Assembly: GCA_003551625.1 (NCBI GenBank) | Contig: PUNC01000243.1 | Span: forward strand, 1 to 60,741 | Direction: 5' to 3' | Length of the DNA stretch: 60,741 nucleotides | Source: PVC group bacterium | GTDB taxonomy: Bacteria; Auribacterota; Erginobacteria; Erginobacterales; PUNC01 | In this document: in pieces, positions 1 through 60,741 of the stretch | Layout: each line of letters begins with the position of its first letter | How positions within the stretch are numbered: position 1 is the stretch's first letter | Position numbers and translations under genes: made by a program | Notes under the pieces: model-generated | What the model saw: only the letters and a program-made list of their open reading frames with translations | Told to the model about the DNA's origin: nothing | Database searches by the model: none

Positions 1-1155
1 CCCGGCCAGTCTCTCCAGGTCTTCCCGCTCTTCCCCGGGAAGGCCGATCAGAAAATAAAGTTTGGCCCGGCGGAATCCGGCGGCGGCGGCCCGGTCCAGC
101 ACTTCCAGAAAACGCTCGCCGGAAACATCCTTGTTGATAAGCCGCCGGAGACGGGCGCTGCCGGCTTCCGGCGCCAGCGTCAGGGTCCGCTGCCCCCCCG
201 CGGCCAGAAGCGAGAGCAGGCGGGGAGTGACCGTTTCCACCCGGAGAGAGGAGACCGAGACCGAGGAACCGGAGGAGGTCAGACCTTCCAGGATATCGTC
301 GATTTCGGGATGGTCGGAAACCGCGGGAGCGATCAGACCGAAAGAATCCGCGCCCAAGCGCCGGAGGGAGAGAACGGTTTCGGCCCGCAGCCGCCGGGGA
401 GGACGGTAATGATGACTGGCCGCGCAGAAGCGGCATCCCCTCCCGCAGCCCCGGGCGATCTCGACCAGGACCCGGTCGGGGAATACCGTTTTCGGAGTCA
501 GAACCCGGGAATAGGCGGGAAAGGTTTCCAGGGAAGAGACCGGCCGCCGGTTTATCCGGGGCGGGAAGCCCGGGTCGGGGAGCAGGCGGGGGGATTCTCC
601 CCATTCCTTCAGGCGGTATCCGCCGGGAACGTATACGCCCGCGATCCCGGCCAGCTTCAACAGCCGTTCCCGGCGCGGTAGACCTTCCGTCTCCGCCAAC
701 CCTCGCAGAAGGTCGGGGAGGGTCTCTTCGGCTTCACCCGGAATCACCAGGTCCAAAAAATCGGCGGCCGGCTCGGGATTGATACTTAAAGCCGCCCCCC
801 CGGCCAGCACCAGCGGGAATCCCCGGCCGCGGTCGCGCGACCGCGGGGGCAGGCCGCCGGCGGCAAGTATTCCCGGCAGGGAGAGATAATCAAGCTCATA
901 GGAAATGGAGAAGGCGACCAGGTCGAAATCGCCGAAGCTTCGGCCGCTTTCCAGGGAAAACGGCCGTCCCGAAAACGCCCTCTCCGAATGCCAGTCCTCA
1001 ACCGAATCCACGATCGCGAGCACGTGCTGATATCCCAGACTGCTCATCCCGACCCGGTAGGAGTTGGGATAGACCAGCAGGAGGGAAAACCGGGAGTGCA
1101 GTTTCTTCGGCTCGAGGAAACGTTCGTTCCGCTTCGGTTCCGCGGGCGGGGACAT
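1..1155 (-). CDS. Radical SAM protein with B12-binding-like N-terminal domain (C-terminus outside window)
   Basis: Own reverse-strand translation. ATG at 1155-1153, frame open to the window edge, so it is absent from the ORF track. N-terminus MSPPAEPKRNERFLEPKKLHSRFSLLLVYPNSYRVGMSSLGYQ. EIARGCGRGCRFCAA gives a CxxxCxxC motif (Cys codons 447-424). Confidence 0.8.
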   Translation of the reverse strand, partial: MSPPAEPKRNERFLEPKKLHSRFSLLLVYPNSYRVGMSSLGYQHVLAIVDSVEDWHSERAFSGRPFSLESGRSFGDFDLVAFSISYELDYLSLPGILAAGGLPPRSRDRGRGFPLVLAGGAALSINPEPAADFLDLVIPGEAEETLPDLLRGLAETEGLPRRERLLKLAGIAGVYVPGGYRLKEWGESPRLLPDPGFPPRINRRPVSSLETFPAYSRVLTPKTVFPDRVLVEIARGCGRGCRFCAASHHYRPPRRLRAETVLSLRRLGADSFGLIAPAVSDHPEIDDILEGLTSSGSSVSVSSLRVETVTPRLLSLLAAGGQRTLTLAPEAGSARLRRLINKDVSGERFLEVLDRAAAAGFRRAKLYFLIGLPGEEREDLERLAG

Positions 1156-1189
1156 CAGAATGAAAAGAGGGAGGCGGGAGGGGCGGGTT

Positions 1190-1858
1190 TCAAGTTTTCG
1201 CCGCCCCGGCGCGGGAAGAAGTCCGGGGCAAACGGGCTTTCAGAATACGCTTGTGCCGATCGGTCAGTTCGGTGAAGTAAAGCGTCAGATCGAATCTCCC
1301 GCCCCGCTTCTCCCGGGCGCAATTGACCACCACCGCCGGGAGCCGGACCGGATCCTTCCCCGTCGAGGAGCCCCCCTCCCCCGCCACCATCTCAACCTCA
1401 ACCTCCTGGAAGAGGGGGATTTCCCGGTCGGACTTGCAGGTGACGCCGTTGCGGGCGAGATTGGCCTGGTGGGAAACCATCGGCTTTTCGCCGGGCCGGC
1501 GGTTCCGCTTCGACCAGGCCAGGTATTCGTCGATCTTCCGGCGAACCCCCGCCGGCAGCCGCCGGAAGTTGAAGTCAATCTCGAATCCCCCGGTTCCGCG
1601 GCGCGCGGAGGCCGGACGGGCGAGGCAGACCACCTCCTGCCGGCCGTCGCCGGAACCGGGAGAAGGCAGCAGGAGTTTGATCTCCACGGGGGAGTCGGCG
1701 GAAAACTCGGTATCGAACAAGCAGGAAATACCCTTGGGAGTGAGCTTGCAGCCGCGGCCGTTGAACCGGCTTCGGCCCCGGCGAATCTCGATCGGGAAGA
1801 ATTCGGAATCGGGAACGGCGCCGTCCTCTTCCTTGGAAAGAACGGCGATGTCAGCCAT
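1190..1858 (-). CDS. Hypothetical protein, possibly tandem PilZ-like domains
   Basis: 222-aa ORF with ATG start (1858). Two similar halves with Arg-rich segments (IEIRRGRSRF). The PilZ assignment is only a weak resemblance. Confidence 0.45.
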   Translation of the reverse strand: MADIAVLSKEEDGAVPDSEFFPIEIRRGRSRFNGRGCKLTPKGISCLFDTEFSADSPVEIKLLLPSPGSGDGRQEVVCLARPASARRGTGGFEIDFNFRRLPAGVRRKIDEYLAWSKRNRRPGEKPMVSHQANLARNGVTCKSDREIPLFQEVEVEMVAGEGGSSTGKDPVRLPAVVVNCAREKRGGRFDLTLYFTELTDRHKRILKARLPRTSSRAGAAKT

Positions 1859-2086
1859 TTTTTATCAGCGTTATCACGATAAGACCCAGAAAAAAGCGCG
1901 GGGGCGGCCCCGGCCATCCGCCGCCCCGGCGGGTATCGTATCCGAAAGGAAATACTCCGAACCCGCGCCCCCAAATCCGCCGTTCCGGGCGATGCCGATT
2001 GCCGAAAGGGGGCCGCGACTGTTTGCTAACCTACTCATATCATTTAAACTCACGGCTGTCAAGAATCTGGAGGACAAATTCCGGGA

Positions 2087-2485
2087 TTATTTTTCCGGGA
2101 TACCTGTCTCCGGCGGTCTCTCTTCTCCGGCCAGAGGATTGACCGCGATCCGGATTTCAAGATCTTCGCCCCCGAAGTCCAGGGCGAAATCGGTCGTCAG
2201 CCGGTGAAGCAGAAGATTGAAGGGCATCTCCGCTCTTCCGGCCTCGCTCTCCACCACCAGCCGGGCCCGGCCCAGAATGGGCCCGGCCCGCCGGATCGCG
2301 GAGAGCAGCTCCCGGAGAAGGCCGAGCCTCTCCGCCGTCCGGTCGTCAAGCCGTTCAACCCGGCCGCAGGCCGGACAGCGGATCCCGCGGTCTTCCCCGA
2401 TGGTCTCGAAATCGAATCGAACCGGGAGCCGGCATCGCTCATTCCGGCAAAGGAGTTCGGCGGTCGGCGGCTTTTCCTGGCTCAT
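2087..2485 (-). CDS. Hypothetical small zinc-ribbon protein
   Basis: ORF 2087-2503. The second ATG (2485) has a GAGGTG 6 nt upstream, so it is preferred. Two Cys pairs: CRNERC and CPACG. Confidence 0.5.
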   Translation of the reverse strand: MSQEKPPTAELLCRNERCRLPVRFDFETIGEDRGIRCPACGRVERLDDRTAERLGLLRELLSAIRRAGPILGRARLVVESEAGRAEMPFNLLLHRLTTDFALDFGGEDLEIRIAVNPLAGEERPPETGIPEK

Positions 2486-2528
2486 CACGCTCACCTCTTT
2501 CATAAATAATCCGGTTTCAGGCCGCCGA

Positions 2529-3407
2529 TCAATCGGCGGGGTAGAGACTCAACTGGCCCGCGGCCCGGACCCGTTCCAGGCGGGGATAATAAACCGCCAG
2601 CGCGTCGGGGACCGCTACCGGCCCGCCCTCGAGCCGGGACCGGAGTTCCAGGCAGTTGCAGACCGCCTGCCCCCGGAAATGGTTGTTGGCGATCACATAG
2701 ACCGCGGCGGCGGCCTCTTTCAGGGAGTTTATTCGACCCACCCATTCTTCGAGTTCCTCCTCCGGGTAGAGATAGTCGTAGCGCTCGTCCCGGCCGGCGT
2801 CTTCCCGGAACCAGTTCGCGGCGTTCCTCCCGTGAAGACGGACATAGGCCGTCGGGGCGGTGACGACCGCGGTCGGCGGCAGCGAATATGAAACCGGAGG
2901 CTGATCGATGTTGCAGAAGCCGATCCCTTCGTCCCGGAGAAAGCCGAAGACCTCCTCCCGGGCCCAGGAACGATGACGGAATTCGGCGACCAACGGCCAG
3001 TCGGCGAAACGCTCTTTCAGCCGCTTCAGATAAGCGGTGTTCTCCGCCCGACGGTGAAACGAGTAGGGAAACTGGGCGAGCAGGGCCCCCAGCCGGCCCG
3101 ACTCCAGCAGCAGGGCCATCCCCTTCTCCCACTCTTTTCCTTCCCGCCCCGGATCCGCTTCCCGCGTATGGGTGAACCCCCGCCAGAGCTTGGCGGTAAA
3201 ACGAAAATCGGCCGCGGCGGCGGTATCGCTCAACCACCGGAGAAGATTCTCCTTTCGGGGCGGGCGGTAAAAAGTCACGTTGATCTCGACGGCCTGCAGA
3301 TACCGGCTCAGATACGCCAGGCGGTTGGAAGCGGGGCGGGGGTAAACGATCCCGTCCCAATCGGGATAATGCCATCCCGCCGTTGCCGCTCTCACCCGGG
3401 CGGTCAT
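2529..3407 (-). CDS. DUF72 (YecE-like) family protein
   Basis: C-terminal 292 aa of the 513-aa track ORF, starting MTARVRAATAGWHYPDWDGIVYP. Contains VEINVTFYRPP, YVRLHGRN and VIANNHFRGQA, typical of DUF72. The ATG at 3407 overlaps the upstream stop as ATGA. Confidence 0.85.
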   Translation of the reverse strand: MTARVRAATAGWHYPDWDGIVYPRPASNRLAYLSRYLQAVEINVTFYRPPRKENLLRWLSDTAAAADFRFTAKLWRGFTHTREADPGREGKEWEKGMALLLESGRLGALLAQFPYSFHRRAENTAYLKRLKERFADWPLVAEFRHRSWAREEVFGFLRDEGIGFCNIDQPPVSYSLPPTAVVTAPTAYVRLHGRNAANWFREDAGRDERYDYLYPEEELEEWVGRINSLKEAAAAVYVIANNHFRGQAVCNCLELRSRLEGGPVAVPDALAVYYPRLERVRAAGQLSLYPAD

Positions 3408-4240
3408 CGCCCGCGCCTCCCCTTCGGAACGGCCCGGCGGATCTCTACCCGGTCCCCCGGCCGGAGACCGAACTCTTTGGCGGCCGAGCCGCCGTTGACG
3501 GCGATCTCCAGGTAGCCGGAACTTCCCCACAGGGCCGCCCGGCCGCCTTTGGGAACGGAACCGTAACTGGCCGCGAGGGGAAGTTCCCCGGGATCGGGAC
3601 CGGAGGAAGTCGCGACGGTCAGCCGGGCCGGCGGCCGGAAAAGGGCGGCGGCCCGGGCGGCGGCGATCGAAGTGATCAGATTGCCGAAACGATCGACGTA
3701 AACGATCTCGCCGCTCCACCCCTTTCCGCCGAGGCGGCGCGAACGGGGACGGGGCAGCAGCACCGGATCGGAGACCGCGGGGCCCAGCTCGGAAGGTTCC
3801 AGACCCCGGGCCAGGCGGGCGGCCACCGGCGCGAAGATATCGCGTCCGTGAAATGTCCGGCTCACTACGGGCAGAAACAGGCTCCGGTCGCGGACGGAAT
3901 ATACTTTCGCCCGCGGAGACGACCGGAGGGGGAAGGAGAGGAGGCCGTTGTCGGGCGCGATGAAACGGCTCCGGCCCCGCCGGAAGGCGATAATCCGGCG
4001 CGAGGTTCCCACGCCCGGATCCACCACGGCCAGGAAGACCGTCTCCGGGGGAAAGAAACGGCGGCAGCATTCGAGAACGAAAGCCGCGGACCGGATGTCG
4101 CCCGGTTCGATCTGATGGGTGATATCGGCCAGCCTCGCCCCCGGAACGAGGGAGAGAATCACCCCTCTCATCGCGCCGACAAACCAGTCCCGCTCGCCGA
4201 AATCGGTGAGCAGGGCGATCGGTGCCGGCGGTTTATTCAT
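3404..4240 (-). CDS. SAM hydrolase / SAM-dependent halogenase family protein (DUF62, SAM hydroxide adenosyltransferase-like)
   Basis: Starts at the internal ATG 4240 (MNKPPAPIALLTDFGERDWFVGAMRGVILSL). Also VVDPGVGT and YVDRFGNLITS. The N-terminal track extension overlaps ridA and is Pro/Arg-rich junk. Confidence 0.85.
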   Translation of the reverse strand: MNKPPAPIALLTDFGERDWFVGAMRGVILSLVPGARLADITHQIEPGDIRSAAFVLECCRRFFPPETVFLAVVDPGVGTSRRIIAFRRGRSRFIAPDNGLLSFPLRSSPRAKVYSVRDRSLFLPVVSRTFHGRDIFAPVAARLARGLEPSELGPAVSDPVLLPRPRSRRLGGKGWSGEIVYVDRFGNLITSIAAARAAALFRPPARLTVATSSGPDPGELPLAASYGSVPKGGRAALWGSSGYLEIAVNGGSAAKEFGLRPGDRVEIRRAVPKGRRGR

Positions 4241-4616
4241 CGCCCCGCCAGGCCACGGCTTCAAGCTCAACCCGGGCGCCCTTCGGCAGGGCCGCGACCT
4301 GGAAAGCCGCGCGGGCGGGCGGGCGGGAGACGAAGTAATCGGAGTAAACCCGGTTGAAGGCGGGATAGTCGTCAAGGTCCCACAGGTAAACGGTGGTCTT
4401 GACCACGTCCTCCAATCCGTAACCGGCGGCTTCCAGGACCGCCTTGAGGTTTTCCAGGACGGCGACGGCCTCATCCTCGATCCCGCCGGCTACCCGGGCG
4501 CCGTCGGCCTTAAGCGGCAGTTGGCCGGAGACGAACAGAAATCCTCCCGCCGCGACCGCCTGGGAATAGGGACCGATGGCGGCCGGAGCTCTTTCGGTGG
4601 CGATTATCTTCTTCAT
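4233..4616 (-). CDS. ridA: RidA family reactive-intermediate deaminase (YjgF/L-PSP)
   Basis: 127 aa: MKKIIATERAPAAIGPYSQAV..FVSGQLP..VKTTVYL..PARAAFQVAALPKGARVELEAVA. Confidence 0.9.
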   Translation of the reverse strand: MKKIIATERAPAAIGPYSQAVAAGGFLFVSGQLPLKADGARVAGGIEDEAVAVLENLKAVLEAAGYGLEDVVKTTVYLWDLDDYPAFNRVYSDYFVSRPPARAAFQVAALPKGARVELEAVAWRGDE

Positions 4617-5953
4617 TATTTCACCTCCTTCTCCCCGGATTTTACCAGCAGCGCGCAGTAATAGCCATCCCCGGGACCGTCTCCCGGCAGGGCGGACCCG
4701 GCGGAGGCGAGAACGAAATCCTTCCGGTCCCGAAGAAAGCCGTCGACCACTTCCCGGTTTTCCTCCGGCTCGATCGAGCAGGTGCTGTAAACCAGGCGGC
4801 CGCCGGGTTTGACCGTTCCGGCGGCGGCGGCCAGCATCCGGCCGGCCCGGCGGGCCAGACGGTCCGGATCGGAAGGGCGCAGTCGCCAGCGGGCGTCGAC
4901 CCGGCGGCGGAAAACCCCGGTATTGGAACAGGGGACGTCGAGCAGCGCCGCGTCGGCGGCGGAGAGAGCGACGGCGGGCCGGAAGGCGTCCATCCGCGCC
5001 GGCCGGGCGCAGGCGATTTTAAGCCGGGAGATGTTTTCCACCAGGAGCTTGATCCTTTCCGGTGAACGATCGGCGGCGAGCACTACTCCCCGTCCACCCA
5101 TCTTCTCGGCCGCGTAGGTTGCCTTTCCCCCGGGTGAAGCGCAGAAATCGACCACCAGCTCCCCGGGGCGGGGGTCGAGAAGTTTTACCGCCTCCAGGGT
5201 GGATGGATCCTGCACCTGGAACCATCCTTCCCGAAAGGGCTCCAGTTCGGAAAGCGACCCCGCCGGCTCAAGCACACCGATATTCGGCCTCCCCGGGAGG
5301 GGGAGATAGCTCCGCCCGGCGCGGGCCAGCTTCTCCCGCAAAGCCCGGGGTTCGGCGACCAACCGGTTTACCCGGATGTAAACCGGGGGGGGAGAGTTGC
5401 CGGCGCGGCAGATCTCCTCCGTCCGGGCCCGGCCCCATCTTTTCAGCCAGCGATCGACAAGCCAGCGGGGATGGGAATGAACCGCCGCCAGCCTATCGAC
5501 AACCCCTTCCTCCGGCCACTCCGGAGAAAAATCCGGTCGGGAAAAACGCCGCAGGAGAGCGTTGAGATAGGCGCGTTCGGGCCGGGAGAGAAATTCCCGG
5601 GCCAGTTCGCCGGCCTGGTGGACGACGGCGTGGGGAGCCGGTGCCAAAATTTCCTCCCGGAGATGGAAGACGGACAGGCGGAGAATCTGCCGGGCGTAGG
5701 AAGCCGGCGGCGGCCGGCGGCGGGGCGAATAAAGATCGATCAGCCGGTCAAGCCGCCCCCGCAGGCGGAGCACGCCGTAAACCGAGGAGACGACCAGCGC
5801 GCGGTCGGACGGAGAAAGTCCTGAACCGGGAAGAGCTTCCTCAAGCAGATCGCGGGCGAAGCGGCCCTTCTGTTCCCAATCGCGTAGAATACGGACGATC
5901 AGCCGGCGCGCCGCGGTCGCCGAGGAGGAGGGGTTGGTGGAGCGCGGTTTCAA
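4616..5953 (-). CDS. rsmB: 16S rRNA (cytosine967-C5)-methyltransferase
   Basis: NusB-like N-terminus plus methyltransferase motifs FCASPGGKATY, DVPCSNTGV and YSTCSIEPEEN. The first codon is TTG (no nearby ATG). The stop overlaps the ridA ATG by 1 nt. Confidence 0.9.
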   Translation of the reverse strand: MKPRSTNPSSSATAARRLIVRILRDWEQKGRFARDLLEEALPGSGLSPSDRALVVSSVYGVLRLRGRLDRLIDLYSPRRRPPPASYARQILRLSVFHLREEILAPAPHAVVHQAGELAREFLSRPERAYLNALLRRFSRPDFSPEWPEEGVVDRLAAVHSHPRWLVDRWLKRWGRARTEEICRAGNSPPPVYIRVNRLVAEPRALREKLARAGRSYLPLPGRPNIGVLEPAGSLSELEPFREGWFQVQDPSTLEAVKLLDPRPGELVVDFCASPGGKATYAAEKMGGRGVVLAADRSPERIKLLVENISRLKIACARPARMDAFRPAVALSAADAALLDVPCSNTGVFRRRVDARWRLRPSDPDRLARRAGRMLAAAAGTVKPGGRLVYSTCSIEPEENREVVDGFLRDRKDFVLASAGSALPGDGPGDGYYCALLVKSGEKEVK

Positions 5954-5965
5954 GATCCGGAGAGA

Positions 5966-6421
5966 CTAGCCTTCTTTCAGCAGGCGCCGCAACACCGCCT
6001 CCACCTCGGCCGGATCCACCCGGGTATCCCGGCAGGGACCGTGGGGGCGGAGGTTGATTACCGCCAGGGCCGGCTTGCGGCCCTTGCGGAGGAGTCCGGA
6101 GACAATCTCCTTCTCGCAGGCGACCGCCACCACGGCCTTGATCTCCGGTTTTTTGAGCAGCTCGAGAGCGATTCCCCCGCCGGTGGCCATCTCCAGGCGG
6201 GCGCCGTGTTTTTTCGCCAGTTCCGCCAACCCCCCGAAATCGCACCTGCCGCACCGAAGGCAGTTGCCGGAATCGGCGACCACGTTCCGGTCGCAGCCGC
6301 TGTACTGAAGACAGCGGGGAGTCAAGATCAGGATCTCGTTTCCCGAAAAAGACCCTCCCCGCCTCCCCGTCCATCGGTTATGCGCCCGGATAACAGCCCT
6401 GCGGAGGCGGTCGAGGTTCAC
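5966..6421 (-). CDS. DUF116 family protein (short form)
   Basis: Cys-rich C-terminal region (PRCLQYSGCD..NCLRCGRCDFG..VAVACEKE). This is the usual position between fmt and rsmB. A GTG at 6421 overlaps the fmt TGA (GTGA). The longer 233-aa track ORF would overlap fmt by about 250 nt. Confidence 0.6.
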   Translation of the reverse strand: MNLDRLRRAVIRAHNRWTGRRGGSFSGNEILILTPRCLQYSGCDRNVVADSGNCLRCGRCDFGGLAELAKKHGARLEMATGGGIALELLKKPEIKAVVAVACEKEIVSGLLRKGRKPALAVINLRPHGPCRDTRVDPAEVEAVLRRLLKEG

Positions 6422-7353
6422 AAGCGGTCTCCCGGACGCAGGCGCCGGCCTCTTAAATATTCCCCCGCCGTCATCGCGCCGCCGCCCGCGGGCTGAAGCC
6501 GCTCGACCCGAACCGTCCCCTCCCCGGCCGCGATCTCGAGGAGATCGCCGGCGGCGCGCAACACCGTACCGGGGCTTCCTTTCTCCGCGGGCATCGGCCG
6601 GACGGCGAGAATCCTCACCCTTTCGCGGCCGGAAGCGCGGGGGAAAAAGGTGTGGGTTCCCGGCCACGGGTTGAGGGCCCGGACCAGCCGGTCGATCCGC
6701 GCGGCGGAAAGTTTCCAGTCGATCAAAGCGTCGGACTTGGTGAAGGCGGGCGCCCAGGTGACCTCGCTTTCGGCCTGGGGAACAGCGCGGGCGCCCCCCC
6801 GCTCGATCTCCCCCACCACCTTTACCAGAACCGCGGCGCCCATCTCCGCCAACCGGGCGCAGAGAGATGGGTAGTCTTCCCGCTCCCCGATCGGCGTCCT
6901 CTCCCGGGCGAAAATTTCACCGGCGTCGAGTTCGGGAGTGAGCCGGATTACGCTGACCCCGGTCTCCCGGTCGCCTTCGATCAGGGCCCATTGAATCGGC
7001 GCGGCGCCCCGCCAGCGGGGAAGCAGGGAGGGGTGGAGGTTGATCGCGGCCGCCGGAAACTGCGCGACCACCCCGCCGGGAATATACTTTCCGTAAGCGG
7101 CCACCGCCATCAGCTCGCCTCCCGCGGCCGCGAGTTTCTCTCTGAACTCCGGGGAAGTGAGCTTCTCCGGCTGGAAGACCGGCAACCCCAACTGCCGGGC
7201 GCGAAGCTTGACCGGGGGCGGCAGCACCCTCCCCCCGCGGCCGCGGGGACGGTCGGGACGGGTAACGACCGCGGCCACCGGGTGCGGCCCGGCGGCCAGG
7301 GCGTCGAGCGACGGCAGGGAAAACTCCGGAGTTCCCCAGAATATTACCTTCAT
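6418..7353 (-). CDS. fmt: Methionyl-tRNA formyltransferase
   Basis: Starts at ATG 7353 (MKVIFWGTPEFSLPSL). Also INLHPSLLPRWRGAAPIQ. ATGA overlap with the upstream gene. Confidence 0.92.
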   Translation of the reverse strand: MKVIFWGTPEFSLPSLDALAAGPHPVAAVVTRPDRPRGRGGRVLPPPVKLRARQLGLPVFQPEKLTSPEFREKLAAAGGELMAVAAYGKYIPGGVVAQFPAAAINLHPSLLPRWRGAAPIQWALIEGDRETGVSVIRLTPELDAGEIFARERTPIGEREDYPSLCARLAEMGAAVLVKVVGEIERGGARAVPQAESEVTWAPAFTKSDALIDWKLSAARIDRLVRALNPWPGTHTFFPRASGRERVRILAVRPMPAEKGSPGTVLRAAGDLLEIAAGEGTVRVERLQPAGGGAMTAGEYLRGRRLRPGDRL

Positions 7354-7820
7354 TGCCCCCCCGGTTCGATTCCGTCGAGATTCAGCCGGTCTCCGACCCG
7401 GACCCCGGCCGCGGCGAACCATCCCCGGTTCATCTCCAGGGCGAACCGGTAAGGCAGCGGAGACCGGTAGCGCTTCTCCCCTCCGTCGGGGACCATCTCC
7501 TGGATACTGAGGATATACCCGTCGGCGTTGATGAAGGCGATCGAAAGCGGGATGGGAACCCCGCGCATCCAGAAGGCCCCCTGAGTCGGTTCGGGAAAAA
7601 CAAAGAGCATCCCCTCGTTCTCGCCGAGACGGGCCCTTCCCTGCAGGCCGCGGGTTCGCGCCTCCGGGGTGGCGGCCACTTCCACTTTTACCCGCCTACC
7701 GCCGATCTCCAGCGAGCGCTCCGGCAGGACAGCGTCTTCCCGGCCGCAACCGGCCGCCACCAGGACGTGGACCAGCGCGAACCCGGCCGTCAGAAAGCGG
7801 AAAACCAAGCGCCGGCTCAT
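7350..7820 (-). CDS. DUF192 domain lipoprotein
   Basis: Internal ATG 7820 (MSRRLVFRFLTAGFALVHVLVAAGC, a lipobox-like signal). Then EVAATPEARTRGLQGR..GMLFVF..FWMRGVPIPLSIAFI, typical of DUF192. ATGA overlaps at both ends. Confidence 0.75.
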   Translation of the reverse strand: MSRRLVFRFLTAGFALVHVLVAAGCGREDAVLPERSLEIGGRRVKVEVAATPEARTRGLQGRARLGENEGMLFVFPEPTQGAFWMRGVPIPLSIAFINADGYILSIQEMVPDGGEKRYRSPLPYRFALEMNRGWFAAAGVRVGDRLNLDGIEPGGQ

Positions 7821-8890
7821 CGCTGAACGCAGACCGCCCGGGTTGCCTTCCAGACATAGAAGAAGTAAACCGCGAAGAAGATCACGAAGAAAAAGGCCAT
7901 CCCGGCGGGCAGCAGCCGGTCGATCACGCCCAGGATCACGGCCGGAATCAGGGCGTGAACCGCGATCGAGAAGAGAGCCGGAAACTTCAGCCGGGAGGTC
8001 CCGGAACAGGCCAGCGCCGCCACCGCGCAGCCCACCAGGGCCTGGAAAATACGGGAGACGAAATACAGAAAATAGAACAGGACCAGCAGTAACGGGGAGA
8101 AGATCCACCCGGCCAGCCGCCGCCAGCGGTCGAGGGTTTCGTCGTCGAGACGATAGGTTCTCTCCCCGGCAAGACTTTCCAGGTCACGCACCATCGGCCG
8201 CCCCAGGAAACCCGCGGGGGCGCGATCCCCTTCCTCCCGGTCGGTGAAATCCGCGAACGGCTGGAAGCGGACCTCGTCCCGGGTGAGGAGAAATCCTTCC
8301 GAACGCGGGGGAAAACCCGGGTCCTCGCCGGTAAGATCCACCTTGAAGACAAACCTCCCGAAGTCGGAACGGTCCCGGAGATAATCCTCCGCCTCCGGCT
8401 CCAGAACCGGGCGTTCTTCGATCTTGCGGGCCACCTCGGAAGGGGTGATCTCCCGGTCCGGGTCGGGAAACGTCTCCTCCAGCCACTCCAGAACCGGCGC
8501 GGTAACCTCTTCCGGGGCCGCCCGGTCGTGCGAGATCCTTCTTTTGAGAATCCCGGCCGGATAGGAATGCTCCTCTTCCAGGAGAAAATAATCATCCTCC
8601 ATCTCCACCCGCCCGTTCCGGATGACGATATGGGAAAGCCTTCCTTCAACAAGGGAATAAATCCGGCCGAGATACCTCCGGTTGAAAAAGTAAACGTCCC
8701 GGCCGCCCAGAATCAGGGTTACCGCCAGGACCAAAAAGGCGAGATTCCGGAAGGTGAACCCCAGCGGGCGGTCGGCCAGCCGGCGATAGAAGGAAAAACT
8801 GGTAACGCAGCCCCGGATCAGCTCGAACGGACCGATCGACGGCGCTTTCCCCGAAAGCGGTTGTTTCTCACCGGTCTCCAAGTTCAACAC
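7817..8890 (-). CDS. Hypothetical integral membrane protein
   Basis: 357-aa ORF. One TM segment near residue 50 and several C-terminal TM segments (LLLVLFYFLYFV, AVILGVI, FFFVIFFAVYFFYVW), with an acidic middle region. Confidence 0.6.
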   Translation of the reverse strand: MLNLETGEKQPLSGKAPSIGPFELIRGCVTSFSFYRRLADRPLGFTFRNLAFLVLAVTLILGGRDVYFFNRRYLGRIYSLVEGRLSHIVIRNGRVEMEDDYFLLEEEHSYPAGILKRRISHDRAAPEEVTAPVLEWLEETFPDPDREITPSEVARKIEERPVLEPEAEDYLRDRSDFGRFVFKVDLTGEDPGFPPRSEGFLLTRDEVRFQPFADFTDREEGDRAPAGFLGRPMVRDLESLAGERTYRLDDETLDRWRRLAGWIFSPLLLVLFYFLYFVSRIFQALVGCAVAALACSGTSRLKFPALFSIAVHALIPAVILGVIDRLLPAGMAFFFVIFFAVYFFYVWKATRAVCVQR

Positions 8891-8902
8891 CCGGCGGCCG
8901 GT

Positions 8903-10324
8903 TTAATCCGCCGCCTCCACGACCTCGATCATCGCGGGATCGTCGATCACGATCTGAACCTGATCCCGGTGAGTGTCCACCATTCCGGTGACCCGGACGG
9001 TTTTATTGAGGTAGTTGGCCCGGAGGGAGCCGAAGGCTTCGGTGTCGAAAATCGCCACGGTCAGCCGATCCCGGGAGTCGCGGTAGAAGTTCAGGCGGGA
9101 GGGGGCTCTGGTTCGGCTGATATAAACGTCGACGATCTGGCCTTCAACAACCACCGTTTCTCCCACCCGGTCCATCGCTTCTTCCGGCGTCACCACCGGG
9201 AGCTCCACATCCAGAATCTCGATGTCTTCGGGGGAACGCAGCATAATCTGTTTCTGTCCCCGGTGCTCGTCCACCCGGCCCCGGACGCGGACCTTCTGGT
9301 TTAAAAACCGGCTGGGGTCGCCAAAGCCGCGGTCGGCGCCCTCCCGGGTCAGGGGGAAGAAGGCGATGGTAAGGCTTTCGCGAAAATCGCGGTGCGTGTT
9401 CAATCTCACCGGGCCGGTCTGGCCGCGGGCGGCCGGATCGTAGAGATTGACGATCCTGGCCTCGACCACGACCTCCTGTCCCAGGCGGTCCATCGCCTCC
9501 CGCCAGGTCAGCGGTTCCGAAGGGTCGGCCTCCACTTCCACCTCCGCCTCTTCCGTCTCGATGATCTCGATGTCGTCGGGCGAGTTCAGCATAATCTGCT
9601 TCCGGCCCTGATAGTCGGCGACCCGGCCGCGGACGCGGACCACCTGGTTCAGAAACCGGTTGGGATCGCCGAAACCGCGGTCGGCGCCCTCCCGGGTCCG
9701 GGGGAAGTAAACAAAGGAGAGGCTTTCCCGGAAATCGCGGTGCGTGTTCAGGCTGACCGGTCCCGTGCGGCCGCGGGCCTCCGGGTCGTGAACCCCGACA
9801 ATCCGGGCCTCGACGGTGACGGTCTGCCCGACCCGGTCCATCGCCTCCTGCCAGGTCAGCGGCTCCGACGGATCGGAAGGTTCTTCCGGTTCCGCGTCCG
9901 CTTCCTCGACGCGCGAAGGCAGGGCGCCGACGATCTCGATATCGCCGGGAGAGCGGAGCATAATCTGTCTCCGCCCCTGGTGATCGGCCACCCGGCCGCG
10001 GACGCGGACTACTTGGTCGCGGAAACGTTCCGGGTCTCCGAAACCCTGCTCGGCGCCCGAACGGTCGCGCTTGAAGAAGACAAACGAAAGACTGGTGCGG
10101 TGGTCGTCGTCGGTATTCAGGCTCACCGGCCCGCTCCGGCCGTGTTCCTCGGGGTCGTAAACGTCGACAATCATCGCCTCGACGGTGACGGTCTGCCCGA
10201 CCCGGTCCATCGCCTCCTGCCAGGTCAGAGCCTCGCTCGCGGAACCGGCGGGCGGAAAGGACAGCAACGCGAAAGACAGCAGGCCGGCAAAGACGGCTCC
10301 AGCGGTTCTTCCGATAACGCTCAT
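8903..10324 (-). CDS. Secreted protein with four tandem OB-fold-like repeats
   Basis: Signal peptide MSVIGRTAGAVFAGLLSFALLSFPPAGSASEA. Then 4 repeats of LTWQEAMDRVGQTVTVEA.IV....GPV.LN......L..V.F......FGDP.RF..Q.VRVRGRV....G..QIML.SP.DIEI. GGGAGG sits 7 nt before the ATG. Confidence 0.8.
   Translation of the reverse strand: MSVIGRTAGAVFAGLLSFALLSFPPAGSASEALTWQEAMDRVGQTVTVEAMIVDVYDPEEHGRSGPVSLNTDDDHRTSLSFVFFKRDRSGAEQGFGDPERFRDQVVRVRGRVADHQGRRQIMLRSPGDIEIVGALPSRVEEADAEPEEPSDPSEPLTWQEAMDRVGQTVTVEARIVGVHDPEARGRTGPVSLNTHRDFRESLSFVYFPRTREGADRGFGDPNRFLNQVVRVRGRVADYQGRKQIMLNSPDDIEIIETEEAEVEVEADPSEPLTWREAMDRLGQEVVVEARIVNLYDPAARGQTGPVRLNTHRDFRESLTIAFFPLTREGADRGFGDPSRFLNQKVRVRGRVDEHRGQKQIMLRSPEDIEILDVELPVVTPEEAMDRVGETVVVEGQIVDVYISRTRAPSRLNFYRDSRDRLTVAIFDTEAFGSLRANYLNKTVRVTGMVDTHRDQVQIVIDDPAMIEVVEAAD
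8906..10228 (-). repeat. Intragenic tandem repeats (about 369, 348, 318 and 288 nt units)
   Basis: Units at 9860-10228, 9512-9859, 9194-9511 and 8906-9193. Units 1-3 are highly similar at DNA level (for example the recurring ccatcgcctcc.gccaggtcag). Unit 4 is divergent. Confidence 0.85.
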
Positions 10325-10493
10325 TTCAAACCTCCCGTGGATTTGGCTCCCGCTGAAAAGGGAGCTTCGAGCTTCTTGAGTTTTAATCTTGGCACGGCCC
10401 CCGGCGAATCCGGGGATGCCTGCCCGTTATAGTTTATCCCAACCTTCCGGGCGGCGCAAACCCTAACCCCGACCCAAGCAATTCGGCCCTTGA

Positions 10494-11573
10494 TCACGTG
10501 TGCACCTTCACCGGGGCGACGTTGTCGGGGTAATCCCGGGCGATCAGGTAGTCGATCTCGGCCAGCGAGGACTTGAGCAATCTGACTTTGTCGTTGTAGG
10601 GGAGGAAGGCGCTCTTGAATCCATTGATCAGGATGTCCCGGAGGGCGATCAGGCTGAGGTTGAAGTGGCGGCAGGCGATATGGAGTTCCTTGCTCACGGT
10701 GGTATTGGATATCAGGCGGTTATCGGTGTTCAGGGTGACCCTGACCCCGTATTCGTAGTAATACTTGAAGGGGTGATCGCTCATTTTTTTGACCACTCCG
10801 GTCTGCAGGTTGCTGGAGAGGCATAGTTCCAGGGGGATCCGGTGGTCGGTGACATAGTTGAGGAGTTCCGCGTCCTCCCTCAGCCTCACCCCGTGGCCGA
10901 TCCGGTGGGCCCCGCAGTAATGCAGGGCCTGAGCGATGGAACCGGGCCCGAAAGCTTCCCCGGCGTGAACCGTGGAGTTGATATTCTGATTAATAATCAG
11001 GTTGAAGGCCCGGCGGTGATTTTTGGCCGGAAAATCCTTCTCGGCGCCGGCCAGGTCGAATCCCACCACTCCCCGCCGCTTGTAAGCCACCGCCAACTCG
11101 GCCAGCTGGTAGGAAAGACGGGGCGTGATGTGGCGGATACCGCAGAGGATCAATCCGGTTCTGATCCCGAAATCCCGCTCGGCTTTTTTCAGCCCGGCGT
11201 TCACGCTTTCCACCACTTCCGGCAGTTTCAGCTTCTCCTCCAGGTGCAGCAGGGGGGAGTAGCGAACCTCGACATACTTGACGTTCTCGGCGGCGCAGTC
11301 TTCGGCCAGCTCATACGCCGTCCTCATCAACGCTTCCCGCGTCTGCAGGACCGAAAGGGTGATCTCGAAATTCTTCAGGTATTCCACCAGGCTCCGGTAT
11401 TTCTTCCCCGGCTTGAGCAGCTTCTTGATCTCCGCGGAAGAATACCTCCTCTTCCCTTTCCGGGCGGGCAGGTCCCGGGCCAGTTCCAGGACCGTCTCCA
11501 TTCTCAACGATCCGTCCAGGTGGACGTGCAGGTCCACCTTGGGCAGCTTTTTGATGAATTCCAGGGTGATCAT
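10494..11573 (-). CDS. add: Adenosine deaminase
   Basis: LPKVDLHVHLDGSL, VKYVEVRYSP, HAGEAFG, LNTDNRLISNT. Confidence 0.92.
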   Translation of the reverse strand: MITLEFIKKLPKVDLHVHLDGSLRMETVLELARDLPARKGKRRYSSAEIKKLLKPGKKYRSLVEYLKNFEITLSVLQTREALMRTAYELAEDCAAENVKYVEVRYSPLLHLEEKLKLPEVVESVNAGLKKAERDFGIRTGLILCGIRHITPRLSYQLAELAVAYKRRGVVGFDLAGAEKDFPAKNHRRAFNLIINQNINSTVHAGEAFGPGSIAQALHYCGAHRIGHGVRLREDAELLNYVTDHRIPLELCLSSNLQTGVVKKMSDHPFKYYYEYGVRVTLNTDNRLISNTTVSKELHIACRHFNLSLIALRDILINGFKSAFLPYNDKVRLLKSSLAEIDYLIARDYPDNVAPVKVHT

Positions 11574-11595
11574 CGGCGTTTCCCGGGTTTAAGGT

Positions 11596-11613
11596 TTCAT
11601 CGCGCGCCCTTCG
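11596..11613. other. Perfect 18-nt GC-rich palindrome (stem-loop) between the kinase-like gene and add
   Basis: gcccttcggccgaagggc is its own reverse complement. There is no convincing U-run on the minus strand, so a terminator role is uncertain. Confidence 0.4.
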
Positions 11614-11696
11614 GCCGAAGGGCCTTTTGGCCGGGCATTTTACCAGCAAATACGCGGCAGGGCAAGACTTGGAAGACGCGAAGCGGCCGCGGCCGG

Positions 11697-13340
11697 CTAT
11701 ACGTTCCGGCCGGGGGGGATGAAATCGCGCAGTACCGAACCTTCGGGAACCAGGGCGGGGTCCAGGGGGCTGACGAATTTCAAGAAATCCCGGAAACGGT
11801 CCACCTCCAGGCGGGCCTGGGGGTCTTCCCGGGCTTTTTCGAGCAGTGGCCCGGCCAGCTTCTTCAGGACCGCCGGTTCGTAGGCCAGGGCGGTATTGAA
11901 GACCAGATCGGCGGCATCCTGAAAGGGGAGGATCCGGCGGTTCTCGTATCTCCGCACCACCGACCAGGAAAGCACCGAATCGGCCGGACGGCGGCAGGAG
12001 AGAACCCGGCCCTTGGCGATCCAGCGGAGACAACGCAAATCGGAGGAGAAGATCCGGTTGTGATTGTCGATCAGGATCTGGGGGAAGCAGGTGACAAAAA
12101 CCGCGCGCGTGTCGGTGCGGCGAAGAACCGGGTAAAGTTCGCGGTCCAGCCCCTCGTTGAGGCCGACCAGCAGAATCGAATCTTCCGGGAGGCGGAAAAG
12201 GGTCCCCGCTTTTCCGGAGGTGGCGGGGAAAGAAACCTCCCGGCCCAGGATCAGATCCCTCAGGAAAAGGCTGAACTTTTCGCCCCCCCGCTTTCCGGCC
12301 GGTTCCGGGGACGAAAGCGCGGCCAGATATCCCGGAGGATGAAACTCCGATTCGCGGATCAGCCGGCAGGACCGCCCGGCGGCCCGGAGATCTTCCGCCA
12401 GGCGCCGGCAGAAACGGTCGGTCCCGGAGGAGGCCAGCCCGCAGACGGCGATCGCCTTGAGGCGGTTGCCGACGTCAAGCTCACGGACCAGGTCCTTGAG
12501 CCGTTGATCGAAGGCCTCCTCGGAGGCCGAGACCGTCTTCTCCGCCTCTCCGGAGGAGATCAGGCGGTTGAGGTCCCCCACGGTCTCGATCCCGATATTT
12601 TTGTTGGCGTTCCTGGTCTCGCGGTAGGCGCCGAACAGCTTGGCGTTCCGGCGGGTCAGCTTGAGTTTCCCCCTTCGGGTCGCCCAGGAAGGAAACCGCT
12701 GAAGCTCGTCGAGAGTGGGAAAGCGCAGAACCATCCCGTCCCGGTAAGGAACCAGGGAGAATTCGCCTATCAGCCCGCTCGTGGGGGCGAAGGGTCCGAG
12801 ACGGATCTCCAGAAATTCCCCGTAACCGGCCAGCGTGATCCGGGGAAAATCGGCCGCCCGGAGCAGGGCCGCCTTGTCGGGAAAGCCGGTATGCCGGTAA
12901 TAATCCTCCGCCGCAGTCGGCGAAACCCGGAGAAGGGAAAGCGGCAGATCGAATTCCACCAGCCTTTTCATCTCCCGCTCGACTTTGAAAACATCAAGTT
13001 CGGTCGGAGAGAGGCCGGAGGAGAGAGCGAAATAATACCCTTCCGATATGGAAGGACCGATCACCAGGCGGTCGCGGGGGAAAAGGTTGAGGAACGCCTC
13101 GATGAGGAGGAGGGCCGCGCTGCGGCGGTAAATGCTGAAACCGCTGAAGTCGTTGTAGGCGACCGGTTTCAGGTCGCTGTCGGATTCCAGGACGAAATCG
13201 TGGTCCCGAAGGCGTCCGTCCACGATCGCTCCCAGCGGGGGAAAGGTCGAGCGCGAAGCCAGGCGCCGGAGAACCCGGCCCAGCGTGGTCCCGGCCGGAA
13301 GGCGCTCGGCCTTCCCTTCGATATTTACCCTGACATTCAT
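11697..13340 (-). CDS. TGS / ThrRS-SAD-like / uridine-kinase-like protein with degenerate P-loop
   Basis: N-terminus MNVRVNIEGKAERLPAGTTLGRVL (TGS-like). Then a ThrRS second-additional-domain-like region. Then a PRK/uridine-kinase-like C-terminal half in which the Walker A position reads CGLASSGTD (12417-12443). ATG 13340 is preferred over the track TTG at 13367. Confidence 0.7.
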   Translation of the reverse strand: MNVRVNIEGKAERLPAGTTLGRVLRRLASRSTFPPLGAIVDGRLRDHDFVLESDSDLKPVAYNDFSGFSIYRRSAALLLIEAFLNLFPRDRLVIGPSISEGYYFALSSGLSPTELDVFKVEREMKRLVEFDLPLSLLRVSPTAAEDYYRHTGFPDKAALLRAADFPRITLAGYGEFLEIRLGPFAPTSGLIGEFSLVPYRDGMVLRFPTLDELQRFPSWATRRGKLKLTRRNAKLFGAYRETRNANKNIGIETVGDLNRLISSGEAEKTVSASEEAFDQRLKDLVRELDVGNRLKAIAVCGLASSGTDRFCRRLAEDLRAAGRSCRLIRESEFHPPGYLAALSSPEPAGKRGGEKFSLFLRDLILGREVSFPATSGKAGTLFRLPEDSILLVGLNEGLDRELYPVLRRTDTRAVFVTCFPQILIDNHNRIFSSDLRCLRWIAKGRVLSCRRPADSVLSWSVVRRYENRRILPFQDAADLVFNTALAYEPAVLKKLAGPLLEKAREDPQARLEVDRFRDFLKFVSPLDPALVPEGSVLRDFIPPGRNV

Positions 13341-13374
13341 CGGCTTATTCTCTTCGATCAAATCCAAAACGGCG

Positions 13375-13402
13375 ATTATACCCGAGATTCTCCTCCCGGC
13401 AA
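13375..13402 (-). promoter_or_regulatory. Candidate sigma70-type promoter (TTGCCG-16-TATAAT)
   Basis: The minus strand reads gataactgTTGCCGggaggagaatctcgggTATAATcgcc, about 35 nt upstream of ATG 13340. Confidence 0.35.
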
Positions 13403-13506
13403 CAGTTATCGGCCGCCGGCGCCGACGGACGGAGGTTTGACCTTGCCATCGTCGGGATGATCAATGATAATCTCCTGCTGCGCGAAACGAACGCGATCTT
13501 GCGTCG

Positions 13507-15702
13507 ATGAACCCGATCAAATCGAAAAAGGTTAACGATTTTTACGAAGCGCTGCTCCGGGACCTGATCCGGCCGGACGAGGCCGCCTTCCGGCAGGACC
13601 GGATCCGGATCCAGGTGGGAAGCGCCACCTGTGAGCTGGCCGCCGGAGCCGGGGAGGTGCTCGACGAGCTGAAGAAACACATCGCCGCTTCCGAGCGCGA
13701 CGATATCGTGGTGCGGGAGGTCGGCTGCACCGGGCGCTGCAGCCGCGAACCCCTGCTCGGGGTGGTCATTCCCGGCCGGATGCCGGTGACCTACGAAAAA
13801 GCCGACCGGGAACTCGTCCACCGCGTATTTATCGAGCACGTCCAGGGCGGCCGGCCGCTCTACGAGAATATGCTCGACGGTCCCGGCCGGCAGATCTCCC
13901 GCCGCGAGGTCCTCTTCTGCCGGTCCCGCCGCTGCCTCCGACCGGATGGGGCCGGCTGGGAACGGGACTTCCGGGATATGCTCGACCGGTCCGGAATCAG
14001 CCGCGAGGAGATCGACATCCTTTCCGCCAGCTGCTTCGGCGCCTGCCGGGGCGAGGCCGCGACCGACGCCTCCACCATTCTGGTCCGCCCCGACAAGGTG
14101 CTCTACCGGATCAGGAACCGCTCCGACCTGGAAGAGATCATCGAATCCCATCTCCGCCGCGGTGAGGTGGTCGAAAGACTGCGCTGGAAGCTACCCCCGC
14201 TGAACCGCAGTTTCTTCGATCTTTACGGCGACGTCGCCTTCTTCAACCGCCAGAGCCGGGTTTCGCTGAGAAACAGCGGGGTGCTGGATCCCGAGAGCCT
14301 GGCCGAGTACGTGAACTTCCGGGGCTTCCGGGCGCTGGCGGTGGCGCTGGGCGGCGGAGATCCGTTGTGGGTGATCGACCAGGTCAGCCGCGCGCGGCTC
14401 CGGGGCCGAGGCGGGGCCGGTTACCCCACCGGACAGAAGTGGATCGACACCCGGGAGCCGGCGGCCGAGAACAGGTATATCGTCTGCAACGCCGACGAGG
14501 GGGATCCGGGCGCTTTTATGAACCGTTCGATGCTGGAGTCGGACCCCTTCAATATCGTGGAGGGGATGATCATCGGGGGCTTCGCGATCGGGGCGAAGAA
14601 GGGTTTCTTCTACATCCGCGCCGAATATCCCCTGGCGATCGCGCGGATCCAGAAGGCGATCGACATCTGCCGGGAAAAAAGGCTGCTGGGAAAGAACATT
14701 ATGGATTCCGGTTTCGATTTCGAGATCGAGATCCGGTTGGGGGCCGGGGCCTTCGTCTGCGGGGAGGAGACCGCCTTGATCCACTCGATCGAGGGCGAGC
14801 GGGGGCAGCCCCGCATCCGCCCCCCCTACCCTTCCGAGCGGGGCCTGTGGGGAGAACCGACGGCCATCAACAACGTGGAAACGCTAGCCGGCGTGACCGG
14901 GATCATCAACTACGGGTGCGACTGGTTCCGAAGCCTGGGGACCGATAAAAGCGGAGGGACCAAGGTCTTCGCCCTGGCCGGCACCATCCGCCATACCGGG
15001 CTGGTCGAGGTCCCGCTGGGAACCACGCTCAAGGAGATCGTCTTCGAAATCGGAGGCGGTATGCCCGAGGGAAGCGAATTCAAGGCGGTCCAGACCGGAG
15101 GGCCCGCCGGCGGGTGTCTGCCGCTGGAGTTGATCGACCTCCCCGTGGATTATGACAGTCTCAACCGGGCCGGCACCATTATGGGCAGCGGGGGGATGAT
15201 CGTCCTCGGACAAAACGATTGTATGGTGGACATCGCCAAGTATTACCTGTCTTTTTCCCAGGACGAATCCTGCGGCAAGTGCTCCCCCTGCCGGGAGGGG
15301 ACCACCCGAATGCTGGAGATACTGGAGAAGATATCCGCCGGGCGGGGAACCCGCCGGGAGATCGAGAACCTCGAGCGGCTGGCGAAACTGGTCAAAAAAA
15401 GCTCGCTCTGCGGGCTGGGCCGGGCCGCCCCCAATCCGGTATTGAGCACGTTGACCCACTTCCGGGACGAATACCTGGCCCACGTCGACGACAAGCGCTG
15501 CCCCGCCGGCAGGTGCACCGGCCTGCTCCGCTATTCGGTGGACCCGGAAAGCTGCGTCGGTTGCGGCCTCTGCGCCCGCGACTGCCCGGCCGCCTGTATC
15601 TCCGGCGAAAAACGCCGGCCCCACGAGATCGACCAGGAACGCTGTATCAAGTGCGGCCGCTGCCTGGAGGTCTGCCGCTTCCAGGCGGTGAAGGTCTCCT
15701 GA
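13507..15702 (+). CDS. hydB: [FeFe]-hydrogenase flavoprotein subunit (NuoF-like, HydB/HndC type)
   Basis: Two N-terminal thioredoxin-like modules. NuoF core (GRGGAGYPTGQKW, NADEGDPGAF, SLCGLG). C-terminal 2x[4Fe-4S] region (CVGCGLCARDCP, CIKCGRCLEVC). Confidence 0.9.
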   Translation: MNPIKSKKVNDFYEALLRDLIRPDEAAFRQDRIRIQVGSATCELAAGAGEVLDELKKHIAASERDDIVVREVGCTGRCSREPLLGVVIPGRMPVTYEKADRELVHRVFIEHVQGGRPLYENMLDGPGRQISRREVLFCRSRRCLRPDGAGWERDFRDMLDRSGISREEIDILSASCFGACRGEAATDASTILVRPDKVLYRIRNRSDLEEIIESHLRRGEVVERLRWKLPPLNRSFFDLYGDVAFFNRQSRVSLRNSGVLDPESLAEYVNFRGFRALAVALGGGDPLWVIDQVSRARLRGRGGAGYPTGQKWIDTREPAAENRYIVCNADEGDPGAFMNRSMLESDPFNIVEGMIIGGFAIGAKKGFFYIRAEYPLAIARIQKAIDICREKRLLGKNIMDSGFDFEIEIRLGAGAFVCGEETALIHSIEGERGQPRIRPPYPSERGLWGEPTAINNVETLAGVTGIINYGCDWFRSLGTDKSGGTKVFALAGTIRHTGLVEVPLGTTLKEIVFEIGGGMPEGSEFKAVQTGGPAGGCLPLELIDLPVDYDSLNRAGTIMGSGGMIVLGQNDCMVDIAKYYLSFSQDESCGKCSPCREGTTRMLEILEKISAGRGTRREIENLERLAKLVKKSSLCGLGRAAPNPVLSTLTHFRDEYLAHVDDKRCPAGRCTGLLRYSVDPESCVGCGLCARDCPAACISGEKRRPHEIDQERCIKCGRCLEVCRFQAVKVS

Positions 15703-15709
15703 AACTTAT

Positions 15710-17491
15710 ATGAAGACGGATCAAGGAAACAGCGAAAGCGCGACCGTCCGGCTGACCATCGACGGGCAGCGGGTGGAGGTCCCCGATGGCTCCGTGGTGC
15801 TCCAGGCCGCCGAGAAGATCGGGATCAAGATCCCCCGGCTCTGCTATCATCCCGACCTGAGCCTGGAAGGCGCTTGCCGGGTCTGCATCGTGGAGGTGGA
15901 GGGGATCGACTTTTACGTCGCCTCCTGCAGCGTCCCGGTCCGGGAGGGAATGGTGGTGGCTACCAACTCGCCGGCGATCCGCCGGGCCCGGCGGGACATC
16001 GTGGAGCTGCTGCTGGACAACCACCCCCGGGACTGCCAGACCTGCGAGCGGGACGGAAACTGCGAACTCCAGAACCTGGCCTACGCGATGGGGGTCCGGG
16101 AAAGGCTGTTCGAGGGAAGAAGAAAGAACCCGACCGCGGACGAATCCGGCAGCGCGGTGGTCCGGCACCCCGAAAAGTGCATCCTCTGCGGACGCTGCGT
16201 CCGCGTCTGCTCCGAGATCCAGGGCGTCTTCAACCTCAGCCAGCACTACCGGGGTTTCAACACCGTGGTCGGACCGGCCGAACTCGGGCCGATGGACGAG
16301 TCGGTCTGTATCCAGTGCGGCCAGTGCATCAACGTCTGCCCCACCGCCGCTTTTCTGGAAAAAAACAACACCGAGGCGGTCTGGGCGGCGCTGGCCGATC
16401 CCGAAGTTCACGTGGTGGTCCAGACCGCCCCTTCGATCCGGGCCGCCATCGGGGAAGGATTCGGCCTTCCGGTGGGAACCCCGGCCACCGGAAAAATGAT
16501 CACCGCCCTGAGAAGACTCGGCTTCGACGCCGTCTTCGACACCAACCTGGGCGCCGACCTCACGATTGTCGAGGAGGCTCACGAATTGGTCCGGAGGCTC
16601 GAGGGCGGCGGGCCGCTGCCGCTGCTGACCTCCTGCTCGCCCGGCTGGATCAACTTCCTGGAAAAGTTCTACCCGGAACTGATCGAGCACGCCTCCACCT
16701 GCAAGTCGCCGATGAGTATGCTTTCGACCCTGGTCAGGGAGTATTACGCCCCCCGCCACAAGATCGATCCGAAACGGATCTTCTCGGTGGCGGTTATGCC
16801 CTGCGTCGCCAAGAAATACGAGGCCGCCCGTCCGGAGCATCTCGCCCCCGACGGTCGCCCCTACACCGACGCGGTTCTCACCACGCGGGAGTTGATCTGG
16901 ATGATCCAGTGCTACGGCATCGACTTTTCCCGGCTGCCGAACGATCTCTTCGACCGCCCCCTGGGGCTCTCGTCCGGCGCCGGCGACATTTTCGGAACCA
17001 CCGGGGGGGTGACCGAAGCCGCCCTGCGCACCGCCGCCGAGATGGTCGGCGGCGAGACCGTCGGACGGATCGAATTCCTCTCCGTCCGGGGCGTGGAGGG
17101 GCTGAAGGAGGCGCCGGTCCGCCTGGGAGACAAGGAACTTCTGGTCGCGGTGGCCAACGGCCTCAACAATGCCAAACGGGCGCTGGAAGCGGCGGCGGCA
17201 GGCCGCCGCCGGTATCACCTGGTCGAAGTTATGGCCTGTCCGGGCGGCTGTATCGGCGGCGGCGGCCAGCCCTACCCGCCGCGGGGGACCAAGATTCTCG
17301 ATCCCGAAATTCTCCAGCGCCGGGCGGCGGCGCTCTACCAGATCGACGACAACAAGCAGCTGCGCCGGTCCCACGATAACCCCGCGGTCAAAGAGCTTTA
17401 CGCCGACTTTCTCGGCCGGCCCGGGGGCGAAGTTTCCCACCGCCTGCTTCACACCGAATACCGGGCCCGGGAACCGAGGGGAATCAGATGA
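15710..17491 (+). CDS. hydA: [FeFe]-hydrogenase catalytic subunit (M3-type with C-terminal SSU-like tail)
   Basis: 2Fe-2S N-terminus (CYHPDLSLEGACRVC). HPRDCQTCERDGNCELQ. Two ferredoxin motifs. H-cluster motifs TSCSPGW (non-canonical), MPCVAKKYE and EVMACPGGCIGGGGQP. Confidence 0.92.
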   Translation: MKTDQGNSESATVRLTIDGQRVEVPDGSVVLQAAEKIGIKIPRLCYHPDLSLEGACRVCIVEVEGIDFYVASCSVPVREGMVVATNSPAIRRARRDIVELLLDNHPRDCQTCERDGNCELQNLAYAMGVRERLFEGRRKNPTADESGSAVVRHPEKCILCGRCVRVCSEIQGVFNLSQHYRGFNTVVGPAELGPMDESVCIQCGQCINVCPTAAFLEKNNTEAVWAALADPEVHVVVQTAPSIRAAIGEGFGLPVGTPATGKMITALRRLGFDAVFDTNLGADLTIVEEAHELVRRLEGGGPLPLLTSCSPGWINFLEKFYPELIEHASTCKSPMSMLSTLVREYYAPRHKIDPKRIFSVAVMPCVAKKYEAARPEHLAPDGRPYTDAVLTTRELIWMIQCYGIDFSRLPNDLFDRPLGLSSGAGDIFGTTGGVTEAALRTAAEMVGGETVGRIEFLSVRGVEGLKEAPVRLGDKELLVAVANGLNNAKRALEAAAAGRRRYHLVEVMACPGGCIGGGGQPYPPRGTKILDPEILQRRAAALYQIDDNKQLRRSHDNPAVKELYADFLGRPGGEVSHRLLHTEYRAREPRGIR

Positions 17492-18039
17492 ATCGATCCT
17501 CCACCGACAACTGGCCCGCGGTCCGGGAAGCCAGCCGGAAGGCGCTTCCCCCGGCGGTACTTGATTTTATCGAGGAGTGCCGGGAGAGGGAACATCCCAA
17601 AAGCGCCCTCATCGCCGTGCTCCACCGCGTCCAGGACGAATGCGGACACCTGGGAAGAGACCAGCTCAACGCGGTGGCCCAGCTCCTCCAGGTCCCGACC
17701 GCCCGGGTTTACGGCGCCGCCACCTTCTACCACTTCTTCCGGCTGCGCCCGCGGGGCCGTTTCCTGATCAGCGTCTGCCTGGGCACGGCCTGCTACGTCA
17801 AGGGGGCCGACCAGGTCAACCGCCGCCTGATGGAGGAACTCGGGGTCGGGCTCGGCGAGACGACGGCCGACGGCCTGTTCAGCCTGGAGACCACCCGCTG
17901 CCTGGGGACCTGCGGATTGGCGCCGGTGATAATGATCAACGACAACGTCCACGGACCCCTCAAACCCGACGATATCCCCGGACTGCTGGAGAGATACATC
18001 CAACGGGCCCGGAAGGAAGAGGCGGGAGGCAAAACGTGA
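17488..18039 (+). CDS. hydC: [FeFe]-hydrogenase NuoE-like 2Fe-2S subunit (HydC/HndA type)
   Basis: CLGTACYVKGA .. TRCLGTCGLAPV. ATGA overlap with the hydA stop. Confidence 0.88.
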   Translation: MNRSSTDNWPAVREASRKALPPAVLDFIEECREREHPKSALIAVLHRVQDECGHLGRDQLNAVAQLLQVPTARVYGAATFYHFFRLRPRGRFLISVCLGTACYVKGADQVNRRLMEELGVGLGETTADGLFSLETTRCLGTCGLAPVIMINDNVHGPLKPDDIPGLLERYIQRARKEEAGGKT

Positions 18040-18066
18040 TCCCTAAACCGGGAAAGGAGCGGCGGA

Positions 18067-18636
18067 ATGGAGCTGTTTGAAGCCATCGAGAAGCGACACA
18101 GTTACCGGGGAGAGTTCCGGGAGCAGCCGGTGGAACGGGGCGACCTGGCCCGAATCGTCGAGGCCGGCCTGAAGGCGCCGTCGGGACGCAACGCCCAGAC
18201 CACCACCTTCGTGATCGTGGACGAGCCCGGGACGGTCCGCGAGATCGCCGCCCGGCATCCGACCAACCGGGCCGTGAAGACCGCCCGGGCTTTCATCGCC
18301 TGCGTGGTGGACCGCGCGCCGAAACCGGTTTACGAAGGCCACTCCTTCATCGTCGAGGACTGCGCGGCCGCGGCGGAAAATATGCTGCTGGCGATAACCG
18401 CTCTCGGTTACGCCTCGGTCTGGATCGACGGCTGGCTCCGGGTCGAGGGAAACGCCGAGAAGATCGGCCGGCTGCTGGCGCTGCCCCCGGGAAAAACGGT
18501 CCGGGTGATCCTGCCGGTGGGAAGGCCCGCGGAGCGATGGCCGCGGAAGGAGAAGAAGCCGTTCGGGGAAAGGGCGTTCTTCAACCGCTACCCCGAAGGC
18601 GGACAGCGGCGGGAAGCCGGCCCTTCCGACGGTTGA
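18067..18636 (+). CDS. Nitroreductase family protein
   Basis: MELFEAIEKRHSYRGEF..AGLKAPSGRNAQTTTFVIV..AAENMLLAITALGYASVWI. Confidence 0.85.
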   Translation: MELFEAIEKRHSYRGEFREQPVERGDLARIVEAGLKAPSGRNAQTTTFVIVDEPGTVREIAARHPTNRAVKTARAFIACVVDRAPKPVYEGHSFIVEDCAAAAENMLLAITALGYASVWIDGWLRVEGNAEKIGRLLALPPGKTVRVILPVGRPAERWPRKEKKPFGERAFFNRYPEGGQRREAGPSDG

Positions 18637-18649
18637 TGGAGAAGACGGA

Positions 18650-20794
<2,145 letters not shown>

Positions 20795-20803
20795 TCCGTA
20801 ATC

Positions 20804-20829
20804 GGTCCCGACGAAAGACTGTCGGGATC
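20804..20829 (+). terminator. Stem-loop just after glgX (weak terminator candidate)
   Basis: ggtcccgac-gaaagact-gtcgggatc gives a 9-bp stem with one G-U pair. No U-run follows. Confidence 0.25.
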
Positions 20830-20949
20830 TCCGTCGAAGCCGGACAGTTCCGCTTCGCTACGATGATCCGTGATCAGGAAAAGGCCCAGTCCCTCGCCCC
20901 CTTTTTGTTAACTACGAATCACGCAGATAGGCACAGATGCTAACCGGGC

Positions 20950-21185
20950 TGGACTGACAGGTTTGGAAAATATATTAACTCTGGAGCCATAGAGAACACG
21001 TACTCTTACACGTACTCTTACACATACTCATTCAAACCGGGTTATTCCGACAGGATTGGAAAAGCGTGTATATCTTAGGAAGATTGGATATTTTTAACCC
21101 GCGGTGAAACTTTGCGGGTCGATATTCGCCGCTCCCCGAACCTTGAACCCGGAACCTTTGAACCCCGGCACTTATCAACTTTTTT
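20950..21185. repeat. Mosaic intergenic repeat island, copy 1
   Basis: Modules shared with 46.9-47.1, 54.4-54.76 and 55.9-56.09 kb: 12-nt units tcttacacRtac (20992-27), an identical 30-mer (21092-21121 = 54695-54724), and an identical 35-mer (21146-21180 = rc of 54541-54575). Confidence 0.85.
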
Positions 21186-21199
21186 AAGAGGAGGTTATC

Positions 21200-22444
21200 A
21201 TGCCCGAGATCAGACCGTTCGCGGCCGTCCGGCCGAAACCGGAACTGGCGGCAAAGGTGGCCAGTCCGCCCTACGACGTGCTCGACAGCGATGAAGCCCG
21301 CCGGATGGCCGAAGGAAATCCTTTGAGTTTTTTGCACGTGACCAAGCCCGAAATCGACCTCGATCCCGCCATCGATCTCTACGACGACCGGGTCTACGCC
21401 GCCGGGAAGGCTAATTTCGAAAAACTTATCGGCCAAAAGGTCCTCATTCGCGAAGAGAGGCCCGCCTATTACTTCTATCGCCTGGTCTGGAAGGGCGCGG
21501 CCCAGACCGGGCTGGTGGCGGCGGCCTCCACCCTCGACTACGACCGGGACCGGATCAAAAAACACGAGCTTACCCGGCACGACAAGGAGACCGACCGGGC
21601 CCGCCACATCAGCTCGCTCAACGCCAATACCGGCCCGGTCTTCCTGACTTACCGGGCCCGCGAAGACCTCAACCGGATAGCCGAAGACGCCGCCGGGAGC
21701 GATCCGCTCTACGACTTCACCGCCGACGACGGAATCCGCCACACCGTCTGGAAAGTCGAAGCGGCCGCGGCGATCGGGGAGATCACCTCCATCTTCGCCG
21801 AGCTCGAGCACCTCTACGTCGCCGACGGCCATCACCGCTCGGCTGCCGCGGCGCGGGTGGCCCGGGCGCGGCGCGAAAAAAATCCCGGCGCGGACGGGAA
21901 GGAGGAATACAACTATTTCCTGTCGGTGATCTTTCCCCACGATCAGCTCCGGATCCTCCCTTACAACCGGGTGGTGGCCGACCTCGGGGGACTTTCCCCG
22001 AAAGAGTTCATCCGCGCGGTCGAAAAAAGTTTTTCGGTCGCCGATTCGCCGGGCGGCCGGCCTTTCCAACCGGACGGCCCGAGACTTTTCGGAATGTACC
22101 TGGAAGGCGGCTGGCGGAAGCTTTCCGCCCGGCCGGACAGTTTCCCGGAAGACGATCCCGTCGGATCCCTGGACGTCTCGATCCTCCAGGATAATCTCCT
22201 GGCCCCCGTTCTCGGCATCGCCGACCCGCGCCGGGACCAGAGGATAGATTTCGTCGGCGGGATCCGGGGGCTGGAAGAGCTGGAGCGCCGGGTGAACGCC
22301 GGCGGGGGGGTCGCCTTCTCGCTCTACCCCACCTCGGTGGATCAGCTGATGAAGATCGCCGACGCCGGCTCGATTATGCCCCCGAAATCAACCTGGTTCG
22401 AGCCCAAGCTTCGTTCGGGGCTGCTGATCCACCAGCTCGATTGA
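21200..22444 (+). CDS. DUF1015 domain-containing protein
   Basis: MPEIRPFAAVRPKPELAAKVASPPYDVLDSDEARRMAEGNPLSFLHV is the typical DUF1015 N-terminus. Strong SD aagaggagg 6 nt upstream. Confidence 0.85.
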   Translation: MPEIRPFAAVRPKPELAAKVASPPYDVLDSDEARRMAEGNPLSFLHVTKPEIDLDPAIDLYDDRVYAAGKANFEKLIGQKVLIREERPAYYFYRLVWKGAAQTGLVAAASTLDYDRDRIKKHELTRHDKETDRARHISSLNANTGPVFLTYRAREDLNRIAEDAAGSDPLYDFTADDGIRHTVWKVEAAAAIGEITSIFAELEHLYVADGHHRSAAAARVARARREKNPGADGKEEYNYFLSVIFPHDQLRILPYNRVVADLGGLSPKEFIRAVEKSFSVADSPGGRPFQPDGPRLFGMYLEGGWRKLSARPDSFPEDDPVGSLDVSILQDNLLAPVLGIADPRRDQRIDFVGGIRGLEELERRVNAGGGVAFSLYPTSVDQLMKIADAGSIMPPKSTWFEPKLRSGLLIHQLD

Positions 22445-22453
22445 CCCGGCGGA

Positions 22454-25400
22454 TCAATAATCCCAGCTCCAGCTGAACCCCATACCGGAGCCGGTTTCGG
22501 TGGAGGTGCTGGTCTCCAGGTGGAATCCGGGAAAGATCTCGATCTTGATCACCAGGCGGCCGTAATCGTCGGCCACCCCCTGCTCGTATTCCACGAATAC
22601 CCGGTCGCCGATATACTTGCCGACGCTGACGGCGGTCGAACCCGGTTCCTCCTCCCGGTCGCGGATCTCGAGGACGTCAACTCCCAGTAATCGACGGCCG
22701 AAGGCCGTGATATCGGCCGCGGGACGGCCGGTGGCGAGGGCGTGCAGGGCCTGGGCGAAAGTTACCGCCTGCAGGGGGCTCATCCGGGCCACTTCCCGCC
22801 CGAAGAGCAGCCTCGAAAGAATCTCGTCCTCCGGCAGGGGTGGGTCCGAGGAGATATTGAAGGCCAGGGAATCGGCCTCCCCCGCGACCGCCAATCTGGC
22901 GGTAATGCCGGCCGTGACGGTTTCGGCCTCCGCGCTGATCACCGGGGATACCGGCCAGCGGCCGTCCAGGAACAGCGAGCCGCGCGAGAGGACCAGCCTC
23001 CTCCCGAAGAAGACATAGCGTCCCCGCACCACGTTCAACTGGCCGAAGACGCGGGGTTCCGAGGCATTGCCTTCGACCCGCAATTCCCCTTCCCATTCCG
23101 AATCGAGCCCCTGGCCGCGGACAAAAAGGCGGGCGGGAATCCTCACCCTCAGGTCGAATTCGATCTGGTGCGGCGGGGGCCCGGGAGGGGGCGGCGGCGG
23201 CGGGCGGGGAAGCCCGACCTCTTCCACCTCCAGTTCCGTGATGTGAACGGGCAGCCGGTCCGGAATCCTGATCTCGGCGCTGGAAACCCGCAGCGATCCT
23301 GAGAGCTTGCTGGCGGAACGATCGCCTTCCCAGCGGATATCGCCGCGGGAGACGGCGGTGAAAAGATCGTGCCGGGGAACGCGGAAATCGGAGAGGTTGA
23401 CGCCGAACCGGAAGGGAAACTCCCCGAGGTGGGCCAGATCGACCCCGCCTTCGACGCCGAGCCTCCCCTCCCCCCCGTCGCCGGCCGAGGCGGTTACGGC
23501 CAGCTCCGATTCCCGGCCGGTAATCAGCGCCTCCAGGCTCCGGATCACCAGCCCCAGTTCCGGGTCTTCGAAGGCGCCATCGGCAAGCTGGAGGTAACCG
23601 TTGAGCCGAAGGGAATCCAGGGTTCCGGAGGCTTCCAGGTCGGCCTCCAGTTCCCCCTCCAGCGACAGGTATTCGGGCAGCAGGGCCGCGGCGACCGGCG
23701 CCAGCCCGATCCCCCCGGCAATGTGAACCCGGAACTCCCGCCGGGGATCGGGCTGGAAGCGCGCGGGCAGCAGCGCTACCTGGAGCGGAAGGTCGAAGCT
23801 TGCGGCCAGCGGTCTCTCCTCCGAGACCACGCCGGAGAGTAGGCCGGAGAGCCGCTCTTCCTCCAGCCGGGCGTTCAGGGTCAGCCCCAGTTCCGGAACC
23901 GGTGCGGCGGCGCCCCCGGGGACCTTTTCCAGTCCGAAGAGTTCCAGGCCGAGCTCGCCTTCGGGGGAATCCGCCCGGCCGCGCAGTTCCAGTTCCAGGT
24001 TGAGCCCGGCCTCCGGGCCGGCGCCGGGAAAGAGAAACGGCAGGGCGAGGGGCAGTCTCTCCACCGTCGCCGCCAGGCGGCTCTCCTCTTCTTTCAGGCT
24101 CCCCGCGGCGATGAAGCCGCCCCCCTCCCAGGCCAGAGCGAGCTCTTCGATCTCGAACCTCCCCGGCGCCACCCGGAGAGAGGAAGGAGCGGCCAGCGAC
24201 GTCTTCCAGTCGCCCATCTCGAAGTTCAGGCCCCGGAGAAAGAGGCGAAGATCACGCCGCCGCAGGAAATGATATCCGGAGAATTCCAGCTGGACCGGCT
24301 CCTCGCGATAACCGCTAATCTCCCCCTGAAAGAAAGCCGAATCGGGAGCTCCCAAAAGCCGGATCATTCCGTCTCCGAGGTGAATCCCCGGGACCCGGCC
24401 GTCGTCGAAGGCGATCTCCAGGAAACCGCGGGGAAGAGGAAGCGGATCCCCGGTCCGGGCCTGCGCGTTGAGGGCCCCGACCGCCGCCCAGGGCGTGGCC
24501 AGCGAATCGGCGGTCAGGTCGGCCGCGAGCCGGCCTCCTTCCGGAACCGGAACCAGGCTTAAGCTCGCCCGCGCCTCCCCCGCCCAGGGGGAAAGGCCCG
24601 TGACCGTCTCCAGCAGGGCAAGATCATCGGCGAACGCCGTCAGCTCGATCCCGGGAGTCTCCTCTCCCGGCGCGAAACGCAGGTTTCCGGAAAGGCCCAG
24701 GCCGGGACCGCTCAATTCCAACGGATCGACCGTCAGCGCCCCCTCCCGCAGAATCGCCCGGGAGGCGAGCCGAAACGGGAGCTCCCGGTGGGAGAAGCCG
24801 GATTGGAGCGAGAGGCGGACTTCCTCCGGCCGCGGGACCGCCTCCAGTTCCGAGCTCAACCCGTCCAGACGGAATCCGGCGATGGAGACCTCCTCCGATT
24901 CCGCTTGCAGGCGAAGAAGGGGAAGCGCCGGGCTTCCGGAGACCCGGAAGCGGGCCCGGGCGGTACCGAAGATTCCCAGCGGCGCCAGATCGCTGAAATC
25001 GGCCCGGCCGGAAAAATCCACCTCCTCGCGCTCGAGGTCGGCGGTTCCGGAAGCGGCGAGCCGAAAGACGGGCGAGGAGAGGGCGAACTCCTCGAACTCC
25101 AGCCGGCCGGGAGGGGCGGTGCGGGCCCTGAGCTCAAACCGGGCGACCGGGGCGAGCAAGCCGGAAGGAGCGGGCAGCAACTCGTCGAGGCCGCCGGCCG
25201 CCGACCGGAGAATCAAACGTTCCCCCTCGTCCGCCCCGCGGCTCAACTCCGCCCGGACGGATACCTCCGCCGGCCGGGCGTGATCGCCGGCGGCGATTCC
25301 GCCCCGAAGCGTCAGGGTGGAACGATCGAGCCGGGGAGAATCCGCCAGCGAACCTTCCAGCCGCAGTTCCGGCCCGCCGGCCCCTTCCCGGACGGCCGGC

Positions 25401-25870
25401 CGGAAGCTCTCGACCCGAAAGTAGGCCACGCGCAAGCGGTAGATGAACGACGGAAGGGCGACCGATCCCCGCCCCCCGCGGGCGGGCGGATCTTTTTCGG
25501 GGGGCGGCGAATAATGAAGCGAGCGGAGGCGAAACCGGTCGATCTGGAGCCGGCCTCCGAACAGCCGAACCGGCGACCAGCTCATCTCCAATCCCTCCAG
25601 GCGCAACCAAGGATCCTCCTCATCCCCGACGGACGCTTCCTCCAGGCTGAAGGAAAACGGCAGCCAGCCCCCCACCGGGGAAATGCTGACCGGATGATCC
25701 AGCCGGCGGGCCAGGAAGCGGGAGAGGCCGGCCGCCAGGAAACTCCGGAAGAGCGGAGTCTGCGCCAGCAGCAGGAGCGCGGCCGTCCCTCCGAAAACCC
25801 GCAGAAGAATCTTTACCGACCGGCGCACCCGGATCGCGCCGAACGCGGTTTTTCTTTTTGCAGCGCTCAT
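22454..25870 (-). CDS. tamB: Translocation and assembly module protein TamB-like (DUF490)
   Basis: About 1138 aa. N-terminal TM anchor, long beta-rich body, DUF490-like C-terminus ending FHLETSTSTETGSGMGFSWSWDY. Directly downstream of the tamA-like gene. ATG 25870 is preferred over the track GTG at 25876. Confidence 0.8.
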   Translation of the reverse strand: MSAAKRKTAFGAIRVRRSVKILLRVFGGTAALLLLAQTPLFRSFLAAGLSRFLARRLDHPVSISPVGGWLPFSFSLEEASVGDEEDPWLRLEGLEMSWSPVRLFGGRLQIDRFRLRSLHYSPPPEKDPPARGGRGSVALPSFIYRLRVAYFRVESFRPAVREGAGGPELRLEGSLADSPRLDRSTLTLRGGIAAGDHARPAEVSVRAELSRGADEGERLILRSAAGGLDELLPAPSGLLAPVARFELRARTAPPGRLEFEEFALSSPVFRLAASGTADLEREEVDFSGRADFSDLAPLGIFGTARARFRVSGSPALPLLRLQAESEEVSIAGFRLDGLSSELEAVPRPEEVRLSLQSGFSHRELPFRLASRAILREGALTVDPLELSGPGLGLSGNLRFAPGEETPGIELTAFADDLALLETVTGLSPWAGEARASLSLVPVPEGGRLAADLTADSLATPWAAVGALNAQARTGDPLPLPRGFLEIAFDDGRVPGIHLGDGMIRLLGAPDSAFFQGEISGYREEPVQLEFSGYHFLRRRDLRLFLRGLNFEMGDWKTSLAAPSSLRVAPGRFEIEELALAWEGGGFIAAGSLKEEESRLAATVERLPLALPFLFPGAGPEAGLNLELELRGRADSPEGELGLELFGLEKVPGGAAAPVPELGLTLNARLEEERLSGLLSGVVSEERPLAASFDLPLQVALLPARFQPDPRREFRVHIAGGIGLAPVAAALLPEYLSLEGELEADLEASGTLDSLRLNGYLQLADGAFEDPELGLVIRSLEALITGRESELAVTASAGDGGEGRLGVEGGVDLAHLGEFPFRFGVNLSDFRVPRHDLFTAVSRGDIRWEGDRSASKLSGSLRVSSAEIRIPDRLPVHITELEVEEVGLPRPPPPPPPGPPPHQIEFDLRVRIPARLFVRGQGLDSEWEGELRVEGNASEPRVFGQLNVVRGRYVFFGRRLVLSRGSLFLDGRWPVSPVISAEAETVTAGITARLAVAGEADSLAFNISSDPPLPEDEILSRLLFGREVARMSPLQAVTFAQALHALATGRPAADITAFGRRLLGVDVLEIRDREEEPGSTAVSVGKYIGDRVFVEYEQGVADDYGRLVIKIEIFPGFHLETSTSTETGSGMGFSWSWDY

Positions 25871-25882
25871 CAACACTTGCCT

Positions 25883-27685
25883 TCAGAAAGCCTGCCCGAT
25901 GCTCACGTAAACCTGGTAGGAAGCGTCGATCCCGGGCCGGCGGTCAAGAGGGAAAGCCAGGTCGAGACGAATCGGCCCCACCGGGGTGAAATAGCGGAAA
26001 CCGCCCCCCGCCCCCCAAAAGAGATCTTCGCCCCAGCGGGGCAGCGTCTCCTCGTAAACCGTCCCGCCGTCGATGAAGAAGACCAGCCCCCACGATTCCG
26101 CCGGGCGGATTCTCAACTCCCCGCCGACGGTGGTGATCGACCGTCCCCCGGCGGGGTTCCCGGCCGTCAGCGGGCCGGCGAACTGATAGCCGTAGCCCCG
26201 AACCGAGGCTCCGCCCCCGGCGTAAAAACGTTCGTCGGCGGGAATACTCAGGCGGCTCCGCCCGCCGACGCTCCCCGCTGCCACCCGAAAAGCCAGGTCG
26301 GCCTGCCGGATGAGCCTCAGGTAGGCGCTGGCCTGAAGATGGGTCCGGAAGAACCGGAGATCGGGATCGGTCACGTCCTGGAAGGGAGTGAAGCCCAGGT
26401 TTATCCTCCAGCCGCGGCGGGGGTCGAGCAGATCGTCGCTGCGGTCCCAGAAAAGGCGAAGCGGGAGGGAGAGAAGACTGAAATACTCCCAGGCCTGTTC
26501 GTCCCGGACCCGGGAATATTTGAAATCAATCGCCGCCCCCCCGACCAGGTCGGGTCGGAGTCCGCGGTCGATCCCCACCCTCACCCCGGCCTGCCGGGAT
26601 TGATAGGCGTCGGTCTCTTCCTCTCCCAGCCGGGTCCGCAGCAGCAGGGTCTGGTCATACCGCAGGTAGTCCGGCCGGCGGAACTCGGCTTCGGCCGAGT
26701 AGCCGATCTCCGAACCCGTCACCCGAAGATCCAGCCTTTCCCCCCGCCGGACCAGGTTCCGGTGGGTCCAGTTTATCTTTCCGCCTATCCCTTCGTCGGT
26801 ATTGTAGGCCAGCCCCAGGCCCACCGTCCTTCGTTTCCGCCGGCGGACCTCGACCTCGATCGGAGAGACGTTTTCGCCCGGAGGAGGAGGCGCCGGCTCG
26901 ACCCGGACCAGGCTGAACAGGTCGGCGGCGATCAAGCGGCGGCGATATTCGGCGAGCAATCCGGCGTCGAAGAGGTCGCCTTCCTCCCAGGGCAGCTTCC
27001 CCAACAGGAAATCCTCTTCGATCCCCACGGCTCCCTCAAACGAGACCGGGCCGAAAAACACCCGCGGGCCGAGGCTCACCCGGTAGGTCACCGTCACGCT
27101 CCGGGCGTCGTGGTCGGCCCTCACCAGCCTCTCCTCGACCGTGGCGAAGGCGAACCCCGCCCCGGCGAGGAAGCGCTCCAGCCGCTCTTCGGCGCGCTTG
27201 ATTTCCAGGAAACGCGCCCGCTCTCCGATCTTCAGCCCCAGCCGTGCGGGGTCGGGACGCCGACGATGGAGAAGTTCGTCGCCGTCGACAAGTTCGAACT
27301 CAACCGCGGCCAGGTCGAACGGCTCCCCGGGGTACACCTCGAAGACCACCCGGACGGGGTCCCGTTCGAAGTCCATCAGCAATTCGACCCGGGACTGGAA
27401 ATAACCTTCCGATCGCAGCCAGAGGCCGAAGCGCTCCCGGTCCCTTTCCGCCCGCCGGCGCAACAGCCCCCGGCCGGCCGGGGGCTCGTGACGCAGGGCG
27501 TGCGTATCGGATATCTCCCTCAGGCTGGAACGCTGGCGGCGATCGATTTCACCACGAATCCTGACCCGGTAATTGACCCCTTCCGGGCGGCAGGACAAGC
27601 TGAAAAGCAGCAGCGCCAACAGCGTTCCCGCCGCGACTATCCGCCCCGGGGCGGCAAAATGAATATTTTTCAGCCGTCGTTTCAA
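25883..27685 (-). CDS. tamA: Omp85/BamA-family outer-membrane protein, TamA-like
   Basis: Signal/lipobox-like N-terminus (LLFSLSC). POTRA-like repeats. Beta-barrel ending YQVYVSIGQAF (C-terminal Phe). TTG start. Confidence 0.8.
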   Translation of the reverse strand: MKRRLKNIHFAAPGRIVAAGTLLALLLFSLSCRPEGVNYRVRIRGEIDRRQRSSLREISDTHALRHEPPAGRGLLRRRAERDRERFGLWLRSEGYFQSRVELLMDFERDPVRVVFEVYPGEPFDLAAVEFELVDGDELLHRRRPDPARLGLKIGERARFLEIKRAEERLERFLAGAGFAFATVEERLVRADHDARSVTVTYRVSLGPRVFFGPVSFEGAVGIEEDFLLGKLPWEEGDLFDAGLLAEYRRRLIAADLFSLVRVEPAPPPPGENVSPIEVEVRRRKRRTVGLGLAYNTDEGIGGKINWTHRNLVRRGERLDLRVTGSEIGYSAEAEFRRPDYLRYDQTLLLRTRLGEEETDAYQSRQAGVRVGIDRGLRPDLVGGAAIDFKYSRVRDEQAWEYFSLLSLPLRLFWDRSDDLLDPRRGWRINLGFTPFQDVTDPDLRFFRTHLQASAYLRLIRQADLAFRVAAGSVGGRSRLSIPADERFYAGGGASVRGYGYQFAGPLTAGNPAGGRSITTVGGELRIRPAESWGLVFFIDGGTVYEETLPRWGEDLFWGAGGGFRYFTPVGPIRLDLAFPLDRRPGIDASYQVYVSIGQAF

Positions 27686-27810
27686 GGGTCGCTTCCGCCG
27701 GTTTCCTGTCCGGCCGGACGGTACTCCGGCCGAGGATTTTTATTTTACCCGCAAAACCCGGGCAATGGTATCCTTGCTTCCCGAGAATCCAGCCGCCAAG
27801 GGAGAAAGAG

Positions 27811-28389
27811 ATGAAACTGAAGAATATCCACCCGGGAGAAATGCTCAAGCCTTCTTCCTCGATTCTGATGGTCCTGGCCGAGTTCAACCACCTAAAAAAC
27901 CTTTACCGGCAGGGCTGGCTGAAAAGACACGTCCGGCCGGAGAAATGCGAAAGCGTGGCCGAGCACAGCTTCTCGGTCACCCTCCTGGCGATGTTCCTGG
28001 CGGAAAACCTCTTCCCCGAAGCGGACCTGCTCAAGGTCGTCCGCATCGCCCTGATTCACGAGGCCGGCGAGATCCACGCCGGAGACATCACCCCGGTCGA
28101 CGGGGTAAGCCCGGAAGAGAAATACCGCCGGGAGCAGGAATCGGTGATCCGGGTCTTCGACGGCCTCGGCCGGGCCGAAGAGTATATCGACCTCTGGGAG
28201 GAGTTCGAACTGAACCGGAGCCTGGAAGCGAAGCTGGTCCGGCAGGCCGACCGTCTGGAGATGCTGCTGCAGGCTAAATACTATGAAAAGCTGGGCTACT
28301 GGGACTTCGCCGAATTCTTCCGCAACACCGACCCGCTGATCGACTCGCCGCGACTCCGCCCCCTCTTTGAAGAGCTGAAAATGCTTTAA
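27811..28389 (+). CDS. HD domain phosphohydrolase (YfbR-like 5'-nucleotidase family)
   Basis: LKNLYRQGWL..ESVAEHSFSV..ALIHEAGEIHAGDITP..RQADRLEMLLQA. Confidence 0.8.
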   Translation: MKLKNIHPGEMLKPSSSILMVLAEFNHLKNLYRQGWLKRHVRPEKCESVAEHSFSVTLLAMFLAENLFPEADLLKVVRIALIHEAGEIHAGDITPVDGVSPEEKYRREQESVIRVFDGLGRAEEYIDLWEEFELNRSLEAKLVRQADRLEMLLQAKYYEKLGYWDFAEFFRNTDPLIDSPRLRPLFEELKML

Positions 28390-28453
28390 CCATCGCTTAC
28401 CCGAAAAGCCCACAGCCCCCCTCACCCTCCCTCGACAAGCTCGGGACAAGTTG

Positions 28454-28485
28454 CCCTCTCCCCCCGTCGGGGGGCGAGGGTTTTA
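28454..28485 (+). terminator. Rho-independent terminator after the HD gene
   Basis: ccctctcccccc-gtc-ggggggcgaggg followed by tttt. Confidence 0.6.
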
Positions 28486-28503
28486 ATCGAGATGCCGCTA
28501 CCG

Positions 28504-29844
28504 CTAGCTTTTCTCCCCGCTCCGGTCGGTTCGGCCGGCCCGGAATTCAAGCCGCAAGGGAACGCCTTCAAAACCCAGCGCGCGGCGGATCTGGTTGATC
28601 AGGTAGATCCGGCCGGAGGAGGCAACCAGACGGGGATGGCTGACATACAGCCGGAATCTCGGCGGCGCCGTCGCTACCTGGACGGCGTAAAATATCTTCG
28701 GCCGCTTTCCCGACCGCGACGGCAGCGGCGACCGGGCCTGGGCCAGCTGCACCACCCGGTTTAAAACCGGGGTGCGGACCTTTCTTTCCCTCTGCGCGGC
28801 GACGTATTCGCAGGCTTCCAGCAGACGGGCGACCCCCTGCCCGGTGAGGGCGGAGAAGAAGACCAGGGGGATGAAACCGGCGTAAGGCAGCAGCCCGCGA
28901 AGCCGGCGGTGGTATTCCCGGAAAGAGAGATCGCCGGGAAGGTCCCACTTGTTGACCCCGATCACGCACCCCTTTCCCGACTCCAGGGCCTGATGGATGA
29001 TCGCCGCGTCGGCCCGAGTGGGCGGCTGGAACTTTTCGAGCAGCAGCAGCACCAGGTCGGAGCGGGCGATCGAATCCTGGACCCGGTTGAGGCTGTATCT
29101 CTCCACCGCCGAACGGCTGGAGGGTTTTCGAAAGACGCCGGCGGTATCGATCAGAAGCCAGGGCCGCCCCTCCAAAGTGAAGGCGGCGGCGACCGCGTCC
29201 CGGGTGGTGCCGGGGAGGCTGTCGACCAGAACTCTCTCTTCATTCAGGATCCGGTTGGCCAGGGTCGATTTGCCCACGTTCGGGCGGCCGACCAGGGCGA
29301 TCGTCGCCCTCGGCGGCAACGGCGGCGGCGCGGCGGCGGGCAGCCGGGCCGCCAGCCCGTCAAGCAGCCGCCCGGTTCCCAGACCGTGCACGGCGGATAC
29401 CGGATAGATTTCCGGAAAGCCGAGACGCGAGAACTCGGGCCCGGCCGCGGAGCGGAGATCTTCGTTGTCGGCCTTGCCCGCCGCCACCAGAACCGGTTTC
29501 CCGGTTCGGCGAAGGAAAGCGGCCGCCTGGGAGTCGGAAGGATGGAGGCCGGCCTGGGCGTCTACCGCCAGGACGCACAGATCGGCCGCGGCGATCGCCT
29601 CCCGAAGCTGCTTCATCATCCCCTCCTCCAGCGGCGTGCCGGGATCGATCATCCCTCCGGTATCGACCAGCTGAAAACGGCGTCCCTCCCACTCGACCTC
29701 GCCGAAGATCCGGTCGCGGGTGGTGCCGGCTTCACCGTGAACCACCGCCACCCTTCTTCCAACCAGGCGGTTGAAGAGCTGCGATTTTCCCACGTTCGGG
29801 CGGCCGACAATCGCCGCCAGGGGAAGAGGAGAGGTGTCTGCCAT
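28504..29844 (-). CDS. der: Ribosome biogenesis GTPase Der (EngA)
   Basis: Two GTPase domains (GRPNVGKSQLFN, DTGG; GRPNVGKSTLAN, DTAG) plus a KH-like C-terminus. Confidence 0.92.
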   Translation of the reverse strand: MADTSPLPLAAIVGRPNVGKSQLFNRLVGRRVAVVHGEAGTTRDRIFGEVEWEGRRFQLVDTGGMIDPGTPLEEGMMKQLREAIAAADLCVLAVDAQAGLHPSDSQAAAFLRRTGKPVLVAAGKADNEDLRSAAGPEFSRLGFPEIYPVSAVHGLGTGRLLDGLAARLPAAAPPPLPPRATIALVGRPNVGKSTLANRILNEERVLVDSLPGTTRDAVAAAFTLEGRPWLLIDTAGVFRKPSSRSAVERYSLNRVQDSIARSDLVLLLLEKFQPPTRADAAIIHQALESGKGCVIGVNKWDLPGDLSFREYHRRLRGLLPYAGFIPLVFFSALTGQGVARLLEACEYVAAQRERKVRTPVLNRVVQLAQARSPLPSRSGKRPKIFYAVQVATAPPRFRLYVSHPRLVASSGRIYLINQIRRALGFEGVPLRLEFRAGRTDRSGEKS

Positions 29845-29876
29845 TTTGCTTGAGATCTTAAGGCCAAATACCGGGT

Positions 29877-30443
29877 TTAGTGGAGGAGCCTGCCTTCCAG
29901 CTGTCTCAGGCCGAAACGCAGGTAGGGGACGATGGAGGCGGCGGTGAGCGCCGTGGCCGCCCAGACCGGGAGAACGGGCAGCGGCAAACGCACCAGCACC
30001 CAGGCGACGACGGTCATCTGGCTGACCGCCGCGAACTTGCCGACCCGGGTCGGCCGGACTTCAACGTTGCCCCGCATCAGAGCGATGATCACCGCCCCCC
30101 CGATGATCATCAGGTCCCGGCTGATCACCAGGATGGCGAACCAGGGCGGCAGGCGGAAGAGTTCCCCGATCCCCAGGGTCAGCAGGATGACGGCGCTGTT
30201 GAGCAGGAGCTTGTCGGCCAGGGGATCGATGATCCGCCCCAGTTCCGTATGCAGCCTCCGGGACCGGGCGATATACCCGTCCAAACCGTCGGAGATCACG
30301 GCGACGACGAATATTCCCAACGCCGCCAGATAGTAGCCCCCCCGGCCGGTCCGGTCGTAGTAAAGCATCGCCATCACGAAAAACGGGATGGCGACGAACC
30401 GGAAGATGGTGATCTTATTGGGAAGGGACAGTCGCGTCTTCAC
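29877..30443 (-). CDS. pgsA: CDP-diacylglycerol--glycerol-3-phosphate 3-phosphatidyltransferase
   Basis: LPNKITIFRF..DGLDGYIARS..G..IDPLADKLL is the CDP-alcohol phosphatidyltransferase motif. GTG start, 29-nt overlap with the gltX end. Confidence 0.85.
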   Translation of the reverse strand: MKTRLSLPNKITIFRFVAIPFFVMAMLYYDRTGRGGYYLAALGIFVVAVISDGLDGYIARSRRLHTELGRIIDPLADKLLLNSAVILLTLGIGELFRLPPWFAILVISRDLMIIGGAVIIALMRGNVEVRPTRVGKFAAVSQMTVVAWVLVRLPLPVLPVWAATALTAASIVPYLRFGLRQLEGRLLH

Positions 30444-31782
30444 CGGAGCCTCCGTTTTCCTTGATCCGGGTGAGAGCTCGGTCGAGGCGGGCCAGAACCC
30501 GCTCCCGGCCCAGGACCGTCATCGTCTCGAAGATGCCGGGGCTGACGCTCATCCCCGTCAGCGCCACCCGGAGCGGATGAATCACCTCCCCGCCCTTGAC
30601 CCCCATCTCCTCGACCAGGGAACGCAGCGCTTTTTCCAGCTCTTCGGCCGTAAACCGCTCGCACCCGGCGAAAACCGTCTTCAGCCGGGATAGCAGTTCG
30701 GCGGTGGCCGCTCCTTTCCAATGACGGGCGGTCGCTTCCGGATCGTATTCGAAATCGTCGCGGAAGAAATACCCTCCCTTGACGGAAAAATCCCTGAGGG
30801 TCCGGGTCCGCTCTCCCATCACCTCCGCCACCGCCGTCAGCAGTCTCCGGTCCGCGCGCTCCAGCCCTTCCTCGGCCTTCAGGTATTCGCCGAGCAGCTC
30901 CGCCTGCCGAGCGGGCGGCAGCCGCCGCAGATGCTGGGAGTTTATCCATTCGAGCTTCCGGTAATCGAAGATCGCCGCCCGCTTGATCACCCGTTCCAGG
31001 GAAAATTCGGCGATCAGTTCCTCGGTGGCCAGGACCTCGCGGTCGTCCCCCGGCGACCAGCCCAGCAGGGCCAGGTAATTGCGCAGTCCGGAGGGCAGAA
31101 ACCCGTCCCGGCGAAACGCGTCCACCGAGGCGGCCCCGTGACGCTTGCTCAGGGGAGCGCGATCCGGCCCCAGGATCAGCGGCAGGTGAGCGAATGACGG
31201 CGGTTCCCACTCCAGGGCGCGCCAGAGAAGTATCTGCTTGGGAGTGTTGGGAAGGTGATCGTCTCCCCGGATTACGTGATCCACCTTCATATCGTGATCG
31301 TCGACCGCGCAGGCGAAATTATAGGCCGGGGCGCCGTCGGACTTGATCAGGACGATATCCTTGATCTCGGCGGTCGATACCGTTATCGGGCCGTAAACCA
31401 GATCCCGGAATTCAACCTCCCCTTCCGGGACCCGGTAGATCAGGGCCCGGCCCCCGCCGGGCGAATCTTCGCGGTAGGCCAGACCCCGGTCCCGGAGGCG
31501 CTCGGCCAGTTCGCGATAGCGGGCGAACCGCTCCGACTGGTAGCTGGGCCCCTCATCCCAATCCAGTCCCAGCCACCCGAGTTCCTCGAGAATCCGTCGG
31601 CTTAAAGCGGGATCCGAACGTTTGAGATCGCTGTCCTCGATCCGGAGGATGAAACTCCCCCCGTGGCGGCGGGCGAACAGCCAGTTGAAGAGCGCCGTCC
31701 GCGCTCCGCCGACGTGGAGATGTCCGGTCGGGCTGGGGGCGAAACGAACCCGGGGCTTCCGGTCGGGGCTGGAATCTTTCAC
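30415..31782 (-). CDS. gltX: Glutamate--tRNA ligase
   Basis: RVRFAPSPTGHLHVGGARTALFNW (HIGH) and PLSKRHG (KMSKS-like). GTG start. Confidence 0.92.
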   Translation of the reverse strand: MKDSSPDRKPRVRFAPSPTGHLHVGGARTALFNWLFARRHGGSFILRIEDSDLKRSDPALSRRILEELGWLGLDWDEGPSYQSERFARYRELAERLRDRGLAYREDSPGGGRALIYRVPEGEVEFRDLVYGPITVSTAEIKDIVLIKSDGAPAYNFACAVDDHDMKVDHVIRGDDHLPNTPKQILLWRALEWEPPSFAHLPLILGPDRAPLSKRHGAASVDAFRRDGFLPSGLRNYLALLGWSPGDDREVLATEELIAEFSLERVIKRAAIFDYRKLEWINSQHLRRLPPARQAELLGEYLKAEEGLERADRRLLTAVAEVMGERTRTLRDFSVKGGYFFRDDFEYDPEATARHWKGAATAELLSRLKTVFAGCERFTAEELEKALRSLVEEMGVKGGEVIHPLRVALTGMSVSPGIFETMTVLGRERVLARLDRALTRIKENGGSGEDATVPSQ

Positions 31783-31828
31783 GCGGTCGTATCCTTTTCC
31801 AAACTCAATTCCCCGCGGCGCGCCAACT

Positions 31829-32377
31829 TCAGGACGAGAGCGGAAAATCGAGGTGAAGCGCCCGCCGGTTGATCTCGAGCAGTTTCCGGTGCCGGGCGGG
31901 CAACAGGGATTTCAGGGCCTCTTCCACCGCCCCCGGGTTAAGCAGGCGGGAGAAGCGGAGATAGGCCCCCAGCATCACCATATTGGCGGCCTTGGCGCTG
32001 CCCGCCTCTTCCGCCAGCCGGTTCGCCTCGACCCCGTATATCTCCAGGTCGTCCCGGCCGAGAGGAGCGGCGGCCAGCGAACTGTTGACCAGCAGAATCC
32101 CCCCCCGCCGCACCCGGGTTTGAAATTTTTCCAGCGAGGGGCCGTTCATAACGACGGCGGCATCGGGAGATTCGATGACCGGGGAAGGGATCTCGTCTTC
32201 GGAGATTATCACGTGACAGTGGGCGGTTCCCCCCCTGACCTCGGCCCCGTAGGACGGCAGATAGGTCACGTTCCGGCCCAGCAAGTGTCCCGCCTGAGCC
32301 AGGATCTTTCCGGCCAGCATAATCCCCTGGCCGCCGAAACCGGCGACGATGATCTTTTCCTGGCCGTCAGCCTTCAT
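31829..32377 (-). CDS. 2-oxoacid:ferredoxin oxidoreductase gamma subunit
   Basis: IIVAGFGGQGIMLAGKILAQAG..YGAEVRGGTA. ATG 32377 is preferred over the track start at 32407. Confidence 0.85.
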   Translation of the reverse strand: MKADGQEKIIVAGFGGQGIMLAGKILAQAGHLLGRNVTYLPSYGAEVRGGTAHCHVIISEDEIPSPVIESPDAAVVMNGPSLEKFQTRVRRGGILLVNSSLAAAPLGRDDLEIYGVEANRLAEEAGSAKAANMVMLGAYLRFSRLLNPGAVEEALKSLLPARHRKLLEINRRALHLDFPLSS

Positions 32378-33152
32378 CTTCACCGCCCCCGTCCCGGTTT
32401 CCGGCACCCTCCTTGATCACCCCGATGGGATAATGGGGAATAACGACTTCGCTTATCCGCCGGGCGCCGGCGGTCGGGCTGAGCGCCCAGTAGGTCGGGC
32501 AGGCGGAAAGAAGCTCGACCAGGGAAAGCCCCTGCCCGGAGAACTGATTCTCGAAAGCGCGGCGGATGAATTTCTTGGCCTTGAGAATATTGGCCGGCCG
32601 ATCGAGGGCTCCCCGCGCCACGTAGCCGGTCCCCTCCAGCTGGGCCAGGACCTCGCAGACCCTGATCGGGGGGCCGGTCAGGGAGAGGTCCCGGCCGGCG
32701 GGAGTGGTCCTGGTCTTCTGCCCGATCAGGGTGGTGGGGGCCATCTGCCCTCCCGTCATCCCGTAGATGCCGTTGTTGACGAAGATCACCGTTATCCGTT
32801 CTCCCCGGTTGGCGGCGTGGATGATCTCCGCGGTGCCGATCGCCGCCAGGTCACCGTCCCCCTGGTAGGTGAAGACCGCCAGATCGGGACGAAACCTCTT
32901 CATCCCGGTGGCGACCGCCGGGGGGCGACCGTGCGGGGCCTCGCAGACATCGAAGTTGAAGTAATCGTAGGCCAGAACCGCGCAGCCGACCGGAGCCACC
33001 CCCACCGTCTTTTCCCTGATCCCGAGTTCGTCGATCACCTCCGCGATCAACCGGTGAGCGACACCGTGGCCGCAGCCGGAGCAGTAGTGTGTGCAAGCCG
33101 GGGTCAGACTCTCCGGAGCGCGGTATAAGCTCTGGTCGTTATTCCGGCTCAA
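32367..33152 (-). CDS. 2-oxoacid:ferredoxin oxidoreductase beta (TPP-binding) subunit
   Basis: CSGCGHG..GDGDLAAIG..NNGIYGMTGGQ. The TTG start overlaps the alpha-subunit stop (TTGA). Confidence 0.88.
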   Translation of the reverse strand: MSRNNDQSLYRAPESLTPACTHYCSGCGHGVAHRLIAEVIDELGIREKTVGVAPVGCAVLAYDYFNFDVCEAPHGRPPAVATGMKRFRPDLAVFTYQGDGDLAAIGTAEIIHAANRGERITVIFVNNGIYGMTGGQMAPTTLIGQKTRTTPAGRDLSLTGPPIRVCEVLAQLEGTGYVARGALDRPANILKAKKFIRRAFENQFSGQGLSLVELLSACPTYWALSPTAGARRISEVVIPHYPIGVIKEGAGNRDGGGEDEG

Positions 33153-34231
33153 CTTCCCCCTCCTTCCAGAAAATTGGTGATGAATCCCTCGATCTCTTCC
33201 ACCGTCAGAATCTCGCCGCCGCCGCGGCCGAAAAATTCCACCGGGGCGCGGCCGCAGACCGCCAGCCTCACGTCCTCGACCATCTGACCGAAGCTCATCT
33301 CCACGGCCGCGAAGGAGACGCCCCCCCCGCCGGCCAGTTCGGCCAGGCGTCGGCGCGGGAAAGGCCAGAGGGTAAGCGGCTGAAAATACCCGATCTTGAC
33401 CCCCCGCCGGCGCAGCTTGCGGACCACGTGGCGGCAGATCCGGGCGCTGATCCCGTAAGCCACCAGGACCAGCTCGGCGTCGGCGGTCTCCTCCTCCCGC
33501 CAGCGGGCCTCCTTCTCCTCGATCCGGTGGTATTTTTCCTGCAGACGGAGATTGTGGCCCTCCAGAACCCGGGTCCCGAGGTAGAGGGAGCGTATCACCC
33601 GGGGGGGGCGATCCCGCGCTCCGGTCAGGTTCCAGTCGGCGGCATGCCGGTCGAGCGGAGAAAAAGCCGGCAGAAAGACCGGCTCCATCATCTGCCCCAG
33701 AATGCCGTCCCCCAGCACCATCACCGGCGTGCGGTAACGATCGGCCAAGTCAAAAGCCAGAACGGTCAGGTCGGCCATCTCCTGGACGGTGGCTCCGGCC
33801 AGAACCGGGGTGTAGTAATCGCCGTGGCCGCCGCCCCGGGTGGCTTGGAAATAATCGGACTGAGCGGGACCGATATTCCCCAGGCCGGGGCCTCCCCGGA
33901 CCATATTGACGATTACCGCCGGCAGCTCCATCCCCGCCATATAGGAGATGCCCTCCTGCTTGAGGCTGATCCCGGGGCTGGAGGAAGAGGTCATCGCCCG
34001 GGCGCCGAGGGCCGAAGCTCCCAGGACCATATTGATCGCCGCCACCTCGCTCTCGGACTGGATGAATACCCTCCCCTCCTCGGGCAACCGCGCCGACATA
34101 TAGGCGATCAGCTCGTTCTGGGGCGTGATCGGGTAACCGAAATAACACTGGCAGCCGGCCCGGATCGCCGCCTCGGCGATCGCCTCGTTACCGCAGAGCA
34201 GCACCGCTTCCCGGTTGTTCGCCGCGCTCAT
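33149..34231 (-). CDS. 2-oxoacid:ferredoxin oxidoreductase alpha subunit
   Basis: CGNEAIAEAAIRAGCQCYFGYPITPQNE. Confidence 0.88.
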   Translation of the reverse strand: MSAANNREAVLLCGNEAIAEAAIRAGCQCYFGYPITPQNELIAYMSARLPEEGRVFIQSESEVAAINMVLGASALGARAMTSSSSPGISLKQEGISYMAGMELPAVIVNMVRGGPGLGNIGPAQSDYFQATRGGGHGDYYTPVLAGATVQEMADLTVLAFDLADRYRTPVMVLGDGILGQMMEPVFLPAFSPLDRHAADWNLTGARDRPPRVIRSLYLGTRVLEGHNLRLQEKYHRIEEKEARWREEETADAELVLVAYGISARICRHVVRKLRRRGVKIGYFQPLTLWPFPRRRLAELAGGGGVSFAAVEMSFGQMVEDVRLAVCGRAPVEFFGRGGGEILTVEEIEGFITNFLEGGGS

Positions 34232-34235
34232 CGGG

Positions 34236-34439
34236 TCACCTTTCGATCTCGATCGCCACGTCCGGACAGACCACGAAACATAGCCCGCAGCCGTTGCAAT
34301 CTTCCGGGCAATCGCTGACGATGTAATGCACCCCTTTGGCGTTCACTTTCTCGGAAGGATGGAGCATCTTCTTCGGGCAGACCTGCACGCAGAGATCGCA
34401 TCCTTTGCAGAGGCCGGGGTTGATCTTTACTTTGGGCAT
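34236..34439 (-). CDS. 2-oxoacid:ferredoxin oxidoreductase delta subunit (2x[4Fe-4S] ferredoxin)
   Basis: CKGCDLCVQVCP and CNGCGLCFVVCP. The delta-alpha-beta-gamma order matches OorDABC/KorDABG-type operons, but substrate specificity cannot be determined. Confidence 0.85.
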   Translation of the reverse strand: MPKVKINPGLCKGCDLCVQVCPKKMLHPSEKVNAKGVHYIVSDCPEDCNGCGLCFVVCPDVAIEIER

Positions 34440-34492
34440 TATGAATAATCCAGGCTGCGGTTAAATAGGCTAAGATAACGGACGGCCGGAGC

Positions 34493-35377
34493 TTACTCCC
34501 CGACTTTCTTGCGATAGTGGGAACTGCCCCCCCATTTCAGTTTTCGCCGCAGAATCCCATAATAGGAAAAGCGGGGGGAGGAAAACAGCATAAGTTTGTG
34601 CCGGCTTTTCTTCACCACGACCGCGTCCCCCTTGGTGAGCGCGAAACCGGCCTGCCCGTCCATTGTGACGAAGGTGTCCGGCGGCGCCGAGACCAGACGG
34701 AACTCAACCGATTTGTTGTCCTCGATGATCAAAGGCCGATTGGTGAGCGCGTGGGAGCAGATCGGGTTGATCAGGAAACATCCGACCCGGGGGCTGACGA
34801 TCGGCCCCAGCGCGGAGAGGGAATAGGCCGTGGAGCCGGTCGGAGTGGCCAGGATCACCCCGTCGGCGGTGTAGGTGGTCAGGTAGCGCCCTTCGATCCG
34901 GGCTTCCACCCTGATCACCCGGGCCAGCCCGCCCTTTCCGATCACCACTTCGTTGACCGCCGATACCAGGCGCGCCCCGCCCGGCGTGCCGGCGATCCGG
35001 CAGTCGAGCGTGACCCGGGGATCGATGTCCAAATCGCCCTTGACCAGCTCCCCGATCGCTTCCGTCAGTCCGGGAAGGGGCACCTCGGTCATAAAGCCCA
35101 ACCCCCCCAGGTTGATCCCCAGGATCGGAAGGCTCTTCCGCCCCAGGCGGTGAAAGGCCCTGATCAGGGTTCCATCCCCTCCCAGGACCACCAGCACCTC
35201 GATCTCCTCGGCTGGCTTTTCCAGCGTGAACGTCTCGCCCCCGGCTTTCAGCCGGGAGGCGAGTTCCTGCTCCCAGAAAACCCTTCCCCGCCGGGCGGTG
35301 ATCAGTTGGGCGGTCTTCCGGGCCTGCCGGAGCGCCACCGGTTTGCTCAAATTGGAGACGATTCCGATATTCTTCAT
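34493..35377 (-). CDS. nadK: NAD(+) kinase
   Basis: VLGGDGTLIRAF, GINLGGLGFMTE, DGVILATPTGSTAYSLSA. ATG 35377 (MKNIGIV) with GGAGAG upstream. Confidence 0.9.
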   Translation of the reverse strand: MKNIGIVSNLSKPVALRQARKTAQLITARRGRVFWEQELASRLKAGGETFTLEKPAEEIEVLVVLGGDGTLIRAFHRLGRKSLPILGINLGGLGFMTEVPLPGLTEAIGELVKGDLDIDPRVTLDCRIAGTPGGARLVSAVNEVVIGKGGLARVIRVEARIEGRYLTTYTADGVILATPTGSTAYSLSALGPIVSPRVGCFLINPICSHALTNRPLIIEDNKSVEFRLVSAPPDTFVTMDGQAGFALTKGDAVVVKKSRHKLMLFSSPRFSYYGILRRKLKWGGSSHYRKKVGE

Positions 35378-35455
35378 TCGAAGACCCTCTCCTGGTCCTC
35401 TTTTCTCAACCACGCATCGCGACGATTACCGGAATGGATTTTCAAGCCCATTCCA

Positions 35456-36235
35456 TTACTTACAGTTTTTCAATTCCAACGGCCCATCATTAAAACGCTC
35501 CGGGCCGAACTCGATCAAGACAAAAAATTCCCGGTTTCCCGCCGGGCCGGGAAGCCGTGAGGGAGTCACTCTCGTTTCGGACGCCCCCAGGCGCCGGGCG
35601 CATTCTCGGATCCGGTCCACCGCCCGCCGTCGGGCTTGCTCGTCGCGCACCACCCCGCCCTTGCCGACCTCGCGGGGGGAAAGCTCGAACTGCGGCTTGA
35701 CCAGGACCAGCAGCAGCCCCTTCCCTTCCCGCAGCAGGGGGAGAAGAGCGGGAAGAACCTTTTCCAGGGATATGAACGAAAGGTCGGCGGTTATCAGGTC
35801 GAATCCCTCGGGAAAATCCTCCCGGCGCAGATAGCGCGCGTTGACCCCTTCCCGCGCCACGACCCGCTCGTCCCGCCTCAGCTTCCAGGCAAGCTGCCCT
35901 TTGCCCACGTCCACGCAATAGACCCTCGCCGCGCCCTCCTGAAGAAGGCAGTCGGTGAACCCCCCGGTCGAGGCGCCGACGTCCAGCGCCACCAGCCCTT
36001 TCGCCTCCAACCCGAGGTCCTCCAGCGCGCCCTTCAATTTCTCCCCCCCGCGGCCGACATAGGGGGGAGGTTCATTGATCTCGACCGGCGCGGAGGCTTC
36101 CACCAGGCGGCCCGGTTTGTCGATCCGCGCGCCGGCGGAGAATACCGAGCCGGCGCGGATGGCGGCCTGGGCCCGGCGGCGGGTCTCGAAAAGCCCCCGC
36201 TCCACCAGCAACTGGTCGATCCGGACCCGCCCCAT
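35456..36235 (-). CDS. tlyA: TlyA family rRNA (cytidine-2'-O)-methyltransferase
   Basis: S4-like N-terminus RIDQLLVERGLFETRRRAQAAI plus DVGASTGGFTDCLLQ. Confidence 0.88.
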   Translation of the reverse strand: MGRVRIDQLLVERGLFETRRRAQAAIRAGSVFSAGARIDKPGRLVEASAPVEINEPPPYVGRGGEKLKGALEDLGLEAKGLVALDVGASTGGFTDCLLQEGAARVYCVDVGKGQLAWKLRRDERVVAREGVNARYLRREDFPEGFDLITADLSFISLEKVLPALLPLLREGKGLLLVLVKPQFELSPREVGKGGVVRDEQARRRAVDRIRECARRLGASETRVTPSRLPGPAGNREFFVLIEFGPERFNDGPLELKNCK

Positions 36236-36239
36236 AGTC

Positions 36240-38120
36240 TCAACCCGCCGAGGCGGGGAATCGCCGGGAGATGCGCTCGGCGACCCGCTCCGGAGTCAGT
36301 CCGCAGATCTCCCTGAGCTCGGCGACGGTTCCGTGCTCTACGAAACGGTCGGGGATTCCGATCCGGAACAGCGGGGTCCGTCCTCGCCCGGAGGCATCCA
36401 GCTCTTCCCCCAGCGCGCTGCCCAGCCCTCCCGCCAGAATATGCTCTTCCAGGGAAACGATCTTGAGCCCGGCGGCGGCGGAAGAGCGCAGAAGCTCGCC
36501 GTCCAGAGGCTTGATGAAGCGGGTGTTGACGACCCCGAAACTTCTTCCCCGCTCTTTCAGGATCCCGGCCGCGGCCAGGGCGGTCTCCACCATCGGTCCG
36601 ATGGCCCAGATCTCTCCCTCGTCCCCTTCGGCGACCCGCGCGGCGCGGCCCCAGGGATACCGGCGGAACGGCTTTGTAATCTTGGTCAACCCCGTCGCGC
36701 CGCGGGGATAGCGGATCGCCACCGGGCCGTCGCGGCCCAGCGCCGCCTCGATAAATGAACTCAACTCTTCCCCGTTTCGGGGCTGAATCAGGGTCAGGTT
36801 GGGGATGTGCCGGAGAAAAGCGATATCGAAAATCCCCTGGTGGGTGGCCCCGTCCTCCCCCACCAGGCCGGCGCGGTCCACCGCCAGAATAACGGGAAGG
36901 TTCTGGAGACAGATATCGTGGACGATCTGATCATACCCGCGTTGAAGAAAGGTTGAATACACGGCCACCACCGGCCGCAAACCATCCGCCGCCATCCCGG
37001 CGGCGAAGGTAAGGGCGTGTCCTTCGGCGATGCCGACATCGAAGAAGCGGTCGGGATAACGGCGGGCGAAGCCGGTCAACCCGGTCCCGGAGCACATTGC
37101 CGCGGTAATCGCGACCAGTTCCGGCGTCTTCGGGGCCAGGGCGGTCAGGGTCCGGCCGCAGATTTCGGAGTAGCTCAAAGACGCCGGGCGGCGGAGCGGA
37201 CGGCCGGTCTTGATCCGGAAAGGGGAGGCGCCGTGAAAAGTTTCGGGATGCTCCTCGGCGGGTTGGTAACCCTTGCCTTTTCTGGTCACGGCGTGGAGCA
37301 GGACCGGCTCGTCGATCCGCCTGATGTTTTCCAGGATCTCGAGGAGGGATTCCAGATTATGGCCGTCAACCGGCCCGAAATACCGGTAGCCGAATTCCTC
37401 GAATATCAGGCCGGGGACGATCAGCCCCTTTACCGACTCTTCGAGCTTGCGGACCACCTCCACCATCTTGAAACCGATGGCCGGAATCTTTTCCACGATG
37501 GCCGAGACCTCGGCCTTGACCCGGTTGTAGAAGGGGGCCGAAAGTATCCGGCTCAAGTATTCGCTGATGGCGCCGACGCTGGGCGAGATCGCCATCTCGT
37601 TGGCGTTGAGGACCACCAGGATGTTCCGGTGGCGCCCGCCCTGGTTGAGCGCTTCCAGGGCGGTGCCGCCGGTCAGCGCGCCGTCGCCGAGAAAGGCGAT
37701 TATCTTCTCTTTGCCGCCCCGGCGGTCGCGGGCGGCCGCCATTCCCAGCGCGGCCGAGATGGAGGTGCTGGCGTGGCCGGCGCCGAAAAAATCATAGGGG
37801 CTCTCCTGCCGGCGGGGGAAGCCGCTGATCCCTCCCAGCCGGCGCAGCGTCTTGAAGGCTTCCCTCCGCCCGGTAAGAATCTTGTGGGCGTAGGCCTGGT
37901 GACCGACGTCCCAGACGATCTTGTCGGCCGGAAGGTCGAAGACGCGATAGAGGGCCAGGGTAAGCTCGACCACTCCCAGACTGGAAGCCAGGTGCCCCCC
38001 GGTGCGGGAGACGGTGGTGATGATCTCCCGGCGAAGCTCCCGGGCGAGCTGTTCCAGCTCTTCCCGGCCCAACCCCTTAAGGTCGGCCGGCTGGTCAATC
38101 CGGTCGAGAATCCTGTCCAT
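36240..38120 (-). CDS. dxs: 1-deoxy-D-xylulose-5-phosphate synthase
   Basis: Internal ATG 38120 (MDRILDRIDQPADLKGL). Also GGHLASSLG, GDGALTGG, DVGIAEGHA. Confidence 0.92.
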   Translation of the reverse strand: MDRILDRIDQPADLKGLGREELEQLARELRREIITTVSRTGGHLASSLGVVELTLALYRVFDLPADKIVWDVGHQAYAHKILTGRREAFKTLRRLGGISGFPRRQESPYDFFGAGHASTSISAALGMAAARDRRGGKEKIIAFLGDGALTGGTALEALNQGGRHRNILVVLNANEMAISPSVGAISEYLSRILSAPFYNRVKAEVSAIVEKIPAIGFKMVEVVRKLEESVKGLIVPGLIFEEFGYRYFGPVDGHNLESLLEILENIRRIDEPVLLHAVTRKGKGYQPAEEHPETFHGASPFRIKTGRPLRRPASLSYSEICGRTLTALAPKTPELVAITAAMCSGTGLTGFARRYPDRFFDVGIAEGHALTFAAGMAADGLRPVVAVYSTFLQRGYDQIVHDICLQNLPVILAVDRAGLVGEDGATHQGIFDIAFLRHIPNLTLIQPRNGEELSSFIEAALGRDGPVAIRYPRGATGLTKITKPFRRYPWGRAARVAEGDEGEIWAIGPMVETALAAAGILKERGRSFGVVNTRFIKPLDGELLRSSAAAGLKIVSLEEHILAGGLGSALGEELDASGRGRTPLFRIGIPDRFVEHGTVAELREICGLTPERVAERISRRFPASAG

Positions 38121-38361
38121 CTTCAACCTCCGGAATCGAATCCGGCTCGAAAGGTTCGGGGGATAGCTTCCCCTCCAGGGATCGGCGAAGGATCTCGATC
38201 TTCTTCTCGGCCTCGGCGAGACGGCCGAGACAGAATCGGGAGAGCTTGACGCCCTCCTCATATTTCTTCATTCCTTCTTCCAGGGGAAGCTCCCGGCTTT
38301 CCATCTCCTGCACTATCTTTTCCAGGCGCTCCAGCGCCTGGTCGAACTTAAGCTGGGCCAT
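38095..38361 (-). CDS. xseB: Exodeoxyribonuclease VII small subunit
   Basis: FDQALERLEKIVQEMESRELPLEEGMKKYEEGVKLSRFC. Confidence 0.88.
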   Translation of the reverse strand: MAQLKFDQALERLEKIVQEMESRELPLEEGMKKYEEGVKLSRFCLGRLAEAEKKIEILRRSLEGKLSPEPFEPDSIPEVEDGQDSRPD

Positions 38362-38558
38362 GGCGTTACCTCATTCTAATAACGGAAATCAGGCTGTAGG
38401 GGCTTAGACTGTTAGACTATTAGGTAACGACTGACGAACCGGGCTGAAAGAAAGGGTCCGTGGTAAAGCAAGCTGTTTAGCCTGTTAGCCTTTCAGTCTA
38501 TTAGGCAAAGCCAAGAATTAAAACTTTGCGCCTTCGTGCCTTTGTGTGAGTTTGTAGT
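38362..38558. repeat. AT-richer stutter-repeat island between xseA and xseB
   Basis: gcttagac/tgttagac/tattaggt (38402-25). ctgtttagc/ctgttagcc/tttcagtc/tattaggc (about 38474-38507). aaactttgcgccttcgtgcctttgtgtgagtttgtagttt. Confidence 0.7.
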
Positions 38559-39839
38559 TTAATTTTTTCTTTTCGCCGTATCCCGGCTCTCCCCCGCCCG
38601 CACTTCCCGGACCACGGAGACAAAGCTCCCCCGGGAAAGCGTCGTCACCACCTCCCGGCCGGCCTTCAGGGCGGCGGAGTCCCTGATTATCTTACCATCC
38701 CGCCCGCGGGTTATGCTATAGCCGCGCGAGAGCACGTTCAGGGGACTGAGCGCCTCCAGCCGCGATACCAGCGACTCCAAACGCTGCCGGTAAAACCGCG
38801 CCCGCAGCGGCGGAATCCTTCCCAACTGTCCTATGAGATCGTCAATCCGCTGCTGGTAAGGGATAAGGAGGCGGGAAGGATCGGAGAGGAAGGGGCTGCC
38901 CGAGGCCCGCTCCAGGCGCCGGCGACGATTCTCCCAGGCGAATGACCGGCTTAACTCGAGCCGCCGGGCCAGCGAGTTGACATTCTCGAGCAGGTCGTCT
39001 TTCCGGGATACCACCAGCTCGGCGGCGGCCGAAGGGGTGGGCGCCCGCAGATCGGCCGCCAGGTCGGCCAGGGTCCAGTCGATCTCGTGACCGACGGCCG
39101 AGATAACCGGTATCCGGGAGCGGGCGATCGCCCGAACGACCGCCTCCTCATTGAAGGCCCAGAGATCCTCGAGGCTGCCCCCGCCCCGGCCGACGATAAG
39201 AACTTCCACCCCGCCGATCCGGTTGAACTCGTCGATGGCCCGCGCGATCTCGCCGGCCGCTTCCGAACCCTGAACCCGGGCCGGGTTGATCAAGATCTTA
39301 AGTCCCGCGAATCGGCGATTGACCACCTGCAGGATGTCCCGGATGGCGGCCCCGGTCGGAGAGGTCACGATGCCGATCCGGCGGGGAAACGGCGGGATCG
39401 GCAGCTTGCGCTCGGCGGCGAACAACCCTTCCGCCTCGAGTTTCTTTTTAAGCTGCTCGAGAGCGAGCTGGAGCGCGCCCAAACCTTTCGGCTCGGCCGC
39501 GCTCGCCAGCAACTGGTAGTTGCCCCGCGGCGGATAGACCGTGATCCTGCCCCGGACCACGATCCGAAGACCCTCCTCAAGCTCGAATCCGATCCCGGCC
39601 GCGGCGGAACGGAAGATCACCACCGCCAGCCGGCTCCGCTCGTCCTTGAGCGTGAAATAGAGATGCCCCGACTGGGGGCGGCGCAGATTCGACACCTCCC
39701 CCTCCACCCAGACCCGGGGGAATCCGGTTTCCAGACGGTGCTTGATCAAGCCGGTGAGCGCGCTGACTGAGTATACCCGCTCCCGATCGCCGCCGCCGGC
39801 TTCCGATTCGAACAGTTCCATCCCGCCGCTCGGTCCCAT
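38559..39839 (-). CDS. xseA: Exodeoxyribonuclease VII large subunit
   Basis: VYSVSALTGLIKHRLE..VWVEGEVSN..SGHLYFTLKD OB N-terminus plus the catalytic core. Confidence 0.9.
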   Translation of the reverse strand: MGPSGGMELFESEAGGGDRERVYSVSALTGLIKHRLETGFPRVWVEGEVSNLRRPQSGHLYFTLKDERSRLAVVIFRSAAAGIGFELEEGLRIVVRGRITVYPPRGNYQLLASAAEPKGLGALQLALEQLKKKLEAEGLFAAERKLPIPPFPRRIGIVTSPTGAAIRDILQVVNRRFAGLKILINPARVQGSEAAGEIARAIDEFNRIGGVEVLIVGRGGGSLEDLWAFNEEAVVRAIARSRIPVISAVGHEIDWTLADLAADLRAPTPSAAAELVVSRKDDLLENVNSLARRLELSRSFAWENRRRRLERASGSPFLSDPSRLLIPYQQRIDDLIGQLGRIPPLRARFYRQRLESLVSRLEALSPLNVLSRGYSITRGRDGKIIRDSAALKAGREVVTTLSRGSFVSVVREVRAGESRDTAKRKN

Positions 39840-40645
39840 CAGTCCCCTCCCGGCCAGGATTCGAATATCCGGCGGATGCCGAGGGCCCGGCCGCTGTTGG
39901 TGTCGGCTTCCACGACCACCCCCTGCAGCACCGGGTTGTCCTTGGCCACCGCGAAGAACCGGGGCAGCCCGGTCACGAAGCGGTGCACCACCGGCTCTAC
40001 CTCCCGCCCCAGAATCGAGTCCCAGCTACCGGTCATACCGATATCGGTGATGTAGGCCGTTCCTCCCGGAAGGACCCTTTCATCGGCGGTGGGCACGTGG
40101 GTGTGGGTGCCGATCACCGCCGTGACCCGCCCGTCCAGGTAGCGGCCCATAGCCTCCTTCTCCGAGGTGGCCTCGGCGTGAAAATCGACCAGAATCAGCG
40201 AAGCGCGCGCTTTAAGGCGGGAGACCTCGTTGGCGGCGGCGCGGAAGGGGCAATCCGCCGGCTCCATAAAGACTCTTCCCAGCAGGTTGGCCACCCCGAC
40301 CCGCAGACCGCGCGGACCCCGGTAGACGTCCGCGCCCCGCCCGGGAGCTTCCGGCGAAAGATTGGCCGGCCGGAGCAGGCGGCGTTCCTTGTCCGCCACG
40401 TCCATCACGCCCCGGTTCCGCCAGATATGGTCCCCGGTGGTAACGACATCCGCGCCGGCGGCCAGCAGAAAGGAAAGGCTCTTTTCGTCGATCCCCGATC
40501 CCCCGGCCGCGTTCTCGGCGTTGACCACGCAGAAATCGATCCCCTCCCGGTTTTTAATGAACGGAAACAGGGCCTGGAAGGCGCGGCGACCCGGCTTGCC
40601 CACGATATCTCCCACGAACAGAATCCGGACGGTGTCGGTCGTCAT
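39839..40645 (-). CDS. ymdB: YmdB-like metallophosphoesterase (TIGR00282 family)
   Basis: RILFVGDIVGKPGR..VVNAENAAGG..DFHAEATSEK..GTHTHVPTAD. Confidence 0.88.
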   Translation of the reverse strand: MTTDTVRILFVGDIVGKPGRRAFQALFPFIKNREGIDFCVVNAENAAGGSGIDEKSLSFLLAAGADVVTTGDHIWRNRGVMDVADKERRLLRPANLSPEAPGRGADVYRGPRGLRVGVANLLGRVFMEPADCPFRAAANEVSRLKARASLILVDFHAEATSEKEAMGRYLDGRVTAVIGTHTHVPTADERVLPGGTAYITDIGMTGSWDSILGREVEPVVHRFVTGLPRFFAVAKDNPVLQGVVVEADTNSGRALGIRRIFESWPGGD

Positions 40646-40661
40646 CGAGGCTTTTCTTTCT

Positions 40662-42230
40662 TTACCGGGCGTAATCGACCGCCCGGGACTCGCGCACGGC
40701 GGTGACCTTGACCTGGCCGGGGTAGTCCATCTCGGCCTCGATCTTCTTGCTGATCCCGCGCGCGATCTGGATCGTGCCGTTATCGTCGACCGATTCCGGT
40801 TCCACCATCACCCGGATCTCGCGGCCGGCCTGGATCGCGTAGGCCTTTTTTACCCCGGGGAAAGACAGGGCGAACTGTTCGAGCCTTTCCAGGCGCTTGA
40901 TGTAGGCATCGAAGGATTCGCGGCGGGCGCCCGGGCGAGCGGCGGACATCGCGTCGGCGGCCTGACCGAGAACATCGAAGACCGAACTGGCCTCGGTTTC
41001 GCCGTGGTGGGAGGCGATCCCGTTGATCACCATCTCCGGCAGGCCGAACTTCCGGGCCAGGGCCGCGCCGATGGAGGCGTGGGGCCCTTCGATCTCGTGA
41101 TCGACCGCCTTGCCGATATCGTGGAGCAGGCCCACCTTCTTGGCGGTCTGGATGTCTTCCCCGATCTCGGCGGCCATTATCCCCATTATGTAGGCCACCT
41201 CCCGGGAGTGGTCGAGGACGTTCTGGCCGTAACTGGTGCGGTATTTCAGCCTTCCCAGCAGCTTGATCAACTCCGGTTTCAGGCCGTGGATCCCGACGTC
41301 AAAAGCGGTCCGCTCCCCCATCTCCTTCATCGCCAGCTCCACCTCTTCCTGTACCTTCTTGACGATCTCCTCGATCCGGGGCGGATGGATCCTTCCATCG
41401 CTGATCAGCCGCTCGAGGGCGATCCGGGCCACCTCTCTCCGCACCGGGTCGAAGGCGGAAAGCACCACGACCTCCGGGGTGTCGTCAACGATGACGTCAA
41501 CCCCGGTGGCGGCTTGAAACGAGCGTATGTTTCTCCCCTCGCGGCCGATGATCCTTCCCTTCATCTCATCCCCGGGCAGGGAGACGGTCGAAACGGTAAT
41601 CTCGGAAACCTGGTCGGCGGCGTAGCGCTGGATGGCCAGCGAGATGATCCGGTGGGCCTCCTTCTCGGCCTGGTCCCGGGCGTCGGTTTCGATCTGCCGG
41701 CGGAGCTGGACCGCCTCCTTCTCCGCTTCTTCCCGGAGGCTGTCGAGCAGGCTCCTCTTGGCTTCCTCCTGAGTCAGGCCGGCTATTCTCTGCAGCTGCT
41801 GGCGTTGATTTTCCAGCAGTTCCTCAGCTTCCTTCTCCTTGGCCTGGAGACCGCGTTCCCGTTCCTCGAACTTGGATTCCCGGTTCTTGAGTTCATTGTC
41901 CCGCCGTTCCAGGAAATCCACCTTCCTTTCCAGGTTCTCTTCTTTCTGGGCGATCCGGCCTTCCAGCTTCTTCAACTCCTGCCGCTTGTCCCGGCTCTCC
42001 TTTTCGAACTGGGAGCGACTCTGAAAAAGTAACTCCTTGGCCTTGAGCGCCGCTTCCTTCTCCCGGGCCGCCGCCTCTTTCTTGGCGCTTTCCACCACCT
42101 GCCGCGCGATTCGTTCGGCGGAATCCATTCTCCGGCGCGACCAGGCGCGATAGATTCCAAAGACCAGACCTCCCCCCGCCAGAACTCCCGCTAGCGCTAT
42201 CCCCGCAATCATCAGGATACTTGTATTCAT
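40662..42230 (-). CDS. rny: Ribonuclease Y
   Basis: N-terminal TM helix, coiled coil, KH ([12 protein letters not shown]) and HD (GLLHDIGKA) domains. Confidence 0.92.
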
Positions 42231-42850
42231 GGCTGTTCACCTCTTAGTTTCAATGCCGGCCCGGGGCGGGGGCGTCTCCCCCGTCCCGCGCAGTCGATCA
42301 CCCGATTTTCGGTGATCACCTTGTTCATCGGAACATCGTGTCCGAAGGAGGGAATTTGATCGTAAATCTGGTTCTCGAAGGCCAGCGCTACCCGGCCGGT
42401 CCGGGGATGGGCCTTCTTTAAAAACGAATCGTAGAAGGCCAAACCCCGTCCCAAACGGTTGCCCCGGCGGTCGAAAGCCACCCCCGGCAACACGATCAGA
42501 TCTATCTCTTCGACTGGAATCATATTCTCCGCCGACCTCGGCTCGAGGATCCCCCACCGCCCGGGAGAGAGATCCCGATCCATCTCCTCGATCAGAACCG
42601 GAACCATCTTCTCGCCTTCAACCCCGGTGAAAGGAACCGCGACCCGAAGCCCGGAGCGGAGAGCGGAACGGATCATCCGGCGCGTCCTCACCTCCTCGGG
42701 ACGGGAGACGTAGAACATCACCGTCCGCGCCCGTTTAAACTCGGGGAGCGAGAAAAGCCGGCGGGCGATCGCCCGGCTTTTCTCTTCCACCTCCCCCGGG
42801 GACAGACTCTCCCGCGCCTCAAGGGCGCGGCGTCGGATTTCAGTCTTCAT
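42227..42850 (-). CDS. 5-formyltetrahydrofolate cyclo-ligase
   Basis: [18 protein letters not shown]...[32 protein letters not shown] overlaps at both ends. Confidence 0.85.
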
Positions 42851-44154
42851 ATCTTTTCCCGGCGTCGGCCGTCCCCTTTTTTAATCTCCGACTCAAAGCC
42901 GCTGTCGGCCGGACGGTAATATTTTTTGGGGGCCGGCAGGTATTCCTGGTCGACCCGCCCGGAAGGATGACGGTGGGGATAGACATATCCTTCCCCCCGA
43001 CCGAGCTTGCCCGCTCCGGCCCAGCTCGCGTCCTGGAGGTGGGACGGAACCGGAAGGATTTCGCCCTCGTTGACGTCCCGGAGCGCTTCCTCCAGCCCCC
43101 GGTAGGAGGCGTTGCTCTTGGGCGCGCACGCCAGGTAGGTCGCCGCCTGGGCCAGCGCCAGCCGGGCTTCCGGCATCCCCACGAATTCCACCGCCCGGGC
43201 GGCGCTGACCGCCAGAACCAGGGCCCGGGGATCGGCGTTGCCCACGTCTTCCGAGGCCAGGATCACCATCCGGCGGGCGATGAAGCGGGGATCTTCCCCC
43301 GCCGCGATCATCCGGGCCAGCCAGTAAAGGGCGGCGTCGGGGTCGGAGCCCCTCAGACTCTTGATCAGAGCCGATATCAGGTCGTAGTGTTCGTCGCCGT
43401 CCCGGTCGTGCCGGATCAGTTTCTTCTGCAGGATCTCGAATAGTTCGCCGGTCCGGATCGGGACCTTTCCCTCCGGTCCGGGAGACGCGAGGCCGGACGC
43501 CAGCTCCAGGGTCTGGAGCATCCGCCGGGCGTCACCCTCGCAGCGGCGGGCCAGGGCTTCAAGCGCCCCCTCTTCAAACTCCATCCGCTCCGATCCCAAC
43601 CCCCTTTCCGGATCCGCCAGCGCCCGCTCGGCGATCCTGACCAGCGCGGAGGGGTCGAGGGGTTTGAACTCGAAAATCTGGGTCCGGGAGAGCAGGGCGG
43701 GGGCCAGGGCGAAAAAAGGATTGAAGGTGGTCAGGCCGATAAACCCGATCACGCCTTCTTCGATGTGGGGAAGCAGGACCTCCTGCTGGGCGCGGTTGAA
43801 GCGGTGAAACTCGTCGATGAAAAGGAGGGTGGACTTACCCGAGGCGGCGCGCATCCGGGCCTGGGCGATCACCGTTTTCACCTCGGCGACGTTTGAAACC
43901 ACCGCGCTCAGGCTCTCGGAATGCGCTTTGCCGGTACGGGCGATCAGGCGGGCGAGACTGGTCTTGCCGCAGCCGGGAGGCCCGAAAAAGACGGCGGAAA
44001 AGAGACGGCGGGATTCGATCAGCCGACGCAGCACCCTTCCCTTCCCCAGAAGGTGGTCCTGGCCGACGAACTCGTTCAAGCCGGCCGGGCGCATCCGCGC
44101 CGCCAGCGGCTGAAGCTCCTTGAAAGCGGACGAATGGCCGCTGAACAGGTCCAT
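42847..44154 (-). CDS. rarA: Replication-associated recombination protein A (AAA+)
   Basis: FFGPPGCGKTSLARLIA, LFIDEFHRFN, and a MgsA C-terminal domain. Confidence 0.9.
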   Translation of the reverse strand: MDLFSGHSSAFKELQPLAARMRPAGLNEFVGQDHLLGKGRVLRRLIESRRLFSAVFFGPPGCGKTSLARLIARTGKAHSESLSAVVSNVAEVKTVIAQARMRAASGKSTLLFIDEFHRFNRAQQEVLLPHIEEGVIGFIGLTTFNPFFALAPALLSRTQIFEFKPLDPSALVRIAERALADPERGLGSERMEFEEGALEALARRCEGDARRMLQTLELASGLASPGPEGKVPIRTGELFEILQKKLIRHDRDGDEHYDLISALIKSLRGSDPDAALYWLARMIAAGEDPRFIARRMVILASEDVGNADPRALVLAVSAARAVEFVGMPEARLALAQAATYLACAPKSNASYRGLEEALRDVNEGEILPVPSHLQDASWAGAGKLGRGEGYVYPHRHPSGRVDQEYLPAPKKYYRPADSGFESEIKKGDGRRREKI

Positions 44155-44438
44155 AATAATAGCCCTACCCTTCTAAAAAGCGGAAGAGCAAGGCTTGCAC
44201 CCCGGCGGCACGGAACGGTTGAAACGCCCGGAAAGAAAACAGTTTAACCGCTATTCACCCCGTGCCGGTAACGGCGCAATCCCGGTTTGCGCCGGGGTGG
44301 AGATACGCATTTCGCTGATTGAACCTTAAGTAAACAGCTTAACAGCTGCGAAACGATCATCTACAAACCTTCTTGCCTTGCCTGTATCCGCTTGAACTTT
44401 AATCCCCTTCTTGCCGGGGAGCGGTTGTAAACGGGAGG
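44155..44438. repeat. AT-richer intergenic island with short stutters (weaker member)
   Basis: taaacagc/ttaacagc/tgcgaaac (44331-54). cttcttgcc is repeated at about 44369 and 44407. Hairpin ggcgcaa-N7-ttgcgcc (44273-93). Confidence 0.4.
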
Positions 44439-46841
44439 CTACTCGCGAAAACGGCAACCCAACTCGGCCGCCAGCGCTTCCTTGAAAGCCTCGTGTATTT
44501 CCGTCACCTTCTTGTCAACAAGTGTAGCACTCTCCGAACGGTACCGCAACTTAAAAGCCAGGCTTTTCTTTCCCGCCTCCAGGGGGCGGCCGCGGTAAAT
44601 ATCGAATAGGGCCCAGTCCTCCACCAGGGGGGGTTTGAGCTTTTCGATCGCCCGGGCTACCCGCGCGTAGGGCGTGGATTCATCAACGATGACGGCGATG
44701 TCCCTGCCCACCGCCGGATACTGCGGAAGGGGCCGGTAGGCGGTCGGGGAACGATCCGGGTCCGCCAGACCGTCCACGGCGATCTCGGCGATGAAGACGG
44801 GACGCGAGATGTCGAATTTGGTCCGGGCCGCCTCCGAGGCCTCTCCGGCCCAACCCCGCCGGCGACCGTCAACGATGATTTCGGCGGTCCGGCCGGCCTT
44901 GAACAAGGGATGCCGGGCGGGGCGAAACTCCGCCCCGGAAACCCCCAGGCGGCTGAAGAACTCCTCCAACAGTCCTTTCAGGCTGAAAAAGTCGGGTTGA
45001 GGGGAAGGCCGCCACCCTTCGGGTTCCCGCCCCGGACAGAGCGCCAGGGCCAAGCGGCTCTCTTCGTCCGGCGGCGAGGCGTCCCCGGCGGAAAGATAGA
45101 CCCGTCCAAGCTCAAAGATATCCATCCGATCGGCGCTCTGGTTCAGATTGTGATGGACGGCGCGCAGCAGTCCGGTCAGAAGAGTGGTCCGGAGCCAGCC
45201 GTTTTCCCGGTTCGGAGGATTGGCGATCTCGACCAGCCGCAGCAGGGGGTCGCCCGCCTCCAGACCCAATCCCTCAAGATCCCACCGATTCATAAAGCTG
45301 TAATTGACCGCCTCGTCGAGCCCGGAAGCGGCCGCGATCTCCCGGAACCGGGCGTCCCGCCGGTGCCGGCGCGGAAGGGGGCGGGGGGAAATCTTCACCC
45401 GGGGCGTGCTCGGCGCGAAGTTCTGGTAACCGTGAAGCCGGGCGATCTCCTCGGCCAGATCGGCCTCGCGGGTCAGGTCGGGCCGCCAGGAAGGAGCCCG
45501 GAAACTAAGGCTCGCTCCCCGGCCGCCGCTGAATTCCACCCCCAGGGGGGAAAGAAGCTTCCGGCAACGGTCGGGCTCGACTTCCATCCCCAGGAATTCG
45601 GAGAGGCGCCGGCAATTAACCCTGATCGTGACCGGGCGAAAACGGCGCTTCTTCTCGTCGATCCAGCCGGCGGCCGGTATTCCGGCCGAGAGGCCGGCGA
45701 TTATTCCCGCCGCGCGATGCAGGGATTCGGGAACGGCGGCGGGATCGACCGTTCTCTCGAAACGCCGGGAAGCCTCCGTGAACAGTCCCAGTTCGCGGGC
45801 CGAACGGCGCACCGTCACCGGATTGAAGAAAGCGCTTTCCAGTAAAACCTCGCGGGTGGCGTCGGAGACCTCGGTCTCGATCCCTCCCATAATGCCCGCC
45901 GCCGCGACCGGACGGGACTGATCGGCGATGACGAGCACTTCCGGAGAAAGAACGCGTTCCACCCCGTCGATGGTTACGATCTTTTCGCCCTTCCGGGCCC
46001 GCCGGACGATGATCTTCCCCCCGCGTAAAAGCCGAAAATCGAAAGCGTGCAGGGGCTGCCCGGTCTCGAGGAGGACGTAATTGGTCGCGTCCACGATATT
46101 GTTGATCGGCCGGATCCCGCAAAGGGCGAGACGGCGACGAATCGTAAAGGGCGAAGGCGCGACCTTCACCTCCCGGATCAGACGCGCGGTATAGTTGGGG
46201 CAGCGGGTGAAATCCTTCACCTCGACCGCGGCCTCGTTTCCGATCGGGCCGCCTTCGCGAAAAGGTTCCGAGGCGGGGGGATTGAAAGCGGTGTTGAAGA
46301 CGACCGCGGCCTCCCGCGCCACCCCGCGGACGCTGAGCAGGTCCGGGCGGTTGGGCGTGACGTTGACCTCGATAACGTAGTCCGGGAGCGCCAGCGCCGC
46401 CGCGACCGGGTCCCCGGACCGGGCGGCGGCGGGGAGGTCCACGATCCCGGCCGCGTCGTCACCCAGCCCCAGTTCTTGCTCGGAACAGAGCATTCCTTCC
46501 GACACCCTTCCGCCGATCTTACGGGGCTCGATCTTTCGCCCTCCGGGCAGGACCGTTCCCGGCAGGGCCAGGGCCGACTTCATCCCCACGACCACGTTGG
46601 GAGCGCCGCAGGCGACCGTGTGCTCCGTAGTCCCGGCCGAAACCCGGCACCAGTGAATTCGGGGACGGCCGGCGTCCCTTTCCCGGGCGACCACTTTCCC
46701 CACCAGCACCCCCGGAAGGCCGGCCTCGATCTTCTCCACCGACTCCACCTCCGCCCCCGCCATAGTCAACCGCTCGGCCAACTCCTCCGGGCCGGCCTCG
46801 AGATCGACCATTTCCTTCAGCCAGTTGTAGGTGACCTTCAT
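44439..46841 (-). CDS. pheT: Phenylalanine--tRNA ligase beta subunit
   Basis: MKVTYNWLKEMVDL.. N-terminus with tRNA-binding, B3/4, B5 and FDX-ACB domains. 800 aa. Confidence 0.92.
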   Translation of the reverse strand: MKVTYNWLKEMVDLEAGPEELAERLTMAGAEVESVEKIEAGLPGVLVGKVVARERDAGRPRIHWCRVSAGTTEHTVACGAPNVVVGMKSALALPGTVLPGGRKIEPRKIGGRVSEGMLCSEQELGLGDDAAGIVDLPAAARSGDPVAAALALPDYVIEVNVTPNRPDLLSVRGVAREAAVVFNTAFNPPASEPFREGGPIGNEAAVEVKDFTRCPNYTARLIREVKVAPSPFTIRRRLALCGIRPINNIVDATNYVLLETGQPLHAFDFRLLRGGKIIVRRARKGEKIVTIDGVERVLSPEVLVIADQSRPVAAAGIMGGIETEVSDATREVLLESAFFNPVTVRRSARELGLFTEASRRFERTVDPAAVPESLHRAAGIIAGLSAGIPAAGWIDEKKRRFRPVTIRVNCRRLSEFLGMEVEPDRCRKLLSPLGVEFSGGRGASLSFRAPSWRPDLTREADLAEEIARLHGYQNFAPSTPRVKISPRPLPRRHRRDARFREIAAASGLDEAVNYSFMNRWDLEGLGLEAGDPLLRLVEIANPPNRENGWLRTTLLTGLLRAVHHNLNQSADRMDIFELGRVYLSAGDASPPDEESRLALALCPGREPEGWRPSPQPDFFSLKGLLEEFFSRLGVSGAEFRPARHPLFKAGRTAEIIVDGRRRGWAGEASEAARTKFDISRPVFIAEIAVDGLADPDRSPTAYRPLPQYPAVGRDIAVIVDESTPYARVARAIEKLKPPLVEDWALFDIYRGRPLEAGKKSLAFKLRYRSESATLVDKKVTEIHEAFKEALAAELGCRFRE

Positions 46842-47125
46842 AAAGCTTTCGTAACCAACTCTTTCGTAGCGCAGCCCTTTAGGGCTGCCCCAGTGAGGCA
46901 GGGCTAAAGCCCTGCACTACGAACTGCGAATTAAGGATGCCCGGCAGGCCGAGTTGATAAGATAATAAGTTTATAAGTTGACAAGTGCCGGGGTTCAAAG
47001 GTTCCGGGTTCTCGGAATAATCCGGTTTGAATGAGTATGTGTAAGAGTATGTGTAAAAGTACGTGTAAGAGTACGTGTTCTATATGTCTCCAGAGTTAAT
47101 ATATTTTCCAAAACTTATTAAGCGT
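46842..47125. repeat. Mosaic intergenic repeat island, copy 2 (between pheS and pheT)
   Basis: Twin hairpins 46865-46921. gataagat/aataagtt/tataagtt/gacaagtg (46956-87). 35-mer core 46976-47010. aataatccggttt 47016-28. Four 12-nt units 47035-82. ctccagagttaatatattttccaaa about 47089-47113. Confidence 0.85.
46970..46998 (-). promoter_or_regulatory. Promoter-like site inside the repeat module (TTGAAC-17-TATAAA), facing pheT
   Basis: The minus strand reads TTGAACcccggcacttgtcaactTATAAA. The same arrangement occurs at 54535-54563. Confidence 0.4.
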
Positions 47126-48145
47126 TCAGAACTGCCGGAGAAAGCGCAGGTCGTTGTCGAAAAACAGCCGGATATCGTTGATTCCGTGGCGGAGCATGGC
47201 GATTCTCTCGATCCCCATCCCGAAAGCGTAGCCGGAATAGACGCGGTGATCGTAGCCGACGGCTTTGAAAACCTCGGGATCGACCATTCCCGCTCCCAAA
47301 ATCTCCAGCCAGCCGGACGAGCCGCAGACCCGGCAGCCCCGGCCGCCGCAGACCAGGCAGGAGATATCCACCTCCGCGCTGGGCTCGGTGAAGGGGAAGA
47401 AACTGGCCCGGAACCGGGTCTTGACCCGGGGGCCGAAACACCGGGTCGCGAAAAGGTTCAACACCCCTTTGAGATCGGTGAAGCTGACGCCGCGATCCAC
47501 CATCAAGCCTTCGATCTGGTGAAACATCGGGGAATGGGAGGCGTCGGCGGTGTCGGCCCGGTAGACCTTCCCGGCGCAGATCATACGGACCGGCGGCGGC
47601 TGTTTCTCCATCACCCGGACCTGAACCGGGGAGGTATGGGTCCGCAGCAGAAGGCCGTTTTTCAGGTAGAGGGTGTCCTGCATATCCCGGGCGGGGTGAT
47701 CGGCCGGAATATTGAGGGCGTCGAAGTTGTAGTATTCCGACTCGATCTCCGGGCCCTCTTCGAGGGTGAATCCCAGCGAGCTGAATATCTCGATGATCTC
47801 ATCCAGAACGCGGGTGAGCGGGTGGAGGCGGCCGATCCGGGGGCGGGTGCCGGGAAGGGTCACGTCGAAGCGGCCCTCCCCGACCGGGGAGTCCCCTTTC
47901 CGGGCGGCAAGCTCGGCCCGGCGGGAACGGAGCGCCTCCTCGACCGAACGTTTGGCCGCGTTGGCAAGACGACCCAGACGGGGACGGTCCTTTTCCGGCA
48001 GTCCGCCGAGACCCCGAACCAGGGCCGTAAGCCGGCCCTTCCGTCCCAGATACCGGATCTGAACCGATTCCAGTTCTTTCGTTTCCGAAGCGGATGAGAT
48101 TTCGCTCAACGCCCGGGAACGTAATTCTTCAAGCTGGCTTTCCAC
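47126..48145 (-). CDS. pheS: Phenylalanine--tRNA ligase alpha subunit
   Basis: HPLTRV..FDALNIPADHPARDMQDT..LRTHTSPVQ..FFPFTEPS..GMGIERIAM. Confidence 0.92.
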   Translation of the reverse strand: MESQLEELRSRALSEISSASETKELESVQIRYLGRKGRLTALVRGLGGLPEKDRPRLGRLANAAKRSVEEALRSRRAELAARKGDSPVGEGRFDVTLPGTRPRIGRLHPLTRVLDEIIEIFSSLGFTLEEGPEIESEYYNFDALNIPADHPARDMQDTLYLKNGLLLRTHTSPVQVRVMEKQPPPVRMICAGKVYRADTADASHSPMFHQIEGLMVDRGVSFTDLKGVLNLFATRCFGPRVKTRFRASFFPFTEPSAEVDISCLVCGGRGCRVCGSSGWLEILGAGMVDPEVFKAVGYDHRVYSGYAFGMGIERIAMLRHGINDIRLFFDNDLRFLRQF

Positions 48146-48173
48146 AAAAAGATTTTCCCGGCGGGAAAGACTT

Positions 48174-48527
48174 TTACGATTGGTCTTTGACCTGATCGAC
48201 GAGACGGCTGAAGGCGGCGGGATGGTTGACCGCGAGTTCGGCCAGGATCTTCCGGTCGATCCCGATCCCGGCCTTTTTCAAGGCGTTGATGAAGCTGGAG
48301 TAAGACAGCCCGTGAGGCTGCACTCCGGCCCGGATCCGGGTGATCCACAACGACCGGAAGTTCCGTTTTCTTTCCTTTCTTCCCCGATAGGAATGGGCCA
48401 TCGCCCGCATCACGGATTCCTGGGCGCTGCGATTGAGCTTGCTGCGGGCGCCCCGGTAACCCCGGGCCTGTTTCAGCACCTTCTTCTTCCACTTCCGGGA
48501 AGCGACGTTGGTCTTTGTTCTGGTCAT
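48174..48527 (-). CDS. rplT: 50S ribosomal protein L20
   Basis: [30 protein letters not shown].. Confidence 0.93.
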
Positions 48528-48715
48528 TGCAGTCCCTTCCTGATCATCCGCGCCCGCGCGCCCTCGATCACGTTTTTGCCCCGCAGGGCCCTCTTCCGCG
48601 CCCGGCTCTTGCCGGTGAGAAGATGGCTTTTTCCGGCACGGGCGGCTTTAACCTTTCCGCGGGCCGTGACCTTGAACCTTTTCCTAACTCCTTTTTTACT
48701 CTTGATCTTGGGCAT
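48524..48715 (-). CDS. rpmI: 50S ribosomal protein L35
   Basis: [34 protein letters not shown]. Confidence 0.93.
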
Positions 48716-49271
48716 CTTTTTTCTCCTCCGCGTCCGGATTCTTCCGTAAGCGGCGGGCGGCGGGAGTCGGCGAAAGCACGACCGTGACGCGCCGGCCGAG
48801 CTTGCGGTAATCGCTGTCGACTTTGCTGTAATCCTTGAGATCGTTCACCAGGCGGTCCAGCGTCTGCCGTCCCAGGTCCTGGTGCGCCATCTCCCGGCCC
48901 CGGAAAACAAGCGTCAACCGAAGCTTGCTGCCGTCCTGGAGAAACTCGACGGCGTGGCGCAGCTTGACATCATAGTCGTGCCGATCGATATTCGGCCTGA
49001 TCTTGATCTCTTTCAGCCGGCTCTGGCTCTGCTTCTTCTTGTTCTCCCTTTCTTTCTTCTTTATTTCGTAACGGTATTTGTCGAAATCCATGATCCGGCA
49101 GACCGGAGGATCGCCCTGCGGAGAAACCTCCACCAGGTCCAGCCCTCTTTCCCGGGCGAGGTTAAGCGCCTCCTCGACCGGAATAATACCGATCTGGCCG
49201 CCGTCCTCCCCGATGGTCCGAACCTTCGGCGCCCGAATCCTGTCGTTTACCCTGATATACTTGGTTTGAAT
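48696..49271 (-). CDS. infC: Translation initiation factor IF-3 (AUU start)
   Basis: IQTKYIRVNDRIRAPKVRTIGEDGGQIGI..VEVSPQGDPPVCRIMDFDKY. The in-frame ATT at 49271 has AAGGAGGTG 7 nt upstream. The track ATG at 49322 adds a non-conserved Arg-rich extension. Confidence 0.85.
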   Translation of the reverse strand: MQTKYIRVNDRIRAPKVRTIGEDGGQIGIIPVEEALNLARERGLDLVEVSPQGDPPVCRIMDFDKYRYEIKKKERENKKKQSQSRLKEIKIRPNIDRHDYDVKLRHAVEFLQDGSKLRLTLVFRGREMAHQDLGRQTLDRLVNDLKDYSKVDSDYRKLGRRVTVVLSPTPAARRLRKNPDAEEKKDAQDQE

Positions 49272-49343
49272 CTTTAACCACCTCCTTTGACTGCTGGTTG
49301 ATTTGCGACGCGGTGCCGGCAAAAACCGACCCCAGTATATTTT

Positions 49344-51077
49344 TTACCCGCCGGCTTTTGAAGCGATTTCTTGCTTGACCCGGGAGATAAACTCATCCAC
49401 GCCCGCCGACCCCGATTCCCCCGCCGAACGCCGGCGGATGGATACCGTGCCGGCGGCCGCTTCTTTTTCTCCCACCACCAGCATATAAGGGATCTTCTCC
49501 TTCTGGGCCTGGCGGATCTTCCAGTTCAGCTTCTCCGGCCGATCGTCCAGCTCAACCCGGATCCCCTCCCCGACAAACCTTTCCTTCACTCCGGACGCGT
49601 AATCGAGCGCCTTGGCCGAGACCGGCAGTATCCGGGCTTGCACCGGGGAGAGCCACAACGGAAAAGCCCCGGCGTAATGCTCGATCAGTATTCCCAAAAA
49701 CCTTTCCACCGAACCCAGCGCCGCGCGATGGATCATTACCGGCCGGTGGCGGGCCCCGTCGGGCCCGACGTATTCCAGATTAAAACGCGCCGGCATGGAA
49801 AAATCAAGCTGGATGGTCCCGCACTGGTAGCTGCGCTTGAGGCTGTCGCGGATATGAAAATCGATCTTGGGGCCGTAGAAGGCCCCCTCCCCTTCGTTGA
49901 TCTGAAAATCTATTCCCGCTTCCCGGAGCGCGGCGGCGAGAGCGGCCGTGGCGGTTTCCCAATCCTCGACGCTCCCGATAAAGGATTCCGGACGGGTGGA
50001 AATTTCGACTTGGTATTCGCTGAAACCGACCGTGCGGTAGATCTCCAGGATCAGGGAAGCCACTTCGACGATCTCGTCTTTGATCTGTTCCGGCAGGCAA
50101 AATATGTGGGCGTCGTCGATTACGAAACTCTGAACCCGGAACAGACCGTGCAGGACTCCGGTCAACTCCCGCCGGTGAACCCTTCCCAGTTCGGCGATCC
50201 GGAGCGGAAACTCCCGGTAGGAATGCTGGGTCTGCTTGTAGTAAATGATCACGCCGGGACAGTTCATCGGCTTGAGAGCGAAACCCTGTTCGCCGAACTT
50301 GACGAAATACATATGGTCCTTGTAATGGTCCCAGTGGCCGCTCTGATGCCAGAGGCTGTCTTCGAGAACCACCGGAGTCATTATCTCCCGGTAACCTCTC
50401 GCGCGATGAACTTCTCTCCAGTATTCCACCACGGACTGATAAAGGACCACGCCCCGGGGATGAAAGAAGGGGCTGCCCGGCGCTTCGGGATGGAGGCTGA
50501 ACAGGTCCAGTTCCTTGCCCAGGCGACGGTGATCCCTTTTCCTGGCTTCTTCGACCAGCTTGAGGTATCCCTCGAGGCTTTTTCGGTCCGGGAAAGCGGT
50601 TCCATAGATCCTCTGGAGCATCGGCTTCTGCTCGTCGCCCTTCCAGTAGGCCCCGGCCAGGCTCAGCAGCTTAAAGGCCTTGATCTGACCGCCGCGCTCC
50701 AGGTGGGGGCCCTGGCAGAGGTCCACAAAATCACCGTGGCGATAAACCGTTATCTTCTCGCCTTTGAGCCCTTCCAGGAGTTCAAGCTTGTAGTCCTCTC
50801 CCAGCCGCCGGAACAGGTCGACGGCTTCCTGGTGGGAGAGTTCCCGCCGCTCGAAGGGATGGTCCTCGGCGATGATCTTTTCCATCTCCCGCTCGATCTC
50901 CTCGAACCGCTCGGGGGTGACGGCTTCGGGAATGTCGAAGTCATAGTAGAAGCCGTCCTCGATCGCCGGTCCGATGCCCAGCCGGACGGAGGGGAAGAGA
51001 CGCTTGACCGCCGCCGCCATAACGTGGGCGGCGCTGTGGCGAAGCGTATCCAATTGTTCCGAATCCCGTTTATTCAT
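49344..51077 (-). CDS. thrS: Threonine--tRNA ligase lacking the N-terminal TGS domain
   Basis: Starts MNKRDSEQLDTLRHSAAHVMAAAVKRLFP, directly at the editing/SAD HxxxH region. Class II core and anticodon-binding domain follow. 577 aa. Confidence 0.9.
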   Translation of the reverse strand: MNKRDSEQLDTLRHSAAHVMAAAVKRLFPSVRLGIGPAIEDGFYYDFDIPEAVTPERFEEIEREMEKIIAEDHPFERRELSHQEAVDLFRRLGEDYKLELLEGLKGEKITVYRHGDFVDLCQGPHLERGGQIKAFKLLSLAGAYWKGDEQKPMLQRIYGTAFPDRKSLEGYLKLVEEARKRDHRRLGKELDLFSLHPEAPGSPFFHPRGVVLYQSVVEYWREVHRARGYREIMTPVVLEDSLWHQSGHWDHYKDHMYFVKFGEQGFALKPMNCPGVIIYYKQTQHSYREFPLRIAELGRVHRRELTGVLHGLFRVQSFVIDDAHIFCLPEQIKDEIVEVASLILEIYRTVGFSEYQVEISTRPESFIGSVEDWETATAALAAALREAGIDFQINEGEGAFYGPKIDFHIRDSLKRSYQCGTIQLDFSMPARFNLEYVGPDGARHRPVMIHRAALGSVERFLGILIEHYAGAFPLWLSPVQARILPVSAKALDYASGVKERFVGEGIRVELDDRPEKLNWKIRQAQKEKIPYMLVVGEKEAAAGTVSIRRRSAGESGSAGVDEFISRVKQEIASKAGG

Positions 51078-51100
51078 AAAAAAAAACCCGCGTAGGGTAA

Positions 51101-51174
51101 TGGGCGGTACTGGATTCGAACCAGCGACCTCTACGATGTCAACGTAGCGCTCTAACCAACTGAGCTAACCGCCC
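51101..51174 (-). tRNA. tRNA-Val (anticodon GAC)
   Basis: The minus strand reads GGGCGGTTAGCTCAGTTGGTTAGAGCGCTACGTTGACATCGTAGAGGTCGCTGGTTCGAATCCAGTACCGCCCA. Cloverleaf by eye, anticodon loop TTGACAT, no encoded CCA. Confidence 0.9.
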
Positions 51175-51194
51175 GGAAAGGGTAAGCCGGGATT

Positions 51195-51223
51195 AATATT
51201 CCCGTAATTCGAAGCGAAATCAA
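51195..51223 (-). promoter_or_regulatory. Candidate promoter for tRNA-Val/thrS operon (TTGATT-17-AATATT)
   Basis: The minus strand reads ggcTTGATTtcgcttcgaattacgggAATATTaatccc, 20 nt before the tRNA 5' end. Confidence 0.3.
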
Positions 51224-51226
51224 GCC

Positions 51227-51280
51227 AAAAAAATCCCCGGCCCGGCTCACTGCTCCCAACGGGGACGGAGCCGGGCCGGG
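51227..51280 (-). terminator. Rho-independent terminator after the Pro-rich small gene
   Basis: The minus strand has cccggcccggctc ... gagccgggccgggg (13-bp GC stem) followed by aTTTTTTT. Confidence 0.7.
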
Positions 51281-51301
51281 AAGAGCGGAAGTCAGGCGGA
51301 T

Positions 51302-51562
51302 TTAATGCGGCGGTTCTTTCTTTTCTTCCGGAGACCGCTGCTCGCCTCCTTCCGGAGGCTGCGATTTCTCTTCCGCCGGGGGAGGCGGCTGATCTTCCGC
51401 CGGGGGACGCGGCCTCTCTTCCGCCGGGGGACGCGGTCTCTCTTCCGCCGGGGGACGCGGCTCTTCGGGAGACGGTTTCGATGGTTTCTTGCCCGCGTTG
51501 GCAAGCATATAAACGACTATCACAGCCACCACGGCCACGATGAAAATCCAGATAACACCCAT
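51302..51562 (-). CDS. Small membrane-anchored protein with Pro/Glu-rich 8-aa repeats
   Basis: MGVIWIFIVAVVAVIVVYMLA TM helix, then (E/D)xPxPPAE x4-5. AAGGAGG 5 nt before the ATG, with its own promoter and terminator. Confidence 0.7.
   Translation of the reverse strand: MGVIWIFIVAVVAVIVVYMLANAGKKPSKPSPEEPRPPAEERPRPPAEERPRPPAEDQPPPPAEEKSQPPEGGEQRSPEEKKEPPH
51370..51465 (-). repeat. 4 x 24-nt in-frame tandem repeat
   Basis: cttccgccggggga(c/g)gcgg.. units begin at 51370, 51394, 51418 and 51442. Confidence 0.85.
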
Positions 51563-51621
51563 AATCGGCCTCCTTTCCCGAGAACCCGGTTAAAACCGGC
51601 AACCAATCGTTATGCTGATCT

Positions 51622-51650
51622 TTTATATCTTTTCCCCCATCAAAGGTCAA
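51622..51650 (-). promoter_or_regulatory. Candidate sigma70 promoter (TTGACC-17-TATAAA) for the Pro-rich small gene
   Basis: The minus strand reads aagacTTGACCtttgatgggggaaaagaTATAAAagatc. Confidence 0.45.
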
Positions 51651-51730
51651 GTCTTTATTTCCGGGGGAGCGGCCCTCCGAAAATCGGATAAACCGGAATA
51701 ATCAGGTTTAAACCGGCCGGGCTGAAATGC

Positions 51731-51760
51731 TTTACAACCCCTGAAAATGAAAGATATACT
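51731..51760 (+). promoter_or_regulatory. Candidate sigma70 promoter (TTTACA-18-TATACT) for the 51813 gene
   Basis: gcTTTACAacccctgaaaatgaaagaTATACTtttt. Confidence 0.45.
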
Positions 51761-51812
51761 TTTTCACCGGTCGAACTGGCCGGCGCAAATAAACTAAAAG
51801 GAGGATTTGAAG

Positions 51813-52181
51813 ATGAAGAAAACCGCCCTGATCGGACTGGCCCTGCTCTTCCTGCTTGCCGCTCCCCCGCTTTATTCGCAGGTAACCGTCCCGGAGAACA
51901 TCCGGGATGTAATACCGGAACACCCGGAACAGACCCTGGTGGCGGGGTTCAGCTCCGACACCAGCGATACCGTTCTTCTTTCGATTCCGGATGGATACGC
52001 CCGGGTCACCGATTTCTACAAGAATCATTTTACCGGAAGCGGCTGGAAGGTGGAGATGGAGATGAGCCTGGAAGGCGGCAATCTTCTGTCTCTTGTCAAG
52101 GAGGGCAGGCTTCTTAACCTTATGCTCAGCCGGGACGGTGAAGCGTCGACCTCGGTCAGCATCACGTTGGAAGCCCGCTGA
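51813..52181 (+). CDS. Hypothetical secreted protein
   Basis: MKKTALIGLALLFLLAAPPLYSQ signal peptide. AAGGAGG 9 nt before ATG 51813 (the track start at 51807 is a TTG). Confidence 0.65.
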   Translation: MKKTALIGLALLFLLAAPPLYSQVTVPENIRDVIPEHPEQTLVAGFSSDTSDTVLLSIPDGYARVTDFYKNHFTGSGWKVEMEMSLEGGNLLSLVKEGRLLNLMLSRDGEASTSVSITLEAR

Positions 52182-52200
52182 CCCCTTGCCCGTGCCGCAG

Positions 52201-52698
52201 TTAGCCCCCAACGGTTCTTTTCTCCAGGGCAATCAGGTAAGACTTCCAGGCGGGACCGGCCGTAAACCCCCCGACGGAACCGTCGGCCCTGATCACCCGG
52301 TGACAGGGAATAAGGAGCGGCCAGGGGTTCATTCCCAGGGCGGTTCCCACCGCCCGCCCGGCCCGGGGGCGGCCTATCCTCCTTGCCAGCCGGCCGTATG
52401 ACTCGGTCGCCCCCCAGGGGATGGCAGCGGCCCGGAGCCATACCTGTTTGACAAATTCTCCGTAAGGCTCAAGATCGGGACGAAAATTCTCCAGGGAAAT
52501 AATCCGGGCCCAATCGCGGCCGGCGACTTCATCGACGGGGTATACCTCGGGAATCCGGGGAGGCAACCGCAATGACTCCGGTTTGCCGCCTTTCCAGATC
52601 ATCGTCAGCCTGCCGATGGGGGTATCCATCGGCTCCTCCCGCCGGCCGGAGTTGAAGCTCCCGGTTCCGAATCGGTTTTCCTCTCCCGTAATCTTCAT
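52201..52698 (-). CDS. ogt: Methylated-DNA--protein-cysteine methyltransferase
   Basis: IPWGATESYGRLA..GRAVGTALGMNPWPLLIPCHRVI (PCHRV active site). ATGA overlap with the ispH-fusion stop. Confidence 0.88.
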   Translation of the reverse strand: MKITGEENRFGTGSFNSGRREEPMDTPIGRLTMIWKGGKPESLRLPPRIPEVYPVDEVAGRDWARIISLENFRPDLEPYGEFVKQVWLRAAAIPWGATESYGRLARRIGRPRAGRAVGTALGMNPWPLLIPCHRVIRADGSVGGFTAGPAWKSYLIALEKRTVGG

Positions 52699-54392
52699 CT
52701 TCCGAAAAGAAAAGCGGCCAGGCCGGCAATCACGAACTGTCCGTCAATCAATGCCTGGAATACCGGCAGGGGATAAATCCGCCTTTGCTGGAACAGCTGT
52801 TGTAAGGCCAGGGCGTAGACGTAAGCGGCGGGGGCCAGCCAGAGCCCCAGGGTGGGAGCCGCCAACCCCCCCAGCAGCAGGATGACCCCCACCACGAAGG
52901 AGTTGAGAAGCAATACCGTGATCACCGCGTTCTTCGGCCCCATCGTCACCGGCAGCGTCCGCCAGCCCATAAAACGGTCTTTCTGGGCCATGGGAAGCGC
53001 CAACAGCGTGGAGCGGTTGAATACGATCAGGAAGATCAGCGCGAAGACGCCCCCGATCATCTTGAGAGACGCCGGCGGCGAGGCGATCGCGGGAATCAGG
53101 GCGGCGACACCGGCGATGGCGCCGGCTTTCACCGATTCCCTCACCGCGGGCAGGGCCAGCGGGCTGCCGGCCGGAAATGCCAGCGGCCGCCAGCGGCCGG
53201 CGGCCAGAATCGCCGCCGGCGGCAGAAGCGCCGCCGCCGCTCCCCACGCCGGCCGGCCGACCGCCGCCAGCGAAACGAAGACCCCCGCCGCCGACACCGC
53301 TCCCAGGACCGCCGGCAGCGGGATGCCCTTCCGCTCCACCGCCCCGCTTCCGGGCCGGGCGATGTCCGCCAGACGGCGTGCCGCGAAATACTCCACGGCC
53401 AGAAACATCCCGGCCAGGGCGGAAGCCGCCCGCGCTCCGGCCCCGAGCGTGACGGCGGCGGCGTAGGTAAGCGCCCCCATCCCCAGCCCGGGATATATTC
53501 CGCTTCCGGCCAGGAAACTCAGCAGCCGGTGAAACCAGCGGCCGAAGCGGCCGCCGCAGGAGGCGAAGAGACGGTTGACTACCTCCTGGATAACCCACTC
53601 CGGGGTCGAGGCGCCCCCGACGACGCCCACCGCCCGGAACCGCTTGAGTTTTTCCGGATCGAGTTCGGCGGCGCTCTCGACCGGAATAACCACCAGGCCG
53701 AGCGAGGCGGCCAGGCGGGCCAGACGAGCGGTGTTGGCGCTGTTTCTCCCCCCCACCACGACCATCGCCTCCACCTGGGCGGCCACCCTCTTCAGTTCAT
53801 CCTGGCGGGACGAGGTCGAGGGGCAGATGGTGTCAAAAACCACCAGGTCGCGGAACTTCGAACCGATCTTTCGGATTATATCTTCAAACTCCTCGCGATT
53901 CTGCGTCGTCTGGGAGACCAGGCAGACCTTCTCCATCGGGGGCAGATCCAGAGCTTCGGCCGCCGACGAGATAACGTGTCCCCTGCCCTCCGCGAACCCC
54001 AGCAAACCCTCGACCTCGCTATGTCCCCGGTCACCGAAGATCACGGTGGAGTACCCCCGGGCGGCGAATTTCTTGATCTTGGCCTGAACCTTTACGACAT
54101 CCGGGCAGCTGGCGTCAAAAATCCGGGCCCGGGTGGCTTTGAGTCTTTCCCTCACCCCGGGCGAGACGCCATGGGCGCTGATGAACCCGGACCCGGCGCC
54201 TTCAAAATCCGCCGGGTCCCGGCTCGCCCGGATGCCGCGGCTCTTGAGCAGTTCCACCACCTGGGGGTTGTGAATAATCGGGCCGTAGGTCATTATCCCG
54301 GAATCGGAACGCTTCTCCCGCTCGAGCACCGCCTCGAGCGCGCGCTCGACGCCCATACAGAACCCGGTATTTCGGGCGACCACAATCCTCAT
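52695..54392 (-). CDS. ispH: IspH (HMBPP reductase) fused to a C-terminal polytopic UbiA-like membrane domain
   Basis: Residues 1 to about 285 look like IspH: GFCMGVERA, HNPQVV, ASCPDV, TICPST, VVGGRNSANT. Residues about 286-565 carry 7-8 predicted TM helices with ARPGSGAV and KDRFMGWRTLPVTMG, which resemble UbiA-family loop motifs. Confidence 0.8.
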   Translation of the reverse strand: MRIVVARNTGFCMGVERALEAVLEREKRSDSGIMTYGPIIHNPQVVELLKSRGIRASRDPADFEGAGSGFISAHGVSPGVRERLKATRARIFDASCPDVVKVQAKIKKFAARGYSTVIFGDRGHSEVEGLLGFAEGRGHVISSAAEALDLPPMEKVCLVSQTTQNREEFEDIIRKIGSKFRDLVVFDTICPSTSSRQDELKRVAAQVEAMVVVGGRNSANTARLARLAASLGLVVIPVESAAELDPEKLKRFRAVGVVGGASTPEWVIQEVVNRLFASCGGRFGRWFHRLLSFLAGSGIYPGLGMGALTYAAAVTLGAGARAASALAGMFLAVEYFAARRLADIARPGSGAVERKGIPLPAVLGAVSAAGVFVSLAAVGRPAWGAAAALLPPAAILAAGRWRPLAFPAGSPLALPAVRESVKAGAIAGVAALIPAIASPPASLKMIGGVFALIFLIVFNRSTLLALPMAQKDRFMGWRTLPVTMGPKNAVITVLLLNSFVVGVILLLGGLAAPTLGLWLAPAAYVYALALQQLFQQRRIYPLPVFQALIDGQFVIAGLAAFLFGR

Positions 54393-54761
54393 CTCAAGCT
54401 TCCAGGTTCAGGGGTTCAAAAGTTATAAAGCAGATTCCAGATTCTAGATTTTGGATTTCAGTCAAGCCCGGTTCCGCCCATTTTTCATCTCGGGATAACA
54501 GAAGCCCAGCAGGCCAAGTCGATAAGATGATAAGTTTATAAGTTGATAAGTGCCGGGGTTCAAAGGTTCCGGGTTTGTTCAAAGTTATTACTCGGAGCAT
54601 AAAATAGTTTACTAAGGAGAGCATAAAATAGGTTGCACGTCATTGCGAGGAGCGAAGCGACGAAGCAATCTCATTGGACATTGCGAATTGGAAATTTTAA
54701 CCCGCGGTGAAACTTTGCGGGTCGGCATTCGCTTTTAACGCTATGCCCTATGCGCTATGCG
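54393..54761. repeat. Mosaic intergenic repeat island, copy 3
   Basis: cagattc x4 stutter (54431-58). gataag 8-nt stutter (54521-52). 35-mer (54541-75). gagcataaaata x2. cattgcgaggagcgaagcgacgaagcaatc (54641-70). 30-mer (54695-724). ctatgcS x3 (54741-61), which runs into the CDS stop. Confidence 0.85.
54535..54563 (-). promoter_or_regulatory. Promoter-like site inside the repeat module (TTGAAC-17-TATAAA), facing ispH-ogt
   Basis: The minus strand reads TTGAACcccggcacttatcaactTATAAA. Confidence 0.4.
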
Positions 54762-55863
54762 TTCTTTCAACGAATTCCCTGACCGCCCGGCAAACATACT
54801 CGATCTGCTCTTCGGTCAGCTCCGGAAAGATCGGCAGCGACAGAATCTCGGCGGCCAGCCTTTCGGCCACCGGGAAATCACCGGCCGAATAACCGAGGTC
54901 GCGGTAAGCCTTCTGAAGATGAACCGGGATCGGATAGTGTATGCCGCAACCGATCCCCCGGGCGCTCAAATCGGCCAGCAGTTCGTCCCGGCGGGTGGAG
55001 CGGATCACGAAGAGATGATAGACGTGGCGGTTGCCCGGCGTTTCGGAGGGCGGGATCACGCCGGCGGAGTCCAGAAGCTCACGGTAACGATCGGCGTGGC
55101 GACGGCGGGCGTCATTCCATCCTGAAAGACGGGGCAGCTTGACGCCGAGAACGGCGGCCTGCATTGTGTCCAGGCGGCTGTTCCATCCCACGATGTCGTG
55201 ATAATACTTGCGCGACTGCCCGTAGTTCCTGAACATCCGCGCCTGCCCGGCGACCTCTTCGTCGTCGGTGACGATGGCCCCCCCGTCCCCGTAGGCGCCC
55301 AGGTTCTTCCCCGGGTAGAAACTGAAGCATCCCGCCCTCCCCATCTTCCCGCAGCGGAGGCCCCGGTATTCGGCCCCGTGAGCCTGGGCGGCGTCTTCGA
55401 TCACGACCAGGTGATACTCTTCGGCGATCGCCGCGATCGCGTCCATATCGGCGGACTGGCCGTAAAGGTGAACCGGGATGACCGCCTTGGTCCGGGGGGT
55501 AACGGCTTTCCTTACCGCCGACGGATCGATCTGGAAAGAATCTTCCCGGCAATCCACCAGGACCGGCCGCGCGCCCGCGTAGCTGATCGCGAGTACCGTG
55601 GCGATGTAGGTGTTGGCCGCCGTGATCACCTCGTCGCCCGGACCGATCCCGCAGGCTTTCAACGCCCACAGGAGGGCGTCGCATCCACTTCCGACCCCCA
55701 CGCAGTATTTCGCGCCGCAGAATTCGGCGAAGGCCTCTTCAAACGCTTCCACTTCCTCCCCAAGTATGAACGCTCCTCGTTTCATAACACTCTCGACCGC
55801 CGGGATGATCTCCGAAGCGATATTCGCGTATTGCGTCTGCAGATCGACGAACGGTATCTTCAT
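54748..55863 (-). CDS. DegT/DnrJ/EryC1 family PLP aminotransferase (WbpE/WlbC-like)
   Basis: MKIPFVDLQTQYANI..GEEVEAFEEAFAEFCGAKYCVGVGSGCDAL.. Starts at the second ATG (55863), with AAGGAG 5 nt upstream. The 576-aa track ORF is an artefactual upstream extension. Confidence 0.88.
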   Translation of the reverse strand: MKIPFVDLQTQYANIASEIIPAVESVMKRGAFILGEEVEAFEEAFAEFCGAKYCVGVGSGCDALLWALKACGIGPGDEVITAANTYIATVLAISYAGARPVLVDCREDSFQIDPSAVRKAVTPRTKAVIPVHLYGQSADMDAIAAIAEEYHLVVIEDAAQAHGAEYRGLRCGKMGRAGCFSFYPGKNLGAYGDGGAIVTDDEEVAGQARMFRNYGQSRKYYHDIVGWNSRLDTMQAAVLGVKLPRLSGWNDARRRHADRYRELLDSAGVIPPSETPGNRHVYHLFVIRSTRRDELLADLSARGIGCGIHYPIPVHLQKAYRDLGYSAGDFPVAERLAAEILSLPIFPELTEEQIEYVCRAVREFVERTHSA

Positions 55864-55866
55864 CAT

Positions 55867-56087
55867 TTCTCCTTGGGCAGGCTTTTCATACTGCTTTCCT
55901 AAGATATCCCCGTTTTTCCAAACCTGTCGGAATAATCCGGTTTGAGTATGTGTAAGAGTACGTGTGAGAGTACGTGTAAGAGTATGGGATGGATAAGAGT
56001 TCACCTTCGACATTGGACATTGAGAATTGGGAGTTGGACATTCGCTTTTAACCCTGCGCGCTCTGCGCTTCGCGTCTTTTCCCCATC
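55867..56087. repeat. Mosaic intergenic repeat island, copy 4
   Basis: ttttccaaacctgtcggaataatccggtttga (55914-45). 12-nt units gtaYgtgtRaga (55946-93). cattgga 7-nt stutter x5 (56011-45). ctgcgcg/ctctgcg/cttcgcg (56054-74). Confidence 0.85.
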
Positions 56088-56792
56088 TCACTTCCTCAAC
56101 CCCAGCTTCAGCAGAAATATCGGCCGCAGCAGCTTCCACCAGTCGATCCCCGGCCGGATCTTGGTATAGCCGAGCTTTTTCGGCGGGTAGATCTTGGTCA
56201 CCGGGACCTCTTTTACCCGGTAGCCCAACGTTGCCGCCCGGTAGAGTATATAGGGTTCTAATTCGTAGGCGTTCAGCCACTCCTGATCGAGGTTGATCCT
56301 CGGGTCGGAGAAGATGCTCAGCCGGATGGCCCGGAAGCCGTTCGTGGTGTCGGTAAAGCGGCTTCCGGTCGCGAGGTTCATCAGCCAGGGATGAAGCCGG
56401 GTGGCCAGGCGGCGGTAGGCGGGCATTCCCCCGCTGGTTCCGCCGGCAAGATAGCGCGAACCCTGCGCGAGATCGCAACCGTCGGCGATCTCGCGAAGCA
56501 GCAGGGGTATCTCGGAAGGCCGGTCCTTGTCGTTCCCGGCCAGGATTACGATCACGTCAAAACCGTGGGAGCGGGCGTATTTGACGGCGGTCCGAATCGC
56601 AGCGCCGACACCATAACGCTTCTCGTGAGAGACCACCTCCACCCCCCGCCGCTCGACCTCCCGCCGGGTCTCATCGGTGGAGGCGTCATCCACGACGATG
56701 ATCTTGTCCACCAGCCCGGGGGTGAAACGGTCCAGGACCCGTCCGATCTTCTCTCCCTCGTTGAACGCGACCGGTGCCGCCAGCGTCCTCAC
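56088..56792 (-). CDS. Family 2 glycosyltransferase
   Basis: AAPVAFNEGEKIG..IIVVDDASTDET.. is a GT-A fold. The GTG at 56792 overlaps the upstream TGA (GTGA). Confidence 0.75.
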   Translation of the reverse strand: MRTLAAPVAFNEGEKIGRVLDRFTPGLVDKIIVVDDASTDETRREVERRGVEVVSHEKRYGVGAAIRTAVKYARSHGFDVIVILAGNDKDRPSEIPLLLREIADGCDLAQGSRYLAGGTSGGMPAYRRLATRLHPWLMNLATGSRFTDTTNGFRAIRLSIFSDPRINLDQEWLNAYELEPYILYRAATLGYRVKEVPVTKIYPPKKLGYTKIRPGIDWWKLLRPIFLLKLGLRK

Positions 56793-57388
56793 TGACCCAG
56801 CTCCGCGGGGGCGATCCCGGATTCGGTTGCCCGGTAACGCCGATCGCACTCCCGGCAGGATAATTGGGCTTTGTCAAGACCGCCTCCGCAAACACAGACG
56901 AATCCGGAAACCCGGGCCGGAACGCCGAGAACGAGCCCGAAATCGGGCACATCCTTCAGCACCAGGGCCCCGGCGGCGACCAGCGCGTAACGGCCGATGG
57001 TGACTCCGGCAAGGATCGTGGAGTTGGCCCCGATCGAGGCGCCCTCACGAACATTGGTCTTGGCCAGCCAATCCTTGGAGCGGTATCTTTCCGCGGCCGC
57101 CGGGTTGCGCGGGGAGCGGGGGCGGCGATCGTTGGTGAAGACGGCGTTGGGTCCGACGAAAACATAATCTTCCAGGATCACGCCTTCCCATATGCAGACG
57201 TTGTTCTTGACGGTCACACCGTCTCCCACCACGGCCCCGGCCTCGATAAAGGCGTGATCCCCGATGTTGCAGTCGCGGCCGATCTCGGCTCCCTTCATAA
57301 CGTGGGCGAAAGCCCAGATCCTGGTGCCGTCGCCGACCGCGGAGGATTCGTTCAGCGCTCTCTGGTGAACGAAGACCTTATCCGCCAT
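56789..57388 (-). CDS. Hexapeptide-repeat sugar N-acetyltransferase (WbpD/WlbB-like)
   Basis: Left-handed beta-helix repeats (IGDHAFIEAGAVVGDGVTVKNNVCIWEGVILEDYVFVGPNAVFTND). C-terminal CxC..CxxC tail. Confidence 0.8.
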   Translation of the reverse strand: MADKVFVHQRALNESSAVGDGTRIWAFAHVMKGAEIGRDCNIGDHAFIEAGAVVGDGVTVKNNVCIWEGVILEDYVFVGPNAVFTNDRRPRSPRNPAAAERYRSKDWLAKTNVREGASIGANSTILAGVTIGRYALVAAGALVLKDVPDFGLVLGVPARVSGFVCVCGGGLDKAQLSCRECDRRYRATESGIAPAELGQ

Positions 57389-58412
57389 AGGCCACCTCGG
57401 TCATCCGGCCGCCATCGGCCAGGGAGCGGGAAGCGGCCTCCAGGATGTCGACCACCTCCGCCCCCTCTTTCGCCGAACCGCGGACGTCCTCCTGCTCGCC
57501 GAGACAGCGTTTGAAGAAAGCCAGCGACTGGGCCATAAGCGGCTCCCGGGAAGGAATCCGGGGAAGGATGACATCCCCCTCCCTCGACAACAGCTGAAAC
57601 TCGCCGAAGGTACGGTAACGCGGCTCCCGGGTTACCTTCCGGTCATATACCGCCACCGGGCCGGGAGACCCGAGGTCGTCCCAGGTGATCATCTTATTTT
57701 CGCCCACCAGGGTGATCTGCCGGACTTTCTTGGGGTCGAGCCAGCTGACGTGAATATGGCCGAGCAGTCCGCCGGGATAGCGCAGCGTCAGGAAAACGAT
57801 GTCTTCGAGAGAATCCTGAAGATACCTGCCGCCGACCGCCGCCGCCGATTCGGGTCGGCCGGCGGCCAGGTGATTGAGAATGTAGATATCGTGCGAAGCG
57901 AGGTCCCAGGCGGCGTTGACATCGTAGCGAAAAGGCCCCAGGTTGGTCCGGACGGCGCTTATGTAGTAAAGCTTCCCGGCCTCCCCGTTCCGGGCGGCGG
58001 CGGCCAGGTAATCTATCCCGGGATTGAAAAGAAAGACGTGGCCGACCATCAGCCTCCGGCGGTGCTTCTCCGCCAGCGCGGCCAGCTCCCAGGACTGGCC
58101 GCTGTCGGCGGCGAGCGGTTTTTCGCAGAGAACGTGCTTGCCCGCTTCCAGCGCGGCCTTGACCAACCGGTAATGGGTAGAAGTCGGCGTCGCCACCACC
58201 ACCGCGTCTACGGCGGGATCGCCGATCACCCGTCCGGCGTCTTCGTGGGCTTCGACACCCGGATATGAATTAACTATGGAATCCCGCCGCGGTCCGTCCG
58301 GGTCGGCGACCGCCTTCACCCGGCAGCCGGGAATGCCGTTGAAGTTCCGAACGTGGTTAGGCCCCCAGCGTCCGACGCCAACAACCCCGACCGTCAACGT
58401 CTTCCCGCCCAT
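57378..58412 (-). CDS. Gfo/Idh/MocA family oxidoreductase (WbpB/WlbA-like)
   Basis: VGVVGVGRWGPNHVRNF Rossmann N-terminus, then EKPLA. Confidence 0.82.
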   Translation of the reverse strand: MGGKTLTVGVVGVGRWGPNHVRNFNGIPGCRVKAVADPDGPRRDSIVNSYPGVEAHEDAGRVIGDPAVDAVVVATPTSTHYRLVKAALEAGKHVLCEKPLAADSGQSWELAALAEKHRRRLMVGHVFLFNPGIDYLAAAARNGEAGKLYYISAVRTNLGPFRYDVNAAWDLASHDIYILNHLAAGRPESAAAVGGRYLQDSLEDIVFLTLRYPGGLLGHIHVSWLDPKKVRQITLVGENKMITWDDLGSPGPVAVYDRKVTREPRYRTFGEFQLLSREGDVILPRIPSREPLMAQSLAFFKRCLGEQEDVRGSAKEGAEVVDILEAASRSLADGGRMTEVAYGG

Positions 58413-59119
58413 TATTCTTCCTCTTTCGCGGAGAGTATGATCCGCGCGTCCACCACCCAGGCCTTATTCGCGTCCACCCGGAGCGGGTTGGCGTCAAGCT
58501 CGGAGATCTGCGGATAATCCGCCACCAACCGCGAAATCCGGCTGATGGCCCGCGCCAGCGCCGGAATATTCGCCGCCTCTTCGCCCCGGAATCCCTTGAG
58601 CAGCACCGCCGAACGGATCTCTTCGATCATCCCGGCCGCCTCGTCTTCCGAAACCGGAGCCGCCCGGAAAACAACGTCCTTGAAAACCTCGACGAATATT
58701 CCGCCCAGGCCGAACATCACCACCGGCCCGAACTGGGGGTCGCGGCTGGAGCCGATTATCACCTCCCGGCCGGTGGGGATCATCTTCTGAACCAGGATAC
58801 CCCGGATCTCGGCCCCGGAATCGTAATCCGCGGCGTTTTTTCTGATCGCGTCCCAGGCTTCCCGAAGCTCGGCTTCCCCGGAAATACCGACCTTGACCCC
58901 GCCGGCGTCGGATTTGTGTATTATCTGGGGGGACATAATCTTGAGCACCACCGGCCAGCCCGCTTCGGAAGCGAAGGCAACCCCGTCTTCCGGCGACTCC
59001 GCCAGGATTGCCGGGGCCACGTCAAGCCCGTATTCGGCCAGAATTTCCTCGGCTTCGTACTCGAGCAGGAACTCGCGGCCTTCTTTCAAACATCTTTCGA
59101 TGACGGCGCTGATGTTCAT
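58412..59119 (-). CDS. acdB: ADP-forming acetyl-CoA synthetase beta subunit (ATP-grasp)
   Basis: LEYEAEEILAEYGL..VVLKIMSPQIIHKSDAGGVKVGI. Confidence 0.82.
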   Translation of the reverse strand: MNISAVIERCLKEGREFLLEYEAEEILAEYGLDVAPAILAESPEDGVAFASEAGWPVVLKIMSPQIIHKSDAGGVKVGISGEAELREAWDAIRKNAADYDSGAEIRGILVQKMIPTGREVIIGSSRDPQFGPVVMFGLGGIFVEVFKDVVFRAAPVSEDEAAGMIEEIRSAVLLKGFRGEEAANIPALARAISRISRLVADYPQISELDANPLRVDANKAWVVDARIILSAKEEE

Positions 59120-60558
59120 TGCCGGCCCCTTGCCCGCCCGGCCCGTCTCAATCGGCCGTATTCATACATCGCCTTCATGGTCCAGGCGGCCATCTTCACG
59201 TCGAAGAAATTGGGGATTCCGTTCTCAAGCAGGTGCCGGATTCCGTCCTGGCTGATCATCCCCCCCATAAAGGCGGCCAGGACGGGCCGGTTGTATTTTT
59301 GTTGCAGCTCCACCACCAGGCGCGCGTCGCCCATATTGTCGGTAACCGCCTGCAGGGTCTGAATGACGATCACGCCGTCGTAGGCGTCGGAGGTCAGTAT
59401 CTCTTCCAGGACGGCGCGATAACGGTCGGGGCCGGCGTCGCCCACCAGGTCGAAGGGGTTGTTGCGCGACCAGGCCGGGTGCATCAGTCCGGTCCGGTCC
59501 AGACGCGAAATCATCTCCGGCGGCGCGTCCGGTAGTTCCAGCCCGGCTTCCTGGCAGTAGTCGGCGCACATCACCCCGCACCCACCGCCGTTGGTGACGA
59601 TGGCGATCCGGTTGCCTTCCAGGGCCGGCTGTTCGGCCAGGGCCCGGCTGACCGCCAGCATTTCGGTCAGGTTATCGGCCGCGATCACCCCGGCCTGCCG
59701 GAATACCCCCTGGTAGATCCGGTAGCTGCCCGACAGGGAGCCGGTATGAGAGGAGACCGCTTTCACCCCCTTGGGCGAGCGGCCCGCCTTCATAGCCACG
59801 ATCGGCTTGATCGGTGAAACCCGCCGCGCCGTCTCCAGAAAATAACGCCCGTCCCGAACGCCTTCGAGATAAAGCGCGATGGCCCGGGTATGGGGGTCGC
59901 GAGCGGCCCAGGCCAGCAGATCGGGGACGTCGACATCGGCCTTGTTGCCGTAGCTGACAATGGCGCTGAATCCGTATTCCTCCTTCAACGCCCAGTCGAT
60001 GACGCTGTCGACCAGGGCTCCCGACTGGCTGAAGAACGCCACCGCGCCGGCACGGGGAAGAGTCGGACCGAAACTGGCGTTGAGTTTGTTGGGGGGGTAG
60101 AAAAGCCCGAGGCAGTTGGGGCCGATGATCCGGATGCCGGCTTCGCGGGCGATCTTGAGGAATTTTTCCTGGAGTTCGGAACCGTCCTTGCCGGCTTCCT
60201 GAAAGCCGGCGGTCAGCACGATCGCGGCCTTCACGCCCTTGCGGGCGCATTCGGCCATCACCTTGGGAACCACTTTCGGGGGAACCGCGATCACCGCCAG
60301 ATCCACCGGACCTTCCACGTCAAGAACCGAGGGGCGGCAGCGCACGCCCAGGATCTCGCTCTCCTTGGGATTGATGGCGTGGATATCGCCCCTGAAACCC
60401 TCCAGTCCCTCCCGGTGAAAGACCCCGCCCTCCACCAGGCTTTTCAGAACGCCGAAGCCGACCTTGCCGGTTTTCCGGGAAGCCCCGATAACGGCCACGC
60501 CCCGCGGCGTGAAAAACGGCTGCAGCTGATCGTGGATCTTGTCGATATCGGAAACCAT
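59116..60558 (-). CDS. acdA: ADP-forming acetyl-CoA synthetase alpha subunit (CoA-binding/ligase-CoA)
   Basis: FFTPRGVAVIGAS..GKVG, GPNCLGL, SSHTGSLSG (phosphohistidine loop). ATG 60558 is preferred over the track TTG at 60564. GAGG 7 nt upstream. Confidence 0.85.
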   Translation of the reverse strand: MVSDIDKIHDQLQPFFTPRGVAVIGASRKTGKVGFGVLKSLVEGGVFHREGLEGFRGDIHAINPKESEILGVRCRPSVLDVEGPVDLAVIAVPPKVVPKVMAECARKGVKAAIVLTAGFQEAGKDGSELQEKFLKIAREAGIRIIGPNCLGLFYPPNKLNASFGPTLPRAGAVAFFSQSGALVDSVIDWALKEEYGFSAIVSYGNKADVDVPDLLAWAARDPHTRAIALYLEGVRDGRYFLETARRVSPIKPIVAMKAGRSPKGVKAVSSHTGSLSGSYRIYQGVFRQAGVIAADNLTEMLAVSRALAEQPALEGNRIAIVTNGGGCGVMCADYCQEAGLELPDAPPEMISRLDRTGLMHPAWSRNNPFDLVGDAGPDRYRAVLEEILTSDAYDGVIVIQTLQAVTDNMGDARLVVELQQKYNRPVLAAFMGGMISQDGIRHLLENGIPNFFDVKMAAWTMKAMYEYGRLRRAGRARGRQ

Positions 60559-60595
60559 CCTCAAACCTCATTCCTCAAACCATCTCATTTAGGGT

Positions 60596-60624
60596 ATTAT
60601 ATTGATCGGGGATAGGGATTCCAA
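60596..60624 (-). promoter_or_regulatory. Candidate sigma70 promoter (TTGGAA-17-TATAAT) for acdAB and the sugar cluster
   Basis: The minus strand reads attgtcTTGGAAtccctatccccgatcaaTATAATaccc. Confidence 0.45.
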
Positions 60625-60675
60625 GACAATAGTTTATCCACCCCCGATTCTGGAATACTCCGCGTCCGGAGTGTC

Positions 60676-60741
60676 CGGGGCGTAGCGCAGCCAGGTTCAG
60701 CGCGTCTGCTTTGGGAGCAGAAGGTCGGCGGTTCGAATCCG
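60676..60741 (+). tRNA. tRNA-Pro (anticodon UGG), 3' end outside window
   Basis: CGGGGCGTAGCGCAGCCAGGTTCAGCGCGTCTGCTTTGGGAGCAGAAGGTCGGCGGTTCGAATCCG. Anticodon stem TCTGC/GCAGA, loop TTTGGGA. Confidence 0.85.

Follow-up and report, generated by a model that had tools for sequence, protein, structure and literature searches.

A composite intergenic repeat between glgX and a DUF1015 gene in an uncultivated PVC-group bacterium, with candidate promoter and leader modules

The glgX–DUF1015 spacer and its recurring blocks

The window, meaning the whole 60-kb contig analysed here (60,741 nt), stems from an uncultivated PVC-group bacterium whose nearest named relatives belong to Candidatus Auribacterota. 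The closest named homologues of its DUF1015 protein and of PheS, 60–65 % identical, come from Candidatus Erginobacter, Euphemobacter (Candidatus Auribacterota) and a 'PVC group bacterium'. About 50 ORFs of the window were scanned, and those matching Pfam are all ordinary chromosomal genes. One of them, glgX (18650–20794, +), encodes a GlgX-type debranching enzyme with CBM_48 and alpha-amylase domains according to the Pfam scan, and is followed by a DUF1015 gene (21200–22444, +). The 405-nt spacer between the two has a GC content of 49 % vs about 65 % for the window, and 226 nt of it (20956–21181) are made up almost entirely of blocks that recur in the pheS/pheT, DegT/ispH and GT2/DegT spacers. 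All four repeat-bearing spacers, termed L1 to L4, are located between co-directional genes, and the modules they carry are AT-rich with 44–49 % GC. All module copy counts are defined by the sequence of this contig, on which four full copies and one fragment are visible. The features of the four loci are as follows.

L1, +: spacer from glgX to DUF1015, flanking genes assigned by Pfam
20795–20955, +: unique 5' part of L1; GTAATCA heptamer mini-array over the glgX stop and a 7-bp hairpin at about 20806–20828 without U-tract
20956–20970, +: first copy of C' (GACAGGTTTGGAAAA), overlapping the 5' end of module A
20963–20997, +: module A (ttggaaaatatattaactctggagccatagagaac); L2 counterpart at 47079–47112 (−)
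20996–21029, +: module B, a 12-nt variable-number array (ACACGTACTCTT, 2.8 copies)
21030–21050, +: module C (attcaaaccgggttattccga); copies at 47012–47032 (−) and 55927–55943 (−)
21049–21081, +: second copy of C' plus D; L4 counterpart at 55896–55928 (−)
21082–21135, +: hairpin block E with short H and H' flanks; core 21092–21129, stem acccgc/gcgggt; inverted relative to the L3 copy at 54695–54738 (−)
21136–21181, +: module F, a 15-nt mini-array (2.3 copies) containing TTGAAC and abutting the Shine-Dalgarno sequence of DUF1015
46842–47125, −: L2, pheS–pheT spacer; A-B-C-F-G, then two unique hairpins (46863–46923)
54393–54747, −: L3, spacer from a DegT-family aminotransferase gene to an ispH/lytB fusion; heptamer array, H, E, H', direct repeat ctattttatgctc (two copies), F, G and more heptamer arrays
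55864–56087, −: L4, spacer from a GT2 glycosyltransferase gene to DegT; H, H', B, C, C', D, then a 32-nt leader with a Shine-Dalgarno sequence

The original prediction had described the stretch as a non-coding mosaic of short modules recurring elsewhere in the window, and this description is borne out by the module matches. Its proposed alignment of the first about 100 nt to the reverse complement of the pheS–pheT spacer is recovered in two parts, with 20959–21034 matching the reverse complement of 47040–47115 (76 nt, 92 %) and 20996–21050 that of 47012–47066 (55 nt, 95 %). The two alignments are one 12-nt unit out of register, and blastn-short returned the same pairing over 68 nt at 95.6 % identity (E = 6e-27). 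The predicted 12-nt arrays are likewise present: with up to one mismatch, GTACTCTTACAC occurs 8 times in the window vs 0.02 times expected, and the B arrays outside L1 hold 3.8 copies (47033–47078, −) and 3.4 copies (about 55944–55985, −). The further modules it had listed also hold up, as 21032–21081 equals the reverse complement of 55896–55945 over 50 nt at 90 %, the same-strand identity of 21092–21121 to 54695–54724 extends to 38 nt at 95 %, and 21146–21181 is the exact reverse complement of 54540–54575 (36 nt), with 97 % identity to 46975–47011. The 15-nt repeat GACAGGTTTGGAAAA, which had been seen at both ends of the about 100-nt block, is found at 20956–20970, at 21049–21063 (1 mismatch) and at 55914–55928 (−), i.e. 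3 times vs 0.12 expected. Furthermore, a degenerate fragment of C lies at 51688–51712 (−), while no second copy of the unique 5' part of L1 was found within the window. In total, about ten short blocks (H, E, H', A, B, C, C', D, F and G) recur in at least four spacers with 88–100 % identity per module, and the module repeat statistics are far above those of shuffled controls.

Several of these blocks are themselves mini-arrays of variable copy number, with units of 12 nt in B, 15 nt in F, 8 nt in G and 7 nt in H'. Mini-arrays with a period of 6–16 nt are enriched in the spacers of the window, where 9 of 38 fall into the intergenic 6.1 % of the DNA (p = 4e-4), and other heptamer or octamer arrays in the window and in the spacers of relatives are built from GTAATCA, CAGATTC, GCATAGC, GACATTG and AAGTTGAT. 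Small ORFs in the spacers received no support; the element is real and non-coding. It does not correspond to a CRISPR array with its repeats of 23–50 nt and similarly long unique spacers, as the 12-nt units follow each other head-to-tail without spacers, nor to the G+C-rich palindromic unit of about 35–40 nt that characterises REP and BIME sequences, as only E has a stem, which measures 6–7 bp.

The original prediction had also named a known RNA family and a duplication artefact of the assembly as alternatives. That the blocks represent a structured non-coding RNA or riboswitch, for which the local hairpin in E could speak, or else an assembly artefact, is highly improbable. A search of the window against Rfam 15 at gathering thresholds returned only tRNAs, so that the element matches no family, and relaxing the threshold to E ≤ 1 yielded nothing credible, the best hits reaching 16–20 bits vs cut-offs of 40–60 and belonging to eukaryotic or unrelated families. 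On both strands, RNA folding of the element gave z-scores between −1.2 and +2.3 and thus indicates no unusual stability compared to shuffled sequence; a z-score of −3.5 in L2 is owed to the two unique hairpins next to pheT, which lie outside the repeats. A candidate helix in C-C' contains mismatches and no compensatory changes among L4, L1 and the relative L023. On the folding scores and the Rfam result, a structured RNA was rejected. The element is not an assembly artefact either, as the repeated blocks are at most 76 nt long and embedded in unique sequence, and the gene order flanking L1 and L2 is the same in relatives.

Block order and distribution among relatives

Read on the sense strand, L1 has the order C'-A-B-C-C'-D-[inverted H-E-H']-F, L2 has A-B-C-F-G, L3 has H-E-H'-...-F-G and L4 has H-H'-B-C-C'-D-leader. 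The statement that module order differs between loci therefore has to be revised: the shared modules prove collinear when each spacer is taken in sense orientation, and the apparent difference in order is largely a strand effect. The single order H-(E)-H'-A-B-C-C'-D-F-G accommodates all four loci with blocks present or absent, the collinear sets being A-B-C in L1, L2 and L4, C'-D in L1 and L4, F-G in L2 and L3, and H-H' in L3 and L4. The sole inversion concerns the hairpin block E in L1, together with its short gcgaat and tccaat flanks. As H is joined straight to H' in L4, E behaves as an indel. The elements share the same orientation at 4 of 4 loci, a count that is weak alone (p about 0.125), and module-to-start distances vary, F lying 18 nt from the ATG in L1 vs about 130–180 nt in L2 and L3. 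Nor was the proposal upheld that the about 100-nt block is of permuted or tandem origin, because the 15-nt repeat brackets A-B-C in L1 only and not in L2 or L4, and is thus neither a general boundary nor a target duplication.

A regular combination of modules in multiple intergenic copies defines the class of composite interspersed intergenic repeats that includes BIME, NIME and BOX, and as this is what we observe at the four loci, the element belongs to this class. Judged from the sequence comparisons, the fairly probable reading is that L1 carries one copy of a genome-specific composite intergenic repeat that was spread by recombination and slippage and contains candidate promoter and leader modules. 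Their distribution and reshuffling would be due not to transposition but to recombination or gene conversion among the copies along with replication slippage, and the blocks may be retained as intergenic 'punctuation', with the L1 element separating DUF1015 from glgX. The long blocks with 95–100 % identity exceed what a promoter needs, which fits copying rather than selection.

In L007 the two genes follow each other in the same order and encode a GlgX and a DUF1015 protein with 71 % identity each to their counterparts in the window, and the gap from the glgX stop to the DUF1015 ATG measures just 15 nt; the 405-nt spacer is accordingly lineage-specific. L011 and L012 (PheS 65 % identical) keep the window's gene order from thrS to dxs and have pheS–pheT spacers of 264 and 214 nt that are unrelated to the window in sequence. 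These spacers carry mini-arrays of their own, often as inverted pairs making long hairpins, as well as their own dispersed hairpin family. Long, array-rich spacers are thus a trait of the clade, and their sequences are genome-specific.

Closer relatives were found via protein clusters at ≥90 % identity. L027 has 94 % DNA identity over ispH–ogt and shares the last 57 nt of the L3 spacer only; further upstream lies an F-like array with one 15-nt unit fewer. The DegT genes of L028 and L029 are 92 % identical to the window in DNA; their upstream region is unrelated to L4 and without L4 modules, and their DegT stop is followed by one extra heptamer unit and then H. Block content hence varies among relatives that are about 93 % identical in DNA. 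The DegT of L023 is more distant (82 % protein, 79.5 % DNA and 59.6 % third-codon-position identity), and upstream of it we find the end of B together with C-C'-D at 60/62 identity. A perfect run extends from −31 to +11 around the ATG, parted from C-C'-D by a 90-nt insertion. To read this spacer identity (97–100 %) as purifying selection was dropped, as the nearer L028 and L029 have an unrelated upstream region. Spacer and gene of L023 have decoupled histories instead, owing either to recombination close to the ATG or to a locus that is paralogous, and the pattern is no proof of constraint. An 8-codon upstream ORF before DegT is kept in L023, and the Shine-Dalgarno sequence of that ORF is not. 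The DegT homologues L024, L025 and L026 are not syntenic, and L024 gave no match to the window's spacers. Contigs of the relatives break off within B, E and F, which would be expected were these blocks repetitive in those genomes as well. The repeats are the reason why these short-read assemblies break at such sites.

Part of this pattern would also be produced by a non-autonomous mobile element of the MITE or REP type, or a nest of such elements, without host function and moved in trans by a transposase from another part of the genome. The presence/absence differences (the empty site of L007, and L028 and L029 without L4 modules), the behaviour of E as an indel between H and H' that is found in both orientations, the near-identical cassette adjoining a divergent gene in L023, the contig breaks within B, E and F, and the AT-richness relative to the genome are all in line with it. 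Nonetheless we regard mobility of this kind as unlikely. No pair of terminal inverted repeats common to the copies was found in the four loci (seed 7, minimum 10 nt), a lone 10-nt AT-rich inverted pair being confined to L2, and no target duplications common to the copies were found; the empty site of L007 is, at 71 % protein identity, too diverged to define insertion junctions. The Pfam scan of the about 50 window ORFs revealed no transposase, integrase or RAYT, so that the original prediction was right in reporting neither a transposase nor clear terminal inverted repeats. Blastn of L1 against plasmid and phage collections and three scans of viral contigs gave no match, and neither did the F 24-mer in a metagenome scan. 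In addition, the blocks are collinear and on one strand at every locus, whereas nested MITEs insert either way. A genome-specific repeat spread by recombination and slippage remains the reading that we follow below.

Promoter-, leader- and terminator-like modules

The junction of F and G reads TTGAAC-N17-TATAAA and is located at 46970–46998 (−) in L2 and at 54535–54563 (−) in L3, in both cases on the sense strand about 130–140 nt upstream of the next gene, pheT and ispH, respectively, with 10 of 12 sigma70 positions matched. The pattern TTGAMC-N17-TATAAA occurs 3 times in the window vs 0 times in 100 shuffles, two of the three being the F/G copies. When up to 3 mismatches are allowed at a spacing of N17, the window contains 15 sigma70-like sites vs 5.2 ± 2.2 expected; at least seven (2034, 11637, 13443, 46970, 51622, 54535 and 60596) precede a gene in the matching orientation. 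Between L2 and L3 the stretch from −35 to −10 is identical at 28 of 29 positions, compared to about 28 of 34 for the remainder of G. The promoter scan did not call the F/G site, as the usual final T of the −10 hexamer is missing. Based on the pattern excess, the enrichment of sigma70-like sites and the identity between −35 and −10, we take F/G to be a putative sigma70-type promoter with its initial transcribed region. The third TTGAMC-N17-TATAAA site (51622–51650, −) is independent of the repeat family and lies upstream of a small membrane-protein ORF; in L027 both of its hexamers are kept and 3 spacer positions are changed.

In L1, F is truncated right before the TATAAA hexamer that follows it in L2 and L3. 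As the −10 hexamer is lost, the only promoter candidate in L1 is a C'/D motif, CCGACA-N18-TATCTT, which L1 shares with L4 and which extends from CCGACA at 21047–21052 to TATCTT at 21071–21076. This motif, which agrees at 8 of 12 positions, was recognised by eye and went uncalled in the scan; C'/D together with the leader may form a second, weaker candidate promoter–leader cassette. In L3, about 25 nt past the DegT stop, E forms a hairpin of 7 bp with UUAAAAUUU after it, and in this orientation it would act as a weak terminator-like hairpin.

A bolder version of this picture holds that spacers of this PVC lineage draw on a common pool of short-period mini-arrays, from which portable 'punctuation cassettes' are built that comprise a terminator-like hairpin, an upstream array, a promoter and a leader. 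These would spread from locus to locus by copying and pass among co-occurring species by recombination, splitting ancestral operons such as glgX–DUF1015 and pheS–pheT and swapping promoters independently of the genes they drive. We offer this as a speculative and rather unlikely extension.

The proximity of the arrays to promoter-like motifs might alternatively suggest that the 12-nt repeats and a CGGA-N4-TCCG palindrome in C are operators of one DNA-binding regulator, the loci then forming a regulon. Three to four direct 12-nt repeats plus C are always found directly upstream of a promoter-like motif, and a C-like motif lies about 45–75 nt upstream of the 51622–51650 site, with a better match in L027. 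A pattern scan of a genome collection moreover located the 12-nt unit in short arrays of other PVC metagenome-assembled genomes. A metagenome scan with the 12-mer added Pirellulaceae copies along with GT-rich, eukaryote-like sequences; a conserved PVC-wide 12-mer element was rejected, because the cross-phylum matches are too scarce, and some of them of too low complexity, to support it. Against common operators stands that the downstream genes DUF1015, pheT, ispH and DegT share no pathway, that identity covers whole blocks of 30–70 nt and thereby extends beyond short motifs, that a 12-nt period is out of helical phase, and that the distance from array to promoter-like motif varies by locus. 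We consider a regulon of this sort very unlikely.

An action at the RNA level is a further alternative. Unstructured, G-poor and C/A/U-rich sense RNA of B-C and F-G could load Rho (at a rut site), S1 or RNases and thereby bring about termination or processing of the upstream transcript. On the minus strand, i.e. the sense strand of L2 to L4, the three 78-nt stretches poorest in G coincide exactly with these modules (6, 6 and 9 G), and the sense RNA folds no better than shuffled controls (z = −1.0, +0.1 and +2.3). The 12-nt unit contributes one YC dimer per 12 nt and is rich in CA, CT, ACA, CTT and CAC, descriptors which, like YC, are associated with Rho-dependent terminators (Nadiras et al. 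2018, PMC6144790), and no canonical intrinsic terminators are present in L1 or L2. The Rho of this host may, however, have other preferences than E. coli Rho. Arguing for a Rho site from an excess of C over G fails, as the C-minus-G excess of the modules is unexceptional for the window and only their G-poverty is exceptional. A terminator between pheS and pheT would moreover unbalance the two subunits of one enzyme. Altogether, an intercistronic element acting on the transcript appears quite unlikely, and the composite repeat with candidate promoter and leader modules is retained as the preferred reading.

Relation to known intergenic repeats

Enterobacteria, Neisseria, pneumococci and mycobacteria are well-documented hosts of composite intergenic repeats. 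We found no description of them for Auribacterota-like PVC bacteria, in which gene regulation is essentially unstudied. The family is new, the kind of element is known and the lineage is unstudied, and no general principle is altered by the element. If F/G and C'/D are portable promoters, they would provide a first look at promoter structure in this lineage and would show how its operons break up and rewire. The variable 12-nt and 7–8-nt arrays would in addition serve as practical strain markers.

The BOX elements of Streptococcus pneumoniae (boxA-boxB(n)-boxC; Croucher et al. 2011, PMC3049150) resemble the family in being intergenic composites with a fixed module order and a variable-number tandem module in the middle, here the 12-nt B array, which is much shorter than boxB. 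In both cases module content and length vary across loci and strains, and both are probably co-transcribed with their neighbours. BOX modules can raise or lower the expression of downstream genes, and BOX elements feature terminal inverted repeats, target duplications and stable stem-loops. By contrast, terminal inverted repeats, target duplications and a stable fold were not found in the four loci of the window. The host phylum differs as well, and the sequences are presumably unrelated.

With the BIMEs of enterobacteria and the NIMEs of Neisseria the family shares mosaic combinations of short motifs that are dispersed between genes and tied to recombination and transcript effects. While BIMEs contain G+C-rich palindromic REP units and NIMEs contain units flanked by inverted repeats, the present family is AT-rich and mostly non-palindromic, with a hairpin in E only. 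REP/BIME sequences are further linked to RAYT transposases, none of which is encoded within this window.

As relayed from Supply et al. (1997) by Delihas (2011, PMC3184786), the MIRUs are 40–100 bp long and lie between operon genes in the direction of transcription. They likewise contain variable-number tandem units and are absent at the homologous site of related species, and they carry small ORFs overlapping the ends of neighbouring genes and have short direct repeats at filled sites. Operon-like sites of the window are pheS–pheT and also glgX–DUF1015, which is contiguous in a relative. Unlike in MIRUs, no ORF continuity and no flanking direct repeats were found at the loci studied here.

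Comparable intergenic arrays are formed by the STRR, the heptamer repeats of cyanobacteria. A close parallel to the arrays of the window are the TAACTGA repeats of Beggiatoaceae, Cyanobacteria and Bacteroidetes (MacGregor 2015, PMC4679880), which are intergenic runs of 2–6 direct 7–8-nt copies, often near start codons and upstream of unrelated housekeeping genes. In TAACTGA genomes one heptamer dominates genome-wide, whereas the window holds many different units, and here whole multi-array blocks are duplicated between loci.

Arrays of the 12-nt unit in other genomes

The 12-nt unit of the window, GAGTACGTGTAA, also makes up short arrays in other genomes, which carry the labels Pirellulaceae, Kiritimatiellae and Victivallales, and five of the six genome matches to this unit belong to PVC-group bacteria. 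The unit is arranged as an inverted pair in intergenic DNA in three of these genomes, where the pairs would give rise to a long hairpin on folding.

Arrays of GAGTACGTGTAA in loci from other genomes
L001, 5661-5760
L002, 2775-2860
L003, 1870-1900
L004, 2104-2200
L006, 3796-3825

Repeats and RNA candidates in the spacers of two relatives

L011 and L012, two relatives that share the gene order of the window from thrS to dxs, both carry an octamer-array hairpin (caccaagg / cactaagg ... cttggtg) at the identical position 5′ of rny, with a second site located in the pheS-pheT spacer of L011. This hairpin is a dispersed repeat family that is similar in style but unrelated to the modular repeat family of the window. 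Directly upstream of several start codons, the same relatives feature a motif of about 27 nt, AARTTGCG.GCGCAGCGAGCTAATTT, together with its variants, none of which was seen in the window.

Octamer-array hairpins and the start-codon motif in L011 and L012
L011, 11021-11125, octamer-array hairpin
L011, 15925-16010, octamer-array hairpin
L012, 15890-16000, octamer-array hairpin
L011, 2365-2394, 27-nt motif
L011, 6370-6396, 27-nt motif
L011, 11257-11284, 27-nt motif
L012, 8475-8500, 27-nt motif
L012, 11207-11234, 27-nt motif
L012, 15990-16015, 27-nt motif

The rny-ymdB spacer of L012, which comes from a 'PVC group bacterium', contains the Acido-Lenti-1 RNA motif of Rfam (17694-17737, minus strand; 44.3 bits against a gathering score of 37), and the window gave no such Rfam match. 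A spacer of about 300 nt separates pheT and rarA in all three genomes (L011 13685-13992, L012 13635-13940, window 44155-44438), with blocks conserved between L011 and L012. It may encode an unannotated small RNA or a small gene; the Rfam search of this spacer returned no match.

DegT-linked spacers

A 90-nt insertion at 63-152 of L023, a DegT locus of another genome, separates module D from the DegT leader. The 3′ end of D has its complement in part of this insertion (tcttaggaaagcaggag / ctcctgccttcc..tcctaaga), and the two would form a hairpin within the leader. The insertion also contains a GATTCTG heptamer pair resembling the array in the DegT/ispH spacer of the window. A GCATAGC heptamer array overlaps the DegT stop codon (window 54739-54761 versus 1243-1277 in L028, which is 92% identical). 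L028 holds one unit more than the window, and array copy number therefore varies across a stop codon.

Further repeats of the window

The xseA-xseB spacer (38365-38558) harbors octamer mini-arrays, TTAGACTG in 2.5 copies and tttagcctgttagcctttcagtctattagg, along with a cttTgcgc-type array. All of these arrays follow the style of the modular repeat family, and no other locus matches them. Four copies of a 24-nt tandem repeat (51367-51461) lie within a small ORF for a Pro/Glu-rich membrane protein (about 51165-51563, minus strand); in the 94% identical relative L027, the repeat is shorter by two units. A 348-369-nt tandem repeat (9216-9876) is situated within the ORF at 8903-10324 (minus strand), with three copies, at 9191, 9539 and 9908, sharing 65-76% identity. 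This ORF gave weak OB-fold and DUF5818 matches, and its product looks like a protein with internal repeats.

Follow-up and report, generated by a model that had tools for sequence, protein, structure and literature searches.

The genes for the two subunits of phenylalanine--tRNA ligase, pheS (alpha) and pheT (beta), usually lie close together. The locus described here raises the question of why they are held apart by a long stretch of AT-rich DNA, and of what that DNA is. We examined it within the window, by which we mean the whole 60.7-kb stretch of DNA that was analysed. The minus-strand genes around the spacer are tRNA-Val, thrS, infC, rpmI, rplT, pheS, pheT and a rarA-like gene, and the locus itself consists of the following:

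47126-48145 (-): pheS, TIGR00468 (NCBIfam, 9.5e-105), with its stop codon TGA at 47126-47128
46842-47125 (-): the pheS-pheT spacer, exactly 284 nt, with a GC content of 0.44 vs. about 0.65 for the window
44439-46841 (-): pheT, TIGR00472 (NCBIfam, 2.4e-213), profile positions 1-798, with its ATG at 46839-46841

Since the TIGR00472 match covers profile positions 1-798, the start codon of pheT at 46841 is right. The original prediction was made from the sequence of this DNA, and its claim that 284 nt of AT-richer modular DNA splits the two genes was exact in its coordinates and agrees with the difference in GC content. That pheS and pheT are normally adjacent, as was also claimed, is broadly true: the spacer has a median length of 29 nt among 64 distant loci holding both genes and is about 27 nt in most of a further 79, with lengths above 200 nt in about one in fifteen of these 143 loci.

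The spacer is built from two unrelated kinds of repeat, a set of genome-specific modules and a pair of hairpins that belongs to the REP class. The modules, given in the order in which they would be read toward pheT, are:

47085-47118 (-): M1, sense TTTGGAAAATATATTAACTCTGGAG, common to 20957-20989 (+) of copy 1 (nhmmer, 3e-08 and 1e-08; blastn)
47033-47078 (-): M2, tandem 12-nt units, sense ACACGTACTCTT, 3.8 copies (TRF)
47012-47032 (-): M3, sense CATTCAAACCGGATTATTCCGA, common to copies 1 and 4 and including the recurrent motif CCKGRTTATTY
46975-47011 (-): M6, a 35-37-nt core, sense GAACCCGGAACCTTTGAACCCCGGCACTTGTCAACTT, also at 21145-21181 (+) and 54540-54575 (-) (nhmmer, about 5e-13, all three copies)
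46939-46974 (-): M7, an 8-nt array (TRF 46952-46986, 4.4 copies) plus CTCGGCCTGCCGGGC (TRF, nhmmer)

With the pheS-pheT spacer counted as copy 2 (M1-M3, M6, M7 and the hairpins), the modules recur in three other spacers of the window:

20957-21181 (+): copy 1, M1-M2-M3-M4-M5-M6, ending 18 nt before the ATG (21200) of a DUF1015 gene
54504-54732 (-): copy 3, M6-M7 (54504-54575) and M5 (54695-54732), upstream of ispH/lytB (52695-54392)
55896-55984 (-): copy 4, M2-M3-M4, upstream of a DegT-family aminotransferase gene (54748-55866)

The modules of the pheS-pheT spacer are 89-97% identical to those in the three other spacers; when the AT-rich spacers of the window were compared pairwise with blastn-short, the E-values ranged from 1e-14 to 3e-28, and therefore the sharing is not due to chance. 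In the direction of the downstream gene, the order is always M1, M2, M3, M4, M5, M6, M7 and then the hairpins, with a different subset at each locus; the only inverted module is M5 of copy 3, relative to copy 1. The claim that the spacer is modular is thus borne out by recurrence in conserved order and orientation, and every feature originally described in it (twin hairpins, 8-nt array, 35-mer, aataatccggttt, 12-nt array and the ctccagagttaatatattttccaaa module) is present. The aataatccggttt motif lies at 47016-47028, and the ctccagagttaatatattttccaaa block at 47088-47112 matches 20962-20986 in reverse complement. M6 is 97% identical in reverse complement to 21145-21181, and M6 together with M7 forms a 72-nt block that is 93% identical to that of copy 3 (54504-54575). 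The head of M1 resembles M4 of copies 1 and 4, the common head being GACAGGTTTGGAAAA. The number of 12-nt units had been put at 4, 3 and 2 in copies 2, 4 and 1, which is close; counted equally, there are about 4, 3.4 and 3, TRF giving 3.8 units here, 3.4 in copy 4 (55944-55984) and 2.8 in copy 1 (20996-21029).

No weaker copies of the modules were found beyond these four loci when the whole 60.7-kb window was searched with nhmmer profiles. Exact-pattern scans for the 35-mer core in public genome and metagenome contigs, and for the M5 hairpin in public genome contigs, returned no match, and the modules therefore appear to be specific to this genome or lineage. Short-period arrays (7, 8 and 12 nt) are abundant in M1-M7, which contain no GTAG-tagged palindrome. 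More conventional contents of the spacer were also considered. At the gathering threshold, Rfam 15 recognized two tRNAs in the window and nothing in the spacer, and at E-values up to 5 it gave only spurious matches of miRNA precursors to the long hairpin described below; no curated Rfam 15 covariance model for a T-box, leader, riboswitch or sRNA matched. A terminator scan found no intrinsic terminator in the spacer. Small open reading frames within it have only low-complexity TTG starts and were rejected. DnaA boxes or an IHF site were likewise dismissed as explanations of the 8-nt array, which matches them only in part and recurs at another locus, and no inflection is seen in the GC skew.

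The twin hairpins next to pheT are an element of a different kind:

46863-46923 (no strand assigned): a GTAG-tagged REP head-to-head heterodimer, REPIN-like (hairpin search, folding, and family evidence from public genomes)

On the plus strand the doublet reads GTAG (46866-46869), a hairpin (46871-46888), a 9-nt gap, a second hairpin (46898-46915) and CTAC (46917-46920), the last being a GTAG tag on the minus strand, so that each tag lies 1 nt from its own hairpin. Both hairpins have a 7-bp stem and a 4-nt loop; the stems differ by two compensated base pairs, and the pair is therefore a heterodimer. The arms of the doublet (46863-46892 and 46894-46923) are 80% complementary, and it is predicted to fold either as two small hairpins closed by a GTAG/CTAC helix or as one interrupted hairpin of 25 bp. 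The predicted minimum free energy of the long hairpin is -40.2 kcal/mol, and the folding z-scores are -3.0 and -3.5.

A search of GTDB, with one genome per species, for the exact 18-mer hairpin GCAGGGCTTTAGCCCTGC matched at least 119 genome stretches vs. about 17 expected by our own estimate. Among the matches listed, the hosts include Acidobacteriota, Desulfobacterota, Nitrospinota, Elusimicrobiota, WOR-3, Brocadiales, Actinomycetota and Ca. Euphemobacter frigidus, and several genomes carry 2-5 exact copies. In the same listed matches, the hairpin is preceded at the offset seen in the window by GTAG in 77 of 131 instances and by GTGG in 18, together 95 of 131 (73%); a second hairpin with a 7-bp stem and a 4-nt loop follows within 35 nt in 50 of 131, and 29 of these 50 then end in nCTAC. 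Doublets in the public loci listed are head-to-head in 26 cases and tail-to-tail in 3, with a median gap of about 10 nt vs. 9 nt in the window. The free stem triplets are perfectly complementary in 32 of 38 family members other than the searched 18-mer (11 types; 1.6% expected by chance), and the degenerate family pattern GTAG-N-GCAnnnC-WWWW-GnnnTGC had no match in 170 unrelated loci. A doublet of the same design lies between two co-directional open reading frames in Ca. Euphemobacter frigidus (L186, 1020-1074), where GTAGT, a hairpin, 9 nt, a hairpin and ACTAC follow one another.

Stems of 6-13 bp and a short loop are usual for GTAG REPs, which typically sit between co-directional or convergent genes and whose cognate RAYT gene is usually flanked by REPs. 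Reportedly, Nunvar et al. in 2010 and Bertels & Rainey in 2011 treated REPs and REPINs as doublets that are mobilised by the RAYT (TnpA_REP) transposase. The doublet in the window lies outside genes, between minus-strand pheS and pheT. Five of the seven defining features of the family were found, among them the GT[A/G]G tag, a short GC-rich stem-loop with compensatory change, the inverted pair and the extragenic position. GTAG REPs are defined by their tag, palindrome and head-to-head heterodimers, with which the features of the doublet agree (Di Nocera et al. 2013, PMC3733652); members of the PVC superphylum are among the reported hosts of such elements, whose mobility is attributed to RAYT transposases (PMC3733652). 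Judged by these sequence features, the twin hairpins are a member of a cross-phylum GTAG-REP/REPIN class and an element separate from the other modules. The original prediction had left them unrecognised as a GTAG-tagged REP doublet.

Only one REP doublet occurs within the 60.7-kb window; GTAG REPs are characterised by a high copy number in the host genome. Generic GT[AG]G-tagged hairpins are not enriched in the window (16 vs. 10.2 +/- 3.1 in shuffles), and the doublet alone belongs to the family. No RAYT domain (Y1 HUH transposase, PF01797) was found among the window genes scanned, which is uninformative because RAYTs are single-copy; similarly, no protein family such as a RAYT lies recurrently beside the REP matches in the 119 loci.

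The original prediction held that the element had been inserted between pheS and pheT, and proposed comparing pheS-pheT intergenic regions in related genomes. The closest PheS, 77% identical (L083), is encoded on a contig of 1 kb that extends just 85 nt past the stop codon; these 85 nt contain no module and no REP, and they include an 18/22 match to CCTGCCGGGCATCCTTAATTCG (z about 4). A scan of metagenomes with the PheT N-terminus gave no match above 48%. The comparison could be made with the next relatives, at about 65% PheS identity, which include a genome labelled as a PVC group bacterium and Ca. Euphemobacter frigidus (Auribacterota), the closest named relative of the lineage. These relatives keep the whole synteny from thrS to dxs, and their pheS-pheT spacers measure 264, 214, 136, 72 and 2 nt (the last in L168), with no significant similarity to the spacer in the window. 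In two of the loci (L084 and L085) the pheT-rarA spacer is conserved (z = 67), whereas the pheS-pheT spacer barely is (z = 2). From this contrast and from the lengths in the relatives, we conclude that the pheS-pheT site is a fast-evolving, length-variable spacer in the clade. As far as these sequences go, it is a variable site rather than a tight junction that was recently hit. The comparison thus yielded no shared spacer and no discrete insertion, and the claim of an insertion is unproven given that syntenic relatives have 2-264 nt of unrelated sequence at this position. The variable spacers fit the accumulation and turnover of repeats; they do not demonstrate a discrete recent insertion. 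In the relatives a hairpin lies just upstream of the pheT ATG, and hairpins armed with tandem repeats occur throughout their spacers. We also observed, between pheT and rarA, a non-coding element that is conserved and has no annotation.

The orientation of the modules had been taken as evidence of a strand-specific function, in RNA or as a promoter. Our comparison confirmed that copies 1 and 2 carry their modules in one orientation with respect to the gene downstream. M1-M4, M6 and M7 read in the sense direction wherever they occur, and M5 occurs in both orientations. However, copies 2-4 are packed into 9 kb of exclusively minus-strand genes, and the agreement amounts to about three independent events, with a chance of about 1 in 8 (p about 0.125). 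The orientation argument for a strand-specific function is statistically weak and suggestive only. The motif CCKGRTTATTY occurs 6 times, always co-oriented with the local genes, and the downstream genes (DUF1015, pheT, ispH and DegT) are functionally unrelated. The conserved order and the sense orientation of the modules could be a sign of function instead of history.

For promoter function, there is an indication at the M6/M7 junction:

46970-46998 (-): sigma-70-like promoter match facing pheT, with a -35 TTGAAC (46993-46998), a 17-nt gap and a -10 TATAAA (46970-46975)

This match lies about 130 nt upstream of pheT and implies a 5' leader of about 120 nt. The pattern TTGA-N18-20-TATAA is found three times in the window, vs. 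0.09 expected from shuffles of the whole window and 0.064 from shuffles confined to the 3.1 kb of intergenic DNA (P(>=2) 0.0015). All three sites are in spacers and face the downstream gene, which is pheT in copy 2, ispH in copy 3 and, for the site at 51623-51650, a small open reading frame heading the tRNA-Val/thrS region. A stricter sigma-70 scan, which requires T at the last -10 position, did not report the TTGAAC-N17-TATAAA site because its -10 ends in A. M6 is not always a promoter, since M6 of copy 1 has no good -10 and lies only 18 nt from the Shine-Dalgarno sequence and ATG, and an internal pheT promoter is not a feature of the clade, since promoter matches in the spacers of the relatives are at chance level. 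The suggestion of promoter function gains some support, in the form of a consensus match of an enriched pattern class that faces pheT, and the spacer may carry a promoter for pheT. The lack of an obvious Shine-Dalgarno sequence before pheT is correct in that the site is weak (-4.6 kcal/mol against the anti-Shine-Dalgarno sequence, vs. a median of -5.7 over 47 genes); it is not unusual, as about half of the genes in the window are similar and only 22 of 47 reach -6 kcal/mol or lower.

Made up of a patchwork of shared modules and a REP hairpin pair, the spacer belongs to an ordinary class of intergenic repeats in bacteria. We consider it probable that it is a composite of dispersed intergenic repeats, primarily repeat DNA in a spacer whose variation the lineage tolerates, with incidental side effects on expression. 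Starting from the observed anatomy, repeat relationships, REP family features and promoter-like match, we propose the following course of events. By analogy with REPs that have been characterised, a RAYT (TnpA_REP) transposase acting in trans would have spread the GTAG-REP doublet. The genome-specific modules and the 8- and 12-nt arrays may have been copied among AT-rich spacers by duplication, recombination and replication slippage, and such copying would produce colinear mosaics with different subsets and unit numbers. Selfish or neutral, the repeat DNA would build up in a spacer that this lineage tolerates as variable. Once in place, the M6/M7 junction may supply the sigma-70-type promoter TTGAAC-17-TATAAA to pheT, and the REP doublet would fold on the transcript into a stable structure of about -40 kcal/mol whose end lies 24 nt ahead of the pheT AUG. 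That structure would shield the upstream mRNA from 3' exonucleases or act as a processing site, as REPs do in other operons, and expression of pheT might thereby be uncoupled from that of pheS. We infer promoter activity of M6/M7, and any effect on mRNA stability or processing, from these matches and predicted folds.

Four other explanations were weighed against this one. The modules M1-M7 might be a selected, strand-specific regulatory cassette, that is, portable promoter or 5'-leader modules, or arrays bound by a regulator or RNA-binding protein, kept because they are functional; this is essentially the view of the original prediction. The sense orientation of all copies of M1, M2-M3, M4, M6 and M7 speaks for it, as do the consistent orientation of CCKGRTTATTY and the fact that the six substitutions between the two M6/M7 copies all fall outside both hexamers, leaving TTGAAC-N17-TATAAA intact in each. 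Intergenic heptamer arrays, the TAACTGA repeats of Beggiatoaceae, have moreover been proposed as regulator sites (PMC4679880). However, the orientation amounts to the roughly three independent events given above, three of the copies are clustered among minus-strand genes, the downstream genes have no common functional theme, the distance from M6 to the start codon varies from 18 to about 148 nt, and M5 is found in both orientations. Any function would also be very young, given that public collections hold no exact match to the modules and that the spacers of the relatives are unrelated. We therefore regard a selected cassette as possible, though rather unlikely. Insertion of a MITE-like non-autonomous transposon, consisting of M1-M7 or a sub-block, into a formerly short pheS-pheT junction would account for the mere 2 nt between the genes in the syntenic relative L168 and for the sharp edges of the modules, M3 abutting M6 in copy 2 and lying about 95 nt from it in copy 1. 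A perfect 10-nt inverted repeat (46963-46972 and 47111-47120) even brackets M1-M6, but the other copies lack it, and in AT-rich DNA chance alone could produce it (about 0.2 expected by our own estimate). Neither target-site duplications nor flanking direct repeats were seen, the window has no transposase, the copies are different subsets rather than one unit, and other relatives already have spacers of 136-264 nt. Terminal inverted repeats in all copies together with target-site duplications, the mark of a MITE, were not found, and we consider such an insertion improbable.

Another reading takes the spacer for an ancestral leader of pheT, or a regulatory RNA, of this lineage whose modularity is only apparent. 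The long spacers (136-264 nt) of the relatives at about 65% PheS identity are consistent with it, as are the hairpin before pheT in these relatives and the match to CCTGCCGGGCATCCTTAATTCG in the closest one. Against this, the spacer has no significant similarity to that of any relative and belongs to no Rfam family, L084 and L085 conserve the sequence after pheT and barely that before it, and most of the spacer is demonstrably common to unrelated loci of the same genome, all of which makes a leader of this kind very unlikely. Finally, repeats of 36-72 nt could have misled a de Bruijn assembler into a chimeric path. However, the Logan assembly of SRR490150 (L082) is identical to the window over 6.5 kb, including the whole spacer, and because the two assemblies are independent the spacer is not an assembly artefact. 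The flanks keep the expected pheS-pheT synteny, and exact stretches between the aligned copies are mostly shorter than 31 nt; an error of assembly is exceedingly improbable.

As a composite of dispersed repeats, the spacer leaves the current understanding of intergenic repeats unchanged. It documents REP/REPIN-type elements, and with them a mosaic of short repeats resembling BIMEs, in an uncultured lineage of the PVC group with high GC, and one exact GTAG-tagged REP hairpin common to genomes of many phyla is useful for the annotation of metagenome-assembled genomes (MAGs) and for studies of RAYT-REP co-evolution. Locally, pheT may use its own promoter behind a structured leader rather than translational coupling to pheS. 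It is also conceivable, although we think it distinctly unlikely, that the lineage as a whole builds its intergenic DNA in this way: AT-rich arrays of 7-12-nt units would be made and turned over rapidly between the genes of operons, in the relatives mostly as inverted pairs that give repeat-armed hairpins, and some of the material (such as M6/M7) would have come to serve as portable promoter and leader cassettes that split ancestral operons such as pheST into separate units. If true, this would be repeat-driven rewiring of operons, a mechanism not described for the Auribacterota-like group.

Among known systems, the doublet most directly recalls GTAG-REP/REPIN elements, with which it shares the terminal tag, the 7-bp GC-rich stem, the 4-nt loop, the inverted head-to-head pair with a short gap, the heterodimer with compensated stem changes, the extragenic position, and the presence in many genomes at several copies per genome. 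In contrast to those elements, only 46863-46923 of the spacer is REP, and M1-M7 lack the tagged palindrome. The BIMEs of E. coli are defined by alternating Y and Z palindromic units with the motifs A, B, L, S, l, r and s. As in the BIMEs of E. coli and Salmonella, REP palindromes here form a mosaic with other short conserved motifs, the mosaics lie in extragenic DNA that is transcribed, also within operons, and the arrangements vary between copies. However, there is no sequence relationship, REPs occur in only one of the four mosaic copies, and the 8- and 12-nt arrays have no BIME counterpart. With a single 9-nt gap, and with other modules that are unrelated and REP-free in copies 1, 3 and 4, the spacer is not an E. 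coli-type BIME and the likeness is architectural only. BOX elements of Streptococcus pneumoniae have the form boxA-boxB(n)-boxC, with a variable number of the central tandem unit, and are often transcribed. They resemble the mosaic as modular intergenic repeats with variable numbers of central tandem units, but the units here are 12 nt vs. about 45 nt, the modules are more numerous without a fixed A...C pair, and there is no sequence similarity. Finally, the STRR and small dispersed repeats of cyanobacteria and the TAACTGA repeats of Beggiatoaceae (PMC4679880) are likewise AT-rich direct repeats of 7-12 nt, intergenic only and often near start or stop codons; their unit sequences and periods differ from ours, and the arrays described here sit inside larger shared modules.

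The non-coding spacer between pheT and the rarA-like gene is strongly conserved between L084 and L085, two loci of syntenic relatives (local alignment, z = 67), and the spacer of L170 and part of that of L168, from further syntenic relatives, can also be aligned with these two. The intervals are as follows.

L084, 13685-13992: pheT-rarA spacer
L085, 13635-13940: pheT-rarA spacer
L170, 13563-13880: pheT-rarA spacer
L168, 13102-13687: pheT-rarA spacer
Window, 44155-44438: counterpart of 284 nt, aligning weakly with the relatives' spacers

In the relatives, the spacer closes with an intrinsic terminator, in which a T run comes after GCCTTGCCC...GGGCAAGG, and a search of Rfam returned no match for the spacer. 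The spacer is a candidate for an unknown small RNA or a long structured 3' UTR.

A short (A)AGTTGC...GCTAAnTT hairpin lies immediately 5' of several start codons in the relatives (pheT, thrS and others), and is the only part common to the pheS-pheT spacers of L084 and L085. This hairpin may represent a translation-initiation-region element that is specific to the lineage.

L084, about 11255-11281 and 6255-6279: hairpin
L085, about 11205-11234: hairpin
L170, about 11120-11150: hairpin
L186 (Ca. Euphemobacter frigidus), 1078-1100: hairpin

Spacers between operon genes in the relatives also contain AT-rich tandem arrays with units of 7-10 nt.

L084, 9808-9901, 11028-11115, 15924-16001, 17713-17803 and 18650-18736: arrays
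L166 (another relative), 2047-2118: array
L168, 17370-17570 and 18371-18538: arrays
L170, about 11050-11112: array

Most of these arrays, which reach 13.6 units, form inverted pairs and thus hairpins whose arms are tandem repeats. Three relatives have 2-4.8 such arrays per 10 kb, and 80 unrelated loci have 0.79; in the window the figure is 1.65 per 10 kb, and most of its arrays have no inverted partner. Two stop codons in the window are straddled by heptamer arrays.

20784-20803: (GTAATCA)x2.9, including the stop (20792-20794) of an alpha-amylase-like gene
54739-54761: (CGCTATG)x3.3, including the stop (54748-54750) of a DegT gene

Three 7-nt units with a stop triplet in each close all three reading frames. 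The GTAATCA heptamer recurs in L084 (18650-18681) at a non-orthologous site, 3' of ymdB.

Window positions 51078-51806 are probably the promoter region of the pheS-containing operon.

51623-51650, minus strand: TTGACC-N17-TATAAA, 5' of a small proline-rich ORF
51367-51461: four 24-nt tandem repeats inside the coding sequence of this ORF
About 51230-51290: strong hairpin and T run, 3' of the ORF, followed by tRNA-Val (51101-51174) and then thrS

The motif CCKGRTTATTY has six copies in the window, all co-oriented with the local gene.

2504-2514: copy directly 5' of the start codon of the gene at 2087-2503
21037-21047, 47015-47025, 51696-51706, 52497-52507 and 55930-55940: other copies

The expected number is 0.2, although this enrichment is inflated because the pattern was picked after its matches had been seen.

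Elsewhere in the window, a unit of about 348 nt is repeated three or four times (9131-10216; 65-79% identity) within the ORF at 8903-10324 and matches OB folds weakly, so the predicted product is an internally repeated, nucleic-acid-binding-like protein.

Finally, the REP hairpin occurs in head-to-tail tandem arrays in two public genome stretches.

L176, about 29-118: REP hairpin array
L193 (Acidobacteria bacterium RIFCSPLOWO2_12_FULL_66_21), about 1027-1112: REP hairpin array

Both have a period of 34-36 nt and hairpins preceded by the tetranucleotide GTTG rather than GTAG, and their head-to-tail organisation is unlike the head-to-head doublets found at other loci.

Follow-up and report, generated by a model that had tools for sequence, protein, structure and literature searches.

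Fusions of IspH to a UbiA-like membrane domain were described in 2015, when Rao, O'Dowd, Li, Wang and Oldfield listed 47 IspH-UbiA proteins with no known function (Chem Sci 6:6813; PMC4746011). These are 'Rosetta stone' proteins belonging to the CDD group PT_UbiA_5, and were reported from sulfate-reducing anaerobes only (PMC4746011). Two DxxxD motifs were noted as present and prenyltransferase activity was expected, but the authors failed to express an IspH-UbiA protein (PMC4746011). A second type of fusion, the IspH-RPS1 proteins of Clostridia and Fusobacteria (NF000907), also carries a large C-terminal partner on IspH, and this partner is dispensable for IspH catalysis in vitro (PMC4746011). 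Within the UbiA superfamily, N68 and D72 of AfUbiA are first-motif Mg2+ ligands, and Y139 is a tyrosine in TM4 (~97% conserved) at the reaction centre (PMC4106721). The AfUbiA substitutions N68A and D72A abolish GPP binding, and EcMenA mutants at the positions equivalent to N68, D72, D198, D202 and Y139 lose function (PMC4106721).

The window (the whole 60,741-nucleotide stretch of PVC group DNA that was analysed) originates from a salt-lake metagenome and encodes a protein of the IspH-UbiA type. As in the described family, an N-terminal IspH is followed by a C-terminal UbiA-like membrane domain in a protein of ~565-590 aa with the same junction. Homology extends over the full length, and the window IspH nests inside the family, beside P0071. 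Unlike the described family, the clade of the window protein has lost both DxxxD motifs. The original prediction was unaware of any characterisation of the fusion. Biochemically it is uncharacterised, but it had been described bioinformatically (PMC4746011). The fusion type has therefore been known since 2015, and the window copy is a variant on a small, rare branch. It also differs from IspH-RPS1: although the IspH portion of NF000907 does match its N-terminal half, the RPS1 partner consists of soluble RNA-binding S1 repeats and the C-terminal parts are non-homologous. The fused gene and its immediate surroundings are as follows.

52695..54392, minus strand: whole fused ORF, IspH plus UbiA-derived membrane domain, 565 aa and stop (one frame in independent contigs; a single ORF also in L001, L002 and L004)
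54399..54403, minus strand: GGAAG, putative Shine-Dalgarno-like sequence read from the DNA, 6 nt 5' of the ATG at 54392
52201..52698, minus strand: ogt, methylated-DNA-protein-cysteine methyltransferase (PF01035 E-value: 2.4e-27, TIGR00589 E-value: 5.4e-26), its start overlapping the fusion stop as ATGA (52695-52698)

The in-frame fusion is contained in one real gene. The single 565-aa ORF that had been predicted is borne out by its coordinates, its strand and independent contigs. A Logan contig of the source run (X1) matches positions 52200-54550 with 0 differences and 0 gaps, and a contig from a sample of another lake (X2) matches positions 52211-54449 with 129 substitutions and 0 gaps, such that no frameshift or stop is present at the junction. 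Relatives with C-terminal domains 94%, 68% and 35% identical to that of the window protein carry the same fused ORF, and the IspH/membrane-domain junction is kept in 23 fusion clusters. The frame is open across 283 membrane-domain codons in four lineages, two of which are separated by a dS of ~1.2. The possibility that ispH and a neighbouring membrane-protein gene were joined artificially by a missed stop or frameshift is vanishingly small: it is contradicted by the conserved junction and by the independent description of the fusion in 2015, the X1 and X2 contigs rule it out, and nothing was found in its favour. This explanation was rejected.

The predicted ATGA coupling to ogt is present as an overlap and is kept in L001 and L002, which share the fusion-ogt arrangement with the window. 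Downstream of the fusion in the Auribacterota locus L006 there are ogt-like fragments. Other neighbours of the fusion are the housekeeping genes thrS, infC and pheST and genes for sugar-nucleotide modification; no isoprenoid genes were found among its neighbours. Because of this, and because L004 has no sugar genes upstream of the fusion, the neighbourhood was given no interpretive weight.

The IspH half has the following features.

53553..54392, minus strand: IspH (LytB) domain, residues 1-280 (PF02401, TIGR00216 and 3DNF match; pLDDT mostly 85-97)
54357..54359, minus strand: codon of Cys12, first [4Fe-4S] ligand, in GFCMG (alignment including 3DNF)
54105..54107, minus strand: codon of Cys96, second cluster ligand, in SCPDV (invariant column in the 23-fusion alignment; aligned to 3DNF)
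53823..53825, minus strand: codon of Cys190, third cluster ligand, in ICPST (invariant column in the 23-fusion alignment; aligned to 3DNF)

Residues 3-275 match PF02401 (E-value: 5.1e-84, 282 bits, cutoff 24.5) and the protein scores 255.6 bits with TIGR00216 (cutoff 187.85). Residues 3-281 align with A. aeolicus IspH (3DNF; E-value: 4.5e-59), the cluster cysteines of which correspond to C12, C96 and C190 of the window protein. The complete N-terminal IspH with three cluster cysteines, as originally proposed, is confirmed by these three comparisons. C96, C190, H41, H74, H124, E126, T162/T163, S218, N220 and S262 do not vary among the 23 aligned fusions, and C12 is present in every full-length fusion, missing only from two 5'-truncated entries of this alignment. 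The residues for substrate binding and proton relay in IspH are, in E. coli numbering, H41, H74, H124, E126, T167, S225, N227 and S269, and the invariant His, Glu, Thr, Ser and Asn columns of the fusions correspond to them. The IspH signature of the window protein is complete, and the dN/dS values of this half are 0.14 and 0.17. Judged by these residues, the IspH half is most likely a catalytically intact HMBPP reductase.

The C-terminal half is made up of two predicted parts.

53502..53552, minus strand: linker helix, residues 281-297 (helix limits taken from the full-length AF2 model, pTM 0.80)
52698..53501, minus strand: UbiA-derived nine-TM domain, residues 298-565, N-in (AF2 helices, Foldseek, hhalign and K+R distribution)

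This half is hydrophobic, as the original prediction had it, but the count of seven to eight helices did not hold: AF2 gives a linker helix and nine TM helices (membrane domain pLDDT 73.8, pTM 0.76). Lysine and arginine residues number 19 on the cytoplasmic side and 4 on the periplasmic side, predicting an N-in topology. In the full-length AF2 model, the last IspH helix (residues 265-279), the linker helix (281-297) and TM1 (299-316) are separated by single-residue breaks only, and so no flexible linker is predicted between the two halves.

Family scans of the C-terminal half are not significant alone. PF01040 falls below its gathering score (9.4 bits, E-value: 0.78, cutoff 34.2) and the NCBIfam model PRK13591 gives an E-value of 0.015. 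Exhaustive phmmer searches and profile-profile comparison were used for this reason. A word-indexed search with the C-terminal region returned only two close relatives, and the family emerged only from the exhaustive search, in which the membrane domain alone matches ~21 clusters of ~575-aa fusions (among them P0004, E-value: 6.8e-23, and P0010, E-value: 1.5e-8). Approximately 20 of the 69 phmmer matches, to proteins of ~620 aa or longer with several short matching stretches, were set aside as hydrophobic low-complexity. Among the aligned fusion members, 21 of 23 match PF01040 (E-value of 0.01 or lower; best 3.4e-18) and all 23 match LYTB. In hhalign, the degenerate clade matches canonical IspH-UbiA proteins over 273 columns (99.8% probability, E-value: 5e-28), and the profile aligns in register with ChlG and AfUbiA at both motifs. 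The best 14 PDB matches of the AF2 model in Foldseek are all UbiA-superfamily proteins (TM-score 0.49-0.62), including 4OD4 (0.60-0.62), DGGGPS, AfUbiA and UBIAD1; as the AF2 alignments contained canonical UbiA domains, this fold evidence is not independent of the homology evidence. The UbiA-like character that had been predicted is thus established through intermediates (phmmer, hhalign and Foldseek) and not by the direct PF01040 match, and the assignment of the domain to the UbiA superfamily by descent and fold is firm on that basis.

The solved UbiA proteins with which the domain can be compared are ApUbiA (4OD4/4OD5), AfUbiA (4TQ3-6), DGGGP synthase (6M31, 7BPU), UBIAD1 (8DJK) and chlorophyll synthase (9SAU). 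The window domain shares with them a predicted nine-TM fold, motif regions that are in register and a predicted N-in orientation with cytoplasmic motif loops. It differs in lacking the N68, Y139 and D198 equivalents, in not reaching the PF01040 gathering score and in having a soluble Fe-S enzyme as its fusion partner. The domain is an equivalog of none of the NCBIfam prenyltransferase models: with the closest of these, PRK13591, even the canonical relatives score only 25-54 bits (cutoff 238), whereas the degenerate P0004 is not matched at all.

The positions in the membrane domain that correspond to UbiA catalytic regions are listed below.

53328..53393, minus strand: remnant of Asp-rich motif 1 and HL2-3 loop, residues 334-355, EYFAARRLADIARPGSGAVERK (R339 at the N68-equivalent Asn; D343 is the retained D72 equivalent)
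53202..53204, minus strand: codon of Ala397, which alignments place where nearly all UbiA proteins have Tyr (AfUbiA Y139); TM4 is without Tyr
53136..53153, minus strand: LPAVRE, residues 414-419, counterpart of the family (K)DIPASKD (basic residue kept as R418, acidic as E419)
52938..53018, minus strand: remnant of Asp-rich motif 2 and HL6-7 loop, residues 459-485, NRSTLLALPMAQKDRFMGWRTLPVTMG (A465 and M468 replace two Asp; D472, the D202 equivalent, is kept)

The loops EYFAARRLADIARPGSGAV and MAQKDRFMGWRTLPVTMG, which had been proposed to be degenerate Asp-rich motifs, do fall exactly on motifs 1 and 2 when aligned with the canonical family and with UbiA-family proteins of solved structure. 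Motif 2 retains one of its three aspartates, reading A..M...D in the window protein versus D..D...D. The three degenerate lineages (the window protein, P0003 and P0004, in that order below) were compared with 20 canonical members at the key positions. The N68 equivalent is N in 17/20 canonical proteins and R, R and E in the degenerate lineages; the Y139 equivalent is Y in 18/20 and A, I and A; the upstream Asp of motif 2 is D/E in 17/20 and A, A and A; the D198 equivalent is D/E in 16/20 and M, M and R; and the position of E478 is E in 19/20 and R, R and R. Two to three of eight key positions are kept in the degenerate clade, compared with five to eight in canonical members. The same picture is obtained without alignment. 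The membrane domain of the window protein has only three aspartates in 283 residues (343, 472 and 550), with no closely spaced Asp pair. TM2 lacks Asn, TM4 lacks Tyr, and residues 336-523 contain no Tyr at all.

In the window lineage, most of the residues expected to bind the two Mg2+ ions and to position the prenyl diphosphate are lost. As the motif-1 Asn, the TM4 Tyr and two of the three motif-2 Asp are missing, Mg2+-dependent prenyl transfer by the membrane domain is very probably gone, and the 'possibly non-catalytic' module of the original prediction becomes the best-supported reading. It could be argued that the domain continues to transfer prenyl groups in the usual Mg2+-dependent manner of UbiA proteins, the motif differences being tolerated variation. 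The first motif of the canonical family is already weak (N-R-x-x-D/E), other members such as P0015 and P0040 are also without three of the eight key positions, and D472 and D343 are retained in the window protein. However, this is very unlikely given how few key positions are left, the missing Asn, Tyr and Asp pair and the low PF01040 score, and single mutations at equivalent positions inactivate EcMenA and abolish GPP binding by AfUbiA (PMC4106721).

The degenerate clade consists of the window protein, its counterparts in two strains from lakes and a further lineage known from a metagenome, and appears to have been previously undescribed. In the IspH-domain tree, the three degenerate lineages form one clade (SH-aLRT 98) whose sister is the canonical P0071 (SH-aLRT 100), from a Candidatus Auribacterota (PVC group) MAG, which is the nearest canonical relative of the window protein. 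Together with the shared ogt synteny, this sister protein is the basis for assigning the source organism of the window to an Auribacterota-like PVC lineage. The residue losses arose once, in one clade. The trees of both domains place the window protein within the IspH-UbiA family. The phylogenetic survey that had been suggested located family members in Candidatus Auribacterota, Nitrospinota and Nitrospirota MAGs. A scan of genome contigs with degenerate-clade patterns recovered one canonical fusion (L003) and no degenerate-clade GTDB species representative, and the only additions from a metagenome scan were the P0004 locus and a single canonical fragment.

The membrane domain is under purifying selection (dN/dS 0.28 versus L002 and 0.185 versus L001; the dN/dS of ogt is 0.35). 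It has also diverged further than the IspH domain, the path from the window protein to P0004 being 0.56 in the IspH domain and 3.2 in the membrane domain. This five- to six-fold longer branch, along with a G+A+R+P content of 45% (33% in the IspH half), would be in keeping with a decaying, functionless relic on its way to being lost. Such a relic is disfavoured and highly improbable, as all nine TM helices are retained in the AF2 model and the 283 codons have stayed open under selection in four lineages at the divergence given above.

The proposed role of the fusion is as follows. The gene encodes a single polypeptide with a predicted cytoplasmic IspH, which would catalyse the last step of the MEP pathway (HMBPP reductase), and from which a rigid helical connection is predicted to lead straight into a nine-helix membrane domain. 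This domain descends from the UbiA-like prenyltransferase domain of the IspH-UbiA family, with its catalytic residues mostly lost. Acting as an anchor or scaffold, it would keep IspH, and with it the formation of IPP/DMAPP, at the cytoplasmic surface of the membrane. Anchoring is one of two roles that Rao et al. proposed for the family (PMC4746011). It is reasonably probable that the window protein is a working IspH tethered to the membrane by a UbiA-derived anchor that has lost catalysis, and both the anchoring role and the loss of prenyltransferase activity are inferred to be most likely.

Two observations fit a simple anchor less well. The degenerate clade keeps D472 (the D202 equivalent, in 3/3 lineages), R340, R418, R460, R473 and T479, and has D/E at the D72 equivalent in 2/3 lineages. 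It has also gained new clade-specific basic residues in the HL6-7 region, K471 and R478. This combination of kept and new residues resembles a remodelled ligand site more than it does a plain anchor, and a membrane-domain dN/dS (0.19-0.28) as low as that of the IspH half would be more constraint than a simple anchor seems to need. The domain may instead have been neo-functionalised, the basic residues R339, K471 and R478 together with the retained R340, R418, R460 and R473 replacing the two Mg2+ ions in a metal-free diphosphate pocket. Such a pocket, for HMBPP, IPP/DMAPP or a longer prenyl diphosphate, could serve as a sensor or allosteric regulator of IspH, as a hand-over site or as a metal-independent transferase. 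This is rather unlikely. Arg has taken the place of three acidic or polar metal ligands, the N68 equivalent, the D198 equivalent and E478, each in one or more lineages, and the G471 position is Lys in all three. Acidic residues in the domain fall to 6-9 (9-18 in canonical members) while K+R holds steady at ~22-26, and the motif-2 remnant QKDRxxGxRTxP does not vary among lineages with an overall identity of just 35%. The degree of constraint on the domain is also favourable. Against catalysis, the TM4 Tyr that lies beside the scissile C-O bond is lost. The HL2-3 loop, which closes over the substrate, differs in sequence even among strains with 94% identity. Confidence in the full-length AF2 model is lowest at the motif-2 loop (residues 471-477), and no metal-independent UbiA-fold protein was found in the searchable literature. 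Conversion of the domain to a metal-independent module in which R339, K471 and R478 stand in for Mg2+, and which senses HMBPP, IPP/DMAPP or a membrane prenyl diphosphate, or passes it on, and thereby regulates or channels IspH, is regarded as doubtful. If true, this would make the domain the first regulatory pseudoenzyme with a UbiA fold, and would amount to a natural experiment on the purpose of the IspH-UbiA family. Literature searches returned nothing on UbiA pseudoenzymes, nor on isoprenoids in Auribacterota.

Public annotation labels all of these fusion proteins simply as IspH, and the membrane domain is thereby hidden. Their host range is widened past the sulfate reducers of the original description to PVC-group (Auribacterota-like), Nitrospinota and Nitrospirota MAGs. 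The clade also provides a comparison pair, a canonical P0071-type protein and a degenerate window-type protein. The puzzle of the IspH-UbiA family since 2015 has been whether the membrane half serves to use the products of IspH in a reaction or to keep IspH located at the membrane. In the degenerate clade, catalytic residues have been removed and yet the domain is still under selection, which is natural evidence that at least part of its value is independent of canonical prenyl transfer. The sporadic, independent losses of key residues in other members of the family point in the same direction.

The gene fusing IspH to a UbiA-derived membrane domain is present as one reading frame exactly as originally predicted, including its ATGA overlap with the start of the downstream ogt. 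The features of this region are as follows.

52695-54392, minus strand: fused ORF of 565 codons with an ATG start
6 nt before the fusion ATG, minus strand: GGAAG, as read from the sequence
Directly downstream of the fusion: ogt (PF01035, E-value: 2.4e-27; TIGR00589, E-value: 5.4e-26)
54748-59119, minus strand: sugar-nucleotide modification set, upstream of the fusion on the same strand
51807-52181, plus strand: small protein with a signal-peptide-like N-terminus (counterparts: L001 2398-2763; L002 2373-2741; L004 4916-5548)
51302-51562, minus strand: 86-aa ORF; a single TM helix at the N-terminus, then Pro/Glu-rich repeats (PPAEERPRPPAEERPRPPAED...)

An assembly artefact joining two separate genes is unlikely. 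Over 52200-54550, an independent Logan contig from the source salt-lake metagenome run of 2012 shows no difference and no gap, while a contig assembled from a lake-water run of 2025 differs over 52211-54449 by 129 substitutions, again without a gap. The strain from this second run (P0002, locus L002; 94-95% identical) carries the same single fused ORF, as do the more distant relatives P0003 (L001; 68-71% identical) and P0004 (L004; C-terminal domain 35% identical). A frameshift or missed stop at the domain junction is excluded.

The N-terminal half is a complete IspH with the three expected cluster cysteines (C12, C96 and C190). Residues 3-275 match PF02401 (E-value: 5.1e-84), the TIGR00216 equivalog score is 255.6 bits (curated cutoff 187.85) and the half aligns end to end with A. 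aeolicus IspH 3DNF (E-value: 4.5e-59). H41, H74, H124, E126, T162/T163, S218, N220 and S262, whose roles in substrate-diphosphate binding and proton relay are known from the literature on E. coli IspH, do not vary across 23 aligned fusions, and neither do C96 and C190; C12 is absent only from two 5'-truncated entries. The dN/dS is 0.14 against L002 and 0.17 against L001. We take this half to be a working enzyme.

The UbiA assignment of the membrane half is supported through its relatives. Scanned alone, this half gives only PF01040 at an E-value of 0.78 and the NCBIfam "prenyltransferase" PRK13591 at 0.015, a result that by itself would count as refuting the original prediction on its own terms. 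An exhaustive phmmer search with the 279-residue domain against 1.84 billion cluster representatives gave 69 matches; approximately 21 of these are to proteins 572-593 aa long, over residues ~290-575. Among 23 aligned proteins of this type, LYTB is found in all 23 and PF01040 in 21 (best E-value: 3.4e-18); the shorter matches are UbiA proteins or pieces of the same fusion. A profile of only the degenerate clade (the window, P0003 and P0004 lineages) matches a profile of canonical fusions with 99.8% probability (E-value: 5.2e-28, 273 columns), and the family profile aligns with chlorophyll synthase and AfUbiA such that the two motif regions are in register. AlphaFold2 models the domain alone as a linker helix and nine TM helices, rather than the 7-8 first proposed (pLDDT 73.8, pTM 0.76). 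All 14 best PDB fold matches belong to the UbiA superfamily, including DGGGP synthase, AfUbiA, UBIAD1 and ApUbiA (4OD4; E-value: 1.4e-4, TM 0.60-0.62), followed by soluble trans-prenyl synthases, although this evidence is tied to the homology evidence because the input alignment held canonical members. The membrane half is therefore of UbiA ancestry.

The claim that the fusion is uncharacterised needs correction, as IspH-UbiA proteins were described in 2015 (Rao et al., PMC4746011). Two roles were proposed, with IspH supplying a prenyltransferase or the UbiA domain localising IspH to the membrane, and an attempt to express the full-length protein failed (PMC4746011). In the literature searched, a single later paper uses the term, and public annotation is plain IspH. 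Names on cluster members also place the family in Syntrophobacteria, "Deltaproteobacteria", Nitrospirota, Nitrospinota and Candidatus Auribacterota MAGs. A canonical 582-aa fusion at L003 (CAYTVL010000001.1, 2717-4465) is a close relative of the P0042 cluster, in which those members that carry names are "Deltaproteobacteria" MAGs; the label "uncultured Enterobacteriaceae bacterium" on its MAG looks doubtful.

Rao et al. noted two DxxxD repeats in these fusions (PMC4746011), whereas the window clade lacks the Asp-rich motif. AfUbiA coordinates two Mg2+ through N68 and D72 of motif 1 and D198 and D202 of motif 2, and its Y139, ~97% conserved, lies at the scissile bond; N68A and D72A abolish GPP binding, and EcMenA mutants at equivalent positions lose function (PMC4106721).

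Key positions in the 23-member alignment (20 canonical fusions; then window, P0003, P0004; AfUbiA numbering, except residues 471 and 478, in window protein numbering)
N68 equivalent: N in 17/20; R, R, E
D72 equivalent: D/E in 14/20; D, E, G
Y139 equivalent: Y in 18/20; A, I, A
Upstream Asp, motif 2: D/E in 17/20; A, A, A
D198 equivalent: D/E in 16/20; M, M, R
D202 equivalent: D in 20/20; D, D, D
Residue 478 (Glu after motif 2): E in 19/20; R, R, R
Residue 471: G in 15/20; K, K, K

Canonical members retain 5-8 of eight key positions (all eight in nine of them) and have 9-18 acidic residues in the domain, compared with 6-9 in the degenerate clade. The predicted degeneration of the Asp-rich motifs is also borne out independently of alignment: within residues 283-565 of the window protein, Asp occurs only at 343, 472 and 550, Asn is absent over 283-458 and Tyr over 336-523, so an Asp-rich motif, a TM2 Asn and a TM4 Tyr are impossible whatever the alignment. 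Ordinary prenyltransferase activity is thus unlikely in a domain without these elements and with 2-3 of eight key positions. In the main rival reading, which is rather improbable, the pocket would survive as a metal-independent diphosphate-binding site formed by conserved basic residues, with a role in sensing or hand-over. Elsewhere in the family, independent losses of two or three of the eight positions occur in P0015, P0040 and P0031 (P0015 lacks the N68, upstream-Asp and D198 equivalents; P0040 those of N68, D72 and D198). Catalytic degeneration may be recurrent, and the sporadic losses in P0015 and P0040 suggest that UbiA-half catalysis may be dispensable elsewhere.

The three degenerate lineages form one clade in both the IspH-domain tree (SH-aLRT 98) and the membrane-domain tree (SH-aLRT 100), and in the former are sister to the canonical P0071 (SH-aLRT 100); a single loss is the most parsimonious account. 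The window-to-P0004 path is 0.56 substitutions per site in IspH and 3.2 in the membrane domain, against a ratio of median terminal branches of ~1.6 (1.12 vs 0.69) in canonical members, so the membrane domain passed through a period of relaxed or redirected constraint. Its composition has drifted to 45% Gly, Ala, Arg and Pro (33% in the IspH half), matching a GC rise to 0.68-0.74 over 52750-53750. Even strains 94% identical differ in the HL2-3 loop, the one that shuts over the substrate in UbiA enzymes. Functionless decay is nevertheless unlikely, as dN/dS is 0.28 against L002 and 0.185 against L001 (dS ~1.2; ogt, 0.35), all nine helices are kept and the motif-2 remnant QKDRxxGxRTxP is invariant among lineages only 35% identical. 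The membrane domain is not decaying at present.

The source of P0071 is a Candidatus Auribacterota MAG (MCX6347989.1, GCA_026392075.1), a phylum placed by NCBI in the PVC group. Its contig carries, in this order, the canonical fusion, an inserted toxin-antitoxin pair and ogt-like fragments, which echoes the ispH-ubiA-ogt of the window, L001 and L002. At this locus (L006, 5891-7576), a MNT/HepT-type pair and an Unstab_antitox gene separate the fusion from the fragments, which are of 87 and 40 aa and apparently a split ogt. In the window, the fusion neighbours are housekeeping genes (thrS, infC, pheS and pheT) and the sugar-nucleotide set, with no isoprenoid gene among them. This set encodes a DegT/DnrJ/EryC1 aminotransferase, family-2 glycosyltransferase, hexapeptide acyltransferase, GFO/IDH/MocA oxidoreductase and then an ATP-grasp_5 protein; the ORF listed at 54748-56478 (minus strand) begins at an upstream TTG and is probably ~380 aa. 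As an ATP-grasp_5-like gene, judged by sequence similarity, lies directly upstream of the fusion in L004, the sugar genes look like an insertion/deletion difference between lineages. Each of the four degenerate-clade loci encodes the small signal-peptide-like protein downstream of the fusion or ogt, in convergent orientation, which may be plain synteny; it is recorded as PF27226 (AF_1845) in L001 and L002, and the copy in the window has no match in a Pfam scan. The 86-aa ORF has a weak, under-cutoff Pfam match to SARAF (E-value: 7e-4). The intergenic region 54393-54761 upstream of the fusion is highly repeated, especially at 54468-54700: summed contig word depth in three metagenome runs is ~12-15 over the gene, 140-470 at 54468-54635 and 2200-7300 at 54636-54700, with numerous loose ends and alternative joints at 54639-54673.

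The proposed model is a predicted active IspH anchored at the membrane by a catalytically dead UbiA-derived domain, such that IPP/DMAPP would be produced there; we consider this the best reading, and reasonably probable. By the positive-inside count, cytoplasmic-side segments have 19 Lys and Arg residues and periplasmic segments four, which puts the N-terminus and with it IspH on the cytoplasmic face, where the former active-site loops also lie. The full-length model (pLDDT 83.9, pTM 0.80) shows only single-residue breaks between the helix that ends IspH (265-279), the linker helix (281-297) and TM1 (299-316), so IspH should sit close to the membrane surface rather than be loosely tethered. 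Although the fusion itself has been known since 2015, the variant in a PVC-like lineage, with its membrane domain degenerate and yet under selection, appears to be undescribed, and the degenerate clade offers a natural test of the purpose of the IspH-UbiA fusion.

Follow-up and report, generated by a model that had tools for sequence, protein, structure and literature searches.

The 355 nt that separate a DegT-family aminotransferase gene from the LytB/IspH gene form a mosaic intercistronic spacer, made up of some ten non-coding modules of 15–75 nt, and are no single element. As judged from the sequence, this island (I3) is probably a mosaic of non-autonomous dispersed repeats, BIME/REP-like and SDR-like, which would have grown by block copying, small insertions and slippage. 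If this reading is true, a poorly known lineage of the PVC group extends the junctions within its operons by a repertoire of tiny repeats; database homologues of the flanking proteins carry the names PVC group or Ca. Auribacterota. The window referred to below is the whole stretch of DNA analysed, 60,741 nt long.

54393–54747, minus strand: I3, the entire intercistronic spacer from the aminotransferase stop to the ispH start, 355 nt
54748–55866, minus strand: DegT-family aminotransferase gene, flanking I3
52695–54392, minus strand: LytB/IspH gene, flanking I3

Word arrays and modules of the spacer

The GC content of I3 is 44%, versus 64% for the contig, and the sense-strand excess of C over G, looked at with Rho utilisation in mind, is only moderate (0.05–0.16 overall, with local peaks of 0.4–0.8). 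Replication strand was considered as a cause of module orientation, but GC skew here may merely follow gene orientation. The initial annotation had claimed at least seven word arrays in 54393–54747, and inspection by eye, TRF and our own periodicity scan bear it out, with at least eight degenerate short-period arrays counted.

54406–54424, minus strand: GGTTCA words, first set, just upstream of the ispH start; 84% identity to 54550–54568
54431–54458, unstranded: CAGATTC stutter, four units, period 7
54516–54551, within I3: GATAAGNT array, four units, period 8
54553–54590, in I3: GGTTCA words, second set
54595–54634, unstranded: GAGCATAAAATAG(G)TT, two copies spaced 24 nt, no other copy seen in the window
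inside 54648–54668, in I3: GCGAAGC/GACGAAGC words
54672–54692, in I3: CATTGGA/CATTGCGA/ATTGGA words
54741–54761, across I3 and the aminotransferase 3' end: CTATGCS, three units

Self-similar runs with a period of 6–13 make up 22% of I3, versus about 0% in 200 dinucleotide shuffles, and all controls (four coding sequences and five other spacers) gave about 0%. The stutters are real, and they are limited to the islands. Folding of I3 revealed no more structure than in shuffles (z = +0.1), its single palindromic unit being one 7-bp hairpin. Among the sister islands described below, z was +2.3 for I4 and −3.5 for I2, the latter because of a GTAG-hairpin doublet (module H). The modules recognized in I3 are the following.

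54741–54761, minus strand: module L, CTATGCS, three units (sense GCAUAG+N, three times), covering the last four aminotransferase codons and TAG (54748–54750)
54726–54739, minus strand: module K, proximal half, CATTCGCTTTTAAC, the same as 56039–56052 in I4
54693–54725, unstranded: module E, 33-nt hairpin unit, ACCCGC-loop-GCGGGT, containing the exact 30-mer 54695–54724
54672–54692, minus strand: module K, distal half, CATTGGACATTGCGAATTGGA stutter; the 12-mer 54672–54683 is the same as 56011–56022 in I4
54638–54670, plus strand: module J, CGTCATTGCGAGGAGCGAAGCGACGAAGCAATC, solo arm of a cosmopolitan palindromic element
54501–54575, minus strand: module F-G, 75 nt, 92% identity to 46936–47010 in I2
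54457–54474, minus strand: short word GAACCGGGCTTGACTGA, also in I1 (about 20941–20958, same sense) and, inverted, in I5

Module L has a paralogous, non-coding copy after the GT2 gene (about 56053–56075 in I4). Module E, the sole module inverted relative to transcription, interrupts module K: in the I4 copy, TTGGA is directly followed by CATTCGC. Module J alone has no structure (z about 0). Module F-G includes a 36-mer (54540–54575), a GGTTCA/GAACC stutter and the 8-nt GATAAG stutter of 54516–54551; its sense strand carries TTGAAC-17-TATAAA (54563–54535), a putative promoter-like string. The placement of GAACCGGGCTTGACTGA relative to module F differs between I1 and I3.

Sister islands, relatives and growth of the spacer

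The proposal that I3 is a mosaic of modules recurring in other spacers held throughout the window. All I3 matches of at least 14 nt fall in I1, I2 or I4, and all but one of the I3 12-mers that match elsewhere do so in another island. Matches between spacers include 75 nt at 92% and 76 nt at 92%. The catalogue of modules spans five islands of one 60.7-kb contig, in which the GTAG doublet occurs once.

20795–21199, plus strand: I1, glgX / DUF1015 gene spacer, modules A-B-C-D-E-F
46842–47125, minus strand: I2, pheS / pheT spacer, modules A-B-C-F-G-H
55867–56087, minus strand: I4, GT2 gene / aminotransferase spacer, modules L-K-B-C-D
38363–38558, minus strand: I5, downstream of xseA, similar stutter style with other words (TTAGACTN, GTTAGCCT, CTTYGTGC)
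46866–46923, minus strand: module H, inverted GTAG-hairpin doublet, in I2

Module H reads TTCGTAG-T-GCAGGGC-TTTA-GCCCTGC ... GCAGCCC-TAAA-GGGCTGC-G-CTACGAA and folds at −37.7 kcal/mol (z = −4); by its sequence, it is of the GTAG-plus-palindrome, inverted-doublet form of REP/REPIN elements.

Two long words had been described as common to I1 and I3 (copies 1 and 3 of the initial annotation). The 30-mer is exact and on the same strand (54695–54724 and 21092–21121). The second word is shared as stated, yet it is a 36-mer and not a 35-mer (54540–54575, the reverse complement of 21146–21181). Relative to transcription the 30-mer is opposite and the longer word the same in the two copies, as had been noted, because the genes around copy 1 are on the plus strand and those around copy 3 on the minus strand. 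The conclusion drawn from this, that modules had been recombined independently, is weak: read in the sense of transcription, the modules common to I1–I4 keep one order and orientation, with two exceptions, the inverted 30-mer hairpin (E) and one short transposed word. Most of the sharing is explained by blocks that were copied and afterwards changed differentially by deletion and insertion. Paralogous 12-nt arrays vary in copy number (2.8, 3.8 and 3.4 units). To call I3 the third copy of an element is misleading as well, for there is no bounded element. Unlike in MITEs, no terminal inverted repeats or target-site duplications were found flanking I3 or its modules, and at the hairpin insertion or the 90-nt indel described below no target duplication was found beyond a 4-nt GCAG microhomology.

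Comparison with relatives gave a measure of the growth of the islands. The glgX-DUF1015 junction is 15 nt long in one syntenic relative (L056, 71% identical), and the GT2-DegT junction is 33 nt long in another (L002). By this comparison of sequences, two sister islands, I1 and I4, are shown to be enlarged versions of junctions that in syntenic relatives span 15 and 33 nt, and the islands are lineage-specific. For I3 no orthologous empty site was found, the relatives retrieved carrying other genes after the aminotransferase; the sequence downstream of this gene is not conserved in the 82% relative. In I4, the 82% relative (L005) has an extra block of 90 nt compared with the window, with near-identical flanks. 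Modules C-D of I4 and the 31 proximal bases are 95–100% identical in this relative, versus 60% at third codon positions. Conservation of this degree close to the aminotransferase start points to at least some modules being under selection, something not expected if the islands were purely neutral or selfish.

In the dispersed-repeat reading, the gene junction was probably very short at first, and modules would have accumulated there by three routes: blocks of modules copied non-reciprocally from one spacer to another; small hairpin mini-elements inserted, some after horizontal acquisition; and replication slippage of 7–12-nt units, which would generate the stutters. These would in turn supply microhomology for more deletions and insertions. 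Because the genes on either side run in the same direction (pheS-pheT, GT2-DegT) and the sense orientation of the modules is kept, the islands are probably co-transcribed, and I3 presumably is so with its flanking genes. Island RNA would be G-poor and mostly unstructured, with a few discrete hairpins. Any function would most likely be exerted at the level of RNA or transcription: hairpins could protect 3'/5' ends or serve as processing sites, and an internal promoter could lie in modules D and F-G.

Portable modules, known repeat systems and alternative explanations

Some modules recur far outside this lineage. The 26-mer core of module J was found at 28 IMG/VR loci of 39–70% GC, most of which have the complete 33-mer exactly. 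In viral contigs it usually makes up one of the two arms of a long hairpin, and a Methylosinus plasmid has the exact 33-mer as a hairpin arm between convergent genes; the INPHARED phage records did not contain it. A 23-mer of module H (the GTAG hairpin) was counted 26 times in 12 contigs of a phage family, 1–3 nt before the Shine-Dalgarno sequences of successive genes, and a homologous phage position carries another module in its place. A 25-mer of the GGTTCA words is exact in a spacer of a Desulfosarcina MAG, itself rich in stutters, and one genome-collection scan with a 20-mer of these words returned only two other species, without picking up the source lineage. Neither the GGTTCA 19-mer nor the 30-mer hairpin had a match in viral contigs. 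A metagenome scan with module C (TCAAACCGGRTTATTCCGA) gave 20 matches out of 20 unrelated to the islands, most in TPR-type coding sequence (..KPDYSE..). No relevant literature on the island sequence strings was found, nor any curated family or paper for these sequences. Exact 23- to 33-mers are common to this Auribacterota-like contig, an alphaproteobacterial plasmid, the Desulfosarcina MAG and viral contigs. They could belong to a cross-phylum pool of portable intercistronic elements of about 20–35 nt, exchanged by bacteria and phages as interchangeable punctuation of polycistronic mRNA, with stutters as the footprint of insertion or turnover by a mechanism as yet undescribed; on present sequence data we consider such a pool unlikely. 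If the dispersed-repeat reading is right, the identity of some modules in several phyla and in phages makes the spread, or the constancy, of non-coding sequences of 20–35 nt a question for the evolution of intergenic DNA.

The closest likeness is to described families of bacterial repeats. BIMEs, composed of REP/PU units in enterobacteria and reportedly described by Gilson et al. in 1991 and Bachellier et al. in 1999, are dispersed non-coding mosaics of short conserved motifs with site-dependent content, located in transcribed spacers, either downstream of a gene or between genes of the same direction. Here too a motif mosaic is repeated in four spacers between co-directional genes, with transcription presumed. 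In contrast to BIMEs, REP/PU units in alternating orientation are absent and I3 modules share one orientation; a scan for REP palindromes (GTAG plus a perfect stem of at least 6 bp) found none in 54393–54761, and its sole non-coding matches were the doublet at 46866–46923. That doublet resembles REPINs, which together with REP-RAYT systems were reportedly treated by Nunvar et al. in 2010 and Bertels and Rainey in 2011, whereas I3 has no comparable doublet. REPs are short imperfect palindromes preceded by a conserved GT(A/G)G tetranucleotide, present in tens to hundreds of copies per genome together with a cognate RAYT gene, which encodes a Y1 HUH transposase. Most island modules are unstructured stutters, unlike REP/REPIN-RAYT systems, and a Pfam scan of 19 proteins of the window turned up neither a transposase nor a RAYT. 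REPs are also lineage-specific, whereas some island modules are common to several phyla. Pneumococcal BOX elements, which Martin et al. in 1992 and Croucher et al. in 2011 are said to have described, are likewise intergenic, with a few module types in fixed order and variable number, and are transcribed with their neighbours. BOX, however, has modules A, B and C, a stable structure and clear ends, whereas in the islands there are some ten kinds of module, ends are absent and folding energy is not in excess (as in I3).

Cyanobacterial STRRs and SDRs, reportedly described by Mazel et al. in 1990 and Elhai et al. in 2008, respectively, are dispersed spacer units of about 20–30 nt, many made of tandem imperfect heptamers. 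Period-7 arrays were found at 54431–54458, 54741–54761 and 20784–20803, besides arrays of periods 8 and 12. In SDRs, insertion of one unit within another makes mosaics; here a single clear instance was seen, module K being split by the 33-nt hairpin unit where the I4 copy is uninterrupted. The differences are that the host belongs, by its homologues, to Ca. Auribacterota/PVC group and not to heterocystous cyanobacteria, to which the families SDR1-8 and STRR1-3 are, to our knowledge, restricted, SDRs having been reported only in Nostocaceae; that the island words presumably differ from STRR heptamers; and that arrays of three periods (7, 8 and 12 nt) occur together and modules are longer, up to 75 nt. 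SDRs of Nostocaceae are mentioned in PMC5861425.

PeSLs, mobile regulatory cassettes of T4-type phages (PMC2839356, PMC4122927), are small conserved intergenic motifs near gene starts, repeated and tied to insertions, deletions and replacements between relatives, as island modules are, and the GTAG hairpin of phage contigs has their layout. A PeSL, however, is an early promoter plus a stem-loop and has been described for T4-like phages alone, whereas most I3 modules have no stem-loop. The main alternative overlaps the dispersed-repeat reading and does not exclude it: the island may be a selected regulatory cassette, a composite of terminator, promoter and 5'-UTR that uncouples neighbouring genes in the manner of PeSLs. 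Such a cassette is a possibility that we hold only tentatively. Hairpin E would then end or protect the aminotransferase transcript, F-G, with its promoter-like string, would restart transcription for ispH, and module D (CCGACA-18-TATCTT) would do so for the aminotransferase. The sense orientation and the polarity from stop to start (L-K follow stops, D or F precede starts) agree with it, as do the conservation of I4 reported above, the cosmopolitan GTAG hairpin directly before ribosome-binding sites of successive phage genes, and the precedent of PeSLs, small motifs that combine terminator and promoter and through which indels arise (PMC4122927, PMC2839356). Module D, present in three copies, differs among them at five sites, all in the 18-nt spacer between the hexamers, but this restriction is not significant (roughly p = 0.2, an estimate). 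Consensus scans of the sense strand of the window for sigma-70 promoters and intrinsic terminators, however, gave nothing above background, and the single terminator-like match in I3 is on the antisense strand. Moreover, the T conserved at −7 is missing from TATAAA, no U tract accompanies hairpin E in either orientation, and junctions of 15–33 nt suffice in relatives. Module F ends 8 nt before the Shine-Dalgarno sequence in I1, and therefore cannot be a promoter there for a leadered mRNA.

Three further explanations were weighed against the repeat mosaic. The stutter arrays might be no by-products of slippage but operators for oligomeric RNA- or DNA-binding proteins, one subunit per repeat unit. 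TRAP and HutP read spaced triplets, and module L in the sense strand, UAG-N4-UAG-N4-UAG, has what we take to be the HutP spacing; units also vary mainly at their final one or two nucleotides, with a constant 6-nt core (GTAATC-N, CTATGC-S). Such spacing, however, arises from any 7-nt period, and at least 12 unrelated words within 60 kb would need an equal number of proteins, of which no candidate was identified. As arrays extend into coding ends, and paralogous copies have unequal numbers of units, we regard this as very improbable. That I3 encodes its own product, either a 76-aa protein (54394–54624, minus strand) or a small RNA, is scarcely credible: the ATG-initiated, 76-codon ORF does cover most of I3 and its end adjoins the ispH start, but it has no Shine-Dalgarno sequence and reads through the stutters (..KPGTFEP..FEPLNLEA-stop). 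The RNA, as reported above, is not more structured than shuffles, and the region downstream of the aminotransferase is not conserved in the 82% relative. At gathering score, Rfam 15 matched only tRNAs in the window, and neither the islands nor 13 loci of the cosmopolitan palindrome; at E≤1 there was no match in I3, and the overall matches, among them RybB (E = 0.51, in I4), HOTAIR and mir-143, were at chance level (E about 0.1–0.5). Finally, an AT-rich spacer of low constraint could have changed in place by slippage and drift, its likeness to others being convergence, or the islands could be an assembly artefact of a repeat-rich metagenome. Stutters are indeed the expected product of slippage, and the contig of the closest relative ends inside a 12-nt array, which shows that assembly suffers from the repeats. 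Yet the exact 30- and 36-mers and the 75-nt match at 92%, in spacers tens of kb apart, make convergence impossible. The islands are not chimeric joins either, since relatives share the synteny of glgX-DUF1015 and of GT2-DegT, and a relative has pheS and pheT side by side. Both versions are thus hardly worth retaining.

Reading-frame ends

Two of the stutters meet coding sequences, as the initial annotation had pointed out. The CTATGCS stutter enters the 3' end of the aminotransferase gene, whose product ends in ..REFVERTHSA-stop (T-H-S-A-TAG from 54748–54762). The other stutter spans the glgX stop, with a tail of ..AGNQ-stop and the TAA within the array:

20784–20803, plus strand: GTAATCN, three units, over the glgX stop codon (TAA at 20792–20794)

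In the dispersed-repeat reading, the frame would run into the module adjoining the stop codon, which would produce the tails ..(ER)THSA-stop and ..GNQ-stop. As in Rickettsia palindromic elements, reportedly described by Ogata et al. in 2000, a non-coding repeat gives codons to a host protein in a region tolerant of change; those elements, however, are palindromic and lie in frame inside genes, whereas here the repeat gives only the last 3–6 codons and the stop. For annotation, the consequence is that island repeats yield spurious ORFs and changed protein tails. The database entry for the aminotransferase begins at the second ATG, and the first-ATG version has no exact match.

It had further been suggested that one process makes the stutters and shapes the coding ends. 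This goes beyond the observations, which fit equally well with a module that landed on or beside the stop codon, in a tail tolerant of change. The residues encoded by stutters, whose conservation was to be checked, are not conserved in homologues of either protein. Among the best 60 aminotransferase homologues, the tails after ..REF all differ, and in the closest one (82% identity) the stop comes six codons earlier, without a stutter. The syntenic GlgX ends in ..FKTDYQQP-stop.

Word arrays in five intergenic islands

The window is a complete contig of 60,741 nt with about 64% GC, and it contains at least five low-GC spacers (I1 to I5) with "stutters", that is, degenerate arrays of short-period words. 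All five islands are placed between co-directional genes. The positions of the islands, and of the two genes flanking I3, the spacer under study, are as follows.

Islands and flanking genes
I1, 20795–21199: between glgX and a DUF1015 gene
I2, 46842–47125: between pheS and pheT
I3, 54393–54747, 355 nt: between the LytB/IspH and aminotransferase genes
I4, 55867–56087: between a GT2 gene and the aminotransferase gene
I5, 38363–38558: downstream of xseA; has other words, TTAGACTN, GTTAGCCT and CTTYGTGC
LytB/IspH gene, 52695–54392, minus strand
DegT/DnrJ/EryC1 aminotransferase gene, 54748–55866, minus strand (Pfam E = 3e-127)

The initial annotation had reported seven or more word arrays in I3, and at least eight were counted. 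Repeats of period 6–13 covered 22% of its bases by a simple self-shift score, compared to about 0% in 200 dinucleotide shuffles. The same score gave 8–27% in three sister spacers, and essentially nothing in five other spacers and four coding sequences. Within the window, all matches of I3 of 14 nt or more were in I1, I2 or I4. Of its two 12-nt matches, one was in I4 and the other, which fell outside the islands, was GC-rich and due to chance; the number of 11-mer matches was about that expected by chance. I5 had only 10-nt words in common with the other islands. A 76-codon ATG ORF (54394–54624, minus strand; ..KPGTFEP..FEPLNLEA*) traverses I3; it has no Shine-Dalgarno sequence and is probably a spurious ORF of the sort to which these repeats give rise when annotation is automatic.

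Sequence has been copied between spacers. An exact 30-mer of I3 (54695–54724) recurs at 21092–21121 in I1, and an exact 36-mer (54540–54575) is the reverse complement of 21146–21181. Genes lie on the plus strand around 21 kb and on the minus strand around 54 kb, and therefore the 36-mer keeps its orientation relative to transcription while the 30-mer is inverted, as had been proposed for the 30-mer and for a 35-mer, now extended by one nucleotide.

Module order and block changes

Modules were labelled after each island had been written in the direction of transcription.

Modules and the islands that contain them
L: GC-rich 7-nt stutter directly 3' of a stop; I3, I4
K: GTTAAAAGCGAATG..CCAATTC.CAATGTCCAATG; I3, I4
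A: TTGGAAAATATATTAACTCTGGAG..; I1, I2
B: 12-nt array ACACGTACTCTT; I1, I2, I4 (2.8, 3.8 and 3.4 units)
C: TCAAACCGGRTTATTCCGA; I1, I2, I4
D: CAGG.TTGGAAAA.CG.G.ATATCTTAGGAA; I1, I4
E: 30-mer hairpin; I1, I3
F-G: GAACC stutter, then GGCACTTATCAACTT, then CTTATC stutter; F in I1, I2, I3, G in I2, I3 (92% identity over 75 nt, I2 vs I3)
H: GTAG-hairpin doublet, 46866–46923; I2
J: 33-mer CGTCATTGCGAGGAGCGAAGCGACGAAGCAATC, 54638–54670; I3

Array copy number thus differs between islands for module B. For pairs of modules that co-occur in two islands, order and sense orientation were constant with two exceptions, module E, inverted in I3, and the 17-nt word GAACCGGGCTKGACTGA, which precedes F in I1 but follows G in I3. 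The islands therefore resemble copies of one shared arrangement that were trimmed to different extents and received a few small insertions. They do not look freely shuffled, and the earlier suggestion that modules had been recombined independently is weak. One insertion is nested: I4 reads ..TTGGA directly followed by CATTCGCTTTTAAC.., and in I3 these two flanks are separated by 33 nt (AATTTTAACCCGCGGTGAAACTTTGCGGGTCGG). On many unrelated metagenome contigs (L008–L025), the codons for ..KPDYSE.. in TPR-repeat genes have exactly the sequence of module C (TCAAACCGGATTATTCCGA; 47012–47030 and 55927–45), which may be a coincidence or a remnant.

Block insertions and deletions were evident in relatives. 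In a syntenic relative with 71% identity (L056) the glgX-DUF1015 gap is 15 nt, versus 405 nt for I1, and in a 70% relative (L002) the same GFO-hexapeptide-GT2-DegT row has 33 nt versus the 221-nt I4. The relative that comes closest is L005, at 82% protein identity. Modules C and D precede its aminotransferase gene, and its contig begins within array B, which suggests that the assembly broke there. L005 also carries an extra 90-nt block, with its own hairpin and stutter, at a precise site between ..AAAGCAG and TATGAAAAGCC. With these differences in spacer length and content, islands are evidently gained, lost and remodelled in blocks. In L005, modules C-D were identical to those of the window at 62 of 65 positions, and identity was 100% over the 31 bases that end with the start region, versus 78% for the coding sequence overall and 60% at third codon positions. 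The gene-proximal part of I4, at least, looks constrained.

Modules in phages, a plasmid and other genomes

The most interesting point is that exact non-coding modules of 23 to 33 nt are shared across phyla and with phages; for two modules identity crosses phyla. The 26-mer core of module J had 30 exact matches in 28 IMG/VR loci (locus GC 39–70%), most of which contain the full 33-mer. The 33-mer is also exact in plasmid pOB3b1 of Methylosinus trichosporium (L070, 1201–1285), as one arm of a long, unannotated hairpin between convergent genes. At most loci an imperfect palindrome with a 10–40-nt loop has the 33-mer as one of its arms; in the window the arm is solo. The 33-mer matched no Rfam family, and neither an annotation nor a paper on it was found; a literature search by sequence string likewise gave no paper on the modules.

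Module H consists of TTCGTAG-N-GCAGGGC-TTTA-GCCCTGC, 8 nt, and an inverted partner with swapped stem arms (GCAGCCC..GGGCTGC), and can fold as two hairpins or as one long hairpin (−37.7 kcal/mol, z = −4.0). A group of 12 related phage contigs (L057–L068) carries 26 copies of its 23-mer, 2–4 on each contig. The copies precede successive genes, always in the orientation of the gene and 1–3 nt before its Shine-Dalgarno. At one of these sites, the homologous position in another phage is occupied by the 33-mer. The GGTTCA word of module F has a 25-mer exactly in common with a spacer, packed with other stutters, of a Desulfosarcina MAG. Spacers of a 65% PheS relative are filled with hairpins whose arms are stutters, the GTAATC word among them, and such hairpins are present in Ca. 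Erginobacter too. Hairpins with 7–9-nt stutters as both arms (CACGAAGN, ACCAAGGC, GTAATCA, CACAGAGA), or long arrays, were found in relatives and unrelated MAGs, so the style is widespread beyond this contig:

L027: 9808–9901, 11030–11115, 18650–18739
L069: 2835–2975
L004: 3799–3863, 5901–5937, 7105–7165

As RNA, I3 folded no better than shuffles (z = +0.1), I4 worse than 200 of 200 (z = +2.3) and I1 marginally better (z = −1.0). I2 was structured (z = −3.5), because of module H only. Hairpin E has modest stability (about −12 kcal/mol, z = −1.5 to −1.9), and the 33-mer on its own gave no structure on folding. The sense strand is G-poor (C>G skew 0.05–0.16, local peaks up to 0.8). Rfam gave no family at gathering score and none convincing at E≤1, and promoter and terminator consensus scans were at background level. 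Two promoter-like strings on the sense strand, one in F-G (TTGAAC-17-TATAAA) and one in D (CCGACA-18-TATCTT), narrowly miss the criteria of the scan and are leads only.

The intergenic mosaic is real and was observed correctly. It comes from a PVC-group lineage that is under-sampled, and is best accounted for as a mosaic of non-autonomous dispersed repeats. It is close in kind to enterobacterial BIME/REP mosaics, cyanobacterial STRR/SDR units and pneumococcal BOX elements. Its hairpin modules are close in kind to the PeSL cassettes of T4-type phages (PMC2839356, PMC4122927). The mosaic falls outside every named family by one or more defining features: a REP palindrome is absent from I3 and no RAYT was seen; taxon and words are wrong for SDR; PeSL requires a promoter, and the consensus scan gave none above background; and MITE or BOX elements require bounded ends, which the mosaic lacks. 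That the exact sharing of modules reflects a pool of portable intercistronic elements seems rather unlikely. Any means of copying is conjectural; the window showed no transposase, and no terminal repeats or target duplications. Slippage probably produced the stutters, the islands are probably co-transcribed, and any RNA-level role of theirs is putative.

Reading-frame ends and genomic setting

Two reading frames end inside stutters, as the initial annotation had noticed. The aminotransferase ends ..REFVERTHSA*, with THSA and TAG within three CTATGCS units, and GlgX ends ..AGNQ*, with TAA within three GTAATCN units. Shared C-terminal residues in repeat-free homologues would have argued against a role of the repeats, and this check does not refute it, since homologue tails differ. 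The best 60 aminotransferase homologues all diverge in sequence and length after ..REF; that of L005 has a TAA six codons earlier and no stutter after it. GlgX ends ..LEEAKAGNQ* in the window versus ..FKTDYQQP* in L056. The I4 paralogue of module L starts about 10 nt past the GT2 stop, is wholly non-coding, and aligns with the last 4–6 aminotransferase codons. One 70% homologue ends ..REFVERR, and V-E-R may therefore be older than module L. The proposal that the stutter process shapes 3' ends of coding sequences holds as far as frames ending within repeat modules and tails tolerating change, and no further.

Among named organisms, the flanking proteins have their closest homologues in Ca. Erginobacter and Ca. 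Euphemobacter (Ca. Auribacterota), "PVC group bacterium", Phycisphaerae and Verrucomicrobia, all given as PVC group. The lineage is poorly sampled, because named homologues of PheS and DUF1015 are only 60–65% identical and closer matches (71–77%) are few. In two relatives (L001, 2042–11839; L002, 11285–21104) a giant beta-helix/NosD-type protein of about 5,900 residues follows the aminotransferase instead of ispH. Fusion of S1 to IspH/LytB is known in some bacteria; here the C-terminal extension (about 290 residues, 52695–53567, minus strand) is very hydrophobic, has no Pfam match and looks like a membrane domain rather than an S1 fusion. Elsewhere, a 473-aa ORF (8903–10324, minus strand) with only weak, OB-fold-type Pfam matches contains three tandem copies of a 348–369-nt unit (9191–10207, 65–76% identical) and looks like an internally triplicated domain protein. 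A 24-nt tandem repeat, four times TCTCTTCCGCCGGGGGACGCGGCC (51323–51462), lies apparently within a small minus-strand ORF adjoined by a tRNA gene (51101–51174).
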